The notes under the pieces: model-generated
Database searches by the model: none
Told to the model about the DNA's origin: nothing
The model's input: only the letters and a program-made list of their open reading frames with translations
Program-made: the position numbers and the translations under genes
From: a virus
Lineage: Duplodnaviria; Caudoviricetes
Reading direction: 5' to 3' (one strand)
Virus record (IMG/VR): IMGVR_UViG_3300030098_003093
Location: 1 to 52,674 of that record
Length of the DNA: 52,674 nt
In this document: piece by piece, positions 1 to 52,674 of the stretch
Numbering within the stretch: the stretch's first letter is position 1
Layout: every line of letters begins with the position of its first letter

Positions 1-1284
1 ATAGGGGTTAAAGGAGCTGGGCGTTCAGCAATTAGAATTCCTTCTATATCGTTTTTTGGTTATAAATCCCCTTCATCTATAAAGGTCGCTGGAGATTATA
101 GAGCTCTATCTCCTCTACTAACATATATGGGTTCTTTTGGAGCATTAGAGGCGGCTATGTATCAAAAAAACATGAGAGACTTTATGATTGGTGAAAGCGC
201 AAACACTAGAGCTACTGGAGGTAAGAATGCTGCAGGTATATTCTCAGCAGGAGTCGCTTATGGTATAGGAACAACGGCAGAGTTTTTGATAATGGATTAT
301 ATGGTTAAAAAGTGGGAGCTAAACAACGAGGTTTCTACAATGCAATTTGCTAGGCAAGAAACAAAAGAATCTTTTCTTAAGGCGAATAATGATGCTTTAG
401 ATAATGATTTAATGATACAATTAAATAGACTTCTTCCTTATGATATGAATCACTATAAAAAAACAGGAAAAATAATACCTTCAAGTAGTTTAAAAACTCA
501 AGTTATAGGTAACGCAGGGTTTTTAATGACAACAAAGTATTCTCAGCTAGGTAGAACAAGTATGATTTTAGCAGCTCAAGGGTTAAAAAGGTTTAGCCCT
601 AGCAAAGAAGATGTTGAAGGTCAAAATCTTAATAGTTTTTTGTGGAAACAAATGGGGGGAATGGGAATAACAAAAGAAAATATAGATGATTTTGTTGGAT
701 ACACCATGTATACAAAACCGACAGGTGATGTTAAAGAGATTGCAGCTGGATACCTTCCTCATATACATAATTTACAGCGTACTGTTGAGGATTTTGATGA
801 GCAATTTTTCACAGCTTATAACGCTTTGACAGATGAAAAGGTAGATGAAAGAAAGGTTATTGAAACTTTTGAAAAGTACAAAAAAGAGTTTGCTGTTTTA
901 AATCTTTTAAACAGTGCTCAAAAAATGTATTTAACTTTAACAGGAAGCGCTTTACCTGGACAAATGTTGATTGATAGCTATTTGCAAACTATGTTTAACA
1001 TATACAATTTAGATTATATGTCTGCAGGGGAAATGAAATATCAAAAAAAGATTAATACTTTTGAAGACCTATATGACGGAATGGGAGTTTGGGGTAAACT
1101 ATATTTAGAACAAAGAGAAGAGAAAGAGGGGCCTATGACTAGAGAGGAAAAAAGAGAAGCTTTAAAAGAATTTAATCAAAAGTTTAACGCAAAACCTTTA
1201 GATGATAAGGGGGGAATAAAAGTTATTCAAACAAGGGAAGAAGATAAATTTAGTTTCCCAGACGAATATTGGGAAGATAAATGA
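1..1284 (+). CDS. C-terminal part of a large protein, possibly an internal virion protein (5'-truncated)
   Basis: Frame is open from base 1 through the ATG at 127 to the stop at 1284; no recognisable motif. Confidence 0.6.
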   Translation: MGVKGAGRSAIRIPSISFFGYKSPSSIKVAGDYRALSPLLTYMGSFGALEAAMYQKNMRDFMIGESANTRATGGKNAAGIFSAGVAYGIGTTAEFLIMDYMVKKWELNNEVSTMQFARQETKESFLKANNDALDNDLMIQLNRLLPYDMNHYKKTGKIIPSSSLKTQVIGNAGFLMTTKYSQLGRTSMILAAQGLKRFSPSKEDVEGQNLNSFLWKQMGGMGITKENIDDFVGYTMYTKPTGDVKEIAAGYLPHIHNLQRTVEDFDEQFFTAYNALTDEKVDERKVIETFEKYKKEFAVLNLLNSAQKMYLTLTGSALPGQMLIDSYLQTMFNIYNLDYMSAGEMKYQKKINTFEDLYDGMGVWGKLYLEQREEKEGPMTREEKREALKEFNQKFNAKPLDDKGGIKVIQTREEDKFSFPDEYWEDK

Positions 1285-1334
1285 TAGTGATTAAAATAAT
1301 CAACCAAGAACTTGTTAATAACAATAAAAAATAG

Positions 1335-1342
1335 TATATTTG
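1335..1342 (+). promoter_or_regulatory. Bacteroidota primary-sigma -7 element TATATTTG
   Basis: Matches TAnnTTTG, about 30 bp upstream of ATG 1374. Confidence 0.75.
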
Positions 1343-1373
1343 TAAATATTAAAAATTAAAAAATTAAAAAATT

Positions 1374-2024
1374 ATGTCAAAGACAGCACAATTAGGATTA
1401 GGTATGGGGGGACCCACTATATTAATGCATGATGGGGACGCTTGCTCTAATATTAAAGGCTATGCTATACAGGCTATGGAAGAGTGTGTATTTTCAGTTT
1501 TTGATTTAGACTGGACTCCTGTCCACGCAACAGAACAATCTCAAGTTATAACTGCAGTAACTCATGGTGATGAAGAGTTTACGGTTGCTGATGTAACTAA
1601 ATTCGCAGTAGGAGACAGGGTATTAATAAGATTAAACGGAGGAACGGCTCCAACAGCTAATACAGCTACTGAAATGCCTCAAAACGACCAGGTTTACTAC
1701 ATACAAGCTATTGATACTGCTTCTAATGAGTTCAAGTTAGAAGAGTTTAAAGGAGCAGGAGCTATCGCTATAAGCGATGATGGTTCAGGTTTTGAAGGGG
1801 TAGCTACTGTAGCCAAACTTGTAAATCAAAACGATAGAAGTCATGGTGACTTTACTATAACAAGTGGTTCAAAGTTAGATGTAACCAATAGAGTGTCTGG
1901 AAATCCAGATATGTTTGATACAGATGGGGCTGAAGATGTAAAAATACCAAAAGGGATGACTATTTATCTTCCTGTAACTGCTATCACTATAACAACAGGA
2001 GCTTGTATTGTTTACACTAAATAA
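1374..2024 (+). CDS. Putative virion accessory protein
   Basis: Beta-rich; C-terminal IPKGMTIY..TAITITTG motif; central GDRV...YYIQAID module typical of phage tail proteins. Confidence 0.5.
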   Translation: MSKTAQLGLGMGGPTILMHDGDACSNIKGYAIQAMEECVFSVFDLDWTPVHATEQSQVITAVTHGDEEFTVADVTKFAVGDRVLIRLNGGTAPTANTATEMPQNDQVYYIQAIDTASNEFKLEEFKGAGAIAISDDGSGFEGVATVAKLVNQNDRSHGDFTITSGSKLDVTNRVSGNPDMFDTDGAEDVKIPKGMTIYLPVTAITITTGACIVYTK

Positions 2025-2046
2025 TAGGTTCCTATTACTATAAATA
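2022..2046 (+). promoter_or_regulatory. Palindrome plus CTATAAATA motif, copy 1
   Basis: TAATAGGTTCCTATTA-CTATAAATA; near-identical copies on the minus strand at 20417-20446 and 27150-27179. Confidence 0.6.
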
Positions 2047-2064
2047 ATATAAATTATATAAATT

Positions 2065-2787
2065 ATGAGTCTAGGATTAGGGATAGGTATTAATTATCAA
2101 GAATTTTTAGATGAAGGGTTTTTGCCTACCCAGGTAGATAATTTGCAATTATGGCTTAAAAATGGAGAGTCGGTATCTGCCGCTTCTTGGGGTGACCAAT
2201 CTGGCAACAGTAGGCATGCTACACAAAGCACACCTGATAATCAAGCGGCTGTTTCAGAAGGCGGTTTAGATTTTACAGCAGCTGATGAGGAATTTTACGA
2301 GCTCGCAAGTGATATTGCAATAGCCGAGAGAGGTTCTGTAAATATTTTTGCTGTTGTAGAATTTGACACTAATGCGGATAAAAGAAGTATAGTGGGAACT
2401 GGTACTAGCGCTGATTTTATGGAAATATTCAGTAAAAACACATTACGTTTTCATTTTGATAACGCTGGTTCTTCAGAAAAAATTCAATTTTCAACAGACT
2501 ACTTCGTTGACGCAGCGAAAGTTTTAATACATTCAGAAAGAATATCTGGAGCAACAGGAACTTTAAATACGCAAATAAATGGCTCTACTGTAACTGGTAC
2601 AAACACAGCTGGAGATGGGGCAGACCCAGGGGCTTTTACTATAGATAGAATAGGTACTAGAAATGGTGATAGGTTTATGAACGGTACAATATTAGAGTTA
2701 TTAATATATAAAAATGACGCTGGAGATATGGCTGATTCTGATATAGTTTTAGTAAATGATTATCTAACATCAAAATTTAGTTTGTAG
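2065..2787 (+). CDS. LamG/ConA-like lectin-fold virion protein
   Basis: LQLWLK..WGDQSGNSRHATQ and MNGTILELLIY...VNDYLTSKF patterns. Confidence 0.7.
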   Translation: MSLGLGIGINYQEFLDEGFLPTQVDNLQLWLKNGESVSAASWGDQSGNSRHATQSTPDNQAAVSEGGLDFTAADEEFYELASDIAIAERGSVNIFAVVEFDTNADKRSIVGTGTSADFMEIFSKNTLRFHFDNAGSSEKIQFSTDYFVDAAKVLIHSERISGATGTLNTQINGSTVTGTNTAGDGADPGAFTIDRIGTRNGDRFMNGTILELLIYKNDAGDMADSDIVLVNDYLTSKFSL

Positions 2788-3914
2788 TGAGGTTTGTGTT
2801 TTATATATTATGCGCTTTATTAATAGCTTGCGCAACACCAAAAAAATGTTGTTCGCAAACAGATTACAAAGAATACTTAAAAGGTTTTGATTTAAAAAAA
2901 ACACTAAAAAAACATTCTAAATTTGCTACGTTATATGCTGCAGTTAACGGTGGTACTTCAAAATTTGATGTAAAAACTTTTGGAATTACATCTGGAGAAC
3001 TACAAGAGGATGTAATAAAAACCCCATACGATTATTCTTTTACTCTTGGAGTAAGAAAAATAGCCAGATTTGGATACGAAAACAGAGCTAACACTTTCTA
3101 TGATGGAACAGAGTCTAATTACACAGACGCAGCTACAGTAGGAAAGGTGAGGGGTTTTGAGTATTTATTTGAGGTAGATTATGCAAGACAGCAAGGTGTA
3201 GATTACATAGACCAGCACCATTTCATTAGGTACAGTTCTGATGATGATTGTGATGGTCCTTTTTGTATAGACCATTTTGCAGCTAAAGTAGAATATTTAA
3301 AAGATGGATTTGCTGATGTGGAATATTTTGAGCTGTCAGAAAGATATAGGTATAAGAAAAGTAAAAATTTAGCAATTAGCATAGGGGCCGCTCACAGGCT
3401 TTCAGAGCCTTATGGGTATAACCCCTTAGAAGAATGGCTGCTTCCAAACGGGAGCTTGCATTACACTTATTTAGCCATAGAGGAGGGATACACGATAGAC
3501 GTGGCTAATAGTGAGTATAAAGACCCTAACGGAAATGTAGTTGCTACATCTGTTGAGGTTTGGGAGGAGAATGTTATACCACAGGTATTATCAGATTACT
3601 CCCAGAAAAAACGAGATGAACTAGAAAAACAAATTCAACATTCAATAATTATTGGATTTGATTATTATCATTACACCAAAAACAAATGGTTACACGCCTG
3701 GGGTAACATATTACCTTATCATTATGATGATGGGAGTGAGTTTTCTTATCATAAATATAATAATGGTGAGCAGTGGTATGATTATTCAGCAGGCTTAATA
3801 TACGGGGTGAAAGTTGATAAACATCTAGGTTATTTTGTAGAAGGGAAGTACAATAAGTACTGGAACAGGGAATGGTATGATTTTAAGTTTGGTGTAAATT
3901 ATATCATTTTTTAA
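2787..3914 (+). CDS. Putative outer-membrane beta-barrel protein
   Basis: GTG start, N-terminal signal peptide, aromatic-rich alternating strands, C-terminal KFGVNYIIF resembling a BAM beta-signal. Confidence 0.6.
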   Translation: MRFVFYILCALLIACATPKKCCSQTDYKEYLKGFDLKKTLKKHSKFATLYAAVNGGTSKFDVKTFGITSGELQEDVIKTPYDYSFTLGVRKIARFGYENRANTFYDGTESNYTDAATVGKVRGFEYLFEVDYARQQGVDYIDQHHFIRYSSDDDCDGPFCIDHFAAKVEYLKDGFADVEYFELSERYRYKKSKNLAISIGAAHRLSEPYGYNPLEEWLLPNGSLHYTYLAIEEGYTIDVANSEYKDPNGNVVATSVEVWEENVIPQVLSDYSQKKRDELEKQIQHSIIIGFDYYHYTKNKWLHAWGNILPYHYDDGSEFSYHKYNNGEQWYDYSAGLIYGVKVDKHLGYFVEGKYNKYWNREWYDFKFGVNYIIF

Positions 3915-3939
3915 TTATTAACTTTTAAAAAATAAAAAA

Positions 3940-4164
3940 ATGGAAAATATATTTAATATGGTAAACGGGTTTTTTAGTAAAATGACAACATTATTCATGG
4001 CTCTTTTGTCTTTTGGAATAATGGCTGAAGTTTTATTTGGAAGCCCAGTGATGGGAATGTCTGTAATTGGAAATGTTATGGACGTTATTAATATGTTAGG
4101 GGACAATGGAGTCGTTGGCTTGATTGCCCTTGTTGTTCTTTATAGTTTATTAGATAAAAAGTAA
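3940..4164 (+). CDS. Small membrane protein
   Basis: Two hydrophobic segments in 74 aa. Confidence 0.7.
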   Translation: MENIFNMVNGFFSKMTTLFMALLSFGIMAEVLFGSPVMGMSVIGNVMDVINMLGDNGVVGLIALVVLYSLLDKK

Positions 4165-4165
4165 G

Positions 4166-4534
4166 ATGTACACCTACAACATTAAGCTAGAAAGGGTTGT
4201 TGATGGAGACACTATTGATGCTGTTATAGACCTAGGTTTTAATGTTAGTATAAAAAAAAGAGTGAGATTCTCGGGGGTTAATACCCCTGAGTGTCGCACT
4301 AGAGACTTAGAAGAAAAAGCAAAAGGTTTAGCCGCAAAAGACAGGGTTAAACAATTGCTAGAGGGTTCTAACAGAATACAGTTAACATCACATGGTGTTG
4401 GTAAATTTGGAAGGTGTCTTGGAGAAATCCATATAGATGTTGTAGATGGACAAGAAAAGTTAACATTAGAAAGTGTAAATGAATTATTAATTAAGGAGGG
4501 TCATGCGGTAGAGTATCATGGCGGTAAAAGATAA
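4166..4534 (+). CDS. Thermonuclease (SNase-like) family protein
   Basis: RVVDGDT, RVRFSGVNTPE, GKFGRCLG and NELLIKEGHA motifs. Confidence 0.9.
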   Translation: MYTYNIKLERVVDGDTIDAVIDLGFNVSIKKRVRFSGVNTPECRTRDLEEKAKGLAAKDRVKQLLEGSNRIQLTSHGVGKFGRCLGEIHIDVVDGQEKLTLESVNELLIKEGHAVEYHGGKR

Positions 4535-4539
4535 AAATT

Positions 4540-4644
4540 ATGAAAAGTAAAATTTGTAAATGGTTTGACGCTATAACGTTTGGATTAGTATGTTTTGGAT
4601 GGTGCACATGTTGTTGTGGAAAAGATAATTGTTGTAAAGCATGA
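4540..4644 (+). CDS. Tiny Cys-rich peptide (34 aa)
   Basis: Read by hand: MKSKICKWFDAITFGLVCFGWCTCCCGKDNCCKA; ATGA overlap with the next ORF. Confidence 0.55.
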   Translation: MKSKICKWFDAITFGLVCFGWCTCCCGKDNCCKA

Positions 4645-4805
4645 ATTGGATAAATAGCTGGAAACAGGGTAACAAAAAAGAAAAGTACAATATTGAGTTT
4701 AGATTAGGTGTTTTTACTCTTTTAGAAATAAAATATTATGCATGTTCTGAGGGAAAACCTGTTAAATTTAGATTTATTTTATTAAATTTGGGATTTGAAC
4801 TATAA
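4641..4805 (+). CDS. Small hypothetical protein (54 aa)
   Basis: Read by hand: MNWINSWKQGNKKEKYNIEFRLG...; fills the gap in the operon. Confidence 0.6.
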   Translation: MNWINSWKQGNKKEKYNIEFRLGVFTLLEIKYYACSEGKPVKFRFILLNLGFEL

Positions 4806-4814
4806 GCATTTAAA

Positions 4815-5024
4815 ATGAAAATGACAAACGAACAATTACACGCAGAACTTCTTGAACTTAAACAGGACGTTAGAGAAATAAAGAAAAGACTGCTTGACCC
4901 TGATGACGGGGTGGTTGCTCGTATTAATATAAACACATCTTTCAGAAAGGCTGCTAGAATTTGGCTTGGAGTGTTTTTTACATCTATAATAGGTATAGTT
5001 ACAAAAATGTTATTTGAAAGGTAA
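4815..5024 (+). CDS. Coiled-coil plus C-terminal TM protein (lysis accessory?)
   Basis: Heptad-like N-terminus, hydrophobic C-terminus. Confidence 0.55.
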   Translation: MKMTNEQLHAELLELKQDVREIKKRLLDPDDGVVARININTSFRKAARIWLGVFFTSIIGIVTKMLFER

Positions 5025-5305
5025 TGGCAAAAGAATTAAACGAAGATACTAGTTTTAAAGTAAGTGTAAAAACACTTATTGGTATTGCATTTGGTATTGC
5101 AACGGTAGTGGGTATGTGGTTTGCTTTGCAAGCTGATATTGCAGAGGCAAAACTACTTCCTGAGCCACCAGCTCCTGATGTGACTAGAATGGAATTTGAC
5201 ATGAAAGACCAGATGATACGTAACACTATTATGACTACACAAAAAGATGTAGAAGAAATAAAAAAGTCTATGGAAAAGATAGAAGACAAACTATATAACA
5301 GATAA
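5024..5305 (+). CDS. TM plus coiled-coil protein (spanin-like?)
   Basis: N-terminal TM, Pro linker, coiled coil; TAATG coupling. Confidence 0.55.
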   Translation: MAKELNEDTSFKVSVKTLIGIAFGIATVVGMWFALQADIAEAKLLPEPPAPDVTRMEFDMKDQMIRNTIMTTQKDVEEIKKSMEKIEDKLYNR

Positions 5306-5667
5306 TGGAAAAATCCGAAATAGCTTGGCCACAATACGTTATTTATATATTAGTAATGTTAATGGTTTTTTTTGCAAGCACGGCTTTTGGTCAAATTACA
5401 GCAATGCACTTTAACGCTGAATGGAATAAAAATAATGGGGTTTCTTGGTTTATGGATTTGCAAGAATGTAAAACTAAAAGCATTATAGACATAGCAAAGC
5501 AACCCAAAATGTCAACAAAATATAAAATAGCAGTTATACCTACTATTATAATATTTAAAGATGATGAAGAGGTTGCTAGGTTTCAAGCTGATTTAAGTTT
5601 CAAGATGGTGGCAACAAAAGAAGAGGTTCAAGAAGAAATAGACAACATAATAATGAGTGATTTTTAG
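5305..5667 (+). CDS. Exported thioredoxin-fold protein lacking CxxC
   Basis: Signal peptide AFG-Q; KYKIAVIPTIIIFKDDEEVARF thioredoxin signature. Confidence 0.7.
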   Translation: MEKSEIAWPQYVIYILVMLMVFFASTAFGQITAMHFNAEWNKNNGVSWFMDLQECKTKSIIDIAKQPKMSTKYKIAVIPTIIIFKDDEEVARFQADLSFKMVATKEEVQEEIDNIIMSDF

Positions 5668-5899
5668 TATGTGGGACTTATTTAAAAATAAAAATGAAAT
5701 AAACGAAAAGAATATAATTGGCTTTATATCTTTTGGTATAATGGTTTTGTTTGCTTTTGCAGACCTTGCCACTAGCTTTGTTTATTCAGGCGATGATGCT
5801 TATTTGTTGATAAATGATACAATATATAATTCTTTTGTTTTTGTAACATTAGGATGTTTTGGAATCAGTACTTTTGAAAAAATAAAAACTAAAGAATGA
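5657..5899 (+). CDS. Small two-TM membrane protein
   Basis: Two hydrophobic helices; the real start may be the Met at about 5669. Confidence 0.6.
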   Translation: MIFSMWDLFKNKNEINEKNIIGFISFGIMVLFAFADLATSFVYSGDDAYLLINDTIYNSFVFVTLGCFGISTFEKIKTKE

Positions 5900-8800
5900 A
5901 AAATATTTTAATTTTATTATTAATACCTGTATTTGGCTTAGGGCAAGTTGTAAATACTTTTCCGTGGATACACGATTTTGAAAATGGCGTAGAACTAGAG
6001 CAAGATACAAATGATTTTGCTGATTGGTTGTTGCATCAGGGACCGACAAGTTCTTTTAACACAGGTCCGCAAGGAGACCACACTACCGGCAACGGTATAT
6101 ATTTTTATGTAGAATCTTCTAACCCTAATTTTCCAAATAAAGAATTCATATCTTACACACCAACATTTGACGTATCTGCAACACCTGGAAAAGTTTTGTC
6201 TTTTTGGTATCATATGCATGGTACTGCTATGGGGGATTTAGAAGTTGGAGTGTTAGATAGTAGTGGTTATACTGCTATAGACACTATATCTGGAAACCAA
6301 GGAAATATATGGAAGTTTGCTTACTACCCTATTCCTTCAACTAATGTGTTTAAAATAGCGTTTAAAGCTACTACTGGGTCTAGCTATACTAGTGATATAT
6401 GTATTGACGATTTATTAGTTGGAGACCCTTTTAATGTTGTTTTTGGATGTAATGATAGTGTTTCGTCTAATTACAACCCATTAGCAACTCATAGTGATGG
6501 TAGTTGTATTTATTATTATGGATGTATAGACCCTACTGCTACAAATTATAATCCTTGGGCTAATGTAGATAACGGTAGTTGCATTCAAGAGGTTGTTTGT
6601 AATCCAGGTCAATCTTTAATTGATGTGGCTATAAAACTAGATAATTGGCCAAGTGAAACCTCTTGGTTAATATATTCTGCTACAGATACATTTGCTTCTG
6701 TTCCAAGTGGAACTTACGATTATACACAAACAGGACAAACGGTGCATACACAAGTTTGTGTTCCTGTAGGAGACTCTATAGTGTTTACAATTAATGATAC
6801 ATATGGTGATGGTATTGGGGGTGGCTCTGTAGTTGGTAGTTGTTTGGTAACTAATATAGACTGTCAAGACACTTTATTTTTATTAAACCCGCCAAACTTT
6901 GGAACAACAGCGTCTTCAAGTCCCTACGTTTCTGCATCGTGCAATAATGATACTATAATATATGGTTGTACTACTCCTAGTTATTTAGAATATGACTCTC
7001 TTGCTACTGTAGACGATGGTAGTTGTTTAACGTTAGCTACTTATGGCTGTACTGATTTAGCTGCTTTTAATTACGACCCAACGGCAGATAGAATGTTATT
7101 AACCTCGCCTTGCACTTATGATTTAATATTATATGATGACGGTGGTGATTCATGGGGGGCTTGCTGGTTAGGAGTAGAGCAAGGAGATTCTTTATGGCAG
7201 TTTAAAATAACTCAAAATGGAGTTTATTCTGATACATTTGAGTTAGTTCTTAATTCTAATGATGAGGTTTATTTCTATTACTTTGAAATACCTACTCCTC
7301 AACAAAACCCTCAACAATTAGATATACAAACAATACAAAATTCTTTTAAACTAGAAAATAGTTACGGAGTTGTGCTGCATGAGGGAAACAATCCTTGGCC
7401 AGGGCCTAATGAAAATAAATTAAGAAACTATAAAAGCGCTTTAGATATTTACGAAGCTCAGCCTTTTTGCGGAACAGAGTGTATACTGGTTATTACTGGT
7501 TGTATGGATGCTATAGCTTATAATTACAATTCTTTAGCAAATACTAATGATACTTGTTATTATAGCCCTGGCTGTAATAATCCAGGTTATTTAGAATATT
7601 ATACTCAAGGATATATAGCAGATATTGATGATGGTAGTTGTAGCACTGTAGCGGTGTTTGGCTGCACAGACTCCACATCCTTTAATTATAGTGTTACAGC
7701 TAACGTAGATAACGGGGGTTGTGTTCCTGTTGTTTTAGGGTGTATGAATCCTTTAGCATTTAACTACAACCCTCAAGCTAATACAAACGATACATGTATA
7801 CCGGTTATATATGGTTGTATGAGCTCTATAGCTATAAATTACAATCCACTGGCTAATACAGATGATGGTTCTTGTATTGGTGTTGTGTATGGGTGTACTG
7901 ATTCAACCATGTTTAATTTTTCTCCTAGTGCAAATACAGATGACGGTAGTTGCGTGCCTTACATTTACGGTTGTATGGACGCTACTATGTTTAACTATAA
8001 CCCATTGGCCAATACAGATAATGGAAATTGCATTCCATTTATATACGGGTGTATGGACACGGCATCATTTAACTATGACCCATTGGCAAACACAGATAAC
8101 GGGACTTGCATACCTGTAATTTTAGGTTGTACAAACCCAATAGCTTTAAATTACTGTGACTCTTGTAATACAGATGATTTTAGCTGTATATTGCCTATAT
8201 ACGGGTGCACCGATAGCACAATGTTTAATTATAACCCTTTAGCTAATGTTGACAATAACTCTTGTATTCCTTTTATTTATGGTTGTACTGACCCTAGTAT
8301 GCTCAACTACAATCCGTCAGCTAATACAGAAGATTTTAGTTGCATTCCTTTTATTTACGGTTGTATGGATAGCACTGCTCTTAACTATGATTCGTTGGCT
8401 AATACTGACAATGGTTCGTGTATTGAAGCTATTGCGGGATGTAGAGACCCAAATGCGTTTAATTATAACCCGTTGGCAAACATAATAGCACACGATTCTT
8501 TAGGTTGCTTGTATGCAGCAGAACAATGTGTAAATGGGTCTGGAAACCCTTTCTTTTTAAATGACGAATGTTATGCTTGGGTAATAGAAGTAGATGAATA
8601 TTGTTGTTACAATGAGTGGGATAGTATATGTCAATTAACATATAATCATTGCTCAGATGGATGGACAGGAGAAATGCCTCCTGCAAGAAAAACAAAAAAA
8701 GAAATTTTATTATACCCTAACCCAACGAAAGGAATTGCTAACTTTAGCATACCTGTAGATGTAGAGGTTTATGACTTTACTGGTAAAAGAGTATTAGAAA

Positions 8801-8907
8801 TAAAAAACACAAACAGTGTAAATTTATCTAGTTATAGCAGGGGGGTGTACAATATTATCGCTATATTTGAAGACGAATTAATGCAATATAAACTTATAAA
8901 AGAATAA
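5896..8907 (+). CDS. Secreted MAM-domain, Cys-repeat protein with T9SS type A C-terminal sorting domain
   Basis: Signal peptide GLG-Q; MAM motifs (TGPQGDHTTGNG.Y.YVESS, LSFWYHMHG, DICIDD); about 17 GCxD..A.NY.P.AN.DDGSC repeats; YPNPT..VYDFTGK..GVY..KLIKE tail. Confidence 0.85.
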   Translation: MKNILILLLIPVFGLGQVVNTFPWIHDFENGVELEQDTNDFADWLLHQGPTSSFNTGPQGDHTTGNGIYFYVESSNPNFPNKEFISYTPTFDVSATPGKVLSFWYHMHGTAMGDLEVGVLDSSGYTAIDTISGNQGNIWKFAYYPIPSTNVFKIAFKATTGSSYTSDICIDDLLVGDPFNVVFGCNDSVSSNYNPLATHSDGSCIYYYGCIDPTATNYNPWANVDNGSCIQEVVCNPGQSLIDVAIKLDNWPSETSWLIYSATDTFASVPSGTYDYTQTGQTVHTQVCVPVGDSIVFTINDTYGDGIGGGSVVGSCLVTNIDCQDTLFLLNPPNFGTTASSSPYVSASCNNDTIIYGCTTPSYLEYDSLATVDDGSCLTLATYGCTDLAAFNYDPTADRMLLTSPCTYDLILYDDGGDSWGACWLGVEQGDSLWQFKITQNGVYSDTFELVLNSNDEVYFYYFEIPTPQQNPQQLDIQTIQNSFKLENSYGVVLHEGNNPWPGPNENKLRNYKSALDIYEAQPFCGTECILVITGCMDAIAYNYNSLANTNDTCYYSPGCNNPGYLEYYTQGYIADIDDGSCSTVAVFGCTDSTSFNYSVTANVDNGGCVPVVLGCMNPLAFNYNPQANTNDTCIPVIYGCMSSIAINYNPLANTDDGSCIGVVYGCTDSTMFNFSPSANTDDGSCVPYIYGCMDATMFNYNPLANTDNGNCIPFIYGCMDTASFNYDPLANTDNGTCIPVILGCTNPIALNYCDSCNTDDFSCILPIYGCTDSTMFNYNPLANVDNNSCIPFIYGCTDPSMLNYNPSANTEDFSCIPFIYGCMDSTALNYDSLANTDNGSCIEAIAGCRDPNAFNYNPLANIIAHDSLGCLYAAEQCVNGSGNPFFLNDECYAWVIEVDEYCCYNEWDSICQLTYNHCSDGWTGEMPPARKTKKEILLYPNPTKGIANFSIPVDVEVYDFTGKRVLEIKNTNSVNLSSYSRGVYNIIAIFEDELMQYKLIKE

Positions 8908-8909
8908 TT

Positions 8910-9296
8910 ATGTTAGGAGGATTATTTTCAGGAGGAGCGGCGGAGTTAGTAAAAGGTGTAGGTGGTGTTATAGACAATTTACACACATCTCAGGAAGAAA
9001 AACTAGCTGCAGAACAAAAAATAAAAGAGCTAATAGCTACGTATGAAGTAGAAATGGAAAAACAAATATCTGAAAGATGGAATGCAGATATGAAAAGCGA
9101 CTCTTGGCTTAGTAAAAACGTAAGGCCTATGGTATTAATATTTTTAGTTATTAGCACCGTATTAATGATATTTATAGACGCAGGAACAATAAGCTTTGAG
9201 GTTGAGTCTAAATGGACAGATTTATTACAGTTAGTATTAATAACTGTTATAGGTGCTTATTTTGGAGGAAGGTCTTTTGAAAAAGTTAAAAAATGA
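8910..9296 (+). CDS. Holin (3TM family-like)
   Basis: RWNADMKSDSWLSKNVRP, two TM segments, AYFGGRSFEK; next to the endolysin. Confidence 0.75.
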   Translation: MLGGLFSGGAAELVKGVGGVIDNLHTSQEEKLAAEQKIKELIATYEVEMEKQISERWNADMKSDSWLSKNVRPMVLIFLVISTVLMIFIDAGTISFEVESKWTDLLQLVLITVIGAYFGGRSFEKVKK

Positions 9297-9763
9297 AAAA
9301 AATAAGCGAACACGTTAGTTATAGAGAGGGTATTTACAGTAGAACGGCAGAAAGAAAAGATTTAGACAACACTCCAAATCCTGAACAGTTAAAGTGCATG
9401 ATGGAAATTGCCAGAGATGTATTTGAACCATTAAGAGAGTGGGTTGGCGGACCTATCAGGGTTAATAGTTTTTACAGGGGAGAAGAGTTAAATAAAGCTA
9501 TTGGAGGTTCTAGTAGGTCTCAACACTGTAAAGGTCAAGCTATGGACATAGATGACACTGGGTGTAAGAAAACGAATGCCGAAATGTATCATTATATAAA
9601 AGACAATTTAGATTACGACCAGTTAATATGGGAGTTTGGTGATGATAGTAATCCTAGTTGGGTTCATGTTAGTTATGTAACCCATAGGCCAAACAAAAAA
9701 ATATTAACAGTAGCGCTTAAAAAGAATGGTAAAACAGTTTACGAATATAGAGAACACAAATGA
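9293..9763 (+). CDS. Endolysin, peptidase M15A (Zn D-Ala-D-Ala peptidase fold)
   Basis: SFYR..LNKAIGG..SQHCKGQAMD and WVHVSY motifs. Confidence 0.88.
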   Translation: MKKISEHVSYREGIYSRTAERKDLDNTPNPEQLKCMMEIARDVFEPLREWVGGPIRVNSFYRGEELNKAIGGSSRSQHCKGQAMDIDDTGCKKTNAEMYHYIKDNLDYDQLIWEFGDDSNPSWVHVSYVTHRPNKKILTVALKKNGKTVYEYREHK

Positions 9764-10497
9764 TAGACCCAAAATCACATAGAGGCACTTTATTTAATGT
9801 TACCAGAGGATATGAATCTGCTATTACTAATAGTATAGCTGGAATTGGATTTGGAGGGTCTGCTATAATTAACACTGTAAGTGAACCTGAATTATTGTAT
9901 ATAGTTAGTTCTAGCGCTAACGATACTTCTGCTGGTACCGGTGCTCGTTCAGTATCTGGGACAATAGAAATAGTTGAAGAAGGGGGAGAGGTTCAGCAAT
10001 TTGATTTTGAAGTAGAGTTAGATGGAACCAGTCAGGTTCTTTTAGATGTTGACGGTACAGGTATATCTTCTTTTTCTGTGGTTACTACTGGTTCAGGAAA
10101 TACTAACGCCGGAGTAATATCTGTAAAAACTCAAGATACAGATACTGTTTTATACACAATACCTGCAAGCACAGGAACCTCTCAAAGTAGTTTGGTTACT
10201 ATGAATAGAAGAAGCAAGCTATATCAATTGAATGTTTATACAGATGCAACGACCACCTCTAATGTTCCAGAATTATATGAAATACTTTTAAGAAGCACAA
10301 ACGAAACGGATAGTGGTGATTTTTCTGCTACAACTTCTGGACGTATATTAGCCACTTTTTTTGCAACTCCAGGAAAGAATAGCTTTGAGCTTTATGATGT
10401 CGTAGAGTCTGGTACAAAGCTTTGGTGTACAGCTAAGAATGTAACTAATACTAACGCTAACGCTGTTTCTACAGAACTTATTACCTATGGAGTATAA
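9760..10497 (+). CDS. Putative virion structural protein
   Basis: Ser/Thr/Gly-rich beta protein with SSSANDTSAGTGARSV motif. Confidence 0.5.
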   Translation: MIDPKSHRGTLFNVTRGYESAITNSIAGIGFGGSAIINTVSEPELLYIVSSSANDTSAGTGARSVSGTIEIVEEGGEVQQFDFEVELDGTSQVLLDVDGTGISSFSVVTTGSGNTNAGVISVKTQDTDTVLYTIPASTGTSQSSLVTMNRRSKLYQLNVYTDATTTSNVPELYEILLRSTNETDSGDFSATTSGRILATFFATPGKNSFELYDVVESGTKLWCTAKNVTNTNANAVSTELITYGV

Positions 10498-10894
10498 ACC
10501 AAAATTAGAATGGCTAGTTGTTCATTCTACTGAAACAGAGTTTGGTTTAGATGTTTCTATATCAGAAATAAATTCAGACCACAAGGAAAGGTTTGGGATA
10601 ATAGGGTTTTCCGATATTATAGATTTTGAAGGAAATATAACTGGGACTTATAGTTTATATGACTATAGGAATTGCAAGCCTTATGATTGGGGTTTAAAAA
10701 ATTCAAGACACGTAGCATATATAGGAGGTTTGTCAGAAGATGGTTTTTATAAAGTAGACACCATGAGTCCTGAACAAAAAGAAACTTTAGACGTATATGT
10801 TATGTATATGAAAAGAAGACACCCCGGATTGAAAGTTATAAACTCTTCCGAACTTCAGAAACATACAAAAAAATCTATTTTGAAATCTGCGTAG
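10487..10894 (+). CDS. Degenerate N-acetylmuramoyl-L-alanine amidase (T7 lysozyme-like)
   Basis: LVVHSTET, HVAYIGG and DTMSPEQKETL present; C-terminal His/Cys Zn ligands missing. Confidence 0.6.
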   Translation: MEYKPKLEWLVVHSTETEFGLDVSISEINSDHKERFGIIGFSDIIDFEGNITGTYSLYDYRNCKPYDWGLKNSRHVAYIGGLSEDGFYKVDTMSPEQKETLDVYVMYMKRRHPGLKVINSSELQKHTKKSILKSA

Positions 10895-11102
10895 GTACAG
10901 TCCCGTACTCTATGTAATCTTCAACTTTTTTAGCCTCAGATATTATTTTAGACATATCCTTGTCGTTACCAACAACTTCTATAGTAAATTTTATAGCATC
11001 TACTCTTATCATTTTAGCCTCTGTCTTTCTTTGTCTATCGTTTAACATCTGTATATCAGCGTGCTGATTAATTTTTGGTGGTGGATTGTAATTTTTAGCC
11101 AT
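10875..11102 (-). CDS. Hypothetical protein
   Basis: Last ORF of the leftward operon. Confidence 0.65.
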   Translation of the reverse strand: MAKNYNPPPKINQHADIQMLNDRQRKTEAKMIRVDAIKFTIEVVGNDKDMSKIISEAKKVEDYIEYGTVPTQISK

Positions 11103-11292
11103 TTTTTTGTGTTATATTTTTTATAGTATTTATTATTTCTTCTTTAGCCTTTAGCTTTTCCTCTAGGTCTAATACTGTGAGTTTTAATTCACGATTAGAA
11201 TCTCTAAGTATATCAATCTCATAGCTAATTGTTGTTGAAGGCTTTATTGTTGTTGCAGGTTCTATAGCGTCTGCAAAAGGCTTGTATTCCAT
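11095..11292 (-). CDS. Hypothetical coiled-coil protein
   Basis: ORF packed within the operon. Confidence 0.65.
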   Translation of the reverse strand: MEYKPFADAIEPATTIKPSTTISYEIDILRDSNRELKLTVLDLEEKLKAKEEIINTIKNITQKNG

Positions 11293-11302
11293 TATTATTT
11301 AT

Positions 11303-12073
11303 TTATTTTATCCATTTATATTTGCTACCTAAATTCATCGGCACAAATATTGCTGTACGACCCCCATCAAGAACAACACCGCATCCTAGCGTAGGTTTTT
11401 TAGGGAAATGTTTTCCATATGAAAAAGCCATATGATGAACATCTATACCGCAACCAACATTCATGCCAAAAATAATATCATTACGAGAGGCCATGTAATT
11501 AACCCCTCCAAATGAATGTGAGTGACCTATAACTGTTGACTGTCTGTTTGCTATAGCTCTGTTTCTAGCTCCAGAAACACCTGAAGAGCCTGTTCCGTGA
11601 ACGTATAAAACATTATCTATTTCCCATTCCATTTTCCAAGTCCAACCCTCTGGAGCATTCCATATTTCTTCATATGTTTTTAAATATCTTTTTGGAATTC
11701 CTGCTGTGGTTGCTTGTCGGAAAGGTAGTGCCGAATGATTTCCTACACACACCTTTACATCTGGAAACGTTTCATACCATTTTTCCATAGCCTTTTGAGC
11801 CTGCTCGGCCTCTCTTACTGCGTTAGGCATTTCTAATTCAGACTCATGGTAAGATAGGGCTGCGTTATCACACTCATCTCCTATATGAACTATTTCTGAA
11901 CATCCAAACCTATTAAAAACATCATAACAAAAATTCCTGTAGTCTGGATGGCAAAAGGGTTCATGAGTGTCACCTATAACGCCAATGTTGTTAGTTCTTC
12001 TATGGTTGAGAATAAGACTCTCCTCTTCAGGAGTTAATCTTATTCTTCTTCCATATGTTTTTTTACTTGACAT
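11303..12073 (-). CDS. Calcineurin-like metallophosphoesterase
   Basis: GDTH, GDECD, GNH, HG and GHSH motifs. Confidence 0.9.
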   Translation of the reverse strand: MSSKKTYGRRIRLTPEEESLILNHRRTNNIGVIGDTHEPFCHPDYRNFCYDVFNRFGCSEIVHIGDECDNAALSYHESELEMPNAVREAEQAQKAMEKWYETFPDVKVCVGNHSALPFRQATTAGIPKRYLKTYEEIWNAPEGWTWKMEWEIDNVLYVHGTGSSGVSGARNRAIANRQSTVIGHSHSFGGVNYMASRNDIIFGMNVGCGIDVHHMAFSYGKHFPKKPTLGCGVVLDGGRTAIFVPMNLGSKYKWIK

Positions 12074-12088
12074 AGTTTTAAATTCTTA

Positions 12089-12096
12089 CAAAGATA
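12089..12096 (-). promoter_or_regulatory. -7 element TATCTTTG
   Basis: TAnnTTTG upstream of ATG 12073. Confidence 0.65.
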
Positions 12097-12132
12097 TAAA
12101 CAAATTTATTTTTTATTTACAATTGTTAATAA

Positions 12133-12396
12133 CTATTTTTTGAAAAATGTGTAATTATTAGGCCTCCTACCCCATGTGTTATTGTAAAGACCATCGTCAG
12201 CTATCTTTTTAAATGACTGATACCTGTTTTTATGCAGCCTTTTTTGTTTGTCTTTGTTAAACGCTAACTTGTTACATTTTGTACAAACCCCAACATCAGA
12301 AGCAGGAGAATCTAATTTCATAGGCACATTACAGCACAGACTTATTTTTTGAGATATTTTCCAACTTGTTTTCTTTTTTTCTTCTGTCATTATCAT
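12133..12396 (-). CDS. Small Zn-ribbon-like protein
   Basis: SLCC...CTKC. Confidence 0.55.
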   Translation of the reverse strand: MIMTEEKKKTSWKISQKISLCCNVPMKLDSPASDVGVCTKCNKLAFNKDKQKRLHKNRYQSFKKIADDGLYNNTWGRRPNNYTFFKK

Positions 12397-12468
12397 ATTT
12401 ATTCATGTTGTTTATTAAATTTTCATTTTGATTGTTTCTTTCAAAAAGAAACCTAAGTATGCTCCTTA

Positions 12469-13029
12469 TCATTTTAAAGACATTTTTAATAATAATAAAT
12501 ACCCAATAACATCATCAAGAGTGTCTTCTGTATCATCATTTATTCCACGATTTTTTATTCTTGACAACTTATCGTCTAGTCTAGCGCATAACGCTTCAGT
12601 TGAGTTTAATTTGCTAAATATCCTAGGAGGGTTTAAAGCTGTATTACCGTAAGCTTTATTTTTAGATTTTAATAAATCAGTTATTTCTTTAGTAACAGCA
12701 TCTAATATCGTAGCAAAATCCCCTTGTTTTACATTTATAGACTCACTGCAAGAACTCACATTGCAACTTTCATCTACTCCGTGTATAAACTGTTCCATTT
12801 CACTAACATATTTTTCTAGCTCATTTACATAAGACTTTAAATCTACTTTAGAATCTTTTTGTGGGGATTCTTTTCTTTCTTTTGAATTTAAATCATCTGG
12901 TGTTGTATCTCGCATTGTAGGCACTCCGTCTCTGTCATCAAATACTGCTGTTGTTGTTGGAGTCCATCCGTTTCTACCTTTTTCGTAGTAGTATTTATTG
13001 TGCTTTTCAGCTTCTTTTTTCTTTTTCAT
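12469..13029 (-). CDS. DUF1599 / nucleotide-modification-associated domain protein
   Basis: KNKAYG...RLDDKLSRI...DTLDDVIGY motif. Confidence 0.75.
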   Translation of the reverse strand: MKKKKEAEKHNKYYYEKGRNGWTPTTTAVFDDRDGVPTMRDTTPDDLNSKERKESPQKDSKVDLKSYVNELEKYVSEMEQFIHGVDESCNVSSCSESINVKQGDFATILDAVTKEITDLLKSKNKAYGNTALNPPRIFSKLNSTEALCARLDDKLSRIKNRGINDDTEDTLDDVIGYLLLLKMSLK

Positions 13030-13065
13030 ATTTCAAATTTTAATTATTAACTTTGTTTTAAACTC

Positions 13066-13254
13066 CTAAATAGAGTTATAATACTCTTGTAATCCATCTA
13101 TTTCTAATTTTTCTAATTGTTTATTTTTTGAATCTAATTCTTGTTCTATTTTTTTAATTGTTTTTTGCAATGCAAAGAACATCCACAACGCTCCTAAAAG
13201 GGAGCCGATACTAAAAGAAAAAAATATAATAGTTATAACTTCTGATTGAATCAT
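13066..13254 (-). CDS. Small membrane-anchored protein
   Basis: N-terminal TM plus coiled coil. Confidence 0.6.
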   Translation of the reverse strand: MIQSEVITIIFFSFSIGSLLGALWMFFALQKTIKKIEQELDSKNKQLEKLEIDGLQEYYNSI

Positions 13255-13628
13255 GATAGTATTTTAATGATTACACCAGGGTTTTTTTTATCGTATTTAT
13301 ACTCTTCAAATACAGGTATAATTTCTTCACAGTTATCGTCTTTTATCCAGTTATATTTAACCATTAGGTCTTGCACTGTCTGGGCGGGATTTATATAGTC
13401 AAATTTATGTTTAGTACCCCTAATGAACTGTAGAGACACTCTATAAGGCTTCTCTCTTCCTTTTAACATCTTCTGGAAGTCTACCTTGTTTCCCATATAA
13501 AAACCCATAGTAGCCTTTATATAAGCTCTAGTAGCTTTTGAGTTTATCAGCATTTTTCCCGTCCATTGTTTAGAATTTTTACTGCTAGGGACATTTCCTG
13601 GTATAAATATCTCTTTTAATTTGGCCAT
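13251..13628 (-). CDS. RusA-like Holliday junction resolvase
   Basis: PGNVPSSKN, DYIN...VQDLM...IKDDN pattern. Confidence 0.7.
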   Translation of the reverse strand: MAKLKEIFIPGNVPSSKNSKQWTGKMLINSKATRAYIKATMGFYMGNKVDFQKMLKGREKPYRVSLQFIRGTKHKFDYINPAQTVQDLMVKYNWIKDDNCEEIIPVFEEYKYDKKNPGVIIKILS

Positions 13629-13647
13629 ATTACCACTAAATTATCCG

Positions 13648-14139
13648 TCATTTAAATTTCTTTTTTTTTATTGTGTCTACACCAAAATACTGCGCATATT
13701 TTTTTCTAGGTATCAACACTAATTCAGACCAGTTGTTATCACCTCCTTTAACCACTTTTAGTTCTTGTATGTTTTCTTTGATAAGTCTTTTTAATTTATC
13801 ACACTCCATCATCCATAAGTTACTATGAGATATATCGGGCATATAATAAACCCACCAGTCAGCTTTTGTTGTACTTATACCAGAAGGGTTTCCTCTGTAC
13901 CTAATTTCAATAGCTATATTTCCTGTGTCATTTTCATCGTCAACATAGTTATCTGTCTTGACTTCCATGTACAAATTCTTGTCTGCTTTAGGAGAATACA
14001 TTACTATGTCATAATCCTTATTATCTCCACTTTCATCACTAACAATAGACATTCCATTTACAGCCATGTACATAGCCACTATTTTCTCTCCATTGTTGCC
14101 AAATTTTAGGTCTTTTTTAAATTTCTTATTTAAATCCAT
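13648..14139 (-). CDS. PD-(D/E)xK nuclease-like protein
   Basis: GE...YDI...MEVKTD...TGNIAIE...SGISTTKADWW. Confidence 0.7.
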   Translation of the reverse strand: MDLNKKFKKDLKFGNNGEKIVAMYMAVNGMSIVSDESGDNKDYDIVMYSPKADKNLYMEVKTDNYVDDENDTGNIAIEIRYRGNPSGISTTKADWWVYYMPDISHSNLWMMECDKLKRLIKENIQELKVVKGGDNNWSELVLIPRKKYAQYFGVDTIKKKKFK

Positions 14140-14141
14140 TC

Positions 14142-15896
14142 TTAATAAGGTGTTAAATCGTCACTTATATTTACAAAATTTTCTAATGGGTAAGACCCAT
14201 CATGATTTAAAAATCTATTTGACTTTCTATCATAACTTAGTTTAACAGGGGCACCGGTAGGAACCCCTACCAATTTCTGAAACTTTATTTTTTGAACGTG
14301 TATATCAACATCGGTATCTCTAAAGTCTTTAGGGTTTGGCCTGTGAACAGTAATAATATTATCTGCTTTATTGTACCAGTTGCTACCTCCCGCTATTCTG
14401 TATGCTGTAGGGACTTCGTTGTCCATACCCCCCTTGTCACTTCTCATGGTGATAGGGTGAGCCACAACGACAAATTTAAGATGATAGTTTTTTGTAAACT
14501 TCCTAATTCTATTTAATGTTTCTGCCACATAAAGAGCCTCAGACAATCCGTTCATGTTATGGTCTAGCTGATTAAATGGGTCAACCAACACTCCCTTTAT
14601 ACCTTTTCTGAGAACTAAATGTTTAAATTTATCTAGCACGTTATCCAAAGAAAAGCTATCTTCAGGGTACACAACAAAAAAATGTTTGTTTACAAAAGAT
14701 ATACCTCTAGTGTATTCGTTTATACTCATCCTGTGAGACGATTCTATATCTGAAGTTTTACCTATATACATCTCTACAAGAGTTTCGTAAAGTTCTCCAA
14801 TAGGATAATTTTCAGGAGAGAAAACTCCCCATTTCCAACCATAAAGTATAGAGCCGTTCATCATTAATTGAAAACAAAAAGATGTCTTTCCGTGTCCAGG
14901 TATTCCTGTAAACACATCAAACTCTCCCATTCTAAAAGTGTAGTGAGGGTCTAAACCAGGATACCCGCAAGACAACCCTTTAACCTTGCCATTGTTGAAG
15001 GAGTCAATCATAGAGCTTTCAACATCCGAAACAGAAAACACTCCGTCTACTGGATAATCCCTAGCTTTATCATAGCATTCCAACAGCTTTTCTTCTCCAT
15101 GCTTAACTAGAACATCGTTAGCGTCTTTACAGTCCTCTGGGAAGTCTATTATCATGACCCTTTCTTTACCCAGTCTCCTCGCTAATTCTTCTAGCAATCT
15201 CCTACCATTTACATCATTATCTACAGCTATAAATATGTTGTCCATATTTTCAAAATAGCTGTGACAATTATCAAGATACGAGAATTTAGATTCTACATTC
15301 TTGGCATTAGGGTTAGGAGCTCCATCAGGAACGCTTACTGTTTCTGTTTTTCCAATAACGTCAAAAGATAATTTATCTATCTCTCCCTCAACAATTATGC
15401 AGGTATTAGTATCTTTTATATCATCAAGACCGTAAAATATTTTTTCAGCACCAGACACCTGTTTAAAGTTTTTATCCCCGTCTCTGTATTTTATATTAAT
15501 CAACTCTCCATTTCTGAAATAATTAAAACAAATACAGTTTCTGTTTTTTTCTACTTGAGGCATGTAAACACTACACTCGGTAACTTTATTTTTCTCAAGA
15601 ATACTTTTAGGTATACTCCTGCTTTTAAAATACTCAACAATTTTGCTTGGTATTTCTTTACGTTTATGAGGTTTAGGCCTTATAAAAACTTTTTCTTCCA
15701 TAAGTTTGTTTTTTATAACTCCTGACCAAGCGCAATGATGACAGGTAAACAAGCCTGTGTTTGTGTTTATAGCTAAGCATGGCTCTTTCTTTTTCTTTCT
15801 ATTGTGAGAGCACTTAGGACAAACAGCCTTAATCTCTTCAGACCATTTACCCCTATAAGATATACCATAATCACTTAACAGACTTCTATCTATCAT
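14142..15896 (-). CDS. Primase-helicase (T7 gp4/Twinkle-like)
   Basis: Zn finger (CPKC..CHHC), TOPRIM (EGEID, DND, KDAND), Walker A GIPGHGKT, VVAHP. Confidence 0.93.
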   Translation of the reverse strand: MIDRSLLSDYGISYRGKWSEEIKAVCPKCSHNRKKKKEPCLAINTNTGLFTCHHCAWSGVIKNKLMEEKVFIRPKPHKRKEIPSKIVEYFKSRSIPKSILEKNKVTECSVYMPQVEKNRNCICFNYFRNGELINIKYRDGDKNFKQVSGAEKIFYGLDDIKDTNTCIIVEGEIDKLSFDVIGKTETVSVPDGAPNPNAKNVESKFSYLDNCHSYFENMDNIFIAVDNDVNGRRLLEELARRLGKERVMIIDFPEDCKDANDVLVKHGEEKLLECYDKARDYPVDGVFSVSDVESSMIDSFNNGKVKGLSCGYPGLDPHYTFRMGEFDVFTGIPGHGKTSFCFQLMMNGSILYGWKWGVFSPENYPIGELYETLVEMYIGKTSDIESSHRMSINEYTRGISFVNKHFFVVYPEDSFSLDNVLDKFKHLVLRKGIKGVLVDPFNQLDHNMNGLSEALYVAETLNRIRKFTKNYHLKFVVVAHPITMRSDKGGMDNEVPTAYRIAGGSNWYNKADNIITVHRPNPKDFRDTDVDIHVQKIKFQKLVGVPTGAPVKLSYDRKSNRFLNHDGSYPLENFVNISDDLTPY

Positions 15897-16561
15897 TATT
15901 TAAACGCTTTATTAAAATCTTCCTTTGTCATATTATCATATACTTTTTCGGACTTGTCCGAATTGTCTGATATTAATTCATCATTCCAAGACTCGTTTCT
16001 TAGATAAGTTTCAGGATTTTTTCTATATTTTTTATCAGGCTGAGCTTGTTTGTATTTAGAAACATAAGCTATTGCCTCTTCTTTTTTATCCTTTGACAAC
16101 TTCTTCCATAGAGCCTCGCATTTAGGTCTTGCCGTCTTCTTATCGTAAGCATCCCAAAACTCATCAAACCTATCAAGGTTTCCCCATCGTTTCATAACGC
16201 TTTTACGACCATCTTCTTTCTTCTTATCCCTAATGGTCATTCTTTTAATCAGACTATTTGACCAAAAGAATGAGCCATCAGAGTTAAAAAGACTAAATGA
16301 ACTGATGCAATCATCTATAAACTCAGACAGCTTTTCTTCAGATGTTTGCATTCTTTTTGATAAGACAGCCAGATACCCTTTATTATTAATAGGTAACCTA
16401 TATTCTTCTTGCATTGATAATGTTTCTACTAGAATCCAATAGAATCCATATCCTTCAGCACCATACACAGACATCATAAGCTCTATATTCATATCACTCC
16501 ATGAATCGGTGTCGTGTGAGAACCAATAAGATTTTGTTTTAGCCATCTCTTCTGTGTTCAT
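15896..16561 (-). CDS. Replication initiator-like protein, DUF4373 (Lin1244/Lin1753-like) N-terminus
   Basis: WFSHD...YGAEGYGFYWILVE.L; C-terminal FDEFWDAY.KK...PETYL...WNDE. Confidence 0.8.
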   Translation of the reverse strand: MNTEEMAKTKSYWFSHDTDSWSDMNIELMMSVYGAEGYGFYWILVETLSMQEEYRLPINNKGYLAVLSKRMQTSEEKLSEFIDDCISSFSLFNSDGSFFWSNSLIKRMTIRDKKKEDGRKSVMKRWGNLDRFDEFWDAYDKKTARPKCEALWKKLSKDKKEEAIAYVSKYKQAQPDKKYRKNPETYLRNESWNDELISDNSDKSEKVYDNMTKEDFNKAFK

Positions 16562-16840
16562 TTAGAATGGTAAATCATCTTCATCATTAGAGCTTGTTGC
16601 TGCAGCAGGTTGGCTGTCAAAAACAAACTCTTTACCATTTCCAAGATAATTTTTCTCAGACTTAGCCTCTCTCTCTTCTTTAGATTGAGATTGGAAAACG
16701 TAATGAGTGTTACCATATTGGTCTTCACCATCTCTGTTTCCACCTACAGTTAAGTTAAGGTATTTTCCTTTCTTACCTGCAACGATTTTACTTTTATCAA
16801 TTTTATCCAAATTGATACTCAAATTAATTATACTACTCAT
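16562..16840 (-). CDS. Putative single-stranded DNA-binding protein
   Basis: Small OB-like protein with acidic DEDDLPF tail in the replication module. Confidence 0.7.
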   Translation of the reverse strand: MSSIINLSINLDKIDKSKIVAGKKGKYLNLTVGGNRDGEDQYGNTHYVFQSQSKEEREAKSEKNYLGNGKEFVFDSQPAAATSSNDEDDLPF

Positions 16841-16884
16841 AGTTAATAATTTTAAATTTACCTACTCTATTTAAGGTTTTCGGC

Positions 16885-17202
16885 TTACCCTTGTGACAAT
16901 CTTATATAAAATTGTTGTGTTATCATTTTTCCTTTTCCTGATATTGAATAAATAGCTTTGGTTTTATTTTTACCACCTCCACCTTTAATCATTTTTATAT
17001 ACCCTAAAGTTTTTAATCTTCTCATTCCTCTACTTACTGTTTCACATCCAAAAGGAACATCTACTATTGCTCCGTTAGTTGTAAACGTCTCACTATGAGA
17101 GGCGTACAATAATATAAAAAAATCTCCAAACTTCATATTATATTCTTGAGATATATTTTTTATATCTCTTCTTAAATATTTTAACGCTGATTCGTTTATC
17201 AT
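16885..17202 (-). CDS. MarR-like winged-helix DNA-binding protein
   Basis: ETVSRGMRRLKTLGYI...YSISGKGK. Confidence 0.6.
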   Translation of the reverse strand: MINESALKYLRRDIKNISQEYNMKFGDFFILLYASHSETFTTNGAIVDVPFGCETVSRGMRRLKTLGYIKMIKGGGGKNKTKAIYSISGKGKMITQQFYIRLSQG

Positions 17203-17789
17203 TATATTAAAATTTTATTTCCTGTGCAGTAAACTTTATAGCCATCTCCGGCACATATAAAACCATCTTCTTCATACATCATGTCATCTCTTTCAACCCA
17301 CTCTGCTCCTTTTCTATACTTTCCCTTTATATATATCCTACCTCCTCTTCTTTGTATAGAGTCATGCTCCCATAGTATGTCTCTTTCCGTTTCTAAACCG
17401 TATTTCAAATGTATTTTGTTTCCCTTTTCTACATTCATAAACCAGTATATATCAATATAATTTCTGTTTAGTATACATAGTTCGTCGCATATAAGTTGAA
17501 CTTGTTCTTTTAAATCTTTGTTGTATTCTAACTCTAATTCAATACACTTTACGCTATGCATAACTGTAGCGTGATTACATATACTTCTTCTTGATTTAAA
17601 AAAGTCTCTAATACCTTGGTATGTTTTAATGTTACCATGATGCCTCATTATATACATAGCTATTTGTCTAGCTAAAACATAACTTCTTTGTCTGTTTCTG
17701 GAAAAGAATTGTTCTTCTGTTATGCTAAAAAAATTACATATAACTACAACAATATTAAAATTATTTACCCTTCTTTTAATTTTTTTCAT
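17202..17789 (-). CDS. DnaA domain IV (DnaA-box-binding HTH) containing protein
   Basis: R.R.YVLARQIAMYIMR...I..FF...NHATVMHSVKCIE matches the DnaA C-terminal signature. Confidence 0.8.
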   Translation of the reverse strand: MKKIKRRVNNFNIVVVICNFFSITEEQFFSRNRQRSYVLARQIAMYIMRHHGNIKTYQGIRDFFKSRRSICNHATVMHSVKCIELELEYNKDLKEQVQLICDELCILNRNYIDIYWFMNVEKGNKIHLKYGLETERDILWEHDSIQRRGGRIYIKGKYRKGAEWVERDDMMYEEDGFICAGDGYKVYCTGNKILI

Positions 17790-18562
17790 TATAATTCCCC
17801 TTTAAAATAATACTCGTTTATATCTTTTTCTTTGTTTAAGAAATACTCTTTATATTTACTTAGCAATTCGTGTATCTCTCTTCTTCCGTTGTTTAAAAAC
17901 TCATCAGAAGCTTTATATAATCCTGTTCTATATGGAGCTTCTTTTTCTACAACAGCAAACCAAAACTCATCAGCATCCATTCCGTCTAAATAAAAAGCTG
18001 CTTGTCTGTGATAGCCATACTTGTATGCTGACCTTTTAAATGCTTCAGGACTGGAGTCTTGAGTAGTCTTTACATCAATAAGGATTTTCATACCATTAAC
18101 ATCATACACACAATCAACCTTTCCTTTGCAATCAACACCACCGGTTCCTTTCCAAACATTAACAACTTCATGTATAGAGTTCTCTATAAATTCATAAGAC
18201 ATTTCTGGAGTACATAGAGACCTTCTCATTTTTAATATTTTATTATACTCAGGCTCGGTGATGATAGTATTTGATTCGTTATCTGCCTTAAACTCTTCCC
18301 ACACTTTACCCCTCCTAGATTTGCCTTCAAAAACAGCTATGTCTGTGCTAACTTTTTCTGGCTCCAATACTACAGTATGGAAAGCCTTTCCAAAATTAAG
18401 AGCCGGAGACTCTTCCTTATGACCTTTTAACATTCTTTGTAAATGCTGTGGAGACTTGTTAAGTAAAGACAGCATACTGTTAGTTACAAAATCTCTATCA
18501 GAATAATATACATTGTCATCACTTAACCTCAACTCGTGTTTTAGTTTGTCTTCTTTATTCAT
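17789..18562 (-). CDS. RecE/exonuclease VIII-like PD-(D/E)xK nuclease (DUF3799-like)
   Basis: FGKAFHT.VLEP, CKGKVD...IDVKTT, YGYHRQAAFY, VEKEAPY. Confidence 0.85.
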   Translation of the reverse strand: MNKEDKLKHELRLSDDNVYYSDRDFVTNSMLSLLNKSPQHLQRMLKGHKEESPALNFGKAFHTVVLEPEKVSTDIAVFEGKSRRGKVWEEFKADNESNTIITEPEYNKILKMRRSLCTPEMSYEFIENSIHEVVNVWKGTGGVDCKGKVDCVYDVNGMKILIDVKTTQDSSPEAFKRSAYKYGYHRQAAFYLDGMDADEFWFAVVEKEAPYRTGLYKASDEFLNNGRREIHELLSKYKEYFLNKEKDINEYYFKGEL

Positions 18563-19170
18563 TACGCTAACGCTTTAGTTAATTTATCTTTTTGAACTTT
18601 AGTCATGGTGTAGTCGCTCATTCTTTCTTTAACCTTATCTCCCTTGCCTTTCTTTATAGCCTCCATCATAAGATTAAATACATCTGCAGTCATCTTAGTT
18701 CCTGGAGCACTTTTCTCTTTCTTATCGGACTTGTCCGAAAACTCTTTCTTCATTTGATTAACATATCTATTGTCATCCCATTGCCCTAAGAATACATCAG
18801 CATTGAAACCTAATTTAGATAATCCTTTTGTAAGAGCATCTGTTGACACTTTCTTGTAACACTCGTCATCTAATTTACCTGACTTGCTATGTGTTGCGAT
18901 AGAGGAGTTTATAGTAAAAGTTTTTACTTGTTGGTCATCACCTCTCCACCAAAAGATAGCTTGGTATCCTAGAAGTCCTTCACATACCATTTCAAATCTT
19001 TCATCAGAAACACCCCAGCCATCACCCATAGCTCCGAATTGTTCAGTGGCACACATCACTTGATATTGTGCATTGATACTCGTAAACTTACGACCAAAAC
19101 CTACCTGCTTGGTGTATTTTGGATTTGTTTTTTCAACTGCATTCCACAGCTTCATGTTGTCTTTGTTCAT
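18562..19170 (-). CDS. Single-strand annealing protein (Rad52/Sak-like)
   Basis: TEQFG..G.GWG, KKVSTDALTKGLSKLGFNADVFLG; adjacent to the exonuclease. Confidence 0.65.
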   Translation of the reverse strand: MNKDNMKLWNAVEKTNPKYTKQVGFGRKFTSINAQYQVMCATEQFGAMGDGWGVSDERFEMVCEGLLGYQAIFWWRGDDQQVKTFTINSSIATHSKSGKLDDECYKKVSTDALTKGLSKLGFNADVFLGQWDDNRYVNQMKKEFSDKSDKKEKSAPGTKMTADVFNLMMEAIKKGKGDKVKERMSDYTMTKVQKDKLTKALA

Positions 19171-19274
19171 AATGTTTAATTTAATTTAATTTAATTTAAT
19201 TTGCTTAATAAAAAAGCAAGGAGCTAACAGGCACAAGTATAATATGAAAACAATACCACCGGATTGGTGATTAA

Positions 19275-19469
19275 TTAAGCCTTGTGGTCGTTGCCGATAC
19301 CACACTCCTTGCATTTATTATTTAATTTTTGTAATTCTTTTTTTAAGAATTCTATCTTTTTTCTTTGTTCTAAATACATTTCGGTCCAAAATCTTGATTC
19401 ATAATTAACATCTGAATCATGCTGATAACCCTGCATTAGTTTTATGTGTTCTTCTGAATGTAATCCCAT
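19275..19469 (-). CDS. Hypothetical protein
   Basis: ORF downstream of a -7 promoter. Confidence 0.6.
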   Translation of the reverse strand: MGLHSEEHIKLMQGYQHDSDVNYESRFWTEMYLEQRKKIEFLKKELQKLNNKCKECGIGNDHKA

Positions 19470-19492
19470 AGTTATACTGTTTAAATTGCTTG

Positions 19493-19500
19493 CAAATATA
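19493..19500 (-). promoter_or_regulatory. -7 element TATATTTG
   Basis: TAnnTTTG upstream of ATG 19469. Confidence 0.75.
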
Positions 19501-19537
19501 CAACAACTTTTTAATATATTACCAATTGTTAATAACT

Positions 19538-19924
19538 TTATTGTTTGTTTTTAACCATATTCATAAAATCTAAAAACTCATCTATAACATCTTGAGGAAC
19601 ATCTTTACCGTCTGTTATTTCTTTCTTCATACTTTCTAGTAAAACGTGTTCTTGTATTTTTTGTAGAAGAGCCGGCTTGTTTATGCAATACATAATTGAA
19701 ACAATTAAGTTTCTTATGTTTGTGCAGTGTAAAGTAAATGAATCTACACCCATTAGTTCTAACCATTTTTCATCTTCAAACTCAATGTCTGCATCTATTA
19801 GTTTTTTATCCAGCATTTTAGTAGCTGGAGCCAATTCATATACAGCTATATCCATAGCTATGATTAAGTCATTTAGAGCTGACTCTAGTCTTTTTACTTT
19901 CTTATTGTGTAGGTCTTTCTTCAT
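19538..19924 (-). CDS. Hypothetical protein
   Basis: Helical ORF within the operon. Confidence 0.65.
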   Translation of the reverse strand: MKKDLHNKKVKRLESALNDLIIAMDIAVYELAPATKMLDKKLIDADIEFEDEKWLELMGVDSFTLHCTNIRNLIVSIMYCINKPALLQKIQEHVLLESMKKEITDGKDVPQDVIDEFLDFMNMVKNKQ

Positions 19925-20396
19925 ATATTTTTTCTGTTTTAGGGTTAGCGATATTATGTTTTTCTCCTATGTAATAGTTCCAATAGGCTTGTATACTGCA
20001 TTCATCTTTATATTCATCTGGCATACACTGTGGTGGTTGCTCAAATGGTTTAATTGGTATATTTTTAGGTGTAAACCATAAGTGTTTACATTTAGTTATT
20101 GTTAAATGTGTTTTATTATAACGCTTTGTGTATTCATTACCTAAAGCTTTCATGTGGTTATACAGCCAATTGTAGTGTGAAGCATTTTCTCTTACCCATA
20201 TAGTTGATGGATGATTTTTATGAGCTATTTTATATGGTATATTTACATCTTCACCTATATTCATAATAGGAGCGCCTAATACATGATGAGCAGTACATAG
20301 CATTTGAGCAGACTCAAGTATCATCTTAACTACATGCCTATTGTACTGATACTCAGCAGCTTTGTTAGGATTTTCATGGAGATAAAATATATTCAT
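19902..20396 (-). CDS. Pyrimidine-dimer DNA glycosylase / endonuclease V-like protein
   Basis: MNIFYL..P..AA....HVVKMILESAQML, HKNHPSTIW, EY.KRY.K.H, PQCMPDEYK. Confidence 0.75.
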   Translation of the reverse strand: MNIFYLHENPNKAAEYQYNRHVVKMILESAQMLCTAHHVLGAPIMNIGEDVNIPYKIAHKNHPSTIWVRENASHYNWLYNHMKALGNEYTKRYNKTHLTITKCKHLWFTPKNIPIKPFEQPPQCMPDEYKDECSIQAYWNYYIGEKHNIANPKTEKIYEERPTQ

Positions 20397-20416
20397 TAGT
20401 TATTTATTTTTTTATA

Positions 20417-20446
20417 TTATTTATTTATAGTAATAGGTACCTATTA
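20417..20446 (-). promoter_or_regulatory. Palindrome plus CTATAAATA motif, copy 2
   Basis: Perfect palindrome TAATAGGTACCTATTA; 28 bp identical to 27150-27177. Confidence 0.6.
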
Positions 20447-20511
20447 GGAACATATCCATATGACTAAAAGACACATAAAACAATCAAGTAGAAATTCTTT
20501 TGATTCTTCGC

Positions 20512-20697
20512 TCATTTAGTATTTGTTTCTTCCTCTTCATCTTCTTCAAAGCAATCCTGGCAAACACACGTATCATCTACAAAATATGTTTTAGACTCTT
20601 GTATATCACACTCTTCACAGTATCTCTCTTTGTGTTGGTATTCGCAAGGGTCTTCATATCCTTGACGTACTGTTTCTAGCCAATTTTTGTAATTCAT
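20512..20697 (-). CDS. Small Zn-finger-like acidic protein
   Basis: CEEC...CQDC. Confidence 0.6.
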   Translation of the reverse strand: MNYKNWLETVRQGYEDPCEYQHKERYCEECDIQESKTYFVDDTCVCQDCFEEDEEEETNTK

Positions 20698-20698
20698 A

Positions 20699-21316
20699 TT
20701 ATCTATAATTTTGTTTTATTTTTCTAAACCTTTCCCATGTGGAGCTTTGTAATAACACAGGACTAATTCCTATTTTCTTTGCAGTATATTTATAGCAATC
20801 CTGAAAAAACTTGTATTGCTTGTTTGTCATTCCTGCGTAATCTTCCTCTTTTACCCATTTAGACAAAGCTACGGACAATGCGTGTCTATCTATTGTTACC
20901 TCATCGCTGTCTTTAGGGTGTCTTATATTTGTGTAGAATGATATTATTTTCCTACCATTTAATATTGACTTTATGCACTCTTCAGAGCCATTACATTCTA
21001 ATATTTTTAGCGCCTTGTCATTAAATTGTTTCATATGCTTTCCGTTACCCGTCTCTAGCAAAGATATTGCACATTTTTTATTCTGTTCCCATTGTTTTAC
21101 AGGAGATAATGCAGCTATAATGCCGCAAGATGTGTTTATACTTATGCCGTAGTCGTGTGATAGTGATTCAGCAAAATCATAAGCGTCTTGATACCAATCA
21201 TATCTATCTGTCTTATCTGTCAACCGATATAACTTAGATATATTGTTTTTTATTTTAGTTCTGGAGTATAAATTACCCTTGTATGTTTGTGTATTATTCA
21301 TATTTATTCTGCCCAA
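20699..21316 (-). CDS. Conserved phage protein, possible DNA glycosylase-like fold
   Basis: WY..A...IAALSP..QW..N, K..SFY.NI, VTIDRHA, LQ..TW motifs. Confidence 0.5.
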   Translation of the reverse strand: MGRINMNNTQTYKGNLYSRTKIKNNISKLYRLTDKTDRYDWYQDAYDFAESLSHDYGISINTSCGIIAALSPVKQWEQNKKCAISLLETGNGKHMKQFNDKALKILECNGSEECIKSILNGRKIISFYTNIRHPKDSDEVTIDRHALSVALSKWVKEEDYAGMTNKQYKFFQDCYKYTAKKIGISPVLLQSSTWERFRKIKQNYR

Positions 21317-21729
21317 TTAGGCGCTTTTAAAGGTTTGTCATCGGACTTGTCCGAAAAATCTTCTGGTTTATTTGGATTGTGCTGATGTATTTCAACGCTA
21401 CCTATTGTTTCTAAATCTTCAGCCATATCTTCCCAGTCTATGAGTTCATCTATATCGTCAGAAACAAGCCAACATATAGTTTCTCCTCCACTTAAATCTT
21501 GTATTATATTCGTCAATTTTTGCGCATACTCATACTCATCAATATAAATCCCATCATACCAATCGGGAAATTTTTCACCTCCCTCTAGTATAACGTGAAT
21601 TTGTCGGCTGTCAGAACTTTCGTATATATCAAAAGTCCAATCAACATATTTGTTTTTCCATTCTTCAAGCACTTCAATTTGCATGTCGTGCTTTTCGTTT
21701 AATAATTCAAAATACTCTTGTCTGTCCAT
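21304..21729 (-). CDS. Acidic early protein
   Basis: Strongly D/E-rich ORF. Confidence 0.65.
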   Translation of the reverse strand: MDRQEYFELLNEKHDMQIEVLEEWKNKYVDWTFDIYESSDSRQIHVILEGGEKFPDWYDGIYIDEYEYAQKLTNIIQDLSGGETICWLVSDDIDELIDWEDMAEDLETIGSVEIHQHNPNKPEDFSDKSDDKPLKAPNWAE

Positions 21730-21740
21730 AGTTATTTATT

Positions 21741-22088
21741 TTATTGTATTAATTCAATATCTCTAATTACATCTACATATTCCCAGTAATCTCCTATTTC
21801 AGTATGAATAGCACCATCTTCTCCCATTGCTACAAGAAAAGCATTATCATTATCCTCATATGCTTTATCTATATAATCCTCAATTTTTTTATAAAAATCA
21901 TCTTCTCCATAACCATACCATTTTACATAATCCATTTGATAAATCTTCATATCATCATCATCATCAAATGTCGTTGTTAGATAGTGGTTATCTTTTTTTA
22001 CATCAAAATTACAATCAATTAGTATGTCTTCTAATCCTTTAACATACTTGGTTTTTACTCCCATAATTACTTTACTTCTGTATCCCAT
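21741..22088 (-). CDS. Conserved acidic early protein (MGYRS start)
   Basis: MGYRS.V...VKWY...GED pattern. Confidence 0.7.
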   Translation of the reverse strand: MGYRSKVIMGVKTKYVKGLEDILIDCNFDVKKDNHYLTTTFDDDDDMKIYQMDYVKWYGYGEDDFYKKIEDYIDKAYEDNDNAFLVAMGEDGAIHTEIGDYWEYVDVIRDIELIQ

Positions 22089-22287
22089 TGTATTTAGTTT
22101 TAGTTAATAATTGATTAATGAAAAGAGGGAGAGAGAGGAGGGCTAGTCCGTTTGTTAATTGTTATTAGTTTTTTTAAATTAATACTCAATTATTTGTTGT
22201 CAGTCAATATACTAGCCAATAATCGTTACAAAGTATAACTGCTGATTATTAATTAATAATGATTATAACCCCTCTCTCCGACTTATG

Positions 22288-22479
22288 TTATCGGACTTGT
22301 CCGATTTTTTCTAATCTGGTTAGCCTCTCGTCAAGTGATAGTGACTCCCAGTTGGACGGTTTAATAATTCCTGGAGTTGCGAATACAATTCTTTCTTTGT
22401 ATGCTACTCTTTCTTCTTGAGTTTGTTGTGTCATCTCGCCCATAGCAAGAAACATTTTCATAAGGTTTGTCGTTTCCAT
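22288..22479 (-). CDS. Hypothetical early protein
   Basis: ORF with A-rich leader. Confidence 0.65.
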   Translation of the reverse strand: METTNLMKMFLAMGEMTQQTQEERVAYKERIVFATPGIIKPSNWESLSLDERLTRLEKIGQVR

Positions 22480-22491
22480 ATTTATTTATTT

Positions 22492-22725
22492 TTAGTTATC
22501 AATTTGTTTTACATCATTTGTTATTACCTCCTCTAAATCATCAAAGAAAACTTGCTCATCTCTTATCAACACTTCGTCTAAATCATATAACCCCTCATAT
22601 ATATATGTATCTATACTATATCCTATATCGTTATGTTTGATAACAAGTTTTACATTGTTTATTTTTAACTCCATACTACTTTCTTTATCTAATGATATGC
22701 TGTATTTATCTATATTTTTTTTCAT
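22492..22725 (-). CDS. Hypothetical early protein
   Basis: Tandem leftward ORF. Confidence 0.6.
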   Translation of the reverse strand: MKKNIDKYSISLDKESSMELKINNVKLVIKHNDIGYSIDTYIYEGLYDLDEVLIRDEQVFFDDLEEVITNDVKQIDN

Positions 22726-22739
22726 AGTTATTTGTTTTA

Positions 22740-22934
22740 TTATTGACTTGTTATTAATACTGCTTCACGATAAATCTTATTAGTATTATTGCTATCTGCT
22801 ACACATGTTTCGTGTAATTCTACCTTAAACACCCATTCATTAGGTAAATCATCTGGAACATTATTCATTATTGTTCTTATTGGTATATCTTGAGGTAGTT
22901 TTTTCAGTTCTTTTATTAAATCTTTTATTTCCAT
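22740..22934 (-). CDS. Hypothetical early protein
   Basis: M.IKDLIKELKKLPQD N-terminus common in phage ORFs. Confidence 0.65.
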   Translation of the reverse strand: MEIKDLIKELKKLPQDIPIRTIMNNVPDDLPNEWVFKVELHETCVADSNNTNKIYREAVLITSQ

Positions 22935-22953
22935 AGTTATTTAGTTTTATTAC

Positions 22954-23244
22954 TTAGAATGGCATGTCTAATCTAGGGACAAAGTGTTCATCTTTTTCTG
23001 ATAGTCCTAGTATATCGTGTTGCAAATCTATCCAGGACAAGTGTCCTCTTTCCTCTTTGTGTATTATAATTTTGCAATAATCTACATTATCCATTAGAGT
23101 AAACACTACTAATTGTCTTTTGTCTTTACATTCGTTCATAAATGGTAGGTTGTCCTCGCAAATCTTAATAGCTTTGTCTATTGTGTTAGTTTTCCTTTTT
23201 CTTTCTTTCATAATTATTTTAATAAGTTCTTTGTCTGTTATCAT
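22954..23244 (-). CDS. Hypothetical early protein
   Basis: Tandem leftward ORF. Confidence 0.6.
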   Translation of the reverse strand: MITDKELIKIIMKERKRKTNTIDKAIKICEDNLPFMNECKDKRQLVVFTLMDNVDYCKIIIHKEERGHLSWIDLQHDILGLSEKDEHFVPRLDMPF

Positions 23245-23262
23245 TGTTTAATCATATGAGTG

Positions 23263-23559
23263 TTAGTATACAGATACTGGTCTATTGACATCTAAAAAAC
23301 TAGAGTCTAATCCCATATTCTGACAAAATAGTATTTTTAATTCAAATGCAATATCCATCAATTCCATATCATCTTCCCAATCATCTATCGTGCAATCGTT
23401 TGCTACGGCTCCCAACATATCTCCGCCTAAATAATTTTGATAGGCGGTCATCTTTTGATTTTTATATCCAAAGGGAGTTAAGTCAATCTCTACTCCGCCA
23501 CCTCTATTAGTATAATTATCTCTAATTACAGCTTGTTCTAATTTAATTTTCTTTTTCAT
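23263..23559 (-). CDS. Hypothetical early protein
   Basis: Tandem leftward ORF. Confidence 0.65.
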   Translation of the reverse strand: MKKKIKLEQAVIRDNYTNRGGGVEIDLTPFGYKNQKMTAYQNYLGGDMLGAVANDCTIDDWEDDMELMDIAFELKILFCQNMGLDSSFLDVNRPVSVY

Positions 23560-23569
23560 ATTATTTGTT

Positions 23570-23830
23570 TTAATCGTTTATATAATCTTCTAGTTCTTCT
23601 CTTTCATAGTCTTTCAAGTATCTTCTTTTGTCCTCTGTCATATCCCAAATCATTTCTTTCCTTTCTACTTTTGCTAACTCCTCAGGTTCATAATCCCAGT
23701 AAAACCAACCCATGTAGTCGCTTTTTAATTCTTCATCATTTAGTTTTTCTAATTCTTTTTCGTACTTATCCATATATTCTTCTATTAGAATTTTTCTTTT
23801 TTTTGGCATAGTTTTATTTGATTTTTTCAT
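23570..23830 (-). CDS. Hypothetical acidic early protein
   Basis: Tandem leftward ORF. Confidence 0.6.
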   Translation of the reverse strand: MKKSNKTMPKKRKILIEEYMDKYEKELEKLNDEELKSDYMGWFYWDYEPEELAKVERKEMIWDMTEDKRRYLKDYEREELEDYIND

Positions 23831-23832
23831 TT

Positions 23833-24045
23833 TTATATTATTTGTCTGTTAGACTTTTGTATATCCATTATTATCTTTACTACTTCCCTGCCCTCCTCTT
23901 TTGAAAGTTCGTTGTAATCATAATAGTTAGCTAGTGCCGTGATGATGATAGTGTTTCTATCAATCTTGTCGGACTTGTCCGAAATGTTTTCGTGCCTTTT
24001 TCCAAAGGACTTATTCATTACATCTTTAAAATCGTTTAATTTCAT
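23833..24045 (-). CDS. Hypothetical early protein
   Basis: Tandem ORF; contains a palindrome copy. Confidence 0.6.
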   Translation of the reverse strand: MKLNDFKDVMNKSFGKRHENISDKSDKIDRNTIIITALANYYDYNELSKEEGREVVKIIMDIQKSNRQII

Positions 24046-24046
24046 A

Positions 24047-24292
24047 TTATTTTTTTATTAAATTTATATATAAACTTTCTACTTCATCATATCTTTCGTT
24101 GTAGAAATCTTGTGCTTTTTCTGTAAATTTTATAGCATTTTCTTTTGTCTTTTCTAAATTTGCCCAATCAACATAAGTATTATCTCCAAATCTTTCTTCT
24201 GTTATTTGAGTGGCAATTTCATCTATAAATTCCATTTCGTTTGGTTTTATTTGATACCAAACTCCATCAATTTCATATTCATTTTCTTTCAT
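24047..24292 (-). CDS. Hypothetical early protein
   Basis: Tandem leftward ORF. Confidence 0.6.
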   Translation of the reverse strand: MKENEYEIDGVWYQIKPNEMEFIDEIATQITEERFGDNTYVDWANLEKTKENAIKFTEKAQDFYNERYDEVESLYINLIKK

Positions 24293-24294
24293 AG

Positions 24295-24471
24295 CTATTT
24301 AGTTTTATGCTTGTATTCTAAGAATAATTTTTCTCTATATTTTATTTCATCTTTATTTAATTCAAACTCAAACCCATCAACAACTATATACATTTTGTCT
24401 ACAATACTAAAAGTATTTATATTGTGTAAAGCAAACCATTTATTTGCGTTTTTTAAAGTTTCTGTTTTCAT
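24295..24471 (-). CDS. Small hypothetical protein (58 aa)
   Basis: Read by hand: MKTETLKNANKWFALHNI...; fills an operon gap. Confidence 0.55.
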   Translation of the reverse strand: MKTETLKNANKWFALHNINTFSIVDKMYIVVDGFEFELNKDEIKYREKLFLEYKHKTK

Positions 24472-24486
24472 AATTATTTAGTTTTA

Positions 24487-24603
24487 TTACCTACAATTCA
24501 TTCTATATTGTTTATTTAGTGGTGTTATTCCTGGCGCATGGTGATAGGTTGCGCAACTAGATAACACTAATAGTGTTACTGCTAATAAGATTATTTTTTT
24601 CAT
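24487..24603 (-). CDS. Small lipoprotein (38 aa)
   Basis: Read by hand: MKKIILLAVTLLVLSS-CATYHHAPGITPLNKQYRMNCR, with a lipobox. Confidence 0.65.
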   Translation of the reverse strand: MKKIILLAVTLLVLSSCATYHHAPGITPLNKQYRMNCR

Positions 24604-24766
24604 AGTTTTAGTTTTTAATTAACGTGTATTTTTCTAGTATTTGTACTGCTATATCAAATGATAGATTATTTATTTCATCATCATTCATATTCATATTGTT
24701 ATTCCATACTTCTTCTCCAATAAGTTCTTCTTTTATTATTTCTACCAATTCTTTATCCATAACTAT

Positions 24767-25108
24767 TTAATTTTTGTCGGACTTGTCCGATATTAATTCT
24801 GTTTTTGTTTTGGTTATAAACTGAACTGCTGTCTTGCTTATATTCATAGCAGATATTAGTATACTGCAATCTTGCTCAGCTATCCAATTAATATATTTAG
24901 GGAGTAACTCAACTTCTTTTTCCTTACTATCGTCTGCTATTATTGTCAACTGATAACTATTTTCTTTTATGAGTTTACCGGTGTCATCTTTCCAGCCACC
25001 CTGACATTTTGTTAAAGTATATCCGTTGAAAGCTACTGCAGACAATGATAGTATTTTGTTAAGCTGTTTCTTGTTATTTACTGCAAAGTATATATCGTAT
25101 TTATTCAT
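24767..25108 (-). CDS. DUF3574 / SAM-lyase-like ferredoxin-fold protein
   Basis: GYTL..CQGGW...G..IKENS...EQDCS pattern. Confidence 0.45.
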   Translation of the reverse strand: MNKYDIYFAVNNKKQLNKILSLSAVAFNGYTLTKCQGGWKDDTGKLIKENSYQLTIIADDSKEKEVELLPKYINWIAEQDCSILISAMNISKTAVQFITKTKTELISDKSDKN

Positions 25109-25319
25109 ATTGCTGTTTTATAAATTTTAGTGCTTGTTCATAACCAAACTGCACCGCCATTTGTGTTAATACTATATCCGAACTACCTTGATTTGCTTTT
25201 GCAAAACTTTCTAGTGTTTCTCTGTTTTTTGGAGTAGCAACAAAACTTCTATTTAATTTTTTAAGTTCTGCGTCTATCACTTTTGGAACCCAATCTTTTT
25301 CCAGATTTAACTTTTTCAT
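25101..25319 (-). CDS. Hypothetical early protein
   Basis: Tandem leftward ORF. Confidence 0.6.
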   Translation of the reverse strand: MKKLNLEKDWVPKVIDAELKKLNRSFVATPKNRETLESFAKANQGSSDIVLTQMAVQFGYEQALKFIKQQYE

Positions 25320-25358
25320 TTTATTTAATTTAATTAGACTTAACTTTTCGGACTTGTC

Positions 25359-25577
25359 CTAATCATCACAACCAAGAGAATATCTAATAACTCTTGATAC
25401 ATCTTTTAGTTTGTAATGACTAATTATATCTCTAGCCATAAGACGTGAATAAGTCCCTCTTTGATATGTTGTGCCGTTTCTTTGAGGTTTAGGGAGTACT
25501 ATTATACCTCTTTCGGTGTCAATTTTTATACATCTATCTTCTAAGATATATCCGGCTATCTTACTTTCTAATTCCAT
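25359..25577 (-). CDS. Hypothetical early protein
   Basis: ORF with A-rich leader. Confidence 0.6.
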   Translation of the reverse strand: MELESKIAGYILEDRCIKIDTERGIIVLPKPQRNGTTYQRGTYSRLMARDIISHYKLKDVSRVIRYSLGCDD

Positions 25578-25589
25578 AATAATAAATTT

Positions 25590-25688
25590 TTAAAGGTTGG
25601 TTATACAAAAGGTTATTGCGCTTAATATAAAAGCTAATACTGATACTGATACTGCTAATTCAAAAAATTGTATAATTTTTGTTTTCAT
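25590..25688 (-). CDS. Small membrane peptide (32 aa)
   Basis: MKTKIIQFFELAVSVSVLAF...; shorter start preferred over 25793, whose extension crosses a promoter-like region. Confidence 0.5.
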   Translation of the reverse strand: MKTKIIQFFELAVSVSVLAFILSAITFCITNL

Positions 25689-25855
25689 ATTTTTACTTCT
25701 AAAGGTTGTCGGACTTGTCCGATTAATTTGTTTTGTTGTTTTGTTATTCATTGATATATGTAAACAATATAATGATATATTTGACTTGACCAAAAAGTAC
25801 CAATAAAGTTATTAACAAGTTATTAACAATCATTATGACTTTCGGACTTGTCCGA

Positions 25856-26167
25856 TTATTTGTCTTTGTACATTTGATATGTAGCAAAATCTCTATTTAG
25901 TTCTAAATCTTGTTGAGGATTAGAATTCTTGCTTAATCTAGCGTGTAAAGGACTGCACGAATTGTTTATTGTTTTATAGTATACATCAGATAGTATATGT
26001 TCCATTTCGCCACGTTTATTTCTGCTGACTACATACAACCTGCCATCTCTTCTATAATGGTGCATATTTTTTTTGCCTATATTCTTCAATCGTTTGCCAC
26101 GCCAAATCCCGACTAAGCCCACGTGTGATGATAGTAATTGCCTTACAAGTTTTTCAGTAAAATCCAT
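25856..26167 (-). CDS. Hypothetical basic early protein
   Basis: Second gene of the early arm. Confidence 0.6.
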   Translation of the reverse strand: MDFTEKLVRQLLSSHVGLVGIWRGKRLKNIGKKNMHHYRRDGRLYVVSRNKRGEMEHILSDVYYKTINNSCSPLHARLSKNSNPQQDLELNRDFATYQMYKDK

Positions 26168-26187
26168 ATAATAAATTTAAAGAGTTA

Positions 26188-26207
26188 AGAGGGGGTTTCC
26201 CCCCTCT
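26188..26207 (-). terminator. GC hairpin between the first two early genes
   Basis: AGAGGGGG-TTTC-CCCCCTCT stem; weak U tract. Confidence 0.45.
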
Positions 26208-26227
26208 GTAATGGGTTAGGGTTCGGA

Positions 26228-26683
26228 CTACTTTAAAAGGCCTCTGACCTCTTCCAATTGCTCCTTAGTTAGGTTGTCACGTTCTCTATTAATGTGGTTA
26301 ACTAGTAATTGGAATTTGTCGGCCTCGCTTGTTGTATTGTCTATAAATTTATAGAATATCTTTTCGCCTTTCTTCTCTAGCTTTAATTTTATTGGGGTGA
26401 TATTACTGCCTTCTTCTTTGCTTAGTGCCTTTGATACTCTTTTGATAGTTCGTTGTAATGTGTTAAGCCTTTGGCTTTTCGATGTTTCCTTAGTGTAAAG
26501 ATATAAAGCCGTTCCGGTTAATAAGTCCCTGTCTTTTTTTATTGCATTTGTTACAACCTCTGTTAGTTTTGTGCCTGAATTATTAACCTGCGTTAATACT
26601 TTGCAGAAATTTAATACCTCTTTTGCCGTTTTTGATACTTTTTCGGATTTGTCCGATTTTACTTTTTTTACTGCTGTTTTCAT
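26228..26683 (-). CDS. Lys-rich first early protein
   Basis: 151-aa basic ORF directly downstream of the putative early promoter. Confidence 0.7.
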   Translation of the reverse strand: MKTAVKKVKSDKSEKVSKTAKEVLNFCKVLTQVNNSGTKLTEVVTNAIKKDRDLLTGTALYLYTKETSKSQRLNTLQRTIKRVSKALSKEEGSNITPIKLKLEKKGEKIFYKFIDNTTSEADKFQLLVNHINRERDNLTKEQLEEVRGLLK

Positions 26684-26713
26684 AGTTTTATTATTTTGTG
26701 TTTGTATACCGAC

Positions 26714-26741
26714 AATATAGTGTTTTAAAAAAAAAAGTCAA
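26714..26741 (-). promoter_or_regulatory. Putative early promoter TTGACT-N16-TATATT
   Basis: Read on the minus strand about 30 bp upstream of ATG 26683. Confidence 0.55.
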
Positions 26742-26748
26742 GTTAATT

Positions 26749-26785
26749 GCCTGACAATGTGTCAATTAGGCCTGACAATGTGGCA
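26749..26785. repeat. Tandem operator-like sites, GCCTGACAATGTG x2
   Basis: Copies at 26749 and 26770, each extending into TGACA-N3-TG(T/G)CA. Confidence 0.75.
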
Positions 26786-27149
26786 GGTGTATATTTCGTA
26801 CGTGTCACTAATAAAATAAAATTCATGTGCAAGTGATTAGTAAAAAAGTTATCAACAAATTACTAATTTAGAATGGTTTTAAATAGTGGGGGGTTTGTTC
26901 CGTTCCTCGTGCCGTCTAGTTCCTAACTTAGTACGGCTGTGCGTTCGGCCGTTCGTATGTGGTTAATTAGTTGGCTTCGGATTTGTCCGATTAGTTGGAA
27001 AGGGTACCCGATAAAATAATTTCATTTTTGTTTTAGAAAAAAAATTTTTATGTATGTGTATTATCCCCTATTCACGTACATCTCACGTCTTTTTTCGTAC
27101 CCACCCATTTTCATAAGTAGTGTACCCATGTATATATATATTTATATAT

Positions 27150-27179
27150 TTATTTATTTATAGTAATAGGTACCTATAA
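27150..27179 (-). promoter_or_regulatory. Palindrome plus CTATAAATA motif, copy 3
   Basis: 28 bp identical to 20417-20444. Confidence 0.6.
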
Positions 27180-27329
27180 TTTGTATGTTGCATACACCTT
27201 TGCTCTTCTACCAGTATCTCTCATTTGGTAGTCTCTAATTACAGCATCTTTCATAGGTATTTTTCTAACAGAATTGTCAGATTTAGATTGTTGTTCTTGT
27301 TTAGCTTTTATCTTTGCGTTTCTGCCCAT
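27174..27329 (-). CDS. Small basic protein (51 aa)
   Basis: Read by hand: MGRNAKIKAKQEQQ...YATYKL; TAATG coupling. Confidence 0.55.
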   Translation of the reverse strand: MGRNAKIKAKQEQQSKSDNSVRKIPMKDAVIRDYQMRDTGRRAKVYATYKL

Positions 27330-27535
27330 TATAAACTCTTCTTTAATATCTTTCCTATATCAGAACTTATAATTCCCTGCTTTACTCTTAGGTCTATAGA
27401 TTTCATTCTTTCTTCTAATGCATCCGCATGCAGCTTATCTACGTGCTCCTGAACGTTTTTTTGTATTCTTTCGCTGTGACCCACAGAGCGCCCAGTAAAC
27501 TCCTTTGAGATTCTTAATTTACCTTTTATATTCAT
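27329..27535 (-). CDS. Small basic protein
   Basis: Translationally coupled on both sides. Confidence 0.6.
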   Translation of the reverse strand: MNIKGKLRISKEFTGRSVGHSERIQKNVQEHVDKLHADALEERMKSIDLRVKQGIISSDIGKILKKSL

Positions 27536-27657
27536 TTCTTTTTTATAGTTTTTACTTTGCCATTTGTAGTTCTTGCATACTTATGGGTTTTAGTTTCTCT
27601 TATTAGAGTTCCATAGTATCTTTTACCTCCGTACAACCAGCTTACTTTTTTAGCCAT
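27532..27657 (-). CDS. Small basic protein (41 aa)
   Basis: Read by hand: MAKKVSWLYGGKRYYGTLIRETKTHKYARTTNGKVKTIKKK. Confidence 0.65.
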   Translation of the reverse strand: MAKKVSWLYGGKRYYGTLIRETKTHKYARTTNGKVKTIKKK

Positions 27658-27658
27658 A

Positions 27659-27949
27659 TTAAACTTTTCTTTTTCCTGTTGATGGGGATTTTCTACTAGA
27701 AGGGTAATTATGAGACACCCCTTTTCTTCTGCCTCCTTCTCCTTTTTTTCCTCTATTAGAGCTTTTCTTTTTACACACTAAATTAGAAGCAGCATTATTT
27801 CTAGGATTACCATCCTTATGATGAACTTCATGTCCAGGAGGACATTTCTTGTTCCTGTTTGCTTTGTTTCTAGCTGCTCTATTTTTTTTAGCTTCAGTAG
27901 AAGAGTGGAATTTTTTATATTCTGCTTTGTAATCTCTAGCCATTACCAC
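27659..27949 (-). CDS. HNH endonuclease
   Basis: EVHHKDGNPRNN...NL...SSNR motif; start probably MARDY at 27943. Confidence 0.8.
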   Translation of the reverse strand: MVMARDYKAEYKKFHSSTEAKKNRAARNKANRNKKCPPGHEVHHKDGNPRNNAASNLVCKKKSSNRGKKGEGGRRKGVSHNYPSSRKSPSTGKRKV

Positions 27950-28245
27950 TTAACTTTATTAGCCCAGTACGCTGCAGAACATTTGCCTTTCTTTATATTT
28001 TTAGCATGTCTTGCTTTAAAAGACTTTCTTCTTGCTTTAGATTTAGCATCTGTTTTTTTACCAGCTGTACTCACCCCTTGCTGTCCAAAACGTATTGTTT
28101 TAGGCTTACCGCCACACATAGTAACAACAACATGAGATTTAGTTTTATGACTAGGAGTTCTTTTAGGTTTATTTAAACCACTAACTCCGGCACGCTTTAT
28201 AGAGGCTGCTTTTTTACTTCCAGTTGATTTGCTTTCTCTAGCCAT
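27943..28245 (-). CDS. Highly basic conserved phage protein
   Basis: KTIRFGQQG...RRKSFKARH...SAAYWANKVKW. Confidence 0.75.
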   Translation of the reverse strand: MARESKSTGSKKAASIKRAGVSGLNKPKRTPSHKTKSHVVVTMCGGKPKTIRFGQQGVSTAGKKTDAKSKARRKSFKARHAKNIKKGKCSAAYWANKVKW

Positions 28246-28397
28246 TACTTTTTGTGTTTTTTCTGAATAGGGAAGCTAGCAAATAAGCTTGCCCCTGTGT
28301 GAGCAACAAACTTACCGCTATGCTTCATAAGCTTAACTGTCTTTCCTTTTTTCATCCAATGATAACCCGCTGGAGCCTTTACTCTTTTATTAGACAT
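28245..28397 (-). CDS. Small basic protein (50 aa)
   Basis: Read by hand: MSNKRVKAPAGYHWMKKGKTVKLMKH... Confidence 0.65.
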   Translation of the reverse strand: MSNKRVKAPAGYHWMKKGKTVKLMKHSGKFVAHTGASLFASFPIQKKHKK

Positions 28398-28459
28398 TAT
28401 CTTAAATTTCCTTTAGGTTTTACTTTTACGTTTTTCTTTTTACCGCAACCGCACCCCAT
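28397..28459 (-). CDS. Micropeptide (20 aa)
   Basis: MGCGCGKKKNVKVKPKGNLR; TAATG overlaps on both sides. Confidence 0.5.
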   Translation of the reverse strand: MGCGCGKKKNVKVKPKGNLR

Positions 28460-28530
28460 TAGTAAGACATTTTTTTTCTTCCTTTTTTCTTAACAGCTCC
28501 TCCTTTTCTTCTCATTCCTTTTTTAGGCAT
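28459..28530 (-). CDS. Micropeptide (23 aa)
   Basis: MPKKGMRRKGGAVKKKGRKKMSY; A-rich leader after the promoter. Confidence 0.55.
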   Translation of the reverse strand: MPKKGMRRKGGAVKKKGRKKMSY

Positions 28531-28570
28531 AATATTTTATTTTAGGTTAATAAATAATTTTAATAATATA

Positions 28571-28630
28571 CAAATATAATAAATTTTTTATTAACAACAC
28601 AATTTAAATCAACTTTTATTACTATATTTG
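28571..28630. promoter_or_regulatory. Divergent promoter pair
   Basis: TATATTTG on - at 28571-28578 and on + at 28623-28630. Confidence 0.75.
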
Positions 28631-28652
28631 TTTATAATTTAATTAAAAAAAC

Positions 28653-28898
28653 ATGGACAATAAAGACAAAAAAGAGCCTGGAATAATAAAAAAAAGCTTT
28701 AGTTTAGGAAAGGCTTTATTTAGATATGCAAAAGAAGGGTTCCCAAATGTTTCTCAAGAAGTTTATGAGCAAAGAATGATGCTTTGTAATAGTTGTGAGT
28801 TGCTAGACAAACAGTCTGCATCGTGTAAATCTTGTGGTTGCGTTGTAGAGTATAAAGGCAGAATGGAAACAGAGTCTTGTCCAGAAAAAAAATGGTAA
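28653..28898 (+). CDS. Cys-rich metal-binding protein (DUF6171-like)
   Basis: R..LCNSC...CKSCGC...K...CP..KW. Confidence 0.7.
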   Translation: MDNKDKKEPGIIKKSFSLGKALFRYAKEGFPNVSQEVYEQRMMLCNSCELLDKQSASCKSCGCVVEYKGRMETESCPEKKW

Positions 28899-28899
28899 A

Positions 28900-29166
28900 A
28901 TGAATCAACAAGGATTAATAAGAAAAATAATAGTTACAGCAGGAGATAGAGATATTACGTATGTAAAAGGTCAAACTATTGCTGGAGGAGCTATAAAAAT
29001 AGTAGACATAACATTTGATGGAATGTACGCAGAAGCTTTTGGAGAGGGTAGATATAATATCTACGTCATACCAAACAATGAAAAGTTCGTTAGATTATGG
29101 AAATCTATCCCTTCCAATAAGTGCGTACCAGAATATGAATTAGAACTAGAAGAACTTAAAAAATGA
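28900..29166 (+). CDS. Conserved hypothetical phage protein
   Basis: LIRKI...Y.KGQ..AGG...LWK pattern upstream of the GroES-like gene. Confidence 0.65.
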   Translation: MNQQGLIRKIIVTAGDRDITYVKGQTIAGGAIKIVDITFDGMYAEAFGEGRYNIYVIPNNEKFVRLWKSIPSNKCVPEYELELEELKK

Positions 29167-29744
29167 AAATAAACCCTTTAGGAGACTTTGTATATATTAA
29201 ACTAGAAAAAGAAGAAGAAAATACTCATACTTTAGATGATGGCAAAGTTATATGGCTAGACACTTCTTATGATAGATATGTTAACGCTAGACAATTTGGA
29301 ACCGTAGAGCTTGTTTCTATAAACATAAAAAAACGAGTAGAAGATAACTTAACTTTAAAAAAGGGAGATAAAGTATATTTCCATCACCATGTTATTGATG
29401 AAAGGATGGCTAGTGAATTTGGTGGAGATAATATATACAAAGCTCATTATGACCAAATATACTGCTACGTTAGAGATGGCAAAATAACAATGCTTCAAGA
29501 TTATGTTTTTGTGGAGCCTATAGAGTTAGAAGATAAAATAGGTAAAATACATATACAATCTAAAGAATCCACTAAAAGAGGTAAGGTTAAATTCTGTAAT
29601 CAATTCTCAAAAGATGATGGGTTTAAAAATGGAGATGAAATATTATTTATTAAAAACGCTAATTATGATATGATAATAGAAGGAGAGAGATTATTCAGAA
29701 TGAATAACAACGAAATATTAGCTAAGACAGAAGGGTTAGAATGA
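29163..29744 (+). CDS. Tandem-domain GroES-like co-chaperonin
   Basis: INPLGDFVYIK..G.V...LKKGDKVYF, then a second unit QDYVFVEP..GKV..GDEILF...EIL. Confidence 0.75.
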   Translation: MKINPLGDFVYIKLEKEEENTHTLDDGKVIWLDTSYDRYVNARQFGTVELVSINIKKRVEDNLTLKKGDKVYFHHHVIDERMASEFGGDNIYKAHYDQIYCYVRDGKITMLQDYVFVEPIELEDKIGKIHIQSKESTKRGKVKFCNQFSKDDGFKNGDEILFIKNANYDMIIEGERLFRMNNNEILAKTEGLE

Positions 29745-30049
29745 TAGAAGAAGAAAAAAGCGAAATACAATTATATGTAGAAGGAACTTTACAGGAGCTA
29801 TTAAGCGCTGCTAAAGATGGTATCGCTACTTTAATAGCAGATGTAAGAAGACCTATAGCAGACGATGTAGCAGACGAAAGACGTAAATCAGCATTAGAGT
29901 CTAAAAAGAAAGCATTTATGGATGCTCAAGAAATGTTAGCAGCATTAGTAACATTAGAAAATAAAATAAAAGGACAAAAGGAAGAAGAAGAAGTCTTAGA
30001 CAATAACTTTAAAGGAGGATTCTCCGAAAAATACGCAAGAAAAAAATGA
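29741..30049 (+). CDS. Putative terminase small subunit
   Basis: Helical 102-aa protein upstream of TerL, ending FKGGFSEKYARKK; inferred from position. Confidence 0.45.
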   Translation: MIEEEKSEIQLYVEGTLQELLSAAKDGIATLIADVRRPIADDVADERRKSALESKKKAFMDAQEMLAALVTLENKIKGQKEEEEVLDNNFKGGFSEKYARKK

Positions 30050-30318
30050 TAGAAGAAATAGCTCAAATGCAAAAAGAAGAAAGAATAATATATAACTCAA
30101 TGTTTTATTCTTATATGGTTTTAACAAAACAGGCTACTGTAAAAGAACTGTTTGAGTCAAGTAAAGATTTTGGATTATTATTCCACCCAGAAGATTTGGA
30201 ACACTTAAAAGGTCAAGAAGCCACAGACATAATAGACTGCCTTATAGATTTCTTTATAGAGATAGAGGAATACGAAAAGTGTCAAGACTTAGTTGATATA
30301 AAAGAATTATATAAATAA
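30046..30318 (+). CDS. Hypothetical protein with UVR-like EEYEKC motif
   Basis: LIDFFIEIEEYEKCQDL. Confidence 0.6.
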   Translation: MIEEIAQMQKEERIIYNSMFYSYMVLTKQATVKELFESSKDFGLLFHPEDLEHLKGQEATDIIDCLIDFFIEIEEYEKCQDLVDIKELYK

Positions 30319-30344
30319 AAAAAGGGGCATAAAGCCCCTTTTTT
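30317..30344. terminator. Bidirectional intrinsic terminator
   Basis: A7-GGGGC-ATAAA-GCCCC-T6 between convergent genes. Confidence 0.9.
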
Positions 30345-30361
30345 ATTGTAAAGAACTAATA

Positions 30362-30724
30362 TTATCCTTTAGTAAAGTAAGCGTACTCTAATACACAAGC
30401 AGCTGTATTAGCTTGAAATTCTAAACCTGTACTTGGAGCTAAAGGTAAAAATGCAAATTCTCCTGGAGATAGTCTAGCAAAAGCTGTTGCTGCATCCGTT
30501 CTTACATCAATATAATTAGTTGTATCTATATTTTTTAAATACACATAATTAATTGCAGATATTGAACTAGCTATAAGTGTTGTTACACCACTGTGAGATA
30601 TAGAAGCTCTTGCTATATTTACAGCAGGATTTGTTGTTGTTAAAGTATCTGTTACCGTAATACTTAAAGAATCAGCAGTAGCATCTGTGCTTGTCAATGT
30701 TAATGTTGGTGTTAATGTTGCCAT
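30362..30724 (-). CDS. Putative small virion protein
   Basis: MATLTPTLTL..., YVYLKN, L.PGEFAFLP. Confidence 0.6.
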   Translation of the reverse strand: MATLTPTLTLTSTDATADSLSITVTDTLTTTNPAVNIARASISHSGVTTLIASSISAINYVYLKNIDTTNYIDVRTDAATAFARLSPGEFAFLPLAPSTGLEFQANTAACVLEYAYFTKG

Positions 30725-30749
30725 TTTAATTTATTTTTTTAAGTTAATA

Positions 30750-31832
30750 TTACGTTGTTAATGCTGATTCAGTTCTAGTTAAAGCTGTAGCAACTGTTTC
30801 ATCTAAAGCTAAAGTGTCATAACCATGTTTACCAGTTCCTTTCATTATGATTTGACATTTGTCTGTACCTAAAGCTGTTCCGTCAGCTGACAATTCACCA
30901 GCAACTGAGTCACGACCAGAAACAATATTCTTAAGTCTAAGTATTCCAGAAACAGAAGTGTCAGGAAAAGCAACTATTCTTGAGTTTACTGTTAATGTTG
31001 CAAAGTCAGCAAGTCCAGTTTTACCTCCTAAATGATTAGTAAAAGAAGTCATTAACCCGTCTAACGAAGTTTCTATATCTAATATGTCTACATGAGGAGA
31101 ATTTACGCCTGCACAATTATTATTAGATTTGTCATACCAAGTAGCCCAGTCATCTGCAGAAGCTATGCTTCCTGAAACAGGAACTGCTAATCCTTCATAA
31201 GCCATAATAACTCTATCAAGATTAATCATTAAGTTATTTTCTAAAATTGTGTCAGCATCATAAGCTACACCATTTAATGTGTTAACCTCAACTACTCTTA
31301 ATTGTCCAGATTCAGCAGACACACCTAAACCTCCATCTGCTACATTTACACAAGGCTCTACTGTTCTGATTTCAATAGGTCTTCCTCCACCCATTGTGTC
31401 AGCATAAAGAAGTTTACCTTGCACTCTATATACAGGTAACTCTAGTCCAGTCGCACCAGTTGTAATGTCTTGTTTAGTGTTAGCATCATAATCAGTTTCA
31501 CTTCCATGTAAAAATACATTATCAGCACCAGTTATTTTTTGTCTGAAAATTTTACCAGGAGTATAGTCAGAAGAAGCTATATCAAAGTTTCCTACTGAAT
31601 CTCCTACATCCCCAACACGAATATACTCTCCTGTTGTAAGACCGTGAGCTGTAATAGTCAAAGCATCAGTTGCCGCAGTAGCGACAGTAGCATTAATTCC
31701 TAATGCTGTTTCTACATTAGTACCATAGATAATATGCTCGGTACTAAGCATCATTGTTTTTGCGTCAGCAGCAGTCGTACCGAACTCTTCGTTTCCGTAC
31801 TTTAACACGCTTACGCTAATTAAGTTTGCCAT
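30750..31832 (-). CDS. Putative virion/capsid auxiliary protein
   Basis: Ala/Thr/Gly-rich; codon style like the major capsid gene; weak internal repeats. Confidence 0.55.
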   Translation of the reverse strand: MANLISVSVLKYGNEEFGTTAADAKTMMLSTEHIIYGTNVETALGINATVATAATDALTITAHGLTTGEYIRVGDVGDSVGNFDIASSDYTPGKIFRQKITGADNVFLHGSETDYDANTKQDITTGATGLELPVYRVQGKLLYADTMGGGRPIEIRTVEPCVNVADGGLGVSAESGQLRVVEVNTLNGVAYDADTILENNLMINLDRVIMAYEGLAVPVSGSIASADDWATWYDKSNNNCAGVNSPHVDILDIETSLDGLMTSFTNHLGGKTGLADFATLTVNSRIVAFPDTSVSGILRLKNIVSGRDSVAGELSADGTALGTDKCQIIMKGTGKHGYDTLALDETVATALTRTESALTT

Positions 31833-31870
31833 TTTTTTAATTTTTTATTATTAATAGATTGATTGTAATG

Positions 31871-31918
31871 CAAATATAGTTAAATCATTTGATATATCAA
31901 AATTTTTTGTTATATTTG
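31871..31918. promoter_or_regulatory. Divergent promoter pair
   Basis: TATATTTG on - at 31871-31878 and on + at 31911-31918. Confidence 0.75.
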
Positions 31919-31922
31919 TATC

Positions 31923-33956
31923 ATGTCAAGTAAAGAAATTTATGGAATACCAGTTAATATTCCAAAGAAACCTTCTAAGCGTTTTATTTTAGGAAATGAC
32001 AAGCCTAAGAAAAAACAAAAATGGGAAAGAACAGAGCTTCCAGACAACTGGGAAATATTACCAGAGTCTAAAAGAGCTAAGTTTATAGAGCAAGAGTTTA
32101 AAAGAAGAACTGAAGGGGTTTGGTTTATGAACAATGGTAGGGCAACATATATAACAGGTTTGCATTATTATTATTTAAACTGGTGTAAAATAGATATAGG
32201 GTATCCAGATTACTGGGATAGAGACAGAAGGTTTTTTCTTATATGGGACGGAGTAAGAAGTAATCCAGATTGTTACGGATTAATAATGCCAAAACATAGA
32301 AGGCAAGGAGCCTCTTGGAAAGCTGCTGCAATTGTTATGCATGATATAACTCTATCTTACAATTCCAATGGTGGGATTATGAGTAAAACGGGTTCTGATG
32401 CTAAAAAGCTCTTTGACAAGGTTGTGTTTATGTTTAGAAAGTTACCAGATTTTTTTCAACCTATTATTGAGGGAACCGATTCTCCTAAAACAGTGCTTTC
32501 ATTTAAAAAGCCTGGAGAAAAGATTACTAAGAATAATGTTAAGGTTAAAAAATCTGAAGCTCTAGATAGTCAGATAGATTGGAGGAATACTAAAAACAAC
32601 TCTTATGATGGAGAAAAACTTAAGACGTTTGTTTCCGATGAGGGGGGTAAGTGGTTAGAAGCTGATGTTTCTAAAAATTGGCAAATTGTAAAGCCAGCTC
32701 TTTCAGAAGGGATAAGAATTATAGGTAAAGCTTTTTTACCATCTACAGTTAACGAAATGGAATCTGGGGGTAAGGCTTTTAAAGATATATGGGATGACTC
32801 TAATCAAGAAGAAATTGTTCCTGGAATAAATAGAACTAAATCTGGTTTATACAGATATTTTACTCCAGCTTATGATGGCTTTGAAGGGTTTATAGATGAG
32901 TATGGAAATAGTGTTATAGAAAACCCTAAAAAGATAACTTATGACAAATATGGAGAAAAGATTAATATTGGAAGTAAGGAGTATCTAGAGGGAATTAGAA
33001 ATAGTTTTAAAAACGATACTAATAAATTAGCGGAATACAAAAGACAATTCCCTTTTACCCCAGAAGAAGCTTTTAGGGTAAGTACTGATGATTGTTTGTT
33101 TGATTCAGAAAGAATATATCAACAAATAGATTATATTGAAGGGATGGGTAATAATATGATTGTAAAAGGTAATTTCATATGGAAAAATGCTGAAAAAGAC
33201 AGTGAAGTAATATGGATACCTGATAGAAAAGGAAAATGGAAAACAGTATGGATGCCGGATGCTGAAGATATGAATGCTAAAGTGGTAAAAAGAAATGGCG
33301 TTTTCCCAGGAAACGAATTACATTTAGTTTCTGGATGTGACCCTTTTGACCATGATATAACAACAGATGGAAGAAGGTCTGATGCGGCTTCTTATGTGTT
33401 TAGAAAATTAAATGTTCATGACCAAAACAATTCAAATATGTTTGTGTCAGAATATATACATAGGCCTCCAAAAGCAGAAATGTTTTTTGAAGACATGTTA
33501 AAACAATGTGTTTTTTTTGGATGTCCAATATTAGTAGAGAATAATAAAATAGGATTAATACAATATTTTAAAAGAAGAGGATACGAAAAATACTTAATGG
33601 CAAGACCGGAATCTACACATACAAAGTTTAGTTTAAAACAAAAAGAGGTTGGTATACCAGCAACTGGTTCGGCTGTTGCTAATGCTATTGTAGACTCTAT
33701 ACAAGCGTATATATATGATTATGTGGGAGTTAACGAAGAAGAGGATGAAATAGGAAGAGTCTTTTTTATAAATTTATTAAAAGACTGGCTTGAATTTGAT
33801 ATAAATGATAGAACTAAATTTGACGCTACTATGGCATCAGGTATAACTTTATTAGCTTCACAGAAAAAAATTAAACCAAAAACAGAAATAAAACAAACAC
33901 AATCTTTTGTGAGAAAATATAGCAACACAGGAGTAATGTCTAAATTAATAAAATAA
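31923..33956 (+). CDS. terL: Terminase large subunit
   Basis: KHRRQGAS Walker A-like, FVSDEGGKW Walker B, SGCDPFD nuclease, ILVENN, KFDATMASG. Confidence 0.9.
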   Translation: MSSKEIYGIPVNIPKKPSKRFILGNDKPKKKQKWERTELPDNWEILPESKRAKFIEQEFKRRTEGVWFMNNGRATYITGLHYYYLNWCKIDIGYPDYWDRDRRFFLIWDGVRSNPDCYGLIMPKHRRQGASWKAAAIVMHDITLSYNSNGGIMSKTGSDAKKLFDKVVFMFRKLPDFFQPIIEGTDSPKTVLSFKKPGEKITKNNVKVKKSEALDSQIDWRNTKNNSYDGEKLKTFVSDEGGKWLEADVSKNWQIVKPALSEGIRIIGKAFLPSTVNEMESGGKAFKDIWDDSNQEEIVPGINRTKSGLYRYFTPAYDGFEGFIDEYGNSVIENPKKITYDKYGEKINIGSKEYLEGIRNSFKNDTNKLAEYKRQFPFTPEEAFRVSTDDCLFDSERIYQQIDYIEGMGNNMIVKGNFIWKNAEKDSEVIWIPDRKGKWKTVWMPDAEDMNAKVVKRNGVFPGNELHLVSGCDPFDHDITTDGRRSDAASYVFRKLNVHDQNNSNMFVSEYIHRPPKAEMFFEDMLKQCVFFGCPILVENNKIGLIQYFKRRGYEKYLMARPESTHTKFSLKQKEVGIPATGSAVANAIVDSIQAYIYDYVGVNEEEDEIGRVFFINLLKDWLEFDINDRTKFDATMASGITLLASQKKIKPKTEIKQTQSFVRKYSNTGVMSKLIK

Positions 33957-33957
33957 A

Positions 33958-36243
33958 ATGAAAAGAAAAAATCTTTATGGGTTTCCCAATCCATTTGCTT
34001 CCCGAGAAGAGAAGTTACAAAAAGAATATGGGCTTCAATACTTCAGACAAATTTATAGAGAATGGGAGGATGAAGGCTCTGGTATAAGTTTAATGTCTAC
34101 AAGAAATCAAAGGTATAGAAAATATAGAGAGTACGCTGAAGGAATGCAATCTGTAGACCAATATAAAGAATTAGTTGGAGCAAACGGAGATAGTTCTTAC
34201 TTAAATTTAAACTGGGAAGTTGTTCCTATCATTCCTAAATTTGTAGATGTAATTTCAGGAGGCCTTATGAATCAAGACTACAAAATTAAATGTACAGCAA
34301 TTGACCCTTTTTCTGTAGATAAAAGAAATGAGGATAAATGGGAAATGGTAACAAAAATGGAGCTTAAAGATTTTATGGAAGAAATGTCTGGGTTAAGCGG
34401 GCTGCCTATGAATGAAGGGTTTAAAGATTTGCCAGAAACTTCAGAAGAACTAGACCTGTACATGCAATTAAATTACAAGCAAGCTACAGAAATAGCAATG
34501 GAAGAAGGTATAGAATTAACAATGTATCTTAATGATTGGGAAGAGGTAAAGAAAAGAATCATAAGAGATTTAATAGTTTTAAATATAGGAGTATGTAAAA
34601 CAGGTGTTGAAAACGGAAAAATAACAATACGTTATGTAGACCCTATAAATTTTGTATCTTCACATTCTTCTAGGCCAGATTTTAAAAACATGGAGTATGC
34701 TGGAGAGGTTATATATATAACTATACATGATTTAAAAAGAATGGCTGGAGACCAATTTAGCGAAGATGAATATCAAGAAATTGCACAATCAGTTTTAGGA
34801 AAGCATGGAAACCCTAAAAGTATTTCTACTACAACTGTAAATTATAATGGTTTTGAAACTACAGAATATGATACTTATAAAATAGCTGTATTAGATGGTG
34901 TGTTTAAATGCACAGATTCTACTAATTATGAAAAGAAGCAAAATAAATATGGGGGTTATTCTGTAAATAAAAAATCTTCTAATTATAAACCGCCTAAAAG
35001 CCCTAGGTATAAAAGAGAGCAAGTAAAGTCTTCTGTTGAAATGATATATAAAGGTAAATATATAGTTGGTACAGATTTCTTATTTGATTATGGTATTGCT
35101 GAAAATATTGTAAGACCTAAAAGTCATTTAGAAAAAGCTTTGATGCCTTTTTGTGTTTATGCTCCTAATATTATAAATATGAATAATAAAGGATTAGTGG
35201 AAAGAATGATTCCTTTTGCAGACCAAATACAATTGTCTCATTTAAAGATGCAACATCTTATTTCTAAAGTAAAACCAAAAGGTTCTGCTATTGAGTTAGG
35301 GGCTATAGAAAATGTAGGCAAAGGAGATGGTGGTACTTTTACACCTATAGAAGTTCAAGATATATATCAGCAAACTGGTAATTTATATTACAGAATTCAG
35401 CAAGATGACGGAACTCCTGGCAACTCTACCCCTATACAAGAACTAGGAGGAGGAATTGGAGGCGCTTTACAAGAGTTAATAGCAATCTATCAGTACAACT
35501 TACAGATGATTAGAGATGTAACTGGTATTAACGAAATTAGAGCTGCAGAACAACCAGACAAAGAATCTTTAGTAGGTGTTCAAAAAATGGCTTTATTAGC
35601 TTCCAATAATGCTACCAGATGGTTAAATCAAGCTTATTTAAATATTACACAAAATATGTGTAAAAGTATTGCTTTAAGAGTTCAAGATTTAGTTAACTAC
35701 TCAGGACCTTACAAAGGATATATTCAAGCTATTGGAGAGTTTAATATGAAAGCTATTGAGGTGACAAAAGATGTCACTTTGGCAGACTTTGGCATTATGA
35801 TTGAGCCTTTACCAGATGATGAGGAGAAGGCTATATTAGAACAAAACATACAAATGTCTTTGCAACAACAACAATTAAGATTAGAGGATGCTATTATGAT
35901 TAGAACAATTCCTAATGTTAAATTAGCAAATCAATTATTAGTTTTAAGAAGAAAAAAATACGCAACAGAACAACAAGAAATGGCAATGGCAAATGCTCAA
36001 GCAAATGCACAGCAACAACAAGCTTCTGTTGCAGCAAAAGCTCAAGCTGACGCTCAATTAAAACAAATGGAGGCTCAATCAGAAATGCAAAAAATGCAAG
36101 CCGAGTTTCAGATGAAAGAAGCGTTTGCAGAAGCAGAGCATAAAAGAAAACTTATTGAGTTAGAATATCAAGGAAGTATTAAATCTGACCATATTAAATT
36201 AGCAGAGGATGATTCTGACCTTGTAAGAACAAAAGTAAAATAA
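33958..36243 (+). CDS. Portal protein
   Basis: Follows TerL; SYLNLNWEVVPIIPKFVDV, IRDVTGINE, Q/A-rich helical C-terminal barrel. Confidence 0.85.
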   Translation: MKRKNLYGFPNPFASREEKLQKEYGLQYFRQIYREWEDEGSGISLMSTRNQRYRKYREYAEGMQSVDQYKELVGANGDSSYLNLNWEVVPIIPKFVDVISGGLMNQDYKIKCTAIDPFSVDKRNEDKWEMVTKMELKDFMEEMSGLSGLPMNEGFKDLPETSEELDLYMQLNYKQATEIAMEEGIELTMYLNDWEEVKKRIIRDLIVLNIGVCKTGVENGKITIRYVDPINFVSSHSSRPDFKNMEYAGEVIYITIHDLKRMAGDQFSEDEYQEIAQSVLGKHGNPKSISTTTVNYNGFETTEYDTYKIAVLDGVFKCTDSTNYEKKQNKYGGYSVNKKSSNYKPPKSPRYKREQVKSSVEMIYKGKYIVGTDFLFDYGIAENIVRPKSHLEKALMPFCVYAPNIINMNNKGLVERMIPFADQIQLSHLKMQHLISKVKPKGSAIELGAIENVGKGDGGTFTPIEVQDIYQQTGNLYYRIQQDDGTPGNSTPIQELGGGIGGALQELIAIYQYNLQMIRDVTGINEIRAAEQPDKESLVGVQKMALLASNNATRWLNQAYLNITQNMCKSIALRVQDLVNYSGPYKGYIQAIGEFNMKAIEVTKDVTLADFGIMIEPLPDDEEKAILEQNIQMSLQQQQLRLEDAIMIRTIPNVKLANQLLVLRRKKYATEQQEMAMANAQANAQQQQASVAAKAQADAQLKQMEAQSEMQKMQAEFQMKEAFAEAEHKRKLIELEYQGSIKSDHIKLAEDDSDLVRTKVK

Positions 36244-36266
36244 TAGGAATATTCAAAAACTTTTTG

Positions 36267-36274
36267 TATATTTG
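36267..36274 (+). promoter_or_regulatory. -7 element TATATTTG
   Basis: Upstream of the scaffold/capsid operon. Confidence 0.75.
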
Positions 36275-36306
36275 CGTAAGTTAAATTTAAATTAAAGAAA
36301 AAAATT

Positions 36307-37401
36307 ATGGAAGAAAACAGATTTGAGGAGTTAGTGGCTAAAAATATGGGTGCTAAAATAGAAACCGAAAAAGCTCCTGCTGAAGAAGTTAAACAAGAAG
36401 CACCAAAACAAGAAACTGCAACTGAAGAAAAAACAGAAGCAGTTAAAGAAGATAGTTCTTTAAAAACGGAGGAAACTCCAACGAAAACGGAGGAAACTCC
36501 AACGGAAGAAAAAAACACTCAATCTGAAGGTGAGGCTGTTACCAAACAACCTAGTTTTGAAGAATTGTTAAGCGAAAAGTTTGACGGTAAATACAAAACG
36601 GTTGAAGAGTTACAATCAGCTTTATCATCACAAAGTGCTTCTAGCGAAGATGCTTTTGCTAACGAACAGATAGCAAAATTAAATGAATATGTCGCTAAAG
36701 GAGGTAGCATGGAAGAGTTTTTTAGTACTCAAACGGCTAATTATGAGGAAATGGATACTGAAAATGTTGTGAAAAGTCACATGAAGTTTAAGAATCCAGA
36801 ATTAACTATGGAAGAAATTGGTCTTTTATATGAAGATACATATAAGCTAGATGAGGACGAATATACGGATAAAGAAGTTAAGTTGTCTAAGATTAAACTT
36901 AAGCAAAAGTCTTTAGAGGCTAGAAAAGAGCTTATGAAATTTCAAAGCGATAACGCTATTCCTAAAACTGCAAAAGATGCAGAAGCTGAAAGGCTAGCTT
37001 TAGAAGAAAACCAAGCAAATTGGAGGTCTAGAGTTAATGAAGGATTAAAAGATTTTCAAGAAGTAAGTTTTGATTTAAACGATAAAGGAGATAAATATAC
37101 TTTTGCTGTAAATGAAGATTCTATGAAGTACGTTAAAAATACAACTTCTAATCTTTCTGACTTCTGGAAAAGATATGTAAAAGAAGACGGTAGTGAAGAT
37201 ATTGGAAAAATAGCAAGAGAAATGGCTATTCTTGAAAATGTTGACAATATAGTAAGAAGTGCATATGCTCAAGGAAAGTCTGGAGGGAAAGAAGATGTAA
37301 TTAATGACATTAAAAATCCATCATATACACCAGAAAGTAAATCTAGCGACGGAACGCCATTATCCATACAAGAACAGATTAGTAAGCAATTACTAGAATA
37401 A
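36307..37401 (+). CDS. Putative capsid scaffolding protein
   Basis: Acidic, helical, between portal and capsid genes. Confidence 0.65.
   Translation: MEENRFEELVAKNMGAKIETEKAPAEEVKQEAPKQETATEEKTEAVKEDSSLKTEETPTKTEETPTEEKNTQSEGEAVTKQPSFEELLSEKFDGKYKTVEELQSALSSQSASSEDAFANEQIAKLNEYVAKGGSMEEFFSTQTANYEEMDTENVVKSHMKFKNPELTMEEIGLLYEDTYKLDEDEYTDKEVKLSKIKLKQKSLEARKELMKFQSDNAIPKTAKDAEAERLALEENQANWRSRVNEGLKDFQEVSFDLNDKGDKYTFAVNEDSMKYVKNTTSNLSDFWKRYVKEDGSEDIGKIAREMAILENVDNIVRSAYAQGKSGGKEDVINDIKNPSYTPESKSSDGTPLSIQEQISKQLLE
36463..36504 (+). repeat. 21-bp perfect tandem duplication (KTEETPT x2)
   Basis: AAAACGGAGGAAACTCCAACG occurs twice. Confidence 0.9.
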
Positions 37402-37434
37402 ATTAATTATTAACGAATATAAAAATTAAAAAAA

Positions 37435-38829
37435 ATGGCATATTCAAGCGGAACGGGTTATGCGAATGGAATTCCTAGTGCATTCCAAGTAGCAACCCAA
37501 GAAAACTATGTGTCTACAATTAATGTTCACATGCCAGAAAAGGCAGAAGACTTTATTTCTAGATACGGAGACCAATCTTTAACAGGATTTTTGGACTCAA
37601 TGGGAGCTATGGCTCCAACTGCTCAAAAAAAATACGAGCACTATGAAGATGATTGGATTCATCAAAATTTTAAACTAGAGGCAGGTGCTACTGTAGCTGT
37701 TGCTGGTACAACTGTTACTTTAGCTGATGCATCGTCTTCTGACGGTACATCATCAGGTAAATTCTTTTTAAGAGTTGGTGATGTTGTAATGTCTCCTCTA
37801 GGAGAGTTAGCTCTTTGTACTGAGCGTGCAGCTAATAATACTGCAAAATTAGTTGCGTATAATTCAGCATGGACTGCAACTACTACAGCTCAAACATTAA
37901 TCATTATTGGTAATGAGTGGGGTGAGAGTACTAATCAGCCAGAAGGAATTACTCCTGTTGCTAATCACTACTTTAACTACACAATGATTATGAAAGAATC
38001 ATTTGATGTTTCTGGTTCTGAAGCAACTAACAAAACTTGGTTTAAAGTTAACGACCCTAATACAGGTCAATCTGGTTACCTTTGGTACTTAAAAGGTGAG
38101 GCTGATACTTACAAGCGTTTTATGAACTATTGTGAGACTATGATGCTTCAAGGTAAGATTGCTACAAACTCAAACGCTGCTTTACAAGCTGGTCAAACTG
38201 CTGGTTCTATTGGTGCGGGTGGTATTACAGGTTCTGAAGGACTTATTGAGTTTATTAGAACAGGTAATACTCAAACTTATAACCAATTAGCTGGATTTAA
38301 CTTATCTGATTTTGACTCAATGATTAGAACTTTAGACACTAATAGAGGTGCTAAAGAAAATACTATGTGGTGTGGTATTGACTTATCATTAGCTATTGAC
38401 GATGCAGTTGCAGCTATGTTTGCAGGTGGTGGTATTTCTTATGGCGCATTTAATGGTGCTGAAGAAATCGCTGTAGCATTCGGATTTAAATCTTTCACTA
38501 GAGGTGGTTATACGTTCCATAAGAAAACTTATGATGCGTTTAATTACTTACCTATGTTTGGTGCTGATGGATACAATTACGCTGGAATGGGAATGGTTAT
38601 TCCAGGTGATATGAGAAAAGATGCAAAAACAGGTTCATCTATACCTTCTTTAAGAGTTAGATATAAAGAAGCAGGAGGATACTCAAGAAAAATGGAACAC
38701 TGGTTAACAGGTTCTGCTGGTCTTGCAAATCCAACTAATGAGACTGATAATATGGAAGTACACTACAGAACTGAAAGAGGTTTTGAAGGATTCGCTTCTA
38801 ATAGATTTATCTTGTTAGAAAGAGCTTAA
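37435..38829 (+). CDS. Major capsid protein
   Basis: 464 aa, strongly biased codons, position after scaffold, followed by a terminator; RYGDQSLTGFL, GFKSFTRGGYTFHK, YRTERG. Confidence 0.85.
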   Translation: MAYSSGTGYANGIPSAFQVATQENYVSTINVHMPEKAEDFISRYGDQSLTGFLDSMGAMAPTAQKKYEHYEDDWIHQNFKLEAGATVAVAGTTVTLADASSSDGTSSGKFFLRVGDVVMSPLGELALCTERAANNTAKLVAYNSAWTATTTAQTLIIIGNEWGESTNQPEGITPVANHYFNYTMIMKESFDVSGSEATNKTWFKVNDPNTGQSGYLWYLKGEADTYKRFMNYCETMMLQGKIATNSNAALQAGQTAGSIGAGGITGSEGLIEFIRTGNTQTYNQLAGFNLSDFDSMIRTLDTNRGAKENTMWCGIDLSLAIDDAVAAMFAGGGISYGAFNGAEEIAVAFGFKSFTRGGYTFHKKTYDAFNYLPMFGADGYNYAGMGMVIPGDMRKDAKTGSSIPSLRVRYKEAGGYSRKMEHWLTGSAGLANPTNETDNMEVHYRTERGFEGFASNRFILLERA

Positions 38830-38847
38830 TAAGCTTAGTTACTGAAA

Positions 38848-38883
38848 GAATGGGAGGGAAAGCCTCCCTCCCTTCTTTTTTTT
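38848..38883 (+). terminator. Intrinsic terminator
   Basis: GGGAGGGA...TCCCTCCC stem plus T run after the capsid gene. Confidence 0.85.
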
Positions 38884-38907
38884 ATTAATTATATTAAATT
38901 TTAGAAA

Positions 38908-39735
38908 ATGGCAAACAAAAAAAGAAAACCGACGGTATATACATTATCGTCAAAAAATGAAGCTCCTGCTACGTCAGGAAAAAATTATCCAGCTACTGCT
39001 AGGATACCATCTATAGATGAAATCTATGATGACTCAACAGAAACAAATAGAATGATTCGTTACGTTGTTGGAGAGCAATCAATATACGAAGACGAACAAA
39101 CTACAGACAATCCAATTATAGGCGATGTTGTTTTTACAAATGGAATACTTACTGTTCCTTTTAATCAAGTAAATTTGAAAAAATATTTAGAAGCTTGTAA
39201 TTATAATGCAGATAATCCAGATAGAATTGACACCATTAAGCCTTTGTTTAGTAAAGTAAATACAGAGTTTGATGCTCAAAAATCTATAAAGGCATTAGAG
39301 GTTGAATATTTAGCTACTGATACTTTAATGAAAATGGAAGCTCAAAAAATGGTAGGATATGCTAGAGCTATGGGGGTTGATGTAGATAGAAGCATGTATG
39401 AAATAAAACATGACATGATGGTTATGGCTAAAGGAAATCCAGAGTTATTTATGGAAGAAATTTCTAATCCTATGATTGAAAGAAAACAAATAATAATGGA
39501 TGCTTTAGATGAAAAATTTGTTTATGAAAATAAAGGTAAAAGACAATTTTACTGGGCAGATACTAAAGAGTTAATTTTTACTGTTCCAGTAGGGATAAAT
39601 CCTTTAGATGCTTTTACAGAATATACTTTTGACGACGAAGGAACTCCTGTGTTTTCAAGAATAAAGAGAATGCTTTCTGGAGAAAAAGAAGAAGTTAAAA
39701 CTGTAAAAAAACAATCAAAAAAGGTTAAAGTATAG
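38908..39735 (+). CDS. Conserved phage protein downstream of the capsid gene
   Basis: RMIRYV.GEQSIYEDEQ...VVFTNGILTVP pattern. Confidence 0.7.
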   Translation: MANKKRKPTVYTLSSKNEAPATSGKNYPATARIPSIDEIYDDSTETNRMIRYVVGEQSIYEDEQTTDNPIIGDVVFTNGILTVPFNQVNLKKYLEACNYNADNPDRIDTIKPLFSKVNTEFDAQKSIKALEVEYLATDTLMKMEAQKMVGYARAMGVDVDRSMYEIKHDMMVMAKGNPELFMEEISNPMIERKQIIMDALDEKFVYENKGKRQFYWADTKELIFTVPVGINPLDAFTEYTFDDEGTPVFSRIKRMLSGEKEEVKTVKKQSKKVKV

Positions 39736-39761
39736 ATTTAACTTAAATATTATTTAAAATT

Positions 39762-39792
39762 AGGGGATATTTATACGTATCCCCTTTTTTTT
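39762..39792 (+). terminator. Intrinsic terminator
   Basis: AGGGGATA...TATCCCCT plus T run. Confidence 0.85.
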
Positions 39793-39807
39793 ATCCAATT
39801 ATTTTTG

Positions 39808-39815
39808 TATATTTG
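39808..39815 (+). promoter_or_regulatory. -7 element TATATTTG
   Basis: Upstream of ATG 39850. Confidence 0.75.
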
Positions 39816-39849
39816 TGGTTAGTCTTAGATATTATTTAAATAAAATTAC

Positions 39850-42800
39850 ATGGCAGTACTATCCGCTTACTCTTATCTTTTTGAAGTAAATCCAACAGAC
39901 CAAACTACAGGTCTTGGAAAAAACGGAGACCATAGCGCTAATTATGGGTCAGCTAATACAGGGGCAGCATTAACAACAGGAAATTGGTCTCCTCCTGCAG
40001 GTCATCAAGGGGGTACTTTTGCTGCAAATAATACTACTAACCCTCCTACTCCTGGGGGTGTTTCAGGTAGGGGTGGTAAAACAACAGTAAGGGTTACTAT
40101 CGCTATAGATAGAAGTAATTTTAAACCTGCACTTGGGCCTACTGGTTCTGGATTAGAAAGACCAATAGCTCCAAAAATGCTAGAAATACAAGATATTACT
40201 GGAGATGGTATTTATCCAAGCTTACAACATTTTCCTGGTGGGCAATATAATCATCCTTTAGGTTTGAATGCAGGTGGTGCCTCGTCAGGAGAGTACCGAG
40301 TTCTTGATTATGTTGATGACGGAAAATTTCATGAAGCTTTAACTGCTGGTTCTACAGGTCATAGTACTTATCAGGGAGGAGGGATACCTCCGACATCAGG
40401 AGAAAGAACATTTCAAGTAGAATTTACTAATGGTCATATAGAAACTATTACTGTTTTTGTTTTAGGAAGAAATGCCTTATACCATGAAGGGGAAGACATT
40501 ACAGATATTGCTATTGATACAAATCTTCCTAGTTTTTACGGTAATGGAATGACTCATACAGGAGCGGGAAATGTTAGTACATATTCTACACTAGATAGTG
40601 AAAGTGTATCTGTTGGTAAATTTTCTGGCGGTGAATCTGCAATACGAATGAATTATAACACCCTAAGCCCTCCTAGCAGCGGAACTCCAGCAGGATGGCC
40701 TGTTAATACAATTTTAAATAGCCCTTCAATGGGTAGTACTGATGCATATTGTGGGGGTTATGAACCTAGAATGCTGGTTGGTAGTCAATCATTAATAGGT
40801 CACCCTAATTTAAAATGGGGAACAACTATTGAGCCTGGAGGTTGTAGCGGTTCTTGTTGGGACGGAACTCCTAAGTCGTTAGTTATGGCCGCTAAGGTTG
40901 TGCAAGATGACGACGAAAGATTTGCTGGAATTACAGATTTTGTATTGCACGATATAGCATCCTTAAACTCAGGTTTTGGTTCATCAGGAAATAAAGTTTA
41001 TTCTGGGGTGCCTCATAACTGGGTTGGTTATGCTAAATTTAATAGTGGTTGGAGTCAACCATCATTAATAGCCGGTCAATATCCACCTTTAAATATGCTA
41101 GGGACTCCTACTGGTAGTAATTTTACTGCTAATTTAGATAATACATATATTGATTTTAATAATAATAGTTTAGATAAAAATTCTTACTTTAGAATACCTG
41201 CTAGCCCTATAAGTGTAAATAACTCTGCAGGCTCTTTAGATACAGAGATAAGAGAAATTTTTCTACATGAAGATTCATGGATTATAGGAACGGTTGGAGG
41301 TCTTTACGAACCAACATCTACTTATGATGCTGTTGTTACTGCAATGTCAGGTGTTAATACGGGAAGTAGTCCAGGAACAGAGAGTTTTAGCTCTGCAGTT
41401 TCCCACACTTATAAATATATTGAAGATGATGTGGATGACCCTTGTAGGAATTTTTCAGTTTCTAATGTTCCTTATACAACTACGGATGAAACTTCAGTTG
41501 GAGCTAACGATGGAACTTTTAGTATAAGTCTTCCGGCTTCAGGTGCGCCTTATAATATAACTATAACAGATAGTTCGGGGACTGTTGTAGGTACTAACAA
41601 TACAGCTTCTAATTTAGCTCCAGGAATGTACACTGTTACCGTTAGAGATAATTCAGATTGTGAAGACCAAATGGCGTTTATGATTTATGCTTCTACTTCT
41701 AGTCCCTGCAACATACAGGCTACAGCAAGCGCATCTATAAAATGTGCCGGGCTATCAACTTTAACTATAAATACTAATCAACCGACAAGTTCTTGGAAAA
41801 CAACTTGGAAAGACCCTTCAGGGGTAGTAATTCCTGTGTTAGGAAACATTTATCAACCACAAGTAAGTGTAAATGCTTCTACAAATCCTGGTACATATAC
41901 GGTTGAAATAGAAGATACTAATTTTGCTTCAGGGGTATGTGTTTTACTTCTTTCAATACCAAATGTTTCTGCTACTGCAATAAACTTAAGCGCAACAGCA
42001 ACAGATGTTACTGTTTTTGGTGGTTCTGATGGAACAGCTACTGCTTTAACTTCTGGAGGGACACCTCCTTTTAATTACTCTTGGAGTAATGGTGCTACTA
42101 CTCAACTTATATCTAATTTAACTGCAGGAACTTATAGCGTAACTGTTACAGATAGTTCTAATTGTACGACTACAGCTAGTGTTACAGTTGGGCAACCTGT
42201 AACCAAGCCAGTTAACGCAAAATGTTTAGATGTTTGCTTAGATTTAGATAATGGAGTGTTTGATTTTGTTGATAATAATGATTATTCTCCAGCAGGCCCA
42301 CAATTACCTTATAGAATTGCTTTAACAATAGAGCATTCAAACGGAACAATAGTTCACCCTGGTTCTTTAGGAAATCCTGATATATTTTCGGATTCAAATT
42401 TAAGCAATGTAAGAACTTACAATTACAATATAAAATACGGTCAAAACAATAAAATACAAATACCATCTAGTAGTGGAAATTATATTTCTGATGTTTATAA
42501 AGTAACAACAGAATGGAATTTTTCAGGAACTTCAGTTCCGGAAGTAACAAAAGTATGCTATATTAACGCTCAAGGATTAGCGATGTTTGATAATATTTCT
42601 ATTGATACATCTTTAACATATAGTTGTACTGGAGATATTATAAGTAAAGACAATACTGTTTATGGCATGAGTGGTATTCCTTTTACTATATCTAGAACTC
42701 ATAAATTATTTGGGCCTTCTACAAGTGGATTGCCAACTCCAGCTTTTACAACTGGAACAAATATGATAACTCATTCTTTATACGAAGGAACTTGGGATAA

Positions 42801-45447
42801 TTTTATAGAAACAGAAATAAAATGGACAATCCCTTCTAGTCCTGCTTTAGGAATAACATATGAGCCTTTGTGTGTTACAAAGACATTATACGGAACTGCT
42901 TCTGTTGACGTAGAATGTTTTGTTGACCCTTGTGTAGTTCAATATTACACAAAAAAAATAAGAAATAAATATGATAAAGCTGTTTGCGATTGCGACACTT
43001 TAAAAATAAAAAAATATAGAGCTCAACTACAAAGAATTGTTGAGTTATTAAATGTATTCATAATAGGAGAACAATCAGAGTGTGCAAATGATTATTCAGA
43101 ATTATGGACTATTCTTGGAATTAGCTACCAAGACCATTTAACCGACCCTAACTGTTGCTCATCTATTAAAGACGCAACACCTAATCCTAAATTAATAGGA
43201 GACGGGTGTATAGGAGATGTAGGGGATTGTGGAGATGATGGAGGAGGAGGTGGGAAACCACCGCCACCACCACCACCGCCGCCAAATAATTGCGCCTGCG
43301 ACTCTACTACTCCTTATTGGGATTTTACACTCCAAGCAGCTGGAGGTTATGCCGTTGGAGATTTAGTGTGGCACACAACACAGATTGGAGGAAATGATGT
43401 TCCTGTTAATACTTGTAAAGCGTGTTTTGAAGTGGGGACTATTCCTACGGGAGGTTGGGACCCAACTTTACCTATCAACGAATTGCCAAATGAAGATAAA
43501 CAACAATATTGGACTTTTGTTACTTGTAATGTTTCTAGTCAAAACAAAGATTGTTTTGGATGTACAGATAAAAATTCTATTGGTTACAATCCAAATGCTG
43601 TGTATGATGATGGTTCTTGTATTCCTTGCGTATATGGATGTCCAGACAGTACAGCATTAAACTATAATTCAGCTGCTACTTGTGACGATGGTTCATGTAT
43701 AGCTGTTGTTTATGGTTGTACAGACCCACTAGCTTTGAATTATTACCCTGGAGCAAATGTTGATGACGGTTCTTGTTGTTATATTTCAGGCTGTACAGAT
43801 GGAGCCGCTACAAATTATTCTCCTACTGCTTGTTATGATGATGGCTCATGTATATATCCAGGAGCATGTACTTCTACTAATTGGGTTAATATTTATTCTT
43901 CTCCAGTTTTACTTCACGATGGTATACCAAAATTTTCAAACTTAGTTTTAGATAATGGAAATAATATTTGGGCTTGGGTGGCTTCAAATAGATTTCCGTA
44001 TGGCCCTATGAATCATCCGATTAATCGTAGTTTGGCTATAGGTCCTGCTGCAGACGTTACATCTCCTACTGATTATTGGGCTCAATCGGCTGGAACTTGG
44101 AATATAAGCCCTGCGCTTAGTTCACTTCCAAACTTTCCTGTTAGTTCTCAAGAAATAGTTACTACAGGAGATGGAAGGTTTTGGTTTGTAAATGGGGAAG
44201 GAGTATCTCAAACAAATGCTTTTGCGGGAATGTCCAGCGCTTCAGCAACTAACGCCGGGGGTGTATTTAGCAGTAAATATAATATTACTTCTCATGCTCT
44301 TCCTGCTTTAGTGAAAAATAAAGAAATGAGATATGTTACTATGGATGTTGATGGTGCTTCTACTCCACTTTTACATATATTATTTGGCTCACGAGATTCT
44401 GCTGATAGCGTTACTCACGGAAGTGGAGGCTCAGAAAGTGGTGCTTATAAAACTTACTATTATACAATGGATACTTCTAATGGTAGCTTTACCTTAGTTG
44501 ATACATTAAATGAATCAAATACAGACTGTCATTTATATTGGAGAAATGAAAACTCTCATGATTTAACTAGTCAATATAAAAACGAAAAAGGAGAAATTAA
44601 TGCTAAATTAAAATGTGATTCTTCTAATAAACCATGGGTTGTTTCTAATGGTAAAATAATGAAATACGATAGTGGGTGGAAAAACATATCTGGAAGTGCT
44701 GCTACAGCAAATGCGGGAGACTTTCATACTCATGCTACTACTGGGGCTAACACTGTTTTCACTGAAGATGCATCAGGTTCAACAAGAAATCCTGGGGGAA
44801 TGTATGGAACAAATCATTGGGAGTATAGAGAAATAACACTAGACTTTTTAATTGACGGTTCTAATAAATACATTTTAACTTATAGTACTAGAAAATTAGA
44901 CAATGCTTCACAACAGGGAAGTTCTCCAGCTGGAGCTGTAAAAGCTACTGATAGAAAAGCAGAAATTATATTACATCATCACAACGGAAGTAGTTGGGCT
45001 CATCACGTTGTACCTACTGCCACTGATTCTAGCGGAGGCTTATTATATGAGCATCCTTTTGATAATTATTTAGATTATCCACGAACAGGAGATACTACAA
45101 CAGCAAAACCTACTATAGCTGTAAGGTCAGGGATTCCTTATGTTTTTGTGTCAACCAATGTTCATGATGGAAGTGACTACGGAGAAACTAGTAAAACTAC
45201 AGTGTATAAATATGATAGCGGATGGACAAAAATAGGAGATGATATTGTAATAGGAGCGCATGGTTGGGGAGCAGATGATACTAATTATAATTATAGTAGA
45301 TTGCTTCAGCCTTTAACGCAATTATTATATAATTCTACTACTGATGAAATTTATGCTATGTCTAACACAGTACCTTCAAATGTAACTGATTTACCTACTG
45401 GGGACTGGACAGGATTTGATGTCATAATTAAAAAAATATGTTTTTAA
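39850..45447 (+). CDS. Large mosaic virion fibre/adhesin protein with SprB and Cys-rich repeats
   Basis: SprB repeat (GGSDGTAT..SGGTPPFNYSWSNGATT..ISNLTAGTYSVTVTD..C), poly-Pro tract, four GCTD repeats, no signal peptide. Confidence 0.7.
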   Translation: MAVLSAYSYLFEVNPTDQTTGLGKNGDHSANYGSANTGAALTTGNWSPPAGHQGGTFAANNTTNPPTPGGVSGRGGKTTVRVTIAIDRSNFKPALGPTGSGLERPIAPKMLEIQDITGDGIYPSLQHFPGGQYNHPLGLNAGGASSGEYRVLDYVDDGKFHEALTAGSTGHSTYQGGGIPPTSGERTFQVEFTNGHIETITVFVLGRNALYHEGEDITDIAIDTNLPSFYGNGMTHTGAGNVSTYSTLDSESVSVGKFSGGESAIRMNYNTLSPPSSGTPAGWPVNTILNSPSMGSTDAYCGGYEPRMLVGSQSLIGHPNLKWGTTIEPGGCSGSCWDGTPKSLVMAAKVVQDDDERFAGITDFVLHDIASLNSGFGSSGNKVYSGVPHNWVGYAKFNSGWSQPSLIAGQYPPLNMLGTPTGSNFTANLDNTYIDFNNNSLDKNSYFRIPASPISVNNSAGSLDTEIREIFLHEDSWIIGTVGGLYEPTSTYDAVVTAMSGVNTGSSPGTESFSSAVSHTYKYIEDDVDDPCRNFSVSNVPYTTTDETSVGANDGTFSISLPASGAPYNITITDSSGTVVGTNNTASNLAPGMYTVTVRDNSDCEDQMAFMIYASTSSPCNIQATASASIKCAGLSTLTINTNQPTSSWKTTWKDPSGVVIPVLGNIYQPQVSVNASTNPGTYTVEIEDTNFASGVCVLLLSIPNVSATAINLSATATDVTVFGGSDGTATALTSGGTPPFNYSWSNGATTQLISNLTAGTYSVTVTDSSNCTTTASVTVGQPVTKPVNAKCLDVCLDLDNGVFDFVDNNDYSPAGPQLPYRIALTIEHSNGTIVHPGSLGNPDIFSDSNLSNVRTYNYNIKYGQNNKIQIPSSSGNYISDVYKVTTEWNFSGTSVPEVTKVCYINAQGLAMFDNISIDTSLTYSCTGDIISKDNTVYGMSGIPFTISRTHKLFGPSTSGLPTPAFTTGTNMITHSLYEGTWDNFIETEIKWTIPSSPALGITYEPLCVTKTLYGTASVDVECFVDPCVVQYYTKKIRNKYDKAVCDCDTLKIKKYRAQLQRIVELLNVFIIGEQSECANDYSELWTILGISYQDHLTDPNCCSSIKDATPNPKLIGDGCIGDVGDCGDDGGGGGKPPPPPPPPPNNCACDSTTPYWDFTLQAAGGYAVGDLVWHTTQIGGNDVPVNTCKACFEVGTIPTGGWDPTLPINELPNEDKQQYWTFVTCNVSSQNKDCFGCTDKNSIGYNPNAVYDDGSCIPCVYGCPDSTALNYNSAATCDDGSCIAVVYGCTDPLALNYYPGANVDDGSCCYISGCTDGAATNYSPTACYDDGSCIYPGACTSTNWVNIYSSPVLLHDGIPKFSNLVLDNGNNIWAWVASNRFPYGPMNHPINRSLAIGPAADVTSPTDYWAQSAGTWNISPALSSLPNFPVSSQEIVTTGDGRFWFVNGEGVSQTNAFAGMSSASATNAGGVFSSKYNITSHALPALVKNKEMRYVTMDVDGASTPLLHILFGSRDSADSVTHGSGGSESGAYKTYYYTMDTSNGSFTLVDTLNESNTDCHLYWRNENSHDLTSQYKNEKGEINAKLKCDSSNKPWVVSNGKIMKYDSGWKNISGSAATANAGDFHTHATTGANTVFTEDASGSTRNPGGMYGTNHWEYREITLDFLIDGSNKYILTYSTRKLDNASQQGSSPAGAVKATDRKAEIILHHHNGSSWAHHVVPTATDSSGGLLYEHPFDNYLDYPRTGDTTTAKPTIAVRSGIPYVFVSTNVHDGSDYGETSKTTVYKYDSGWTKIGDDIVIGAHGWGADDTNYNYSRLLQPLTQLLYNSTTDEIYAMSNTVPSNVTDLPTGDWTGFDVIIKKICF

Positions 45448-45458
45448 TATAATATATT

Positions 45459-46274
45459 ATGGGAAAAATACAATATAAAGAAATATTAAATGATGGAACA
45501 GAGAAGGCACAATATTCTTCTAAAAATACTCGTAAAGTAGTTAAAAAAGTAGGACACAAGGGTAATTATTCAGATGTAATTATAAAATCTCCTTTTCTTA
45601 ATTTAGAAAAAACTGGAACTGGAACATCTGTTAATCCTTATGTTTACAAAATAGATGTAGCAGATACTTTTGCTAATTCTTTATCTTCACAAAGAACATT
45701 GGTTTCTGAATTTAACGAAAAAGCTGAAAACATAACAAACATAAAAGAAAGACTAAAATATATAAACAATAAAAATTTACAGGCTAAATATAAATCTATA
45801 TCTTTTTCTGTAAATCTTTTAGATTTTTTAACCATGCAAGGTAAAGATAAAAAAATAAACACCTTGGATGTTAATTATATATATAATCCAGATAAAAAAA
45901 ATATATCTATTAATTCTTTACATTATTTAGATTCAAAAAAAACAAATAGAAATTGGTCTCAAAACAATTCTTTTTCATTAGAAGGTATAAACGAAAAAGA
46001 AATACATTTTTTAAAGACAACTTTTATTAATGATAATAGCGACAATACTAGATTTAAAGAAGATAATAAAGGGGAGTCTTTTAAAAGAGCCTCAAAAGAT
46101 TTTGTTTTTAATATATCTAAAACTTTAAAAGTTAATTTTAATGTAACAAACAAAATTGAGTTTCATTTTACTAATAAAAATATACATGTTACAAATGTTT
46201 ATTTAGAAAAATTATTAAAAGAAAATTCAAAAAAAGGAAATGCAATAATTCAATTCTATATTGAATACAATTAA
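45459..46274 (+). CDS. Hypothetical K/N-rich protein, paralogous to the C-terminal half of the next gene
   Basis: TGTGTSVNPYVYKID vs SGSGTSADPVIYSMD. Confidence 0.6.
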   Translation: MGKIQYKEILNDGTEKAQYSSKNTRKVVKKVGHKGNYSDVIIKSPFLNLEKTGTGTSVNPYVYKIDVADTFANSLSSQRTLVSEFNEKAENITNIKERLKYINNKNLQAKYKSISFSVNLLDFLTMQGKDKKINTLDVNYIYNPDKKNISINSLHYLDSKKTNRNWSQNNSFSLEGINEKEIHFLKTTFINDNSDNTRFKEDNKGESFKRASKDFVFNISKTLKVNFNVTNKIEFHFTNKNIHVTNVYLEKLLKENSKKGNAIIQFYIEYN

Positions 46275-46311
46275 TATAAATAAATAATTAGGAATACTCA
46301 TTAATTTTGAG

Positions 46312-46319
46312 TATATTTG
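46312..46319 (+). promoter_or_regulatory. -7 element TATATTTG
   Basis: Upstream of ATG 46336. Confidence 0.75.
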
Positions 46320-46335
46320 TAAAAATAAATATAAT

Positions 46336-47973
46336 ATGGCTTTAGATGTAAAAGTAATTTTTGATTTAGATAATTCAAAGCTTAAGATAGAGGATAATAA
46401 CAATTATTCAAGTGGATATTCTTTTTCCGGGCAACTTAATGTAGTTCTTACAGTTACAGGTCCTGGAGGAGCTGTTCATGCCGGAGGTACATCTAGCGAG
46501 CCAGACATGACAATTTTAGCTAGCGAGTATACTCCTAGTATAGACCTGCAAGGTAACAGAAAATGGAATAGTGGAGAAGGAATAACATTACCATCGTCAT
46601 TAACTGGAGCTTGGACTGTTGCTTATAAAATTTATGATAATGCAGGAAGTGGGGATGTATATACAGAAACTTACAGCTTTAACTACGGATTTAGTTTGCC
46701 TGCAGTTAGTGTTGGGTTAACGGTTACTCAAAATTCATCTTTAATAACTAGTACAGATTCTACCAATTACTCTTCTAGTTACACTAACGATTCTTTAACA
46801 AGAAATCACCGAATACATCCTCCTGCTGGAGCGACTACTGCTACTGGGGTTGCTATACCAGAAGATGCTGAATCTGGAACTGCTTCTACTATTAATTATA
46901 CGGGAATAACAACAGGGTCGTGGAGAGCTACAGTTTCATCTACTGGAGAATGGTCTGATGGTAGCGCAAGTGATGCTACAACATCTAGTAGACATTATGT
47001 TACAGGAACACCTACAGGAGGCTCTACTACTACTGTAAATTCAGACCTTGGCTTATGCGATGTTTATTGTTGTTTAAAAGCCTTAAATGATAGATACGAA
47101 CAAGCTAAATGTAAAAATAAAGATTTAGCAGAAGAATACAAAGCAAAAATAGAAGATGTTACTAGAATGGTTACGTTATATGTTCAAGCGGTTACTTGCG
47201 GATTAACAGGTGATGCAGAATGTTATATAAATGATATTAAAACTGTTTCTGAATGTGGGACAGAATGTAATTGTTATGGCTCGGGTAGTGCTCCGGCAAA
47301 CATACCTATAGTTTCTAAAATATCTACTGACACTTTTGTTATTGAAAATAAATCTGAAAGATTGTCATTAACATCTTCCGGTTCAGGAACTTCAGCTGAC
47401 CCTGTAATTTATAGCATGGATTTAGGCCCTTCTATATCTTCTAATATTGCTTATATTGCAGAAAATATTCATGAAACAAATAGTTCTATTAATAGGGTGG
47501 AAAGTGAAATGGCTGAGGTTTTAGAATCTTTAGAATTATCTACTGAATCTGCCGAAAGATTAACTATGAAGGTGAATCATAATTATTCAAACACTGGTGT
47601 TTCTATTGTTAAAAAAGAAAGCTTTAGAACTGGGTCTAGATTTTATAGTGCAGACACTGATGATATTTCAGTAGTTTCATCTAACACTTCTGAATCTACT
47701 TGGAAAAATTTAAACAACTCTATTGTAATGTCTAATATTTATGATTCAAAGTGGAGAGAAACTGATTTTTATGTTGAAGCTATAGTTTTAAACAATCCTG
47801 ATTTAGAAATAGATGTCTTTACTTTAGATAAAAAAGGAAGTAGTGGTTATGGTTCTTTTTATTATCGTTTTATTAATAAAAAAGGATATGTTTTAACAAA
47901 CAATAATTTAAAAAAATACGGAGAAATTCAAGTTTCTTTTGACTTGATTTCTGATTCAAAAACAAATGAATAA
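46336..47973 (+). CDS. Putative virion structural protein
   Basis: Beta-rich N-half, Cys-rich helical hinge; lies in the tail operon. Confidence 0.6.
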   Translation: MALDVKVIFDLDNSKLKIEDNNNYSSGYSFSGQLNVVLTVTGPGGAVHAGGTSSEPDMTILASEYTPSIDLQGNRKWNSGEGITLPSSLTGAWTVAYKIYDNAGSGDVYTETYSFNYGFSLPAVSVGLTVTQNSSLITSTDSTNYSSSYTNDSLTRNHRIHPPAGATTATGVAIPEDAESGTASTINYTGITTGSWRATVSSTGEWSDGSASDATTSSRHYVTGTPTGGSTTTVNSDLGLCDVYCCLKALNDRYEQAKCKNKDLAEEYKAKIEDVTRMVTLYVQAVTCGLTGDAECYINDIKTVSECGTECNCYGSGSAPANIPIVSKISTDTFVIENKSERLSLTSSGSGTSADPVIYSMDLGPSISSNIAYIAENIHETNSSINRVESEMAEVLESLELSTESAERLTMKVNHNYSNTGVSIVKKESFRTGSRFYSADTDDISVVSSNTSESTWKNLNNSIVMSNIYDSKWRETDFYVEAIVLNNPDLEIDVFTLDKKGSSGYGSFYYRFINKKGYVLTNNNLKKYGEIQVSFDLISDSKTNE

Positions 47974-47984
47974 AAAATAAAAAA

Positions 47985-49526
47985 ATGAGTGCATTAAGTA
48001 ATTTAGGAAATGGTTCTGGTTATATATATATTACCGATAAAGATAATGTAATTATATCTAATCTAGCCAATACTGCTGACAATAAACAATTAATAATTTC
48101 GGAAGCCGTTTATAACGGAGCTTTAGCTAATGAAAGTGGAAGTATTTTTACGGGTAATTATAATAGATATTATATAAATGCTGATTCTTCAGCATCATCT
48201 GGAACTATTAGTGGTGCTGTAGAAATAACTAATTATATTACAGGTTTTAATTTAGGTAATACAATGCCTCATGTAGATGTTACTGCTGCAGCTGGAGTAA
48301 TTACTTATACTAGATATTCTAATATACAAAGAATAGTTGTAGACACACAAAGTTCTGCGGCTACAGACGATATTCTTTATATAAGAGAAACAAATAGTTA
48401 TATTGCAGACGGGGATATTTTAATACTAGTAGGAGCACATGATGAAAGAGTTTCAACTTTTATTGATTGTTTAAGCAACGGTGGGCAAGACGCTAAAAAA
48501 GCTAATGCTGGAGTTGCTCTTTCTGGAATTGGTCAATTATCACTAGACTCTACTACTAGTTTTGAAACTCTTGATGAAAATTATGTTTTAATGATGTATT
48601 ATTGTGAGGCAACTACAAAATGGCATGAAATAAACAGAGCTCCAAATGCAGTTATAACAGATAGAAAATTAAGAGATAATGATATAAATGTTCCTATAAA
48701 AGGTTCAAAAGTAATATCAAGCATTACAGCTGGAGATGTTACAACTCCTCAAGCGGGTATAACAGAAGGGACAATTTTAGTTACGGGAACACACAGTATA
48801 GGTAGTGGTACTTTTACTATTGATAAGCCTAGTGGAGGGGTCGCAAAAGAAGGAGAAAAAATGATTGCTGTTTGGAATGCTAATTTAACAACTTCTGGTG
48901 CTGTTAATGTATTTGGACAAACTTTAACTACAGACCAAATGTTAAATGGTACAACAAAGCCAATGGAAATCATTACTCATTATGTAAACGGTGCTTGGCA
49001 AGATGGTATTATATCAAGAAGTGATGATGCTTCTGAAGACGCATTAGGAAATCCTTCTTCTGACGGAATGGTTTTAACTTCAACAGCTGCAGGGGTAAGA
49101 AGTTGGGCTAAAAGAGAAAAGGTAATACATACTGTAAGCGCTACTTATGATACAGCTTCAATGGCTAAAACAGTAGCAGATACACCAGTTGTAATTGCTG
49201 TAGATGCATTTCCTACAGGCTCTTTAATTATGTGTGACGAAGCTATAATAGAAATGGAAACAGCTTTAACTTCGGGAAGTTCTGCTGATGTTTCTATAGG
49301 AGTAAATGGTGGTGGTATATCTCAAGACCTAGATGCTATACATGATGAAACAGATTATAATGCAGCTCCATTTAATAGTGCAACAGCAGTTACTAGAACT
49401 AGCCCAGGAGGAAGTGTTACAATACTAAAACCTGCTAGTGGTCCTTGTAATATAGAGGTAAATGTTACAGCAGCAGATTTAACGGGAGGTAAGTTTACTG
49501 TTACTGTTCCTTACATGACATCTTAA
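47985..49526 (+). CDS. Putative tail fibre / structural protein
   Basis: LGNPSSDGMVLTSTAAGVRSW fibre-type motif; Ser/Thr/Ala-rich. Confidence 0.6.
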   Translation: MSALSNLGNGSGYIYITDKDNVIISNLANTADNKQLIISEAVYNGALANESGSIFTGNYNRYYINADSSASSGTISGAVEITNYITGFNLGNTMPHVDVTAAAGVITYTRYSNIQRIVVDTQSSAATDDILYIRETNSYIADGDILILVGAHDERVSTFIDCLSNGGQDAKKANAGVALSGIGQLSLDSTTSFETLDENYVLMMYYCEATTKWHEINRAPNAVITDRKLRDNDINVPIKGSKVISSITAGDVTTPQAGITEGTILVTGTHSIGSGTFTIDKPSGGVAKEGEKMIAVWNANLTTSGAVNVFGQTLTTDQMLNGTTKPMEIITHYVNGAWQDGIISRSDDASEDALGNPSSDGMVLTSTAAGVRSWAKREKVIHTVSATYDTASMAKTVADTPVVIAVDAFPTGSLIMCDEAIIEMETALTSGSSADVSIGVNGGGISQDLDAIHDETDYNAAPFNSATAVTRTSPGGSVTILKPASGPCNIEVNVTAADLTGGKFTVTVPYMTS

Positions 49527-49537
49527 AATAAATAAAT

Positions 49538-50311
49538 ATGGCTATAAGCGTAAACGAATTATATAGATTTGTTCAGTTTGTTGCAAATAAAGAACAATCT
49601 GGATTTATAAAGCCATCAGAATTTAATTTAGCCGTTGATAGGGCTCAAATGCAATTCTTTATGGAAAGATATGGTAATCCAGCAGAATACCAGCCAGGAA
49701 GACCTATTCCTAGAGTTGCTTATAATCAAACTCAAAAAGTTTCTGACGATTTAAGAAAATTTATAAAAAGGTCTGCTATTCCTGTTGATGTTAATGGAAT
49801 AATGCAATATCCTGAAGATTATCTTCATTTTAGCTCGGCAACATATCATTTTGTAGAGCAGCCTGTGAGTACAGAAACTCCAGATGATAATTGTGATGAT
49901 TGTCCAGGAAGCGGAACTAGTACTGTAACAATAGGAGAAATAACAAACCATACGGTTACTGTTAGACCTGTAGATGATTCTGAATTGTCTTATTTATTAC
50001 AAAGCAGTATTGTTAGACCGGATGAAAAAAACCCTGTATTAACTTTTTATCAAGAAGGAGTTCAATATCATCCAAAAAATTTAGGAGCTGTAGATTTTGT
50101 TTATTTAAGAAGACCTATAAAGCCTGAGTGGTCTTTTAATTTAAATTCAAACGGTAGGCCTGAATATGACCCCGTTAGCTCTGTAGATTTAGAATGGCCT
50201 GAGCAAGTTTTTAACGAAATAGCAGTAAGAATATTGTCTTTTGTTGGTGTAAATTTAAGAGAAGGAGAATTAACTCAATATAGTGAAGGGAAAAGACAAA
50301 CAGGAATATAA
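49538..50311 (+). CDS. Tail ring/adaptor protein
   Basis: MAISVNELY..V...NKEQSGFI.P.EFN...AQ; YLRRP..P.W. Confidence 0.7.
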   Translation: MAISVNELYRFVQFVANKEQSGFIKPSEFNLAVDRAQMQFFMERYGNPAEYQPGRPIPRVAYNQTQKVSDDLRKFIKRSAIPVDVNGIMQYPEDYLHFSSATYHFVEQPVSTETPDDNCDDCPGSGTSTVTIGEITNHTVTVRPVDDSELSYLLQSSIVRPDEKNPVLTFYQEGVQYHPKNLGAVDFVYLRRPIKPEWSFNLNSNGRPEYDPVSSVDLEWPEQVFNEIAVRILSFVGVNLREGELTQYSEGKRQTGI

Positions 50312-50314
50312 GAT

Positions 50315-50947
50315 ATGGCAACTACAAAAAAACAATTAGCAGAGCAAATACTTAGACTCCTAAAGTCTGGTGATGTTACTCATGACAACTCTATAGATAG
50401 TAGAGAAATACTTTTAGCTGTAGAGCAGGAAAGAGACAGACTAATTAGAGAAAGATTAATGCAGTCTATGGCTCAAGGTGAAGGGACTATACCGGGAGAT
50501 GTTATAAGTGCTTTTGACAGTATAAAAATAAAAAAAGACCATGTAAAACATTTGTTATACTCTCAGTTGCCAGGAAGACCTTTATCTCTTATGGACGACA
50601 AAGGAATAGTTCATGTTAGTTATACTGCAGACCAAGCTAATGCTTTTATTAGAGTAGCTAATGGTAGCCTTAGTTTATATAATGGATTATTGTCTTCAGA
50701 TATTGGGGGTAGAGGAGGATATTGGTTAGAGGGAGATAGAATATATTACAATGAATCTGTAGATGATTGTTGTGGAAATACAGTAATTATAAAAATGGTT
50801 ATGAATGCTGGAGATGTAGACCCTTCTCAGCCATTTCCTATACCTGCGGATATGGAAGCTGCTGTTATAAGAAATGTATTACAATTATATGGGGCTACTC
50901 AGGCAGTGCCTAATGATGAAACTAATGATAATTTAGAAACAGCTTAA
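50315..50947 (+). CDS. Putative tail ring protein
   Basis: About 210 aa, C-terminal FPIPADME..VI; synteny. Confidence 0.55.
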   Translation: MATTKKQLAEQILRLLKSGDVTHDNSIDSREILLAVEQERDRLIRERLMQSMAQGEGTIPGDVISAFDSIKIKKDHVKHLLYSQLPGRPLSLMDDKGIVHVSYTADQANAFIRVANGSLSLYNGLLSSDIGGRGGYWLEGDRIYYNESVDDCCGNTVIIKMVMNAGDVDPSQPFPIPADMEAAVIRNVLQLYGATQAVPNDETNDNLETA

Positions 50948-50948
50948 T

Positions 50949-51686
50949 ATGCCAAAAGATGTAAAATTAGACGAGGTTGTTAAATCTTTGCTTATACAGC
51001 ATGGAGAACAAACAGAGCATAAATACATGATGTATTTAGATGCAGCTATTAGAGGATTAAAAGAATTGACTTTTGATATTTTACAAAATATTAAGTCAGA
51101 AACACTAGATGTAAATACTAATTTAACTGTAGACTTACCATGTGACTTTGTTAACTACACAAGAATAGGATTGTGTAGGTCTCACGGAAGAATAGAAACT
51201 TTAGGGTATGATGAATACTTGTGTACACAAAATAATGTAGATTTATGTGGTGACGAAACTGCTAATGATTTTAGTGGAGAAAGTAGTGTTAGTGGAGGAA
51301 ATTCAAGAAATGGAGAGCTTACCGGAGGGTGGTATGGTCTTGGAGGTGGTCATAGAAATGGTTATTATAGAATTGATAGAGATAAAGCAAGAATTGTTTT
51401 GTCTTCAGAATTAGCTGGAGAATCTATTGTTTTAGAATATTTAAGTGATGGCTCTAATCCTAATGGAGACATGAAGGTTAATGCTTTAGCAGAAGAAGCC
51501 TTAAGAGCTTATATGCACTGGAAAATAATACAAAGACGTGCTGGTATTCCAATGCAAGAAAAAGAAGCCGCAAGAAGAGACTGGTATAATGAAAAAAGAT
51601 TAGCTAGAGCAAGAATAGTAAACTTTACCCCTGACCAAGCTTGGAGAATTTCAAGAAAACAAGTAAAACAATCACCTAAATTTTAA
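50949..51686 (+). CDS. Tail ring/tubular protein
   Basis: RGLKELTFD, LPCDFVNYTRI, IVLEYLSDG, AEEALRAY. Confidence 0.7.
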   Translation: MPKDVKLDEVVKSLLIQHGEQTEHKYMMYLDAAIRGLKELTFDILQNIKSETLDVNTNLTVDLPCDFVNYTRIGLCRSHGRIETLGYDEYLCTQNNVDLCGDETANDFSGESSVSGGNSRNGELTGGWYGLGGGHRNGYYRIDRDKARIVLSSELAGESIVLEYLSDGSNPNGDMKVNALAEEALRAYMHWKIIQRRAGIPMQEKEAARRDWYNEKRLARARIVNFTPDQAWRISRKQVKQSPKF

Positions 51687-51689
51687 TGA

Positions 51690-52674
51690 ATGGCTTTAGA
51701 AAAAAAAGTGCTTGCTGGTGGAGGAATGGACAAGGATACCGATTCAAGGTTTCTTGCTAAAAATGATTATAGAGAGGCTCACAATGTGCGTATATCTACT
51801 TCTGATGAAGGAAATGAGGGTACTGTAGAAAATATACGTTCAAATTTAAAGATACCTAATTTAGATGTTGATGCGCAAGGAAACAAAGTAATAGGTTCTT
51901 ATGAAGACGTAGATAATAAAAAAGTTTATTATTTTGTAGCTGGAGCAGCGTGGACTGGAGGAAATTCTATATATCAATATGATACAAGCACAGAAACAGT
52001 ACAGTTAGTTTTACAAGATTCTTTATTAAATTTTGATAGAAATTATTTAATTACAGGAATTAGTATAATAGGAACTGATGAGGATAGATTTCCTCTAGGA
52101 CTTTTGTACTGGACAGATGATTTTAATCCTCCAAGAAAAATAAACATTGATAAAGCACTTAGGTATACTGCTTCTGGAGGTGGAGACCCTTTAGGTTATC
52201 AAAGCATAACTTTTGATTCTTTAGACGCAATTAAACATCCTCCTGAAAAAGAGCCTACTTGTCAAAATTTAACAGTTTTAAATCCTTTTTTAACAGATAC
52301 AAATACACAAAACAATCAACTAAAAGGAAGGTCATGGCAATTTAAATATAGATGGGTATATGATGATGGAGAAATATCTTCTTGGTCTCCTAATAGTTTA
52401 GTTCATGCTGACACTAATTTTGATTCTTTTTTTGATTCTGGTACCGTTTCTAATGTTTCAAATGTTCTTCCCGTTGCTTTTAATAGTGGTGAAGAACTAG
52501 TTGAAAGAATACAAATAGCAACTAGAAACAGTAATGACATGGATGACTGGCTTCTTGTTTGTGATATAAAAAAATCTTATTTAAAAGAAAAAGTTGGTAC
52601 AAGCGTATCTTCAATTTCACCTTTAGGGACTGGTACTGTATTAAATAATAACAATCAATATGTATTTTATTTTT
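51690..52674 (+). CDS. Tail stabilisation (muzzle/nozzle-like) protein, 3'-truncated
   Basis: Read by hand: MALEKKVLAGGGMDKDTDSRFL..NDYREAHNVRIS..EGNEGTVENI, LYWTDD.NPPRKINI; appears open to the window end. Confidence 0.75.
   Translation, partial: MALEKKVLAGGGMDKDTDSRFLAKNDYREAHNVRISTSDEGNEGTVENIRSNLKIPNLDVDAQGNKVIGSYEDVDNKKVYYFVAGAAWTGGNSIYQYDTSTETVQLVLQDSLLNFDRNYLITGISIIGTDEDRFPLGLLYWTDDFNPPRKINIDKALRYTASGGGDPLGYQSITFDSLDAIKHPPEKEPTCQNLTVLNPFLTDTNTQNNQLKGRSWQFKYRWVYDDGEISSWSPNSLVHADTNFDSFFDSGTVSNVSNVLPVAFNSGEELVERIQIATRNSNDMDDWLLVCDIKKSYLKEKVGTSVSSISPLGTGTVLNNNNQYVFYF

Follow-up and report, generated by a model that had tools for sequence, protein, structure and literature searches.

A putative secreted protein is encoded directly upstream of the phage lysis genes

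The window analysed here (52,674 nucleotides of IMG/VR virus record IMGVR_UViG_3300030098_003093) is a phage contig carrying terminase, portal, capsid-like protein, holin, endolysin and primase/helicase genes. On its plus strand, where all of the features described below also lie, an open reading frame at 5896..8907 starts with ATG and encodes 1003 residues with no internal stop codon, in agreement with the initial annotation, which had called the gene intact. We refer to its product as the cargo protein. The gene had also been placed directly before the holin and endolysin genes, and this arrangement was borne out: the holin gene (8910..9296; phrog_3427, E = 8.6e-32) starts 2 bases past the cargo stop codon, and its end is overlapped by the gene for a peptidase M15 endolysin (9293..9763; phrog_894, E = 1e-26; PF08291, 51.4 bits versus a cut-off of 23.2). 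The same string of genes ends with an amidase-like lysis protein (10487..10894; phrog_822, E = 3e-12).

Directly upstream are three small membrane or periplasmic open reading frames (5024..5899) that overlap one another and the cargo gene. They encode a 93-residue protein with an N-terminal transmembrane segment and a helical part, a 120-residue protein with a signal peptide and a thioredoxin-like fold that lacks CxxC (its thioredoxin-like matches fall below the cut-off), and an 80-residue protein with two hydrophobic stretches. Most related loci retain the first two, either ahead of the cargo gene or close to it. Since neighbouring genes from 5024 to 10894 either overlap or have gaps of no more than 2 bases, the cargo gene is probably co-transcribed with the lysis genes, and a terminator scan revealed no terminator-like site between the cargo and holin genes. 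Across the window the sigma-70 scan (38 sites versus 46 in shuffles) and the terminator scan (7 versus 4.3) are not informative for a Bacteroidota phage. As none of the public runs listed with this sequence is an RNA run, the timing of expression is judged entirely from gene spacing.

Modular anatomy of the cargo protein

The cargo protein, which contains 51 cysteines, begins with MK, a hydrophobic run and G-L-G followed by Gln17. We read this start by eye as a Sec signal peptide (residues 1–16; 5896..5943) with a predicted signal peptidase I cut between G-L-G and Q17. As the +1 residue is not Cys and there is no lipobox, the protein is not a lipoprotein. In Bacteroidota the signal peptidase I cut is often followed by Gln (the 'Q-rule'), and Q17 is conserved in at least 90% of 36 family members; the signal followed by Gln had been noted in the initial annotation.

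Residues 28–174 (5977..6417) are assigned as a MAM domain, also noted there, by profile and by a predicted jelly-roll-type fold. Pfam PF00629 matched this region at 75.3 bits versus a cut-off of 26.4 (E = 6.4e-21), its PDB sequence matches are MAM domains (best E = 4.3e-18), and Foldseek matched its model to 8yt7 and 5l73 (TMt 0.57–0.61), with moderate model confidence (pLDDT 51–83). The MAM domain is followed by two Cys-bracketed repeats (residues 183–229; 6442..6582), placed by regular expression, and by a beta-sandwich domain (residues 230–349; 6583..6942) with a sub-model pLDDT of about 88–94 and a conserved D-N-W-P-x-E-T-S-W motif, which is also found after MAM in bacterial MAM-CTD proteases. 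Two further repeats, the second of them degenerate (residues 356–406; 6961..7113), precede another beta-sandwich domain (residues 407–529; 7114..7482; pLDDT mostly 85–92). An array of 13 repeats with the core CxDxxxxNYxPxANxDxGSC (residues 534–871; 7495..8508) then leads to a Cys-rich helical module (residues 872–935; 8509..8700; model helices at 891–920) and to a type A T9SS C-terminal sorting domain (CTD; residues 936–1003 and the stop codon; 8701..8907) assigned from PF18962, TIGR04183 and a fold match.

The two middle domains could not be given a family name. Foldseek returned a best E of 7.9e-4 at a TM of 0.15 and VIA a Z of at most 6.2, which indicates only a common beta-sandwich likeness: the first domain matches Ca-dependent CBM and C2/PLAT-like sandwiches only weakly in fold (Z no higher than 6.2), while the best match of the second, also weak, is the C-terminal domain of 1olp_A (Z = 6.2). 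Together with the MAM domain, they bring the protein to three beta-sandwich binding-type modules and 17 single-disulfide mini-repeats.

The initial annotation had proposed about 17 repeats. This total stood, with a change in membership: of the 17 regular-expression matches, 16 are true repeats and one (878–904) is false and lies in the following domain, while a degenerate repeat at 385–406 was added by eye. The layout is 2 + 2 + 13, the long array has a period of mostly 26 residues, and no Pfam or NCBIfam family matches the repeat, which is common to phage proteins and host-type proteins. The dN/dS of the array is 0.03–0.11. AlphaFold gave it a pLDDT of 25–48 and did not resolve its fold, and the full-length model is poor (mean pLDDT 56). 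Since the array could not be modelled, the term 'stalk' is a guess. Apparent joints within the array in Logan contigs were not accepted as variants; the contigs are short there, and several joint sides have fewer than 30 letters.

The helical module contains the most invariant columns in the family (C892, W895, D900, C903, W908, C912 and C919), and among 22 genome-contig proteins examined its motif was found only in five phage-type contigs. ESM Atlas look-alikes of residues 530–935 all score below 0.9 and are leads only; the clusters listed with recorded taxa are all viral, and Por_Secre_tail is present in 76% of the members of one of them. Scans of Pfam, NCBIfam and PHROGs found no catalytic domain in the cargo protein, and searching PHROGs with the whole protein matched no family at E ≤ 0.001. 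The protein looks like a set of binding modules on a stalk and is adhesin-like in build.

The same repeat occurs elsewhere in the window. Four copies (43555..43875), with 54% identity to cargo residues 614–773, lie in P0002, an 1865-residue structural-module protein encoded at 39850–45447 that also has an SprB repeat (PF13573, 32.8 bits versus a cut-off of 28). This shared repeat leaves a possible link between the cargo protein and the virion open.

The C terminus resembles a type A T9SS sorting domain

The initial annotation had assigned a T9SS CTD by eye and named two profiles with which to check it. Both scored above their cut-offs: Por_Secre_tail (PF18962) matched residues 939–989 at 35.1 bits versus 27, and TIGR04183 matched residues 939–1002 of 1003 at 31.1 bits versus 23. 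The score in a six-frame scan was 36.8 bits. A PDB sequence search matched the CTD to 8glk_D (E = 1.7e-4), the CTD of the substrate NucA in a T9SS complex. The CTD model (pLDDT 75–88 over residues 940–1003), which has four long strands, was also matched by Foldseek to 8glk_D over 75 columns with a TMt of 0.80, an rmsd of 2.2 Å and 27% identity. In an NCBIfam scan at E ≤ 1, the type C model NF033708 reached only 11.5 bits versus a cut-off of 40, and no type B model was among the matches. The CTD is under purifying selection in phage genomes, with dN/dS of 0.12–0.33 in the seven pairs with dS below 1 (11 pairs computed). The signal peptide, the +1 Gln and a terminal CTD that scores over its curated cut-offs together make up a full type A T9SS cargo anatomy, which sequence, profile and model evidence supports.

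The cargo family is widespread and alternates between two tails

In 43 other viral contigs (IMG/VR loci) and in five phage-type contigs binned into MAGs, homologues of the cargo gene have the same gene surroundings, and a protein search returned at least 3072 relatives, many of them from ocean surveys. None was found in GenBank phage records, either by a DNA search with 25 kb or by tblastn against 50,697 records at E ≤ 1e-5, and no CTD gene was found in five searched phages from among the nearest cultured relatives, which infect Flavobacterium, Cellulophaga and Maribacter.

A tail of about 35 residues, which lacks the YPNP and G-x-Y strands, stands in place of the CTD in 18 of the 36 complete family members. 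Six such tails gave no NCBIfam match at E ≤ 10, and none of the short tails matches a custom CTD profile at E ≤ 1e-3. On a quick gene tree the tail type switches at least five times, and the closest relative of the window (L029) has the short tail. Since half of these members lack a recognisable CTD, T9SS routing does not appear to be a fixed property of the family; either the family function can do without the T9SS, or the short tail is a signal that our profiles do not recognise. The N-terminal head is also exchanged, with MAM present in 22 of 36 members, and the protein varies least in its C-terminal module.

The TerL and capsid proteins of the window are nearest to those of phages of Flavobacterium, Cellulophaga, Maribacter and Tenacibaculum. 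SprA is encoded in all five marine Flavobacteriales MAGs that contain proteins built of the Cys repeat, and each of these MAGs has 54–80 CTD matches. The nearest cultured phages and these MAGs suggest a Flavobacteriia-type bacterium with a T9SS as the candidate host class.

Discussion

We consider it reasonably likely that the cargo protein is a non-enzymatic, modular, disulfide-rich phage protein that is made late, alongside holin and endolysin, and exported by the own machinery of an infected Flavobacteriia-type host. The infected cell would probably export this viral surface protein just before bursting, and our best reading is that of a late-made T9SS cargo that remodels the surface of the infected cell. 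On this proposal, Sec would carry the protein to the periplasm, where it would fold and its cysteines would be oxidised. The T9SS translocon would then recognise the CTD, which would be cut off, leaving the protein either attached to the outside of the cell or set free. Its conserved C-terminal end would lie nearest the cell, and the repeat array would separate it from the exchangeable N-terminal head. Of all the steps in the scheme, the purpose is the least secure. Most likely it would be to alter what the surface of the dying cell binds at burst, either by masking T9SS-dependent phage receptors or competing for them, which would spare progeny from being lost on debris, or by making the infected cell stick to particles or to its neighbours. 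Mutations in T9SS and gliding genes lead to phage resistance in Flavobacterium (PMC9804748). Points against our reading are that late synthesis of the cargo protein fits classical superinfection exclusion poorly, that half of the complete family members have the short tail in place of the CTD, and that the repeat is also present in a structural-module protein.

The presence of a real CTD in a protein encoded in the lysis gene string could also suggest that the phage jams the T9SS, which the initial annotation had put forward beside display of an adhesin, such that bulk cargo made late occupies the translocon and shuttle and either stops the export of host receptor-adhesins or weakens the outer membrane. 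The T9SS and its cargo have been implicated as flavophage receptors (PMC9804748), and the SprB repeat in P0002 points tentatively to an involvement of this phage with the gliding-adhesin system. However, three conserved binding-type domains are not needed for a jam, the whole passenger is under purifying selection (dN/dS 0.03–0.25 in most regions), and a recognisable CTD is missing from half of the family. As an export block minutes before lysis would also leave receptors already at the surface in place, we regard jamming as unlikely. A role on the particle, in which the cargo protein is a decoration or adhesion fibre acquired from the envelope at lysis or assembled otherwise, draws on its place at the end of the structural gene string, the tail-fibre-like genes that lie between the cargo and lysis genes in relatives, the repeat held in common with P0002 and a head domain that is swapped as in receptor-binding proteins. 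Tailed particles are assembled in the cytoplasm, though, and the cleavable signal peptide and +1 Gln that the family conserves, like the CTD under selection, send the protein away from there; since PHROGs gave no match either, structural or otherwise, we judge a virion fibre to be quite unlikely.

The cargo protein might instead handle the outer membrane within the lysis programme, as it is encoded adjacent to or near holin and endolysin genes in the window and in several relatives, one of the small upstream membrane proteins is shaped like an inner-membrane spanin, and no spanin was recognised among the ORFs scanned. Against this, it has neither a membrane anchor nor a lipobox Cys, no hydrophobic segment beyond the signal peptide and no match to a PHROG lysis family; its adhesin-like build of 1003 residues is unlike any known spanin or disruptin, and in many relatives other genes, amounting to 1–4 kb, lie between it and the lysis genes. 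We therefore hold envelope disruption to be very unlikely. The initial annotation had named misassembled host DNA as one of the findings that would undo its reading. A captured host segment or chimeric assembly with no phage role would account for the Bacteroidota counterparts of the MAM domain, beta-sandwich, CTD and Cys repeat, yet full homologues occupy the same neighbourhood in the 43 IMG/VR loci and five MAG-binned phage-type contigs, contigs from three runs of two studies bridge the CTD-holin junction while others span the start of the gene, purifying selection is seen along its length, and the best cellular (non-phage) match has 25–37% identity over parts only. As far as sequence data can do so, these observations refute this explanation, to which we give almost no credence.

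A wider scheme can be built on surface remodelling by a late T9SS cargo, although we think it a long shot. An entire lineage of marine Flavobacteriales phages, and an abundant one, would use the host T9SS in its exit programme; the cargo protein, produced along with holin and endolysin and helped by the conserved, thioredoxin-like, redox-dead upstream protein, would be planted on or in the outer membrane to mask T9SS-dependent receptors or help breach the membrane, and the 35-residue tail in half of the family would act as a new kind of minimal export signal, suited to different hosts. In Bacteroidota, T9SS cargo is as a rule encoded on the chromosome. Phages that bring a cargo of their own would be a case of viruses changing the outer surface of marine Flavobacteriia, a group of major importance in breaking down algal organic matter. 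Since the family is common, it offers a tractable test case in which the comparison of CTD and short tail bears on the minimal T9SS signal. Receptor masking is of interest since it is through T9SS and gliding genes that flavobacteria become resistant to phages (PMC9804748).

The initial annotation knew of no characterised example. This holds for experiments, as our literature searches yielded no experimental test of the function of a phage-encoded T9SS cargo and no papers on MAM domains in flavobacterial phages, but not for predictions: phage T9SS cargo has been predicted from metagenomes before, in two papers, and ours is not the first example. In the 'Cryophage' of Bellas 2020 (PMC7468147), phage genes that end in a type A T9SS sorting domain vary between variants, and the authors propose T9SS hijack. 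The passengers described there, from a glacier-hole phage, are endoglucanase, GH39 and PA14, whereas ours is non-enzymatic and consists of MAM and Cys repeats; in addition, our gene is a conserved resident of a marine lineage near lysis genes, with a CTD that alternates with a short tail. In contigs of gut Bacteroidota phages, de Jonge 2019 (PMC6949934) describes ORFs that carry T9SS sorting domains and lie close to BACON-repeat ORFs; one of them is fused to carbohydrate-binding-type repeats, and that study draws no conclusion on function. These differ from the cargo gene in repeat type (BACON), in habitat and in lying upstream of head genes, and the sections considered report no link to lysis genes.

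Among cellular proteins, the MAM-CTD proteases of Bacteroidota (Aquimarina, Saprospiraceae and Crocinitomicaceae; L056, L059, L070, L081 and L127) have in common with the cargo protein a signal peptide, MAM, the motif-bearing beta-sandwich and a type A CTD, with 28–40% identity over cargo residues 2–307; their tails have the order fn3, MAM, beta-sandwich, CTD. They differ in that each carries a reprolysin, subtilase or M43 catalytic domain and in that the Cys-repeat array is absent. Where bacterial MAM-CTD proteins were examined, MAM and the beta-sandwich module form a non-catalytic appendage, whereas the cargo protein has MAM at its N terminus and nothing catalytic. Proteins of 1540–1617 residues from uncultured marine Flavobacteriales MAGs (L061, L068, L077, L099, L100, L102, L116 and L128) carry the same repeat in 12–19 copies by regular expression, the beta-sandwich motif and a signal-peptide-like start, but end in a short, dockerin-like, Cys-flanked region rather than a CTD and lack the Cys-rich helical module, and one class of them has M43.

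Like SprB and RemA of Flavobacterium johnsoniae, the cargo protein would be a large, repetitive surface adhesin of T9SS type. The CTD of SprB is of type B, and the gliding motor propels the protein along the cell. The SprB repeat is absent from the cargo protein and present in P0002. Both SprB and RemA are reported as presumed phage receptors (PMC9804748). As a functional model for the cargo protein we favour, by analogy and in spite of a lack of homology, Llp of phage T5. Llp is a small early lipoprotein that is routed by the Lol pathway and masks the receptor, such that progeny and superinfecting phages are not wasted.

An intact ORF with export signals at both ends

The initial annotation had described a complete type IX secretion system (T9SS) cargo protein, and this description was accurate. 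The intact ORF (5896-8907, +) specifies a protein of 1003 residues. As claimed, a Sec-type signal followed by glutamine can be recognised by eye (residues 1-16: MK, a hydrophobic run and G-L-G; then Gln17), and this Gln is at least 90% conserved among the 36 cargo family members. A MAM domain spans residues 28-174 (Pfam, 75.3 bits; cut-off 26.4), and the C-terminal sorting domain (CTD) scores above cut-off with both Pfam Por_Secre_tail (residues 939-989; 35.1 bits, cut-off 27) and NCBIfam TIGR04183 (residues 939-1002; 31.1 bits, cut-off 23). A six-frame scan of the window placed the CTD at 8710-8901 with 36.8 bits, and no second CTD gene was found in the window or in any related locus. The predicted number of about 17 Cys-bracketed repeats agrees with our count of 17, arranged 2 + 2 + 13 with a period of 26 aa in the long array; 16 were matched by a regular expression and a degenerate copy at residues 385-406 was added by eye. 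A seventeenth match of the expression, at residues 878-904, was rejected as a false repeat. The protein contains 51 cysteines, and no catalytic domain was detected by any domain or profile scan run on it.

The gene resides in a phage genome beside the lysis genes

The window, a linear IMG/VR virus record with a CheckV completeness of 79%, encodes a large terminase (TerL), a portal, a capsid-like virion protein and further virion proteins, with a primase/helicase, exonucleases and a replication initiator on the minus strand. Plus-strand ORFs are cut by both contig ends (1-1284 and 51690-52673), and that at the 3' end matches the beginning of a virion-protein family 1474 positions long; one possibility is that a permuted genome, almost complete, was opened inside a single large structural gene. 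A GroES-like co-chaperonin is encoded at 29163-29744 (+; phrog_13932, E 7.1e-10). The structural module includes an 1865-aa protein (39850-45447, +) in which an SprB repeat (32.8 bits against a cut-off of 28) is accompanied by a poly-proline linker, four cargo-type Cys repeats (54% identity) and an internal CTD-like Ig stretch that is sub-threshold (21.4 bits; cut-off 23); it matched no PHROG family.

The cargo gene directly precedes the holin (8910-9296) and M15 endolysin (9293-9763), as had been noted, and an amidase follows at 10487-10894. From 5024 to 10894 each gene overlaps the next or is separated from it by at most 2 bases, a spacing that makes co-transcription of the cargo and lysis genes most likely, as the last part of the late gene string. 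Upstream, a 93-aa ORF (5024-5305, +) begins with a membrane helix, which a proline-rich linker joins to a helical C-terminal part, an overall shape like that of an inner-membrane spanin; it is kept in nearly all related loci and had no family match. Like the cargo, a 120-aa ORF (5305-5667, +) has a signal peptide ending before Gln, and its C-terminal half is thioredoxin-like, with matches far under cut-off (Pfam E 3.3e-4; TIGR01068 E 3.4e-6). It lacks cysteine at the CxxC position, is matched by tblastn in 42 of the 43 full-homologue loci, mostly upstream of the 51-Cys cargo, and could be a redox-dead periplasmic helper.

Cargo homologues were found in 48 IMG/VR loci; in 43 the gene is full or contig-truncated, and in 5 the repeat stretches alone match. 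The usual order is 375-aa ORF, (nuclease), 93-aa ORF, thioredoxin-like ORF, (80-aa ORF), cargo, with endolysin and/or holin 0-4 kb downstream in most loci where the contig extends there, and with holin directly upstream in two. In some relatives (L003, 9010-11594; L022, 9371-13048) small 'MATLT...' ORFs and a tail-fibre-like ORF, 468-811 aa in such relatives, lie between the cargo and lysis genes; this variable module is absent from the corresponding place in the window.

The possibility of host DNA or a chimeric assembly, raised initially as a point to check, is excluded to the extent that sequence data allow. The stretch 4800-9800 is present in marine metagenome runs from 4 studies, the CTD-holin-endolysin junction is spanned by contigs in 3 runs from 2 studies (one run possibly the window's own source), other metagenome contigs span the start of the gene, and the neighbourhood is conserved. 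The best 'bacterial' matches (L051-L055, in MAGs labelled Flavobacteriales, Parvibaculum, Rickettsiales, Sphingobacteriales and Nitrosopelagicus) all show the same phage gene neighbourhood and are probably mis-binned phage contigs. The cargo is a phage gene and no assembly artefact.

The sorting tail is under selection and repeatedly exchanged

Pfam detects MAM in 22 of the 36 complete members of the family; the remaining members have a different head. A full type A CTD is present in 18, including that of the window; Pfam detects it in 14 of the 36 at E<=0.01, and our own CTD profile in all 18 CTD-bearing members. The other 18 (related loci within L006-L038) end in a conserved short tail of ~35 residues, which retains a D-L-L-G-R-like strand and a basic end without the YPNP and G-x-Y strands. 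Even at E<=10, NCBIfam gave no match to any of six short tails scanned (120 C-terminal residues each). A quick maximum-likelihood tree of core residues 230-930 requires 6 changes of tail type, at least 5 of them forced by well-supported branches, and the nearest relative of the window cargo (L029, 84% identical) has a short tail. Invariance across the family is highest in columns of a Cys-rich helical module that immediately precedes the tail. Where synonymous divergence was unsaturated (7 of 11 pairs), dN/dS was 0.12-0.33 for the CTD versus 0.03-0.11 for the Cys-repeat array; the CTD values indicate a domain maintained by selection while resident in phage genomes.

Predicted structure, module origins and candidate host

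The full-length AlphaFold model was poor (mean pLDDT 56), with the repeat array unresolved (pLDDT 25-48), the CTD (pLDDT 75-88) and two middle domains usable, and the MAM domain moderately so. The modelled CTD superimposes on 8glk_D, the NucA substrate CTD within a T9SS complex (TMt 0.80, rmsd 2.2 A, 27% identity), and the modelled MAM on solved MAM domains with TMt ~0.6. Modelled separately, residues 228-530 form two beta-sandwiches (mean pLDDT 84) whose best matches, a Ca-dependent carbohydrate-binding module and C2/PLAT-type domains, are weak (Z <= 6.2) and may reflect a common arrangement alone.

The phage head shares 28-40% identity with the non-catalytic appendage of proteases found, within the genome collection searched, in Aquimarina, Saprospiraceae, Crocinitomicaceae and Flammeovirgaceae, which combine a catalytic domain, fn3, MAM, a motif-bearing beta-sandwich and a CTD. 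The same Cys repeat occurs in 1540-1617-aa proteins of uncultured marine Flavobacteriales MAGs (L061, L068, L077, L099, L100, L102, L116, L128; 12-19 regex matches, 87-92 Cys), one class of which carries an M43 peptidase domain; these have a short Cys-flanked dockerin-like end, whereas the cargo has a CTD. All five searched MAGs encoding such proteins contain SprA and 54-80 TIGR04183 matches. The window's TerL (36-41% identity) and capsid-like protein (27-32%) are nearest to those of phages of Flavobacterium sp., Cellulophaga, Maribacter and Tenacibaculum. Together, these module proteins, MAGs and phage affinities make a T9SS-bearing marine Flavobacteriia host likely. TIGR04183 had no match at E<=0.01 across the whole genomes of the five closest GenBank relatives.

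A proposed role at burst and its alternatives

Evidence from sequence, profiles or models supports the two terminal export signals, the binding-type modules, the absence of any enzyme domain, the selection and the lysis-string position. The cargo would be exported by Sec, fold oxidatively in the periplasm and be recognised through its CTD by the host T9SS; the CTD would then be removed and the protein attached to or released at the surface, a chemistry involving PorU and anionic LPS in Porphyromonas. The conserved C-terminal module would lie nearest the cell and the exchangeable head at the distal end of the array. Since synthesis would be late, and the T9SS and its adhesins have been implicated as flavophage receptors (PMC9804748), we favour, as a guess, a role at burst, in which the cargo masks or competes for receptors and spares progeny loss on debris, or else makes the dying cell stick to particles or to nearby cells.

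A pure T9SS jam, also proposed initially, is possible but leaves selection across the whole passenger unexplained. Two observations hint at a virion fibre: the Cys repeat common to the cargo and the SprB-repeat-bearing 1865-aa structural-module protein, and the tail-fibre-like genes adjoining the cargo in relatives. The conserved signal peptide of the cargo speaks against this reading. Its genomic position would also fit a lysis accessory, yet the protein has no anchor. The cargo observation is confirmed, and the initial interpretation, an adhesin displayed through the host T9SS or a jam of that system, is partly supported. Half of the family has no recognisable CTD. This short-tailed half is the main unexplained fact about the family, and makes us less confident that the family's function depends on T9SS export.

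Relation to known systems

The literature searched, the main texts of openly accessible papers, contained neither an experimental test of any phage T9SS cargo nor an account of the MAM/Cys-repeat family. UniProt viral entries in BFVD already label uncultured-marine-virus relatives 'Putative peptidase' or 'Secretion system C-terminal sorting domain-containing protein'; among the matches listed in the protein search, one is labelled 'MAM domain-containing protein' and, by our own count, 32 of 120 carry precomputed PF18962. T9SS sorting-domain ORFs have been noted in gut phage contigs (De Jonge et al. 2019, PMC6949934), and phage T9SS cargo has already been predicted from metagenomes (Bellas et al. 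2020, PMC7468147). The present gene adds another case, distinguished by how abundant it is in marine viromes, a constant position next to the lysis genes, an unnamed Cys repeat in common with host-type proteins and a repeatedly swapped sorting tail.
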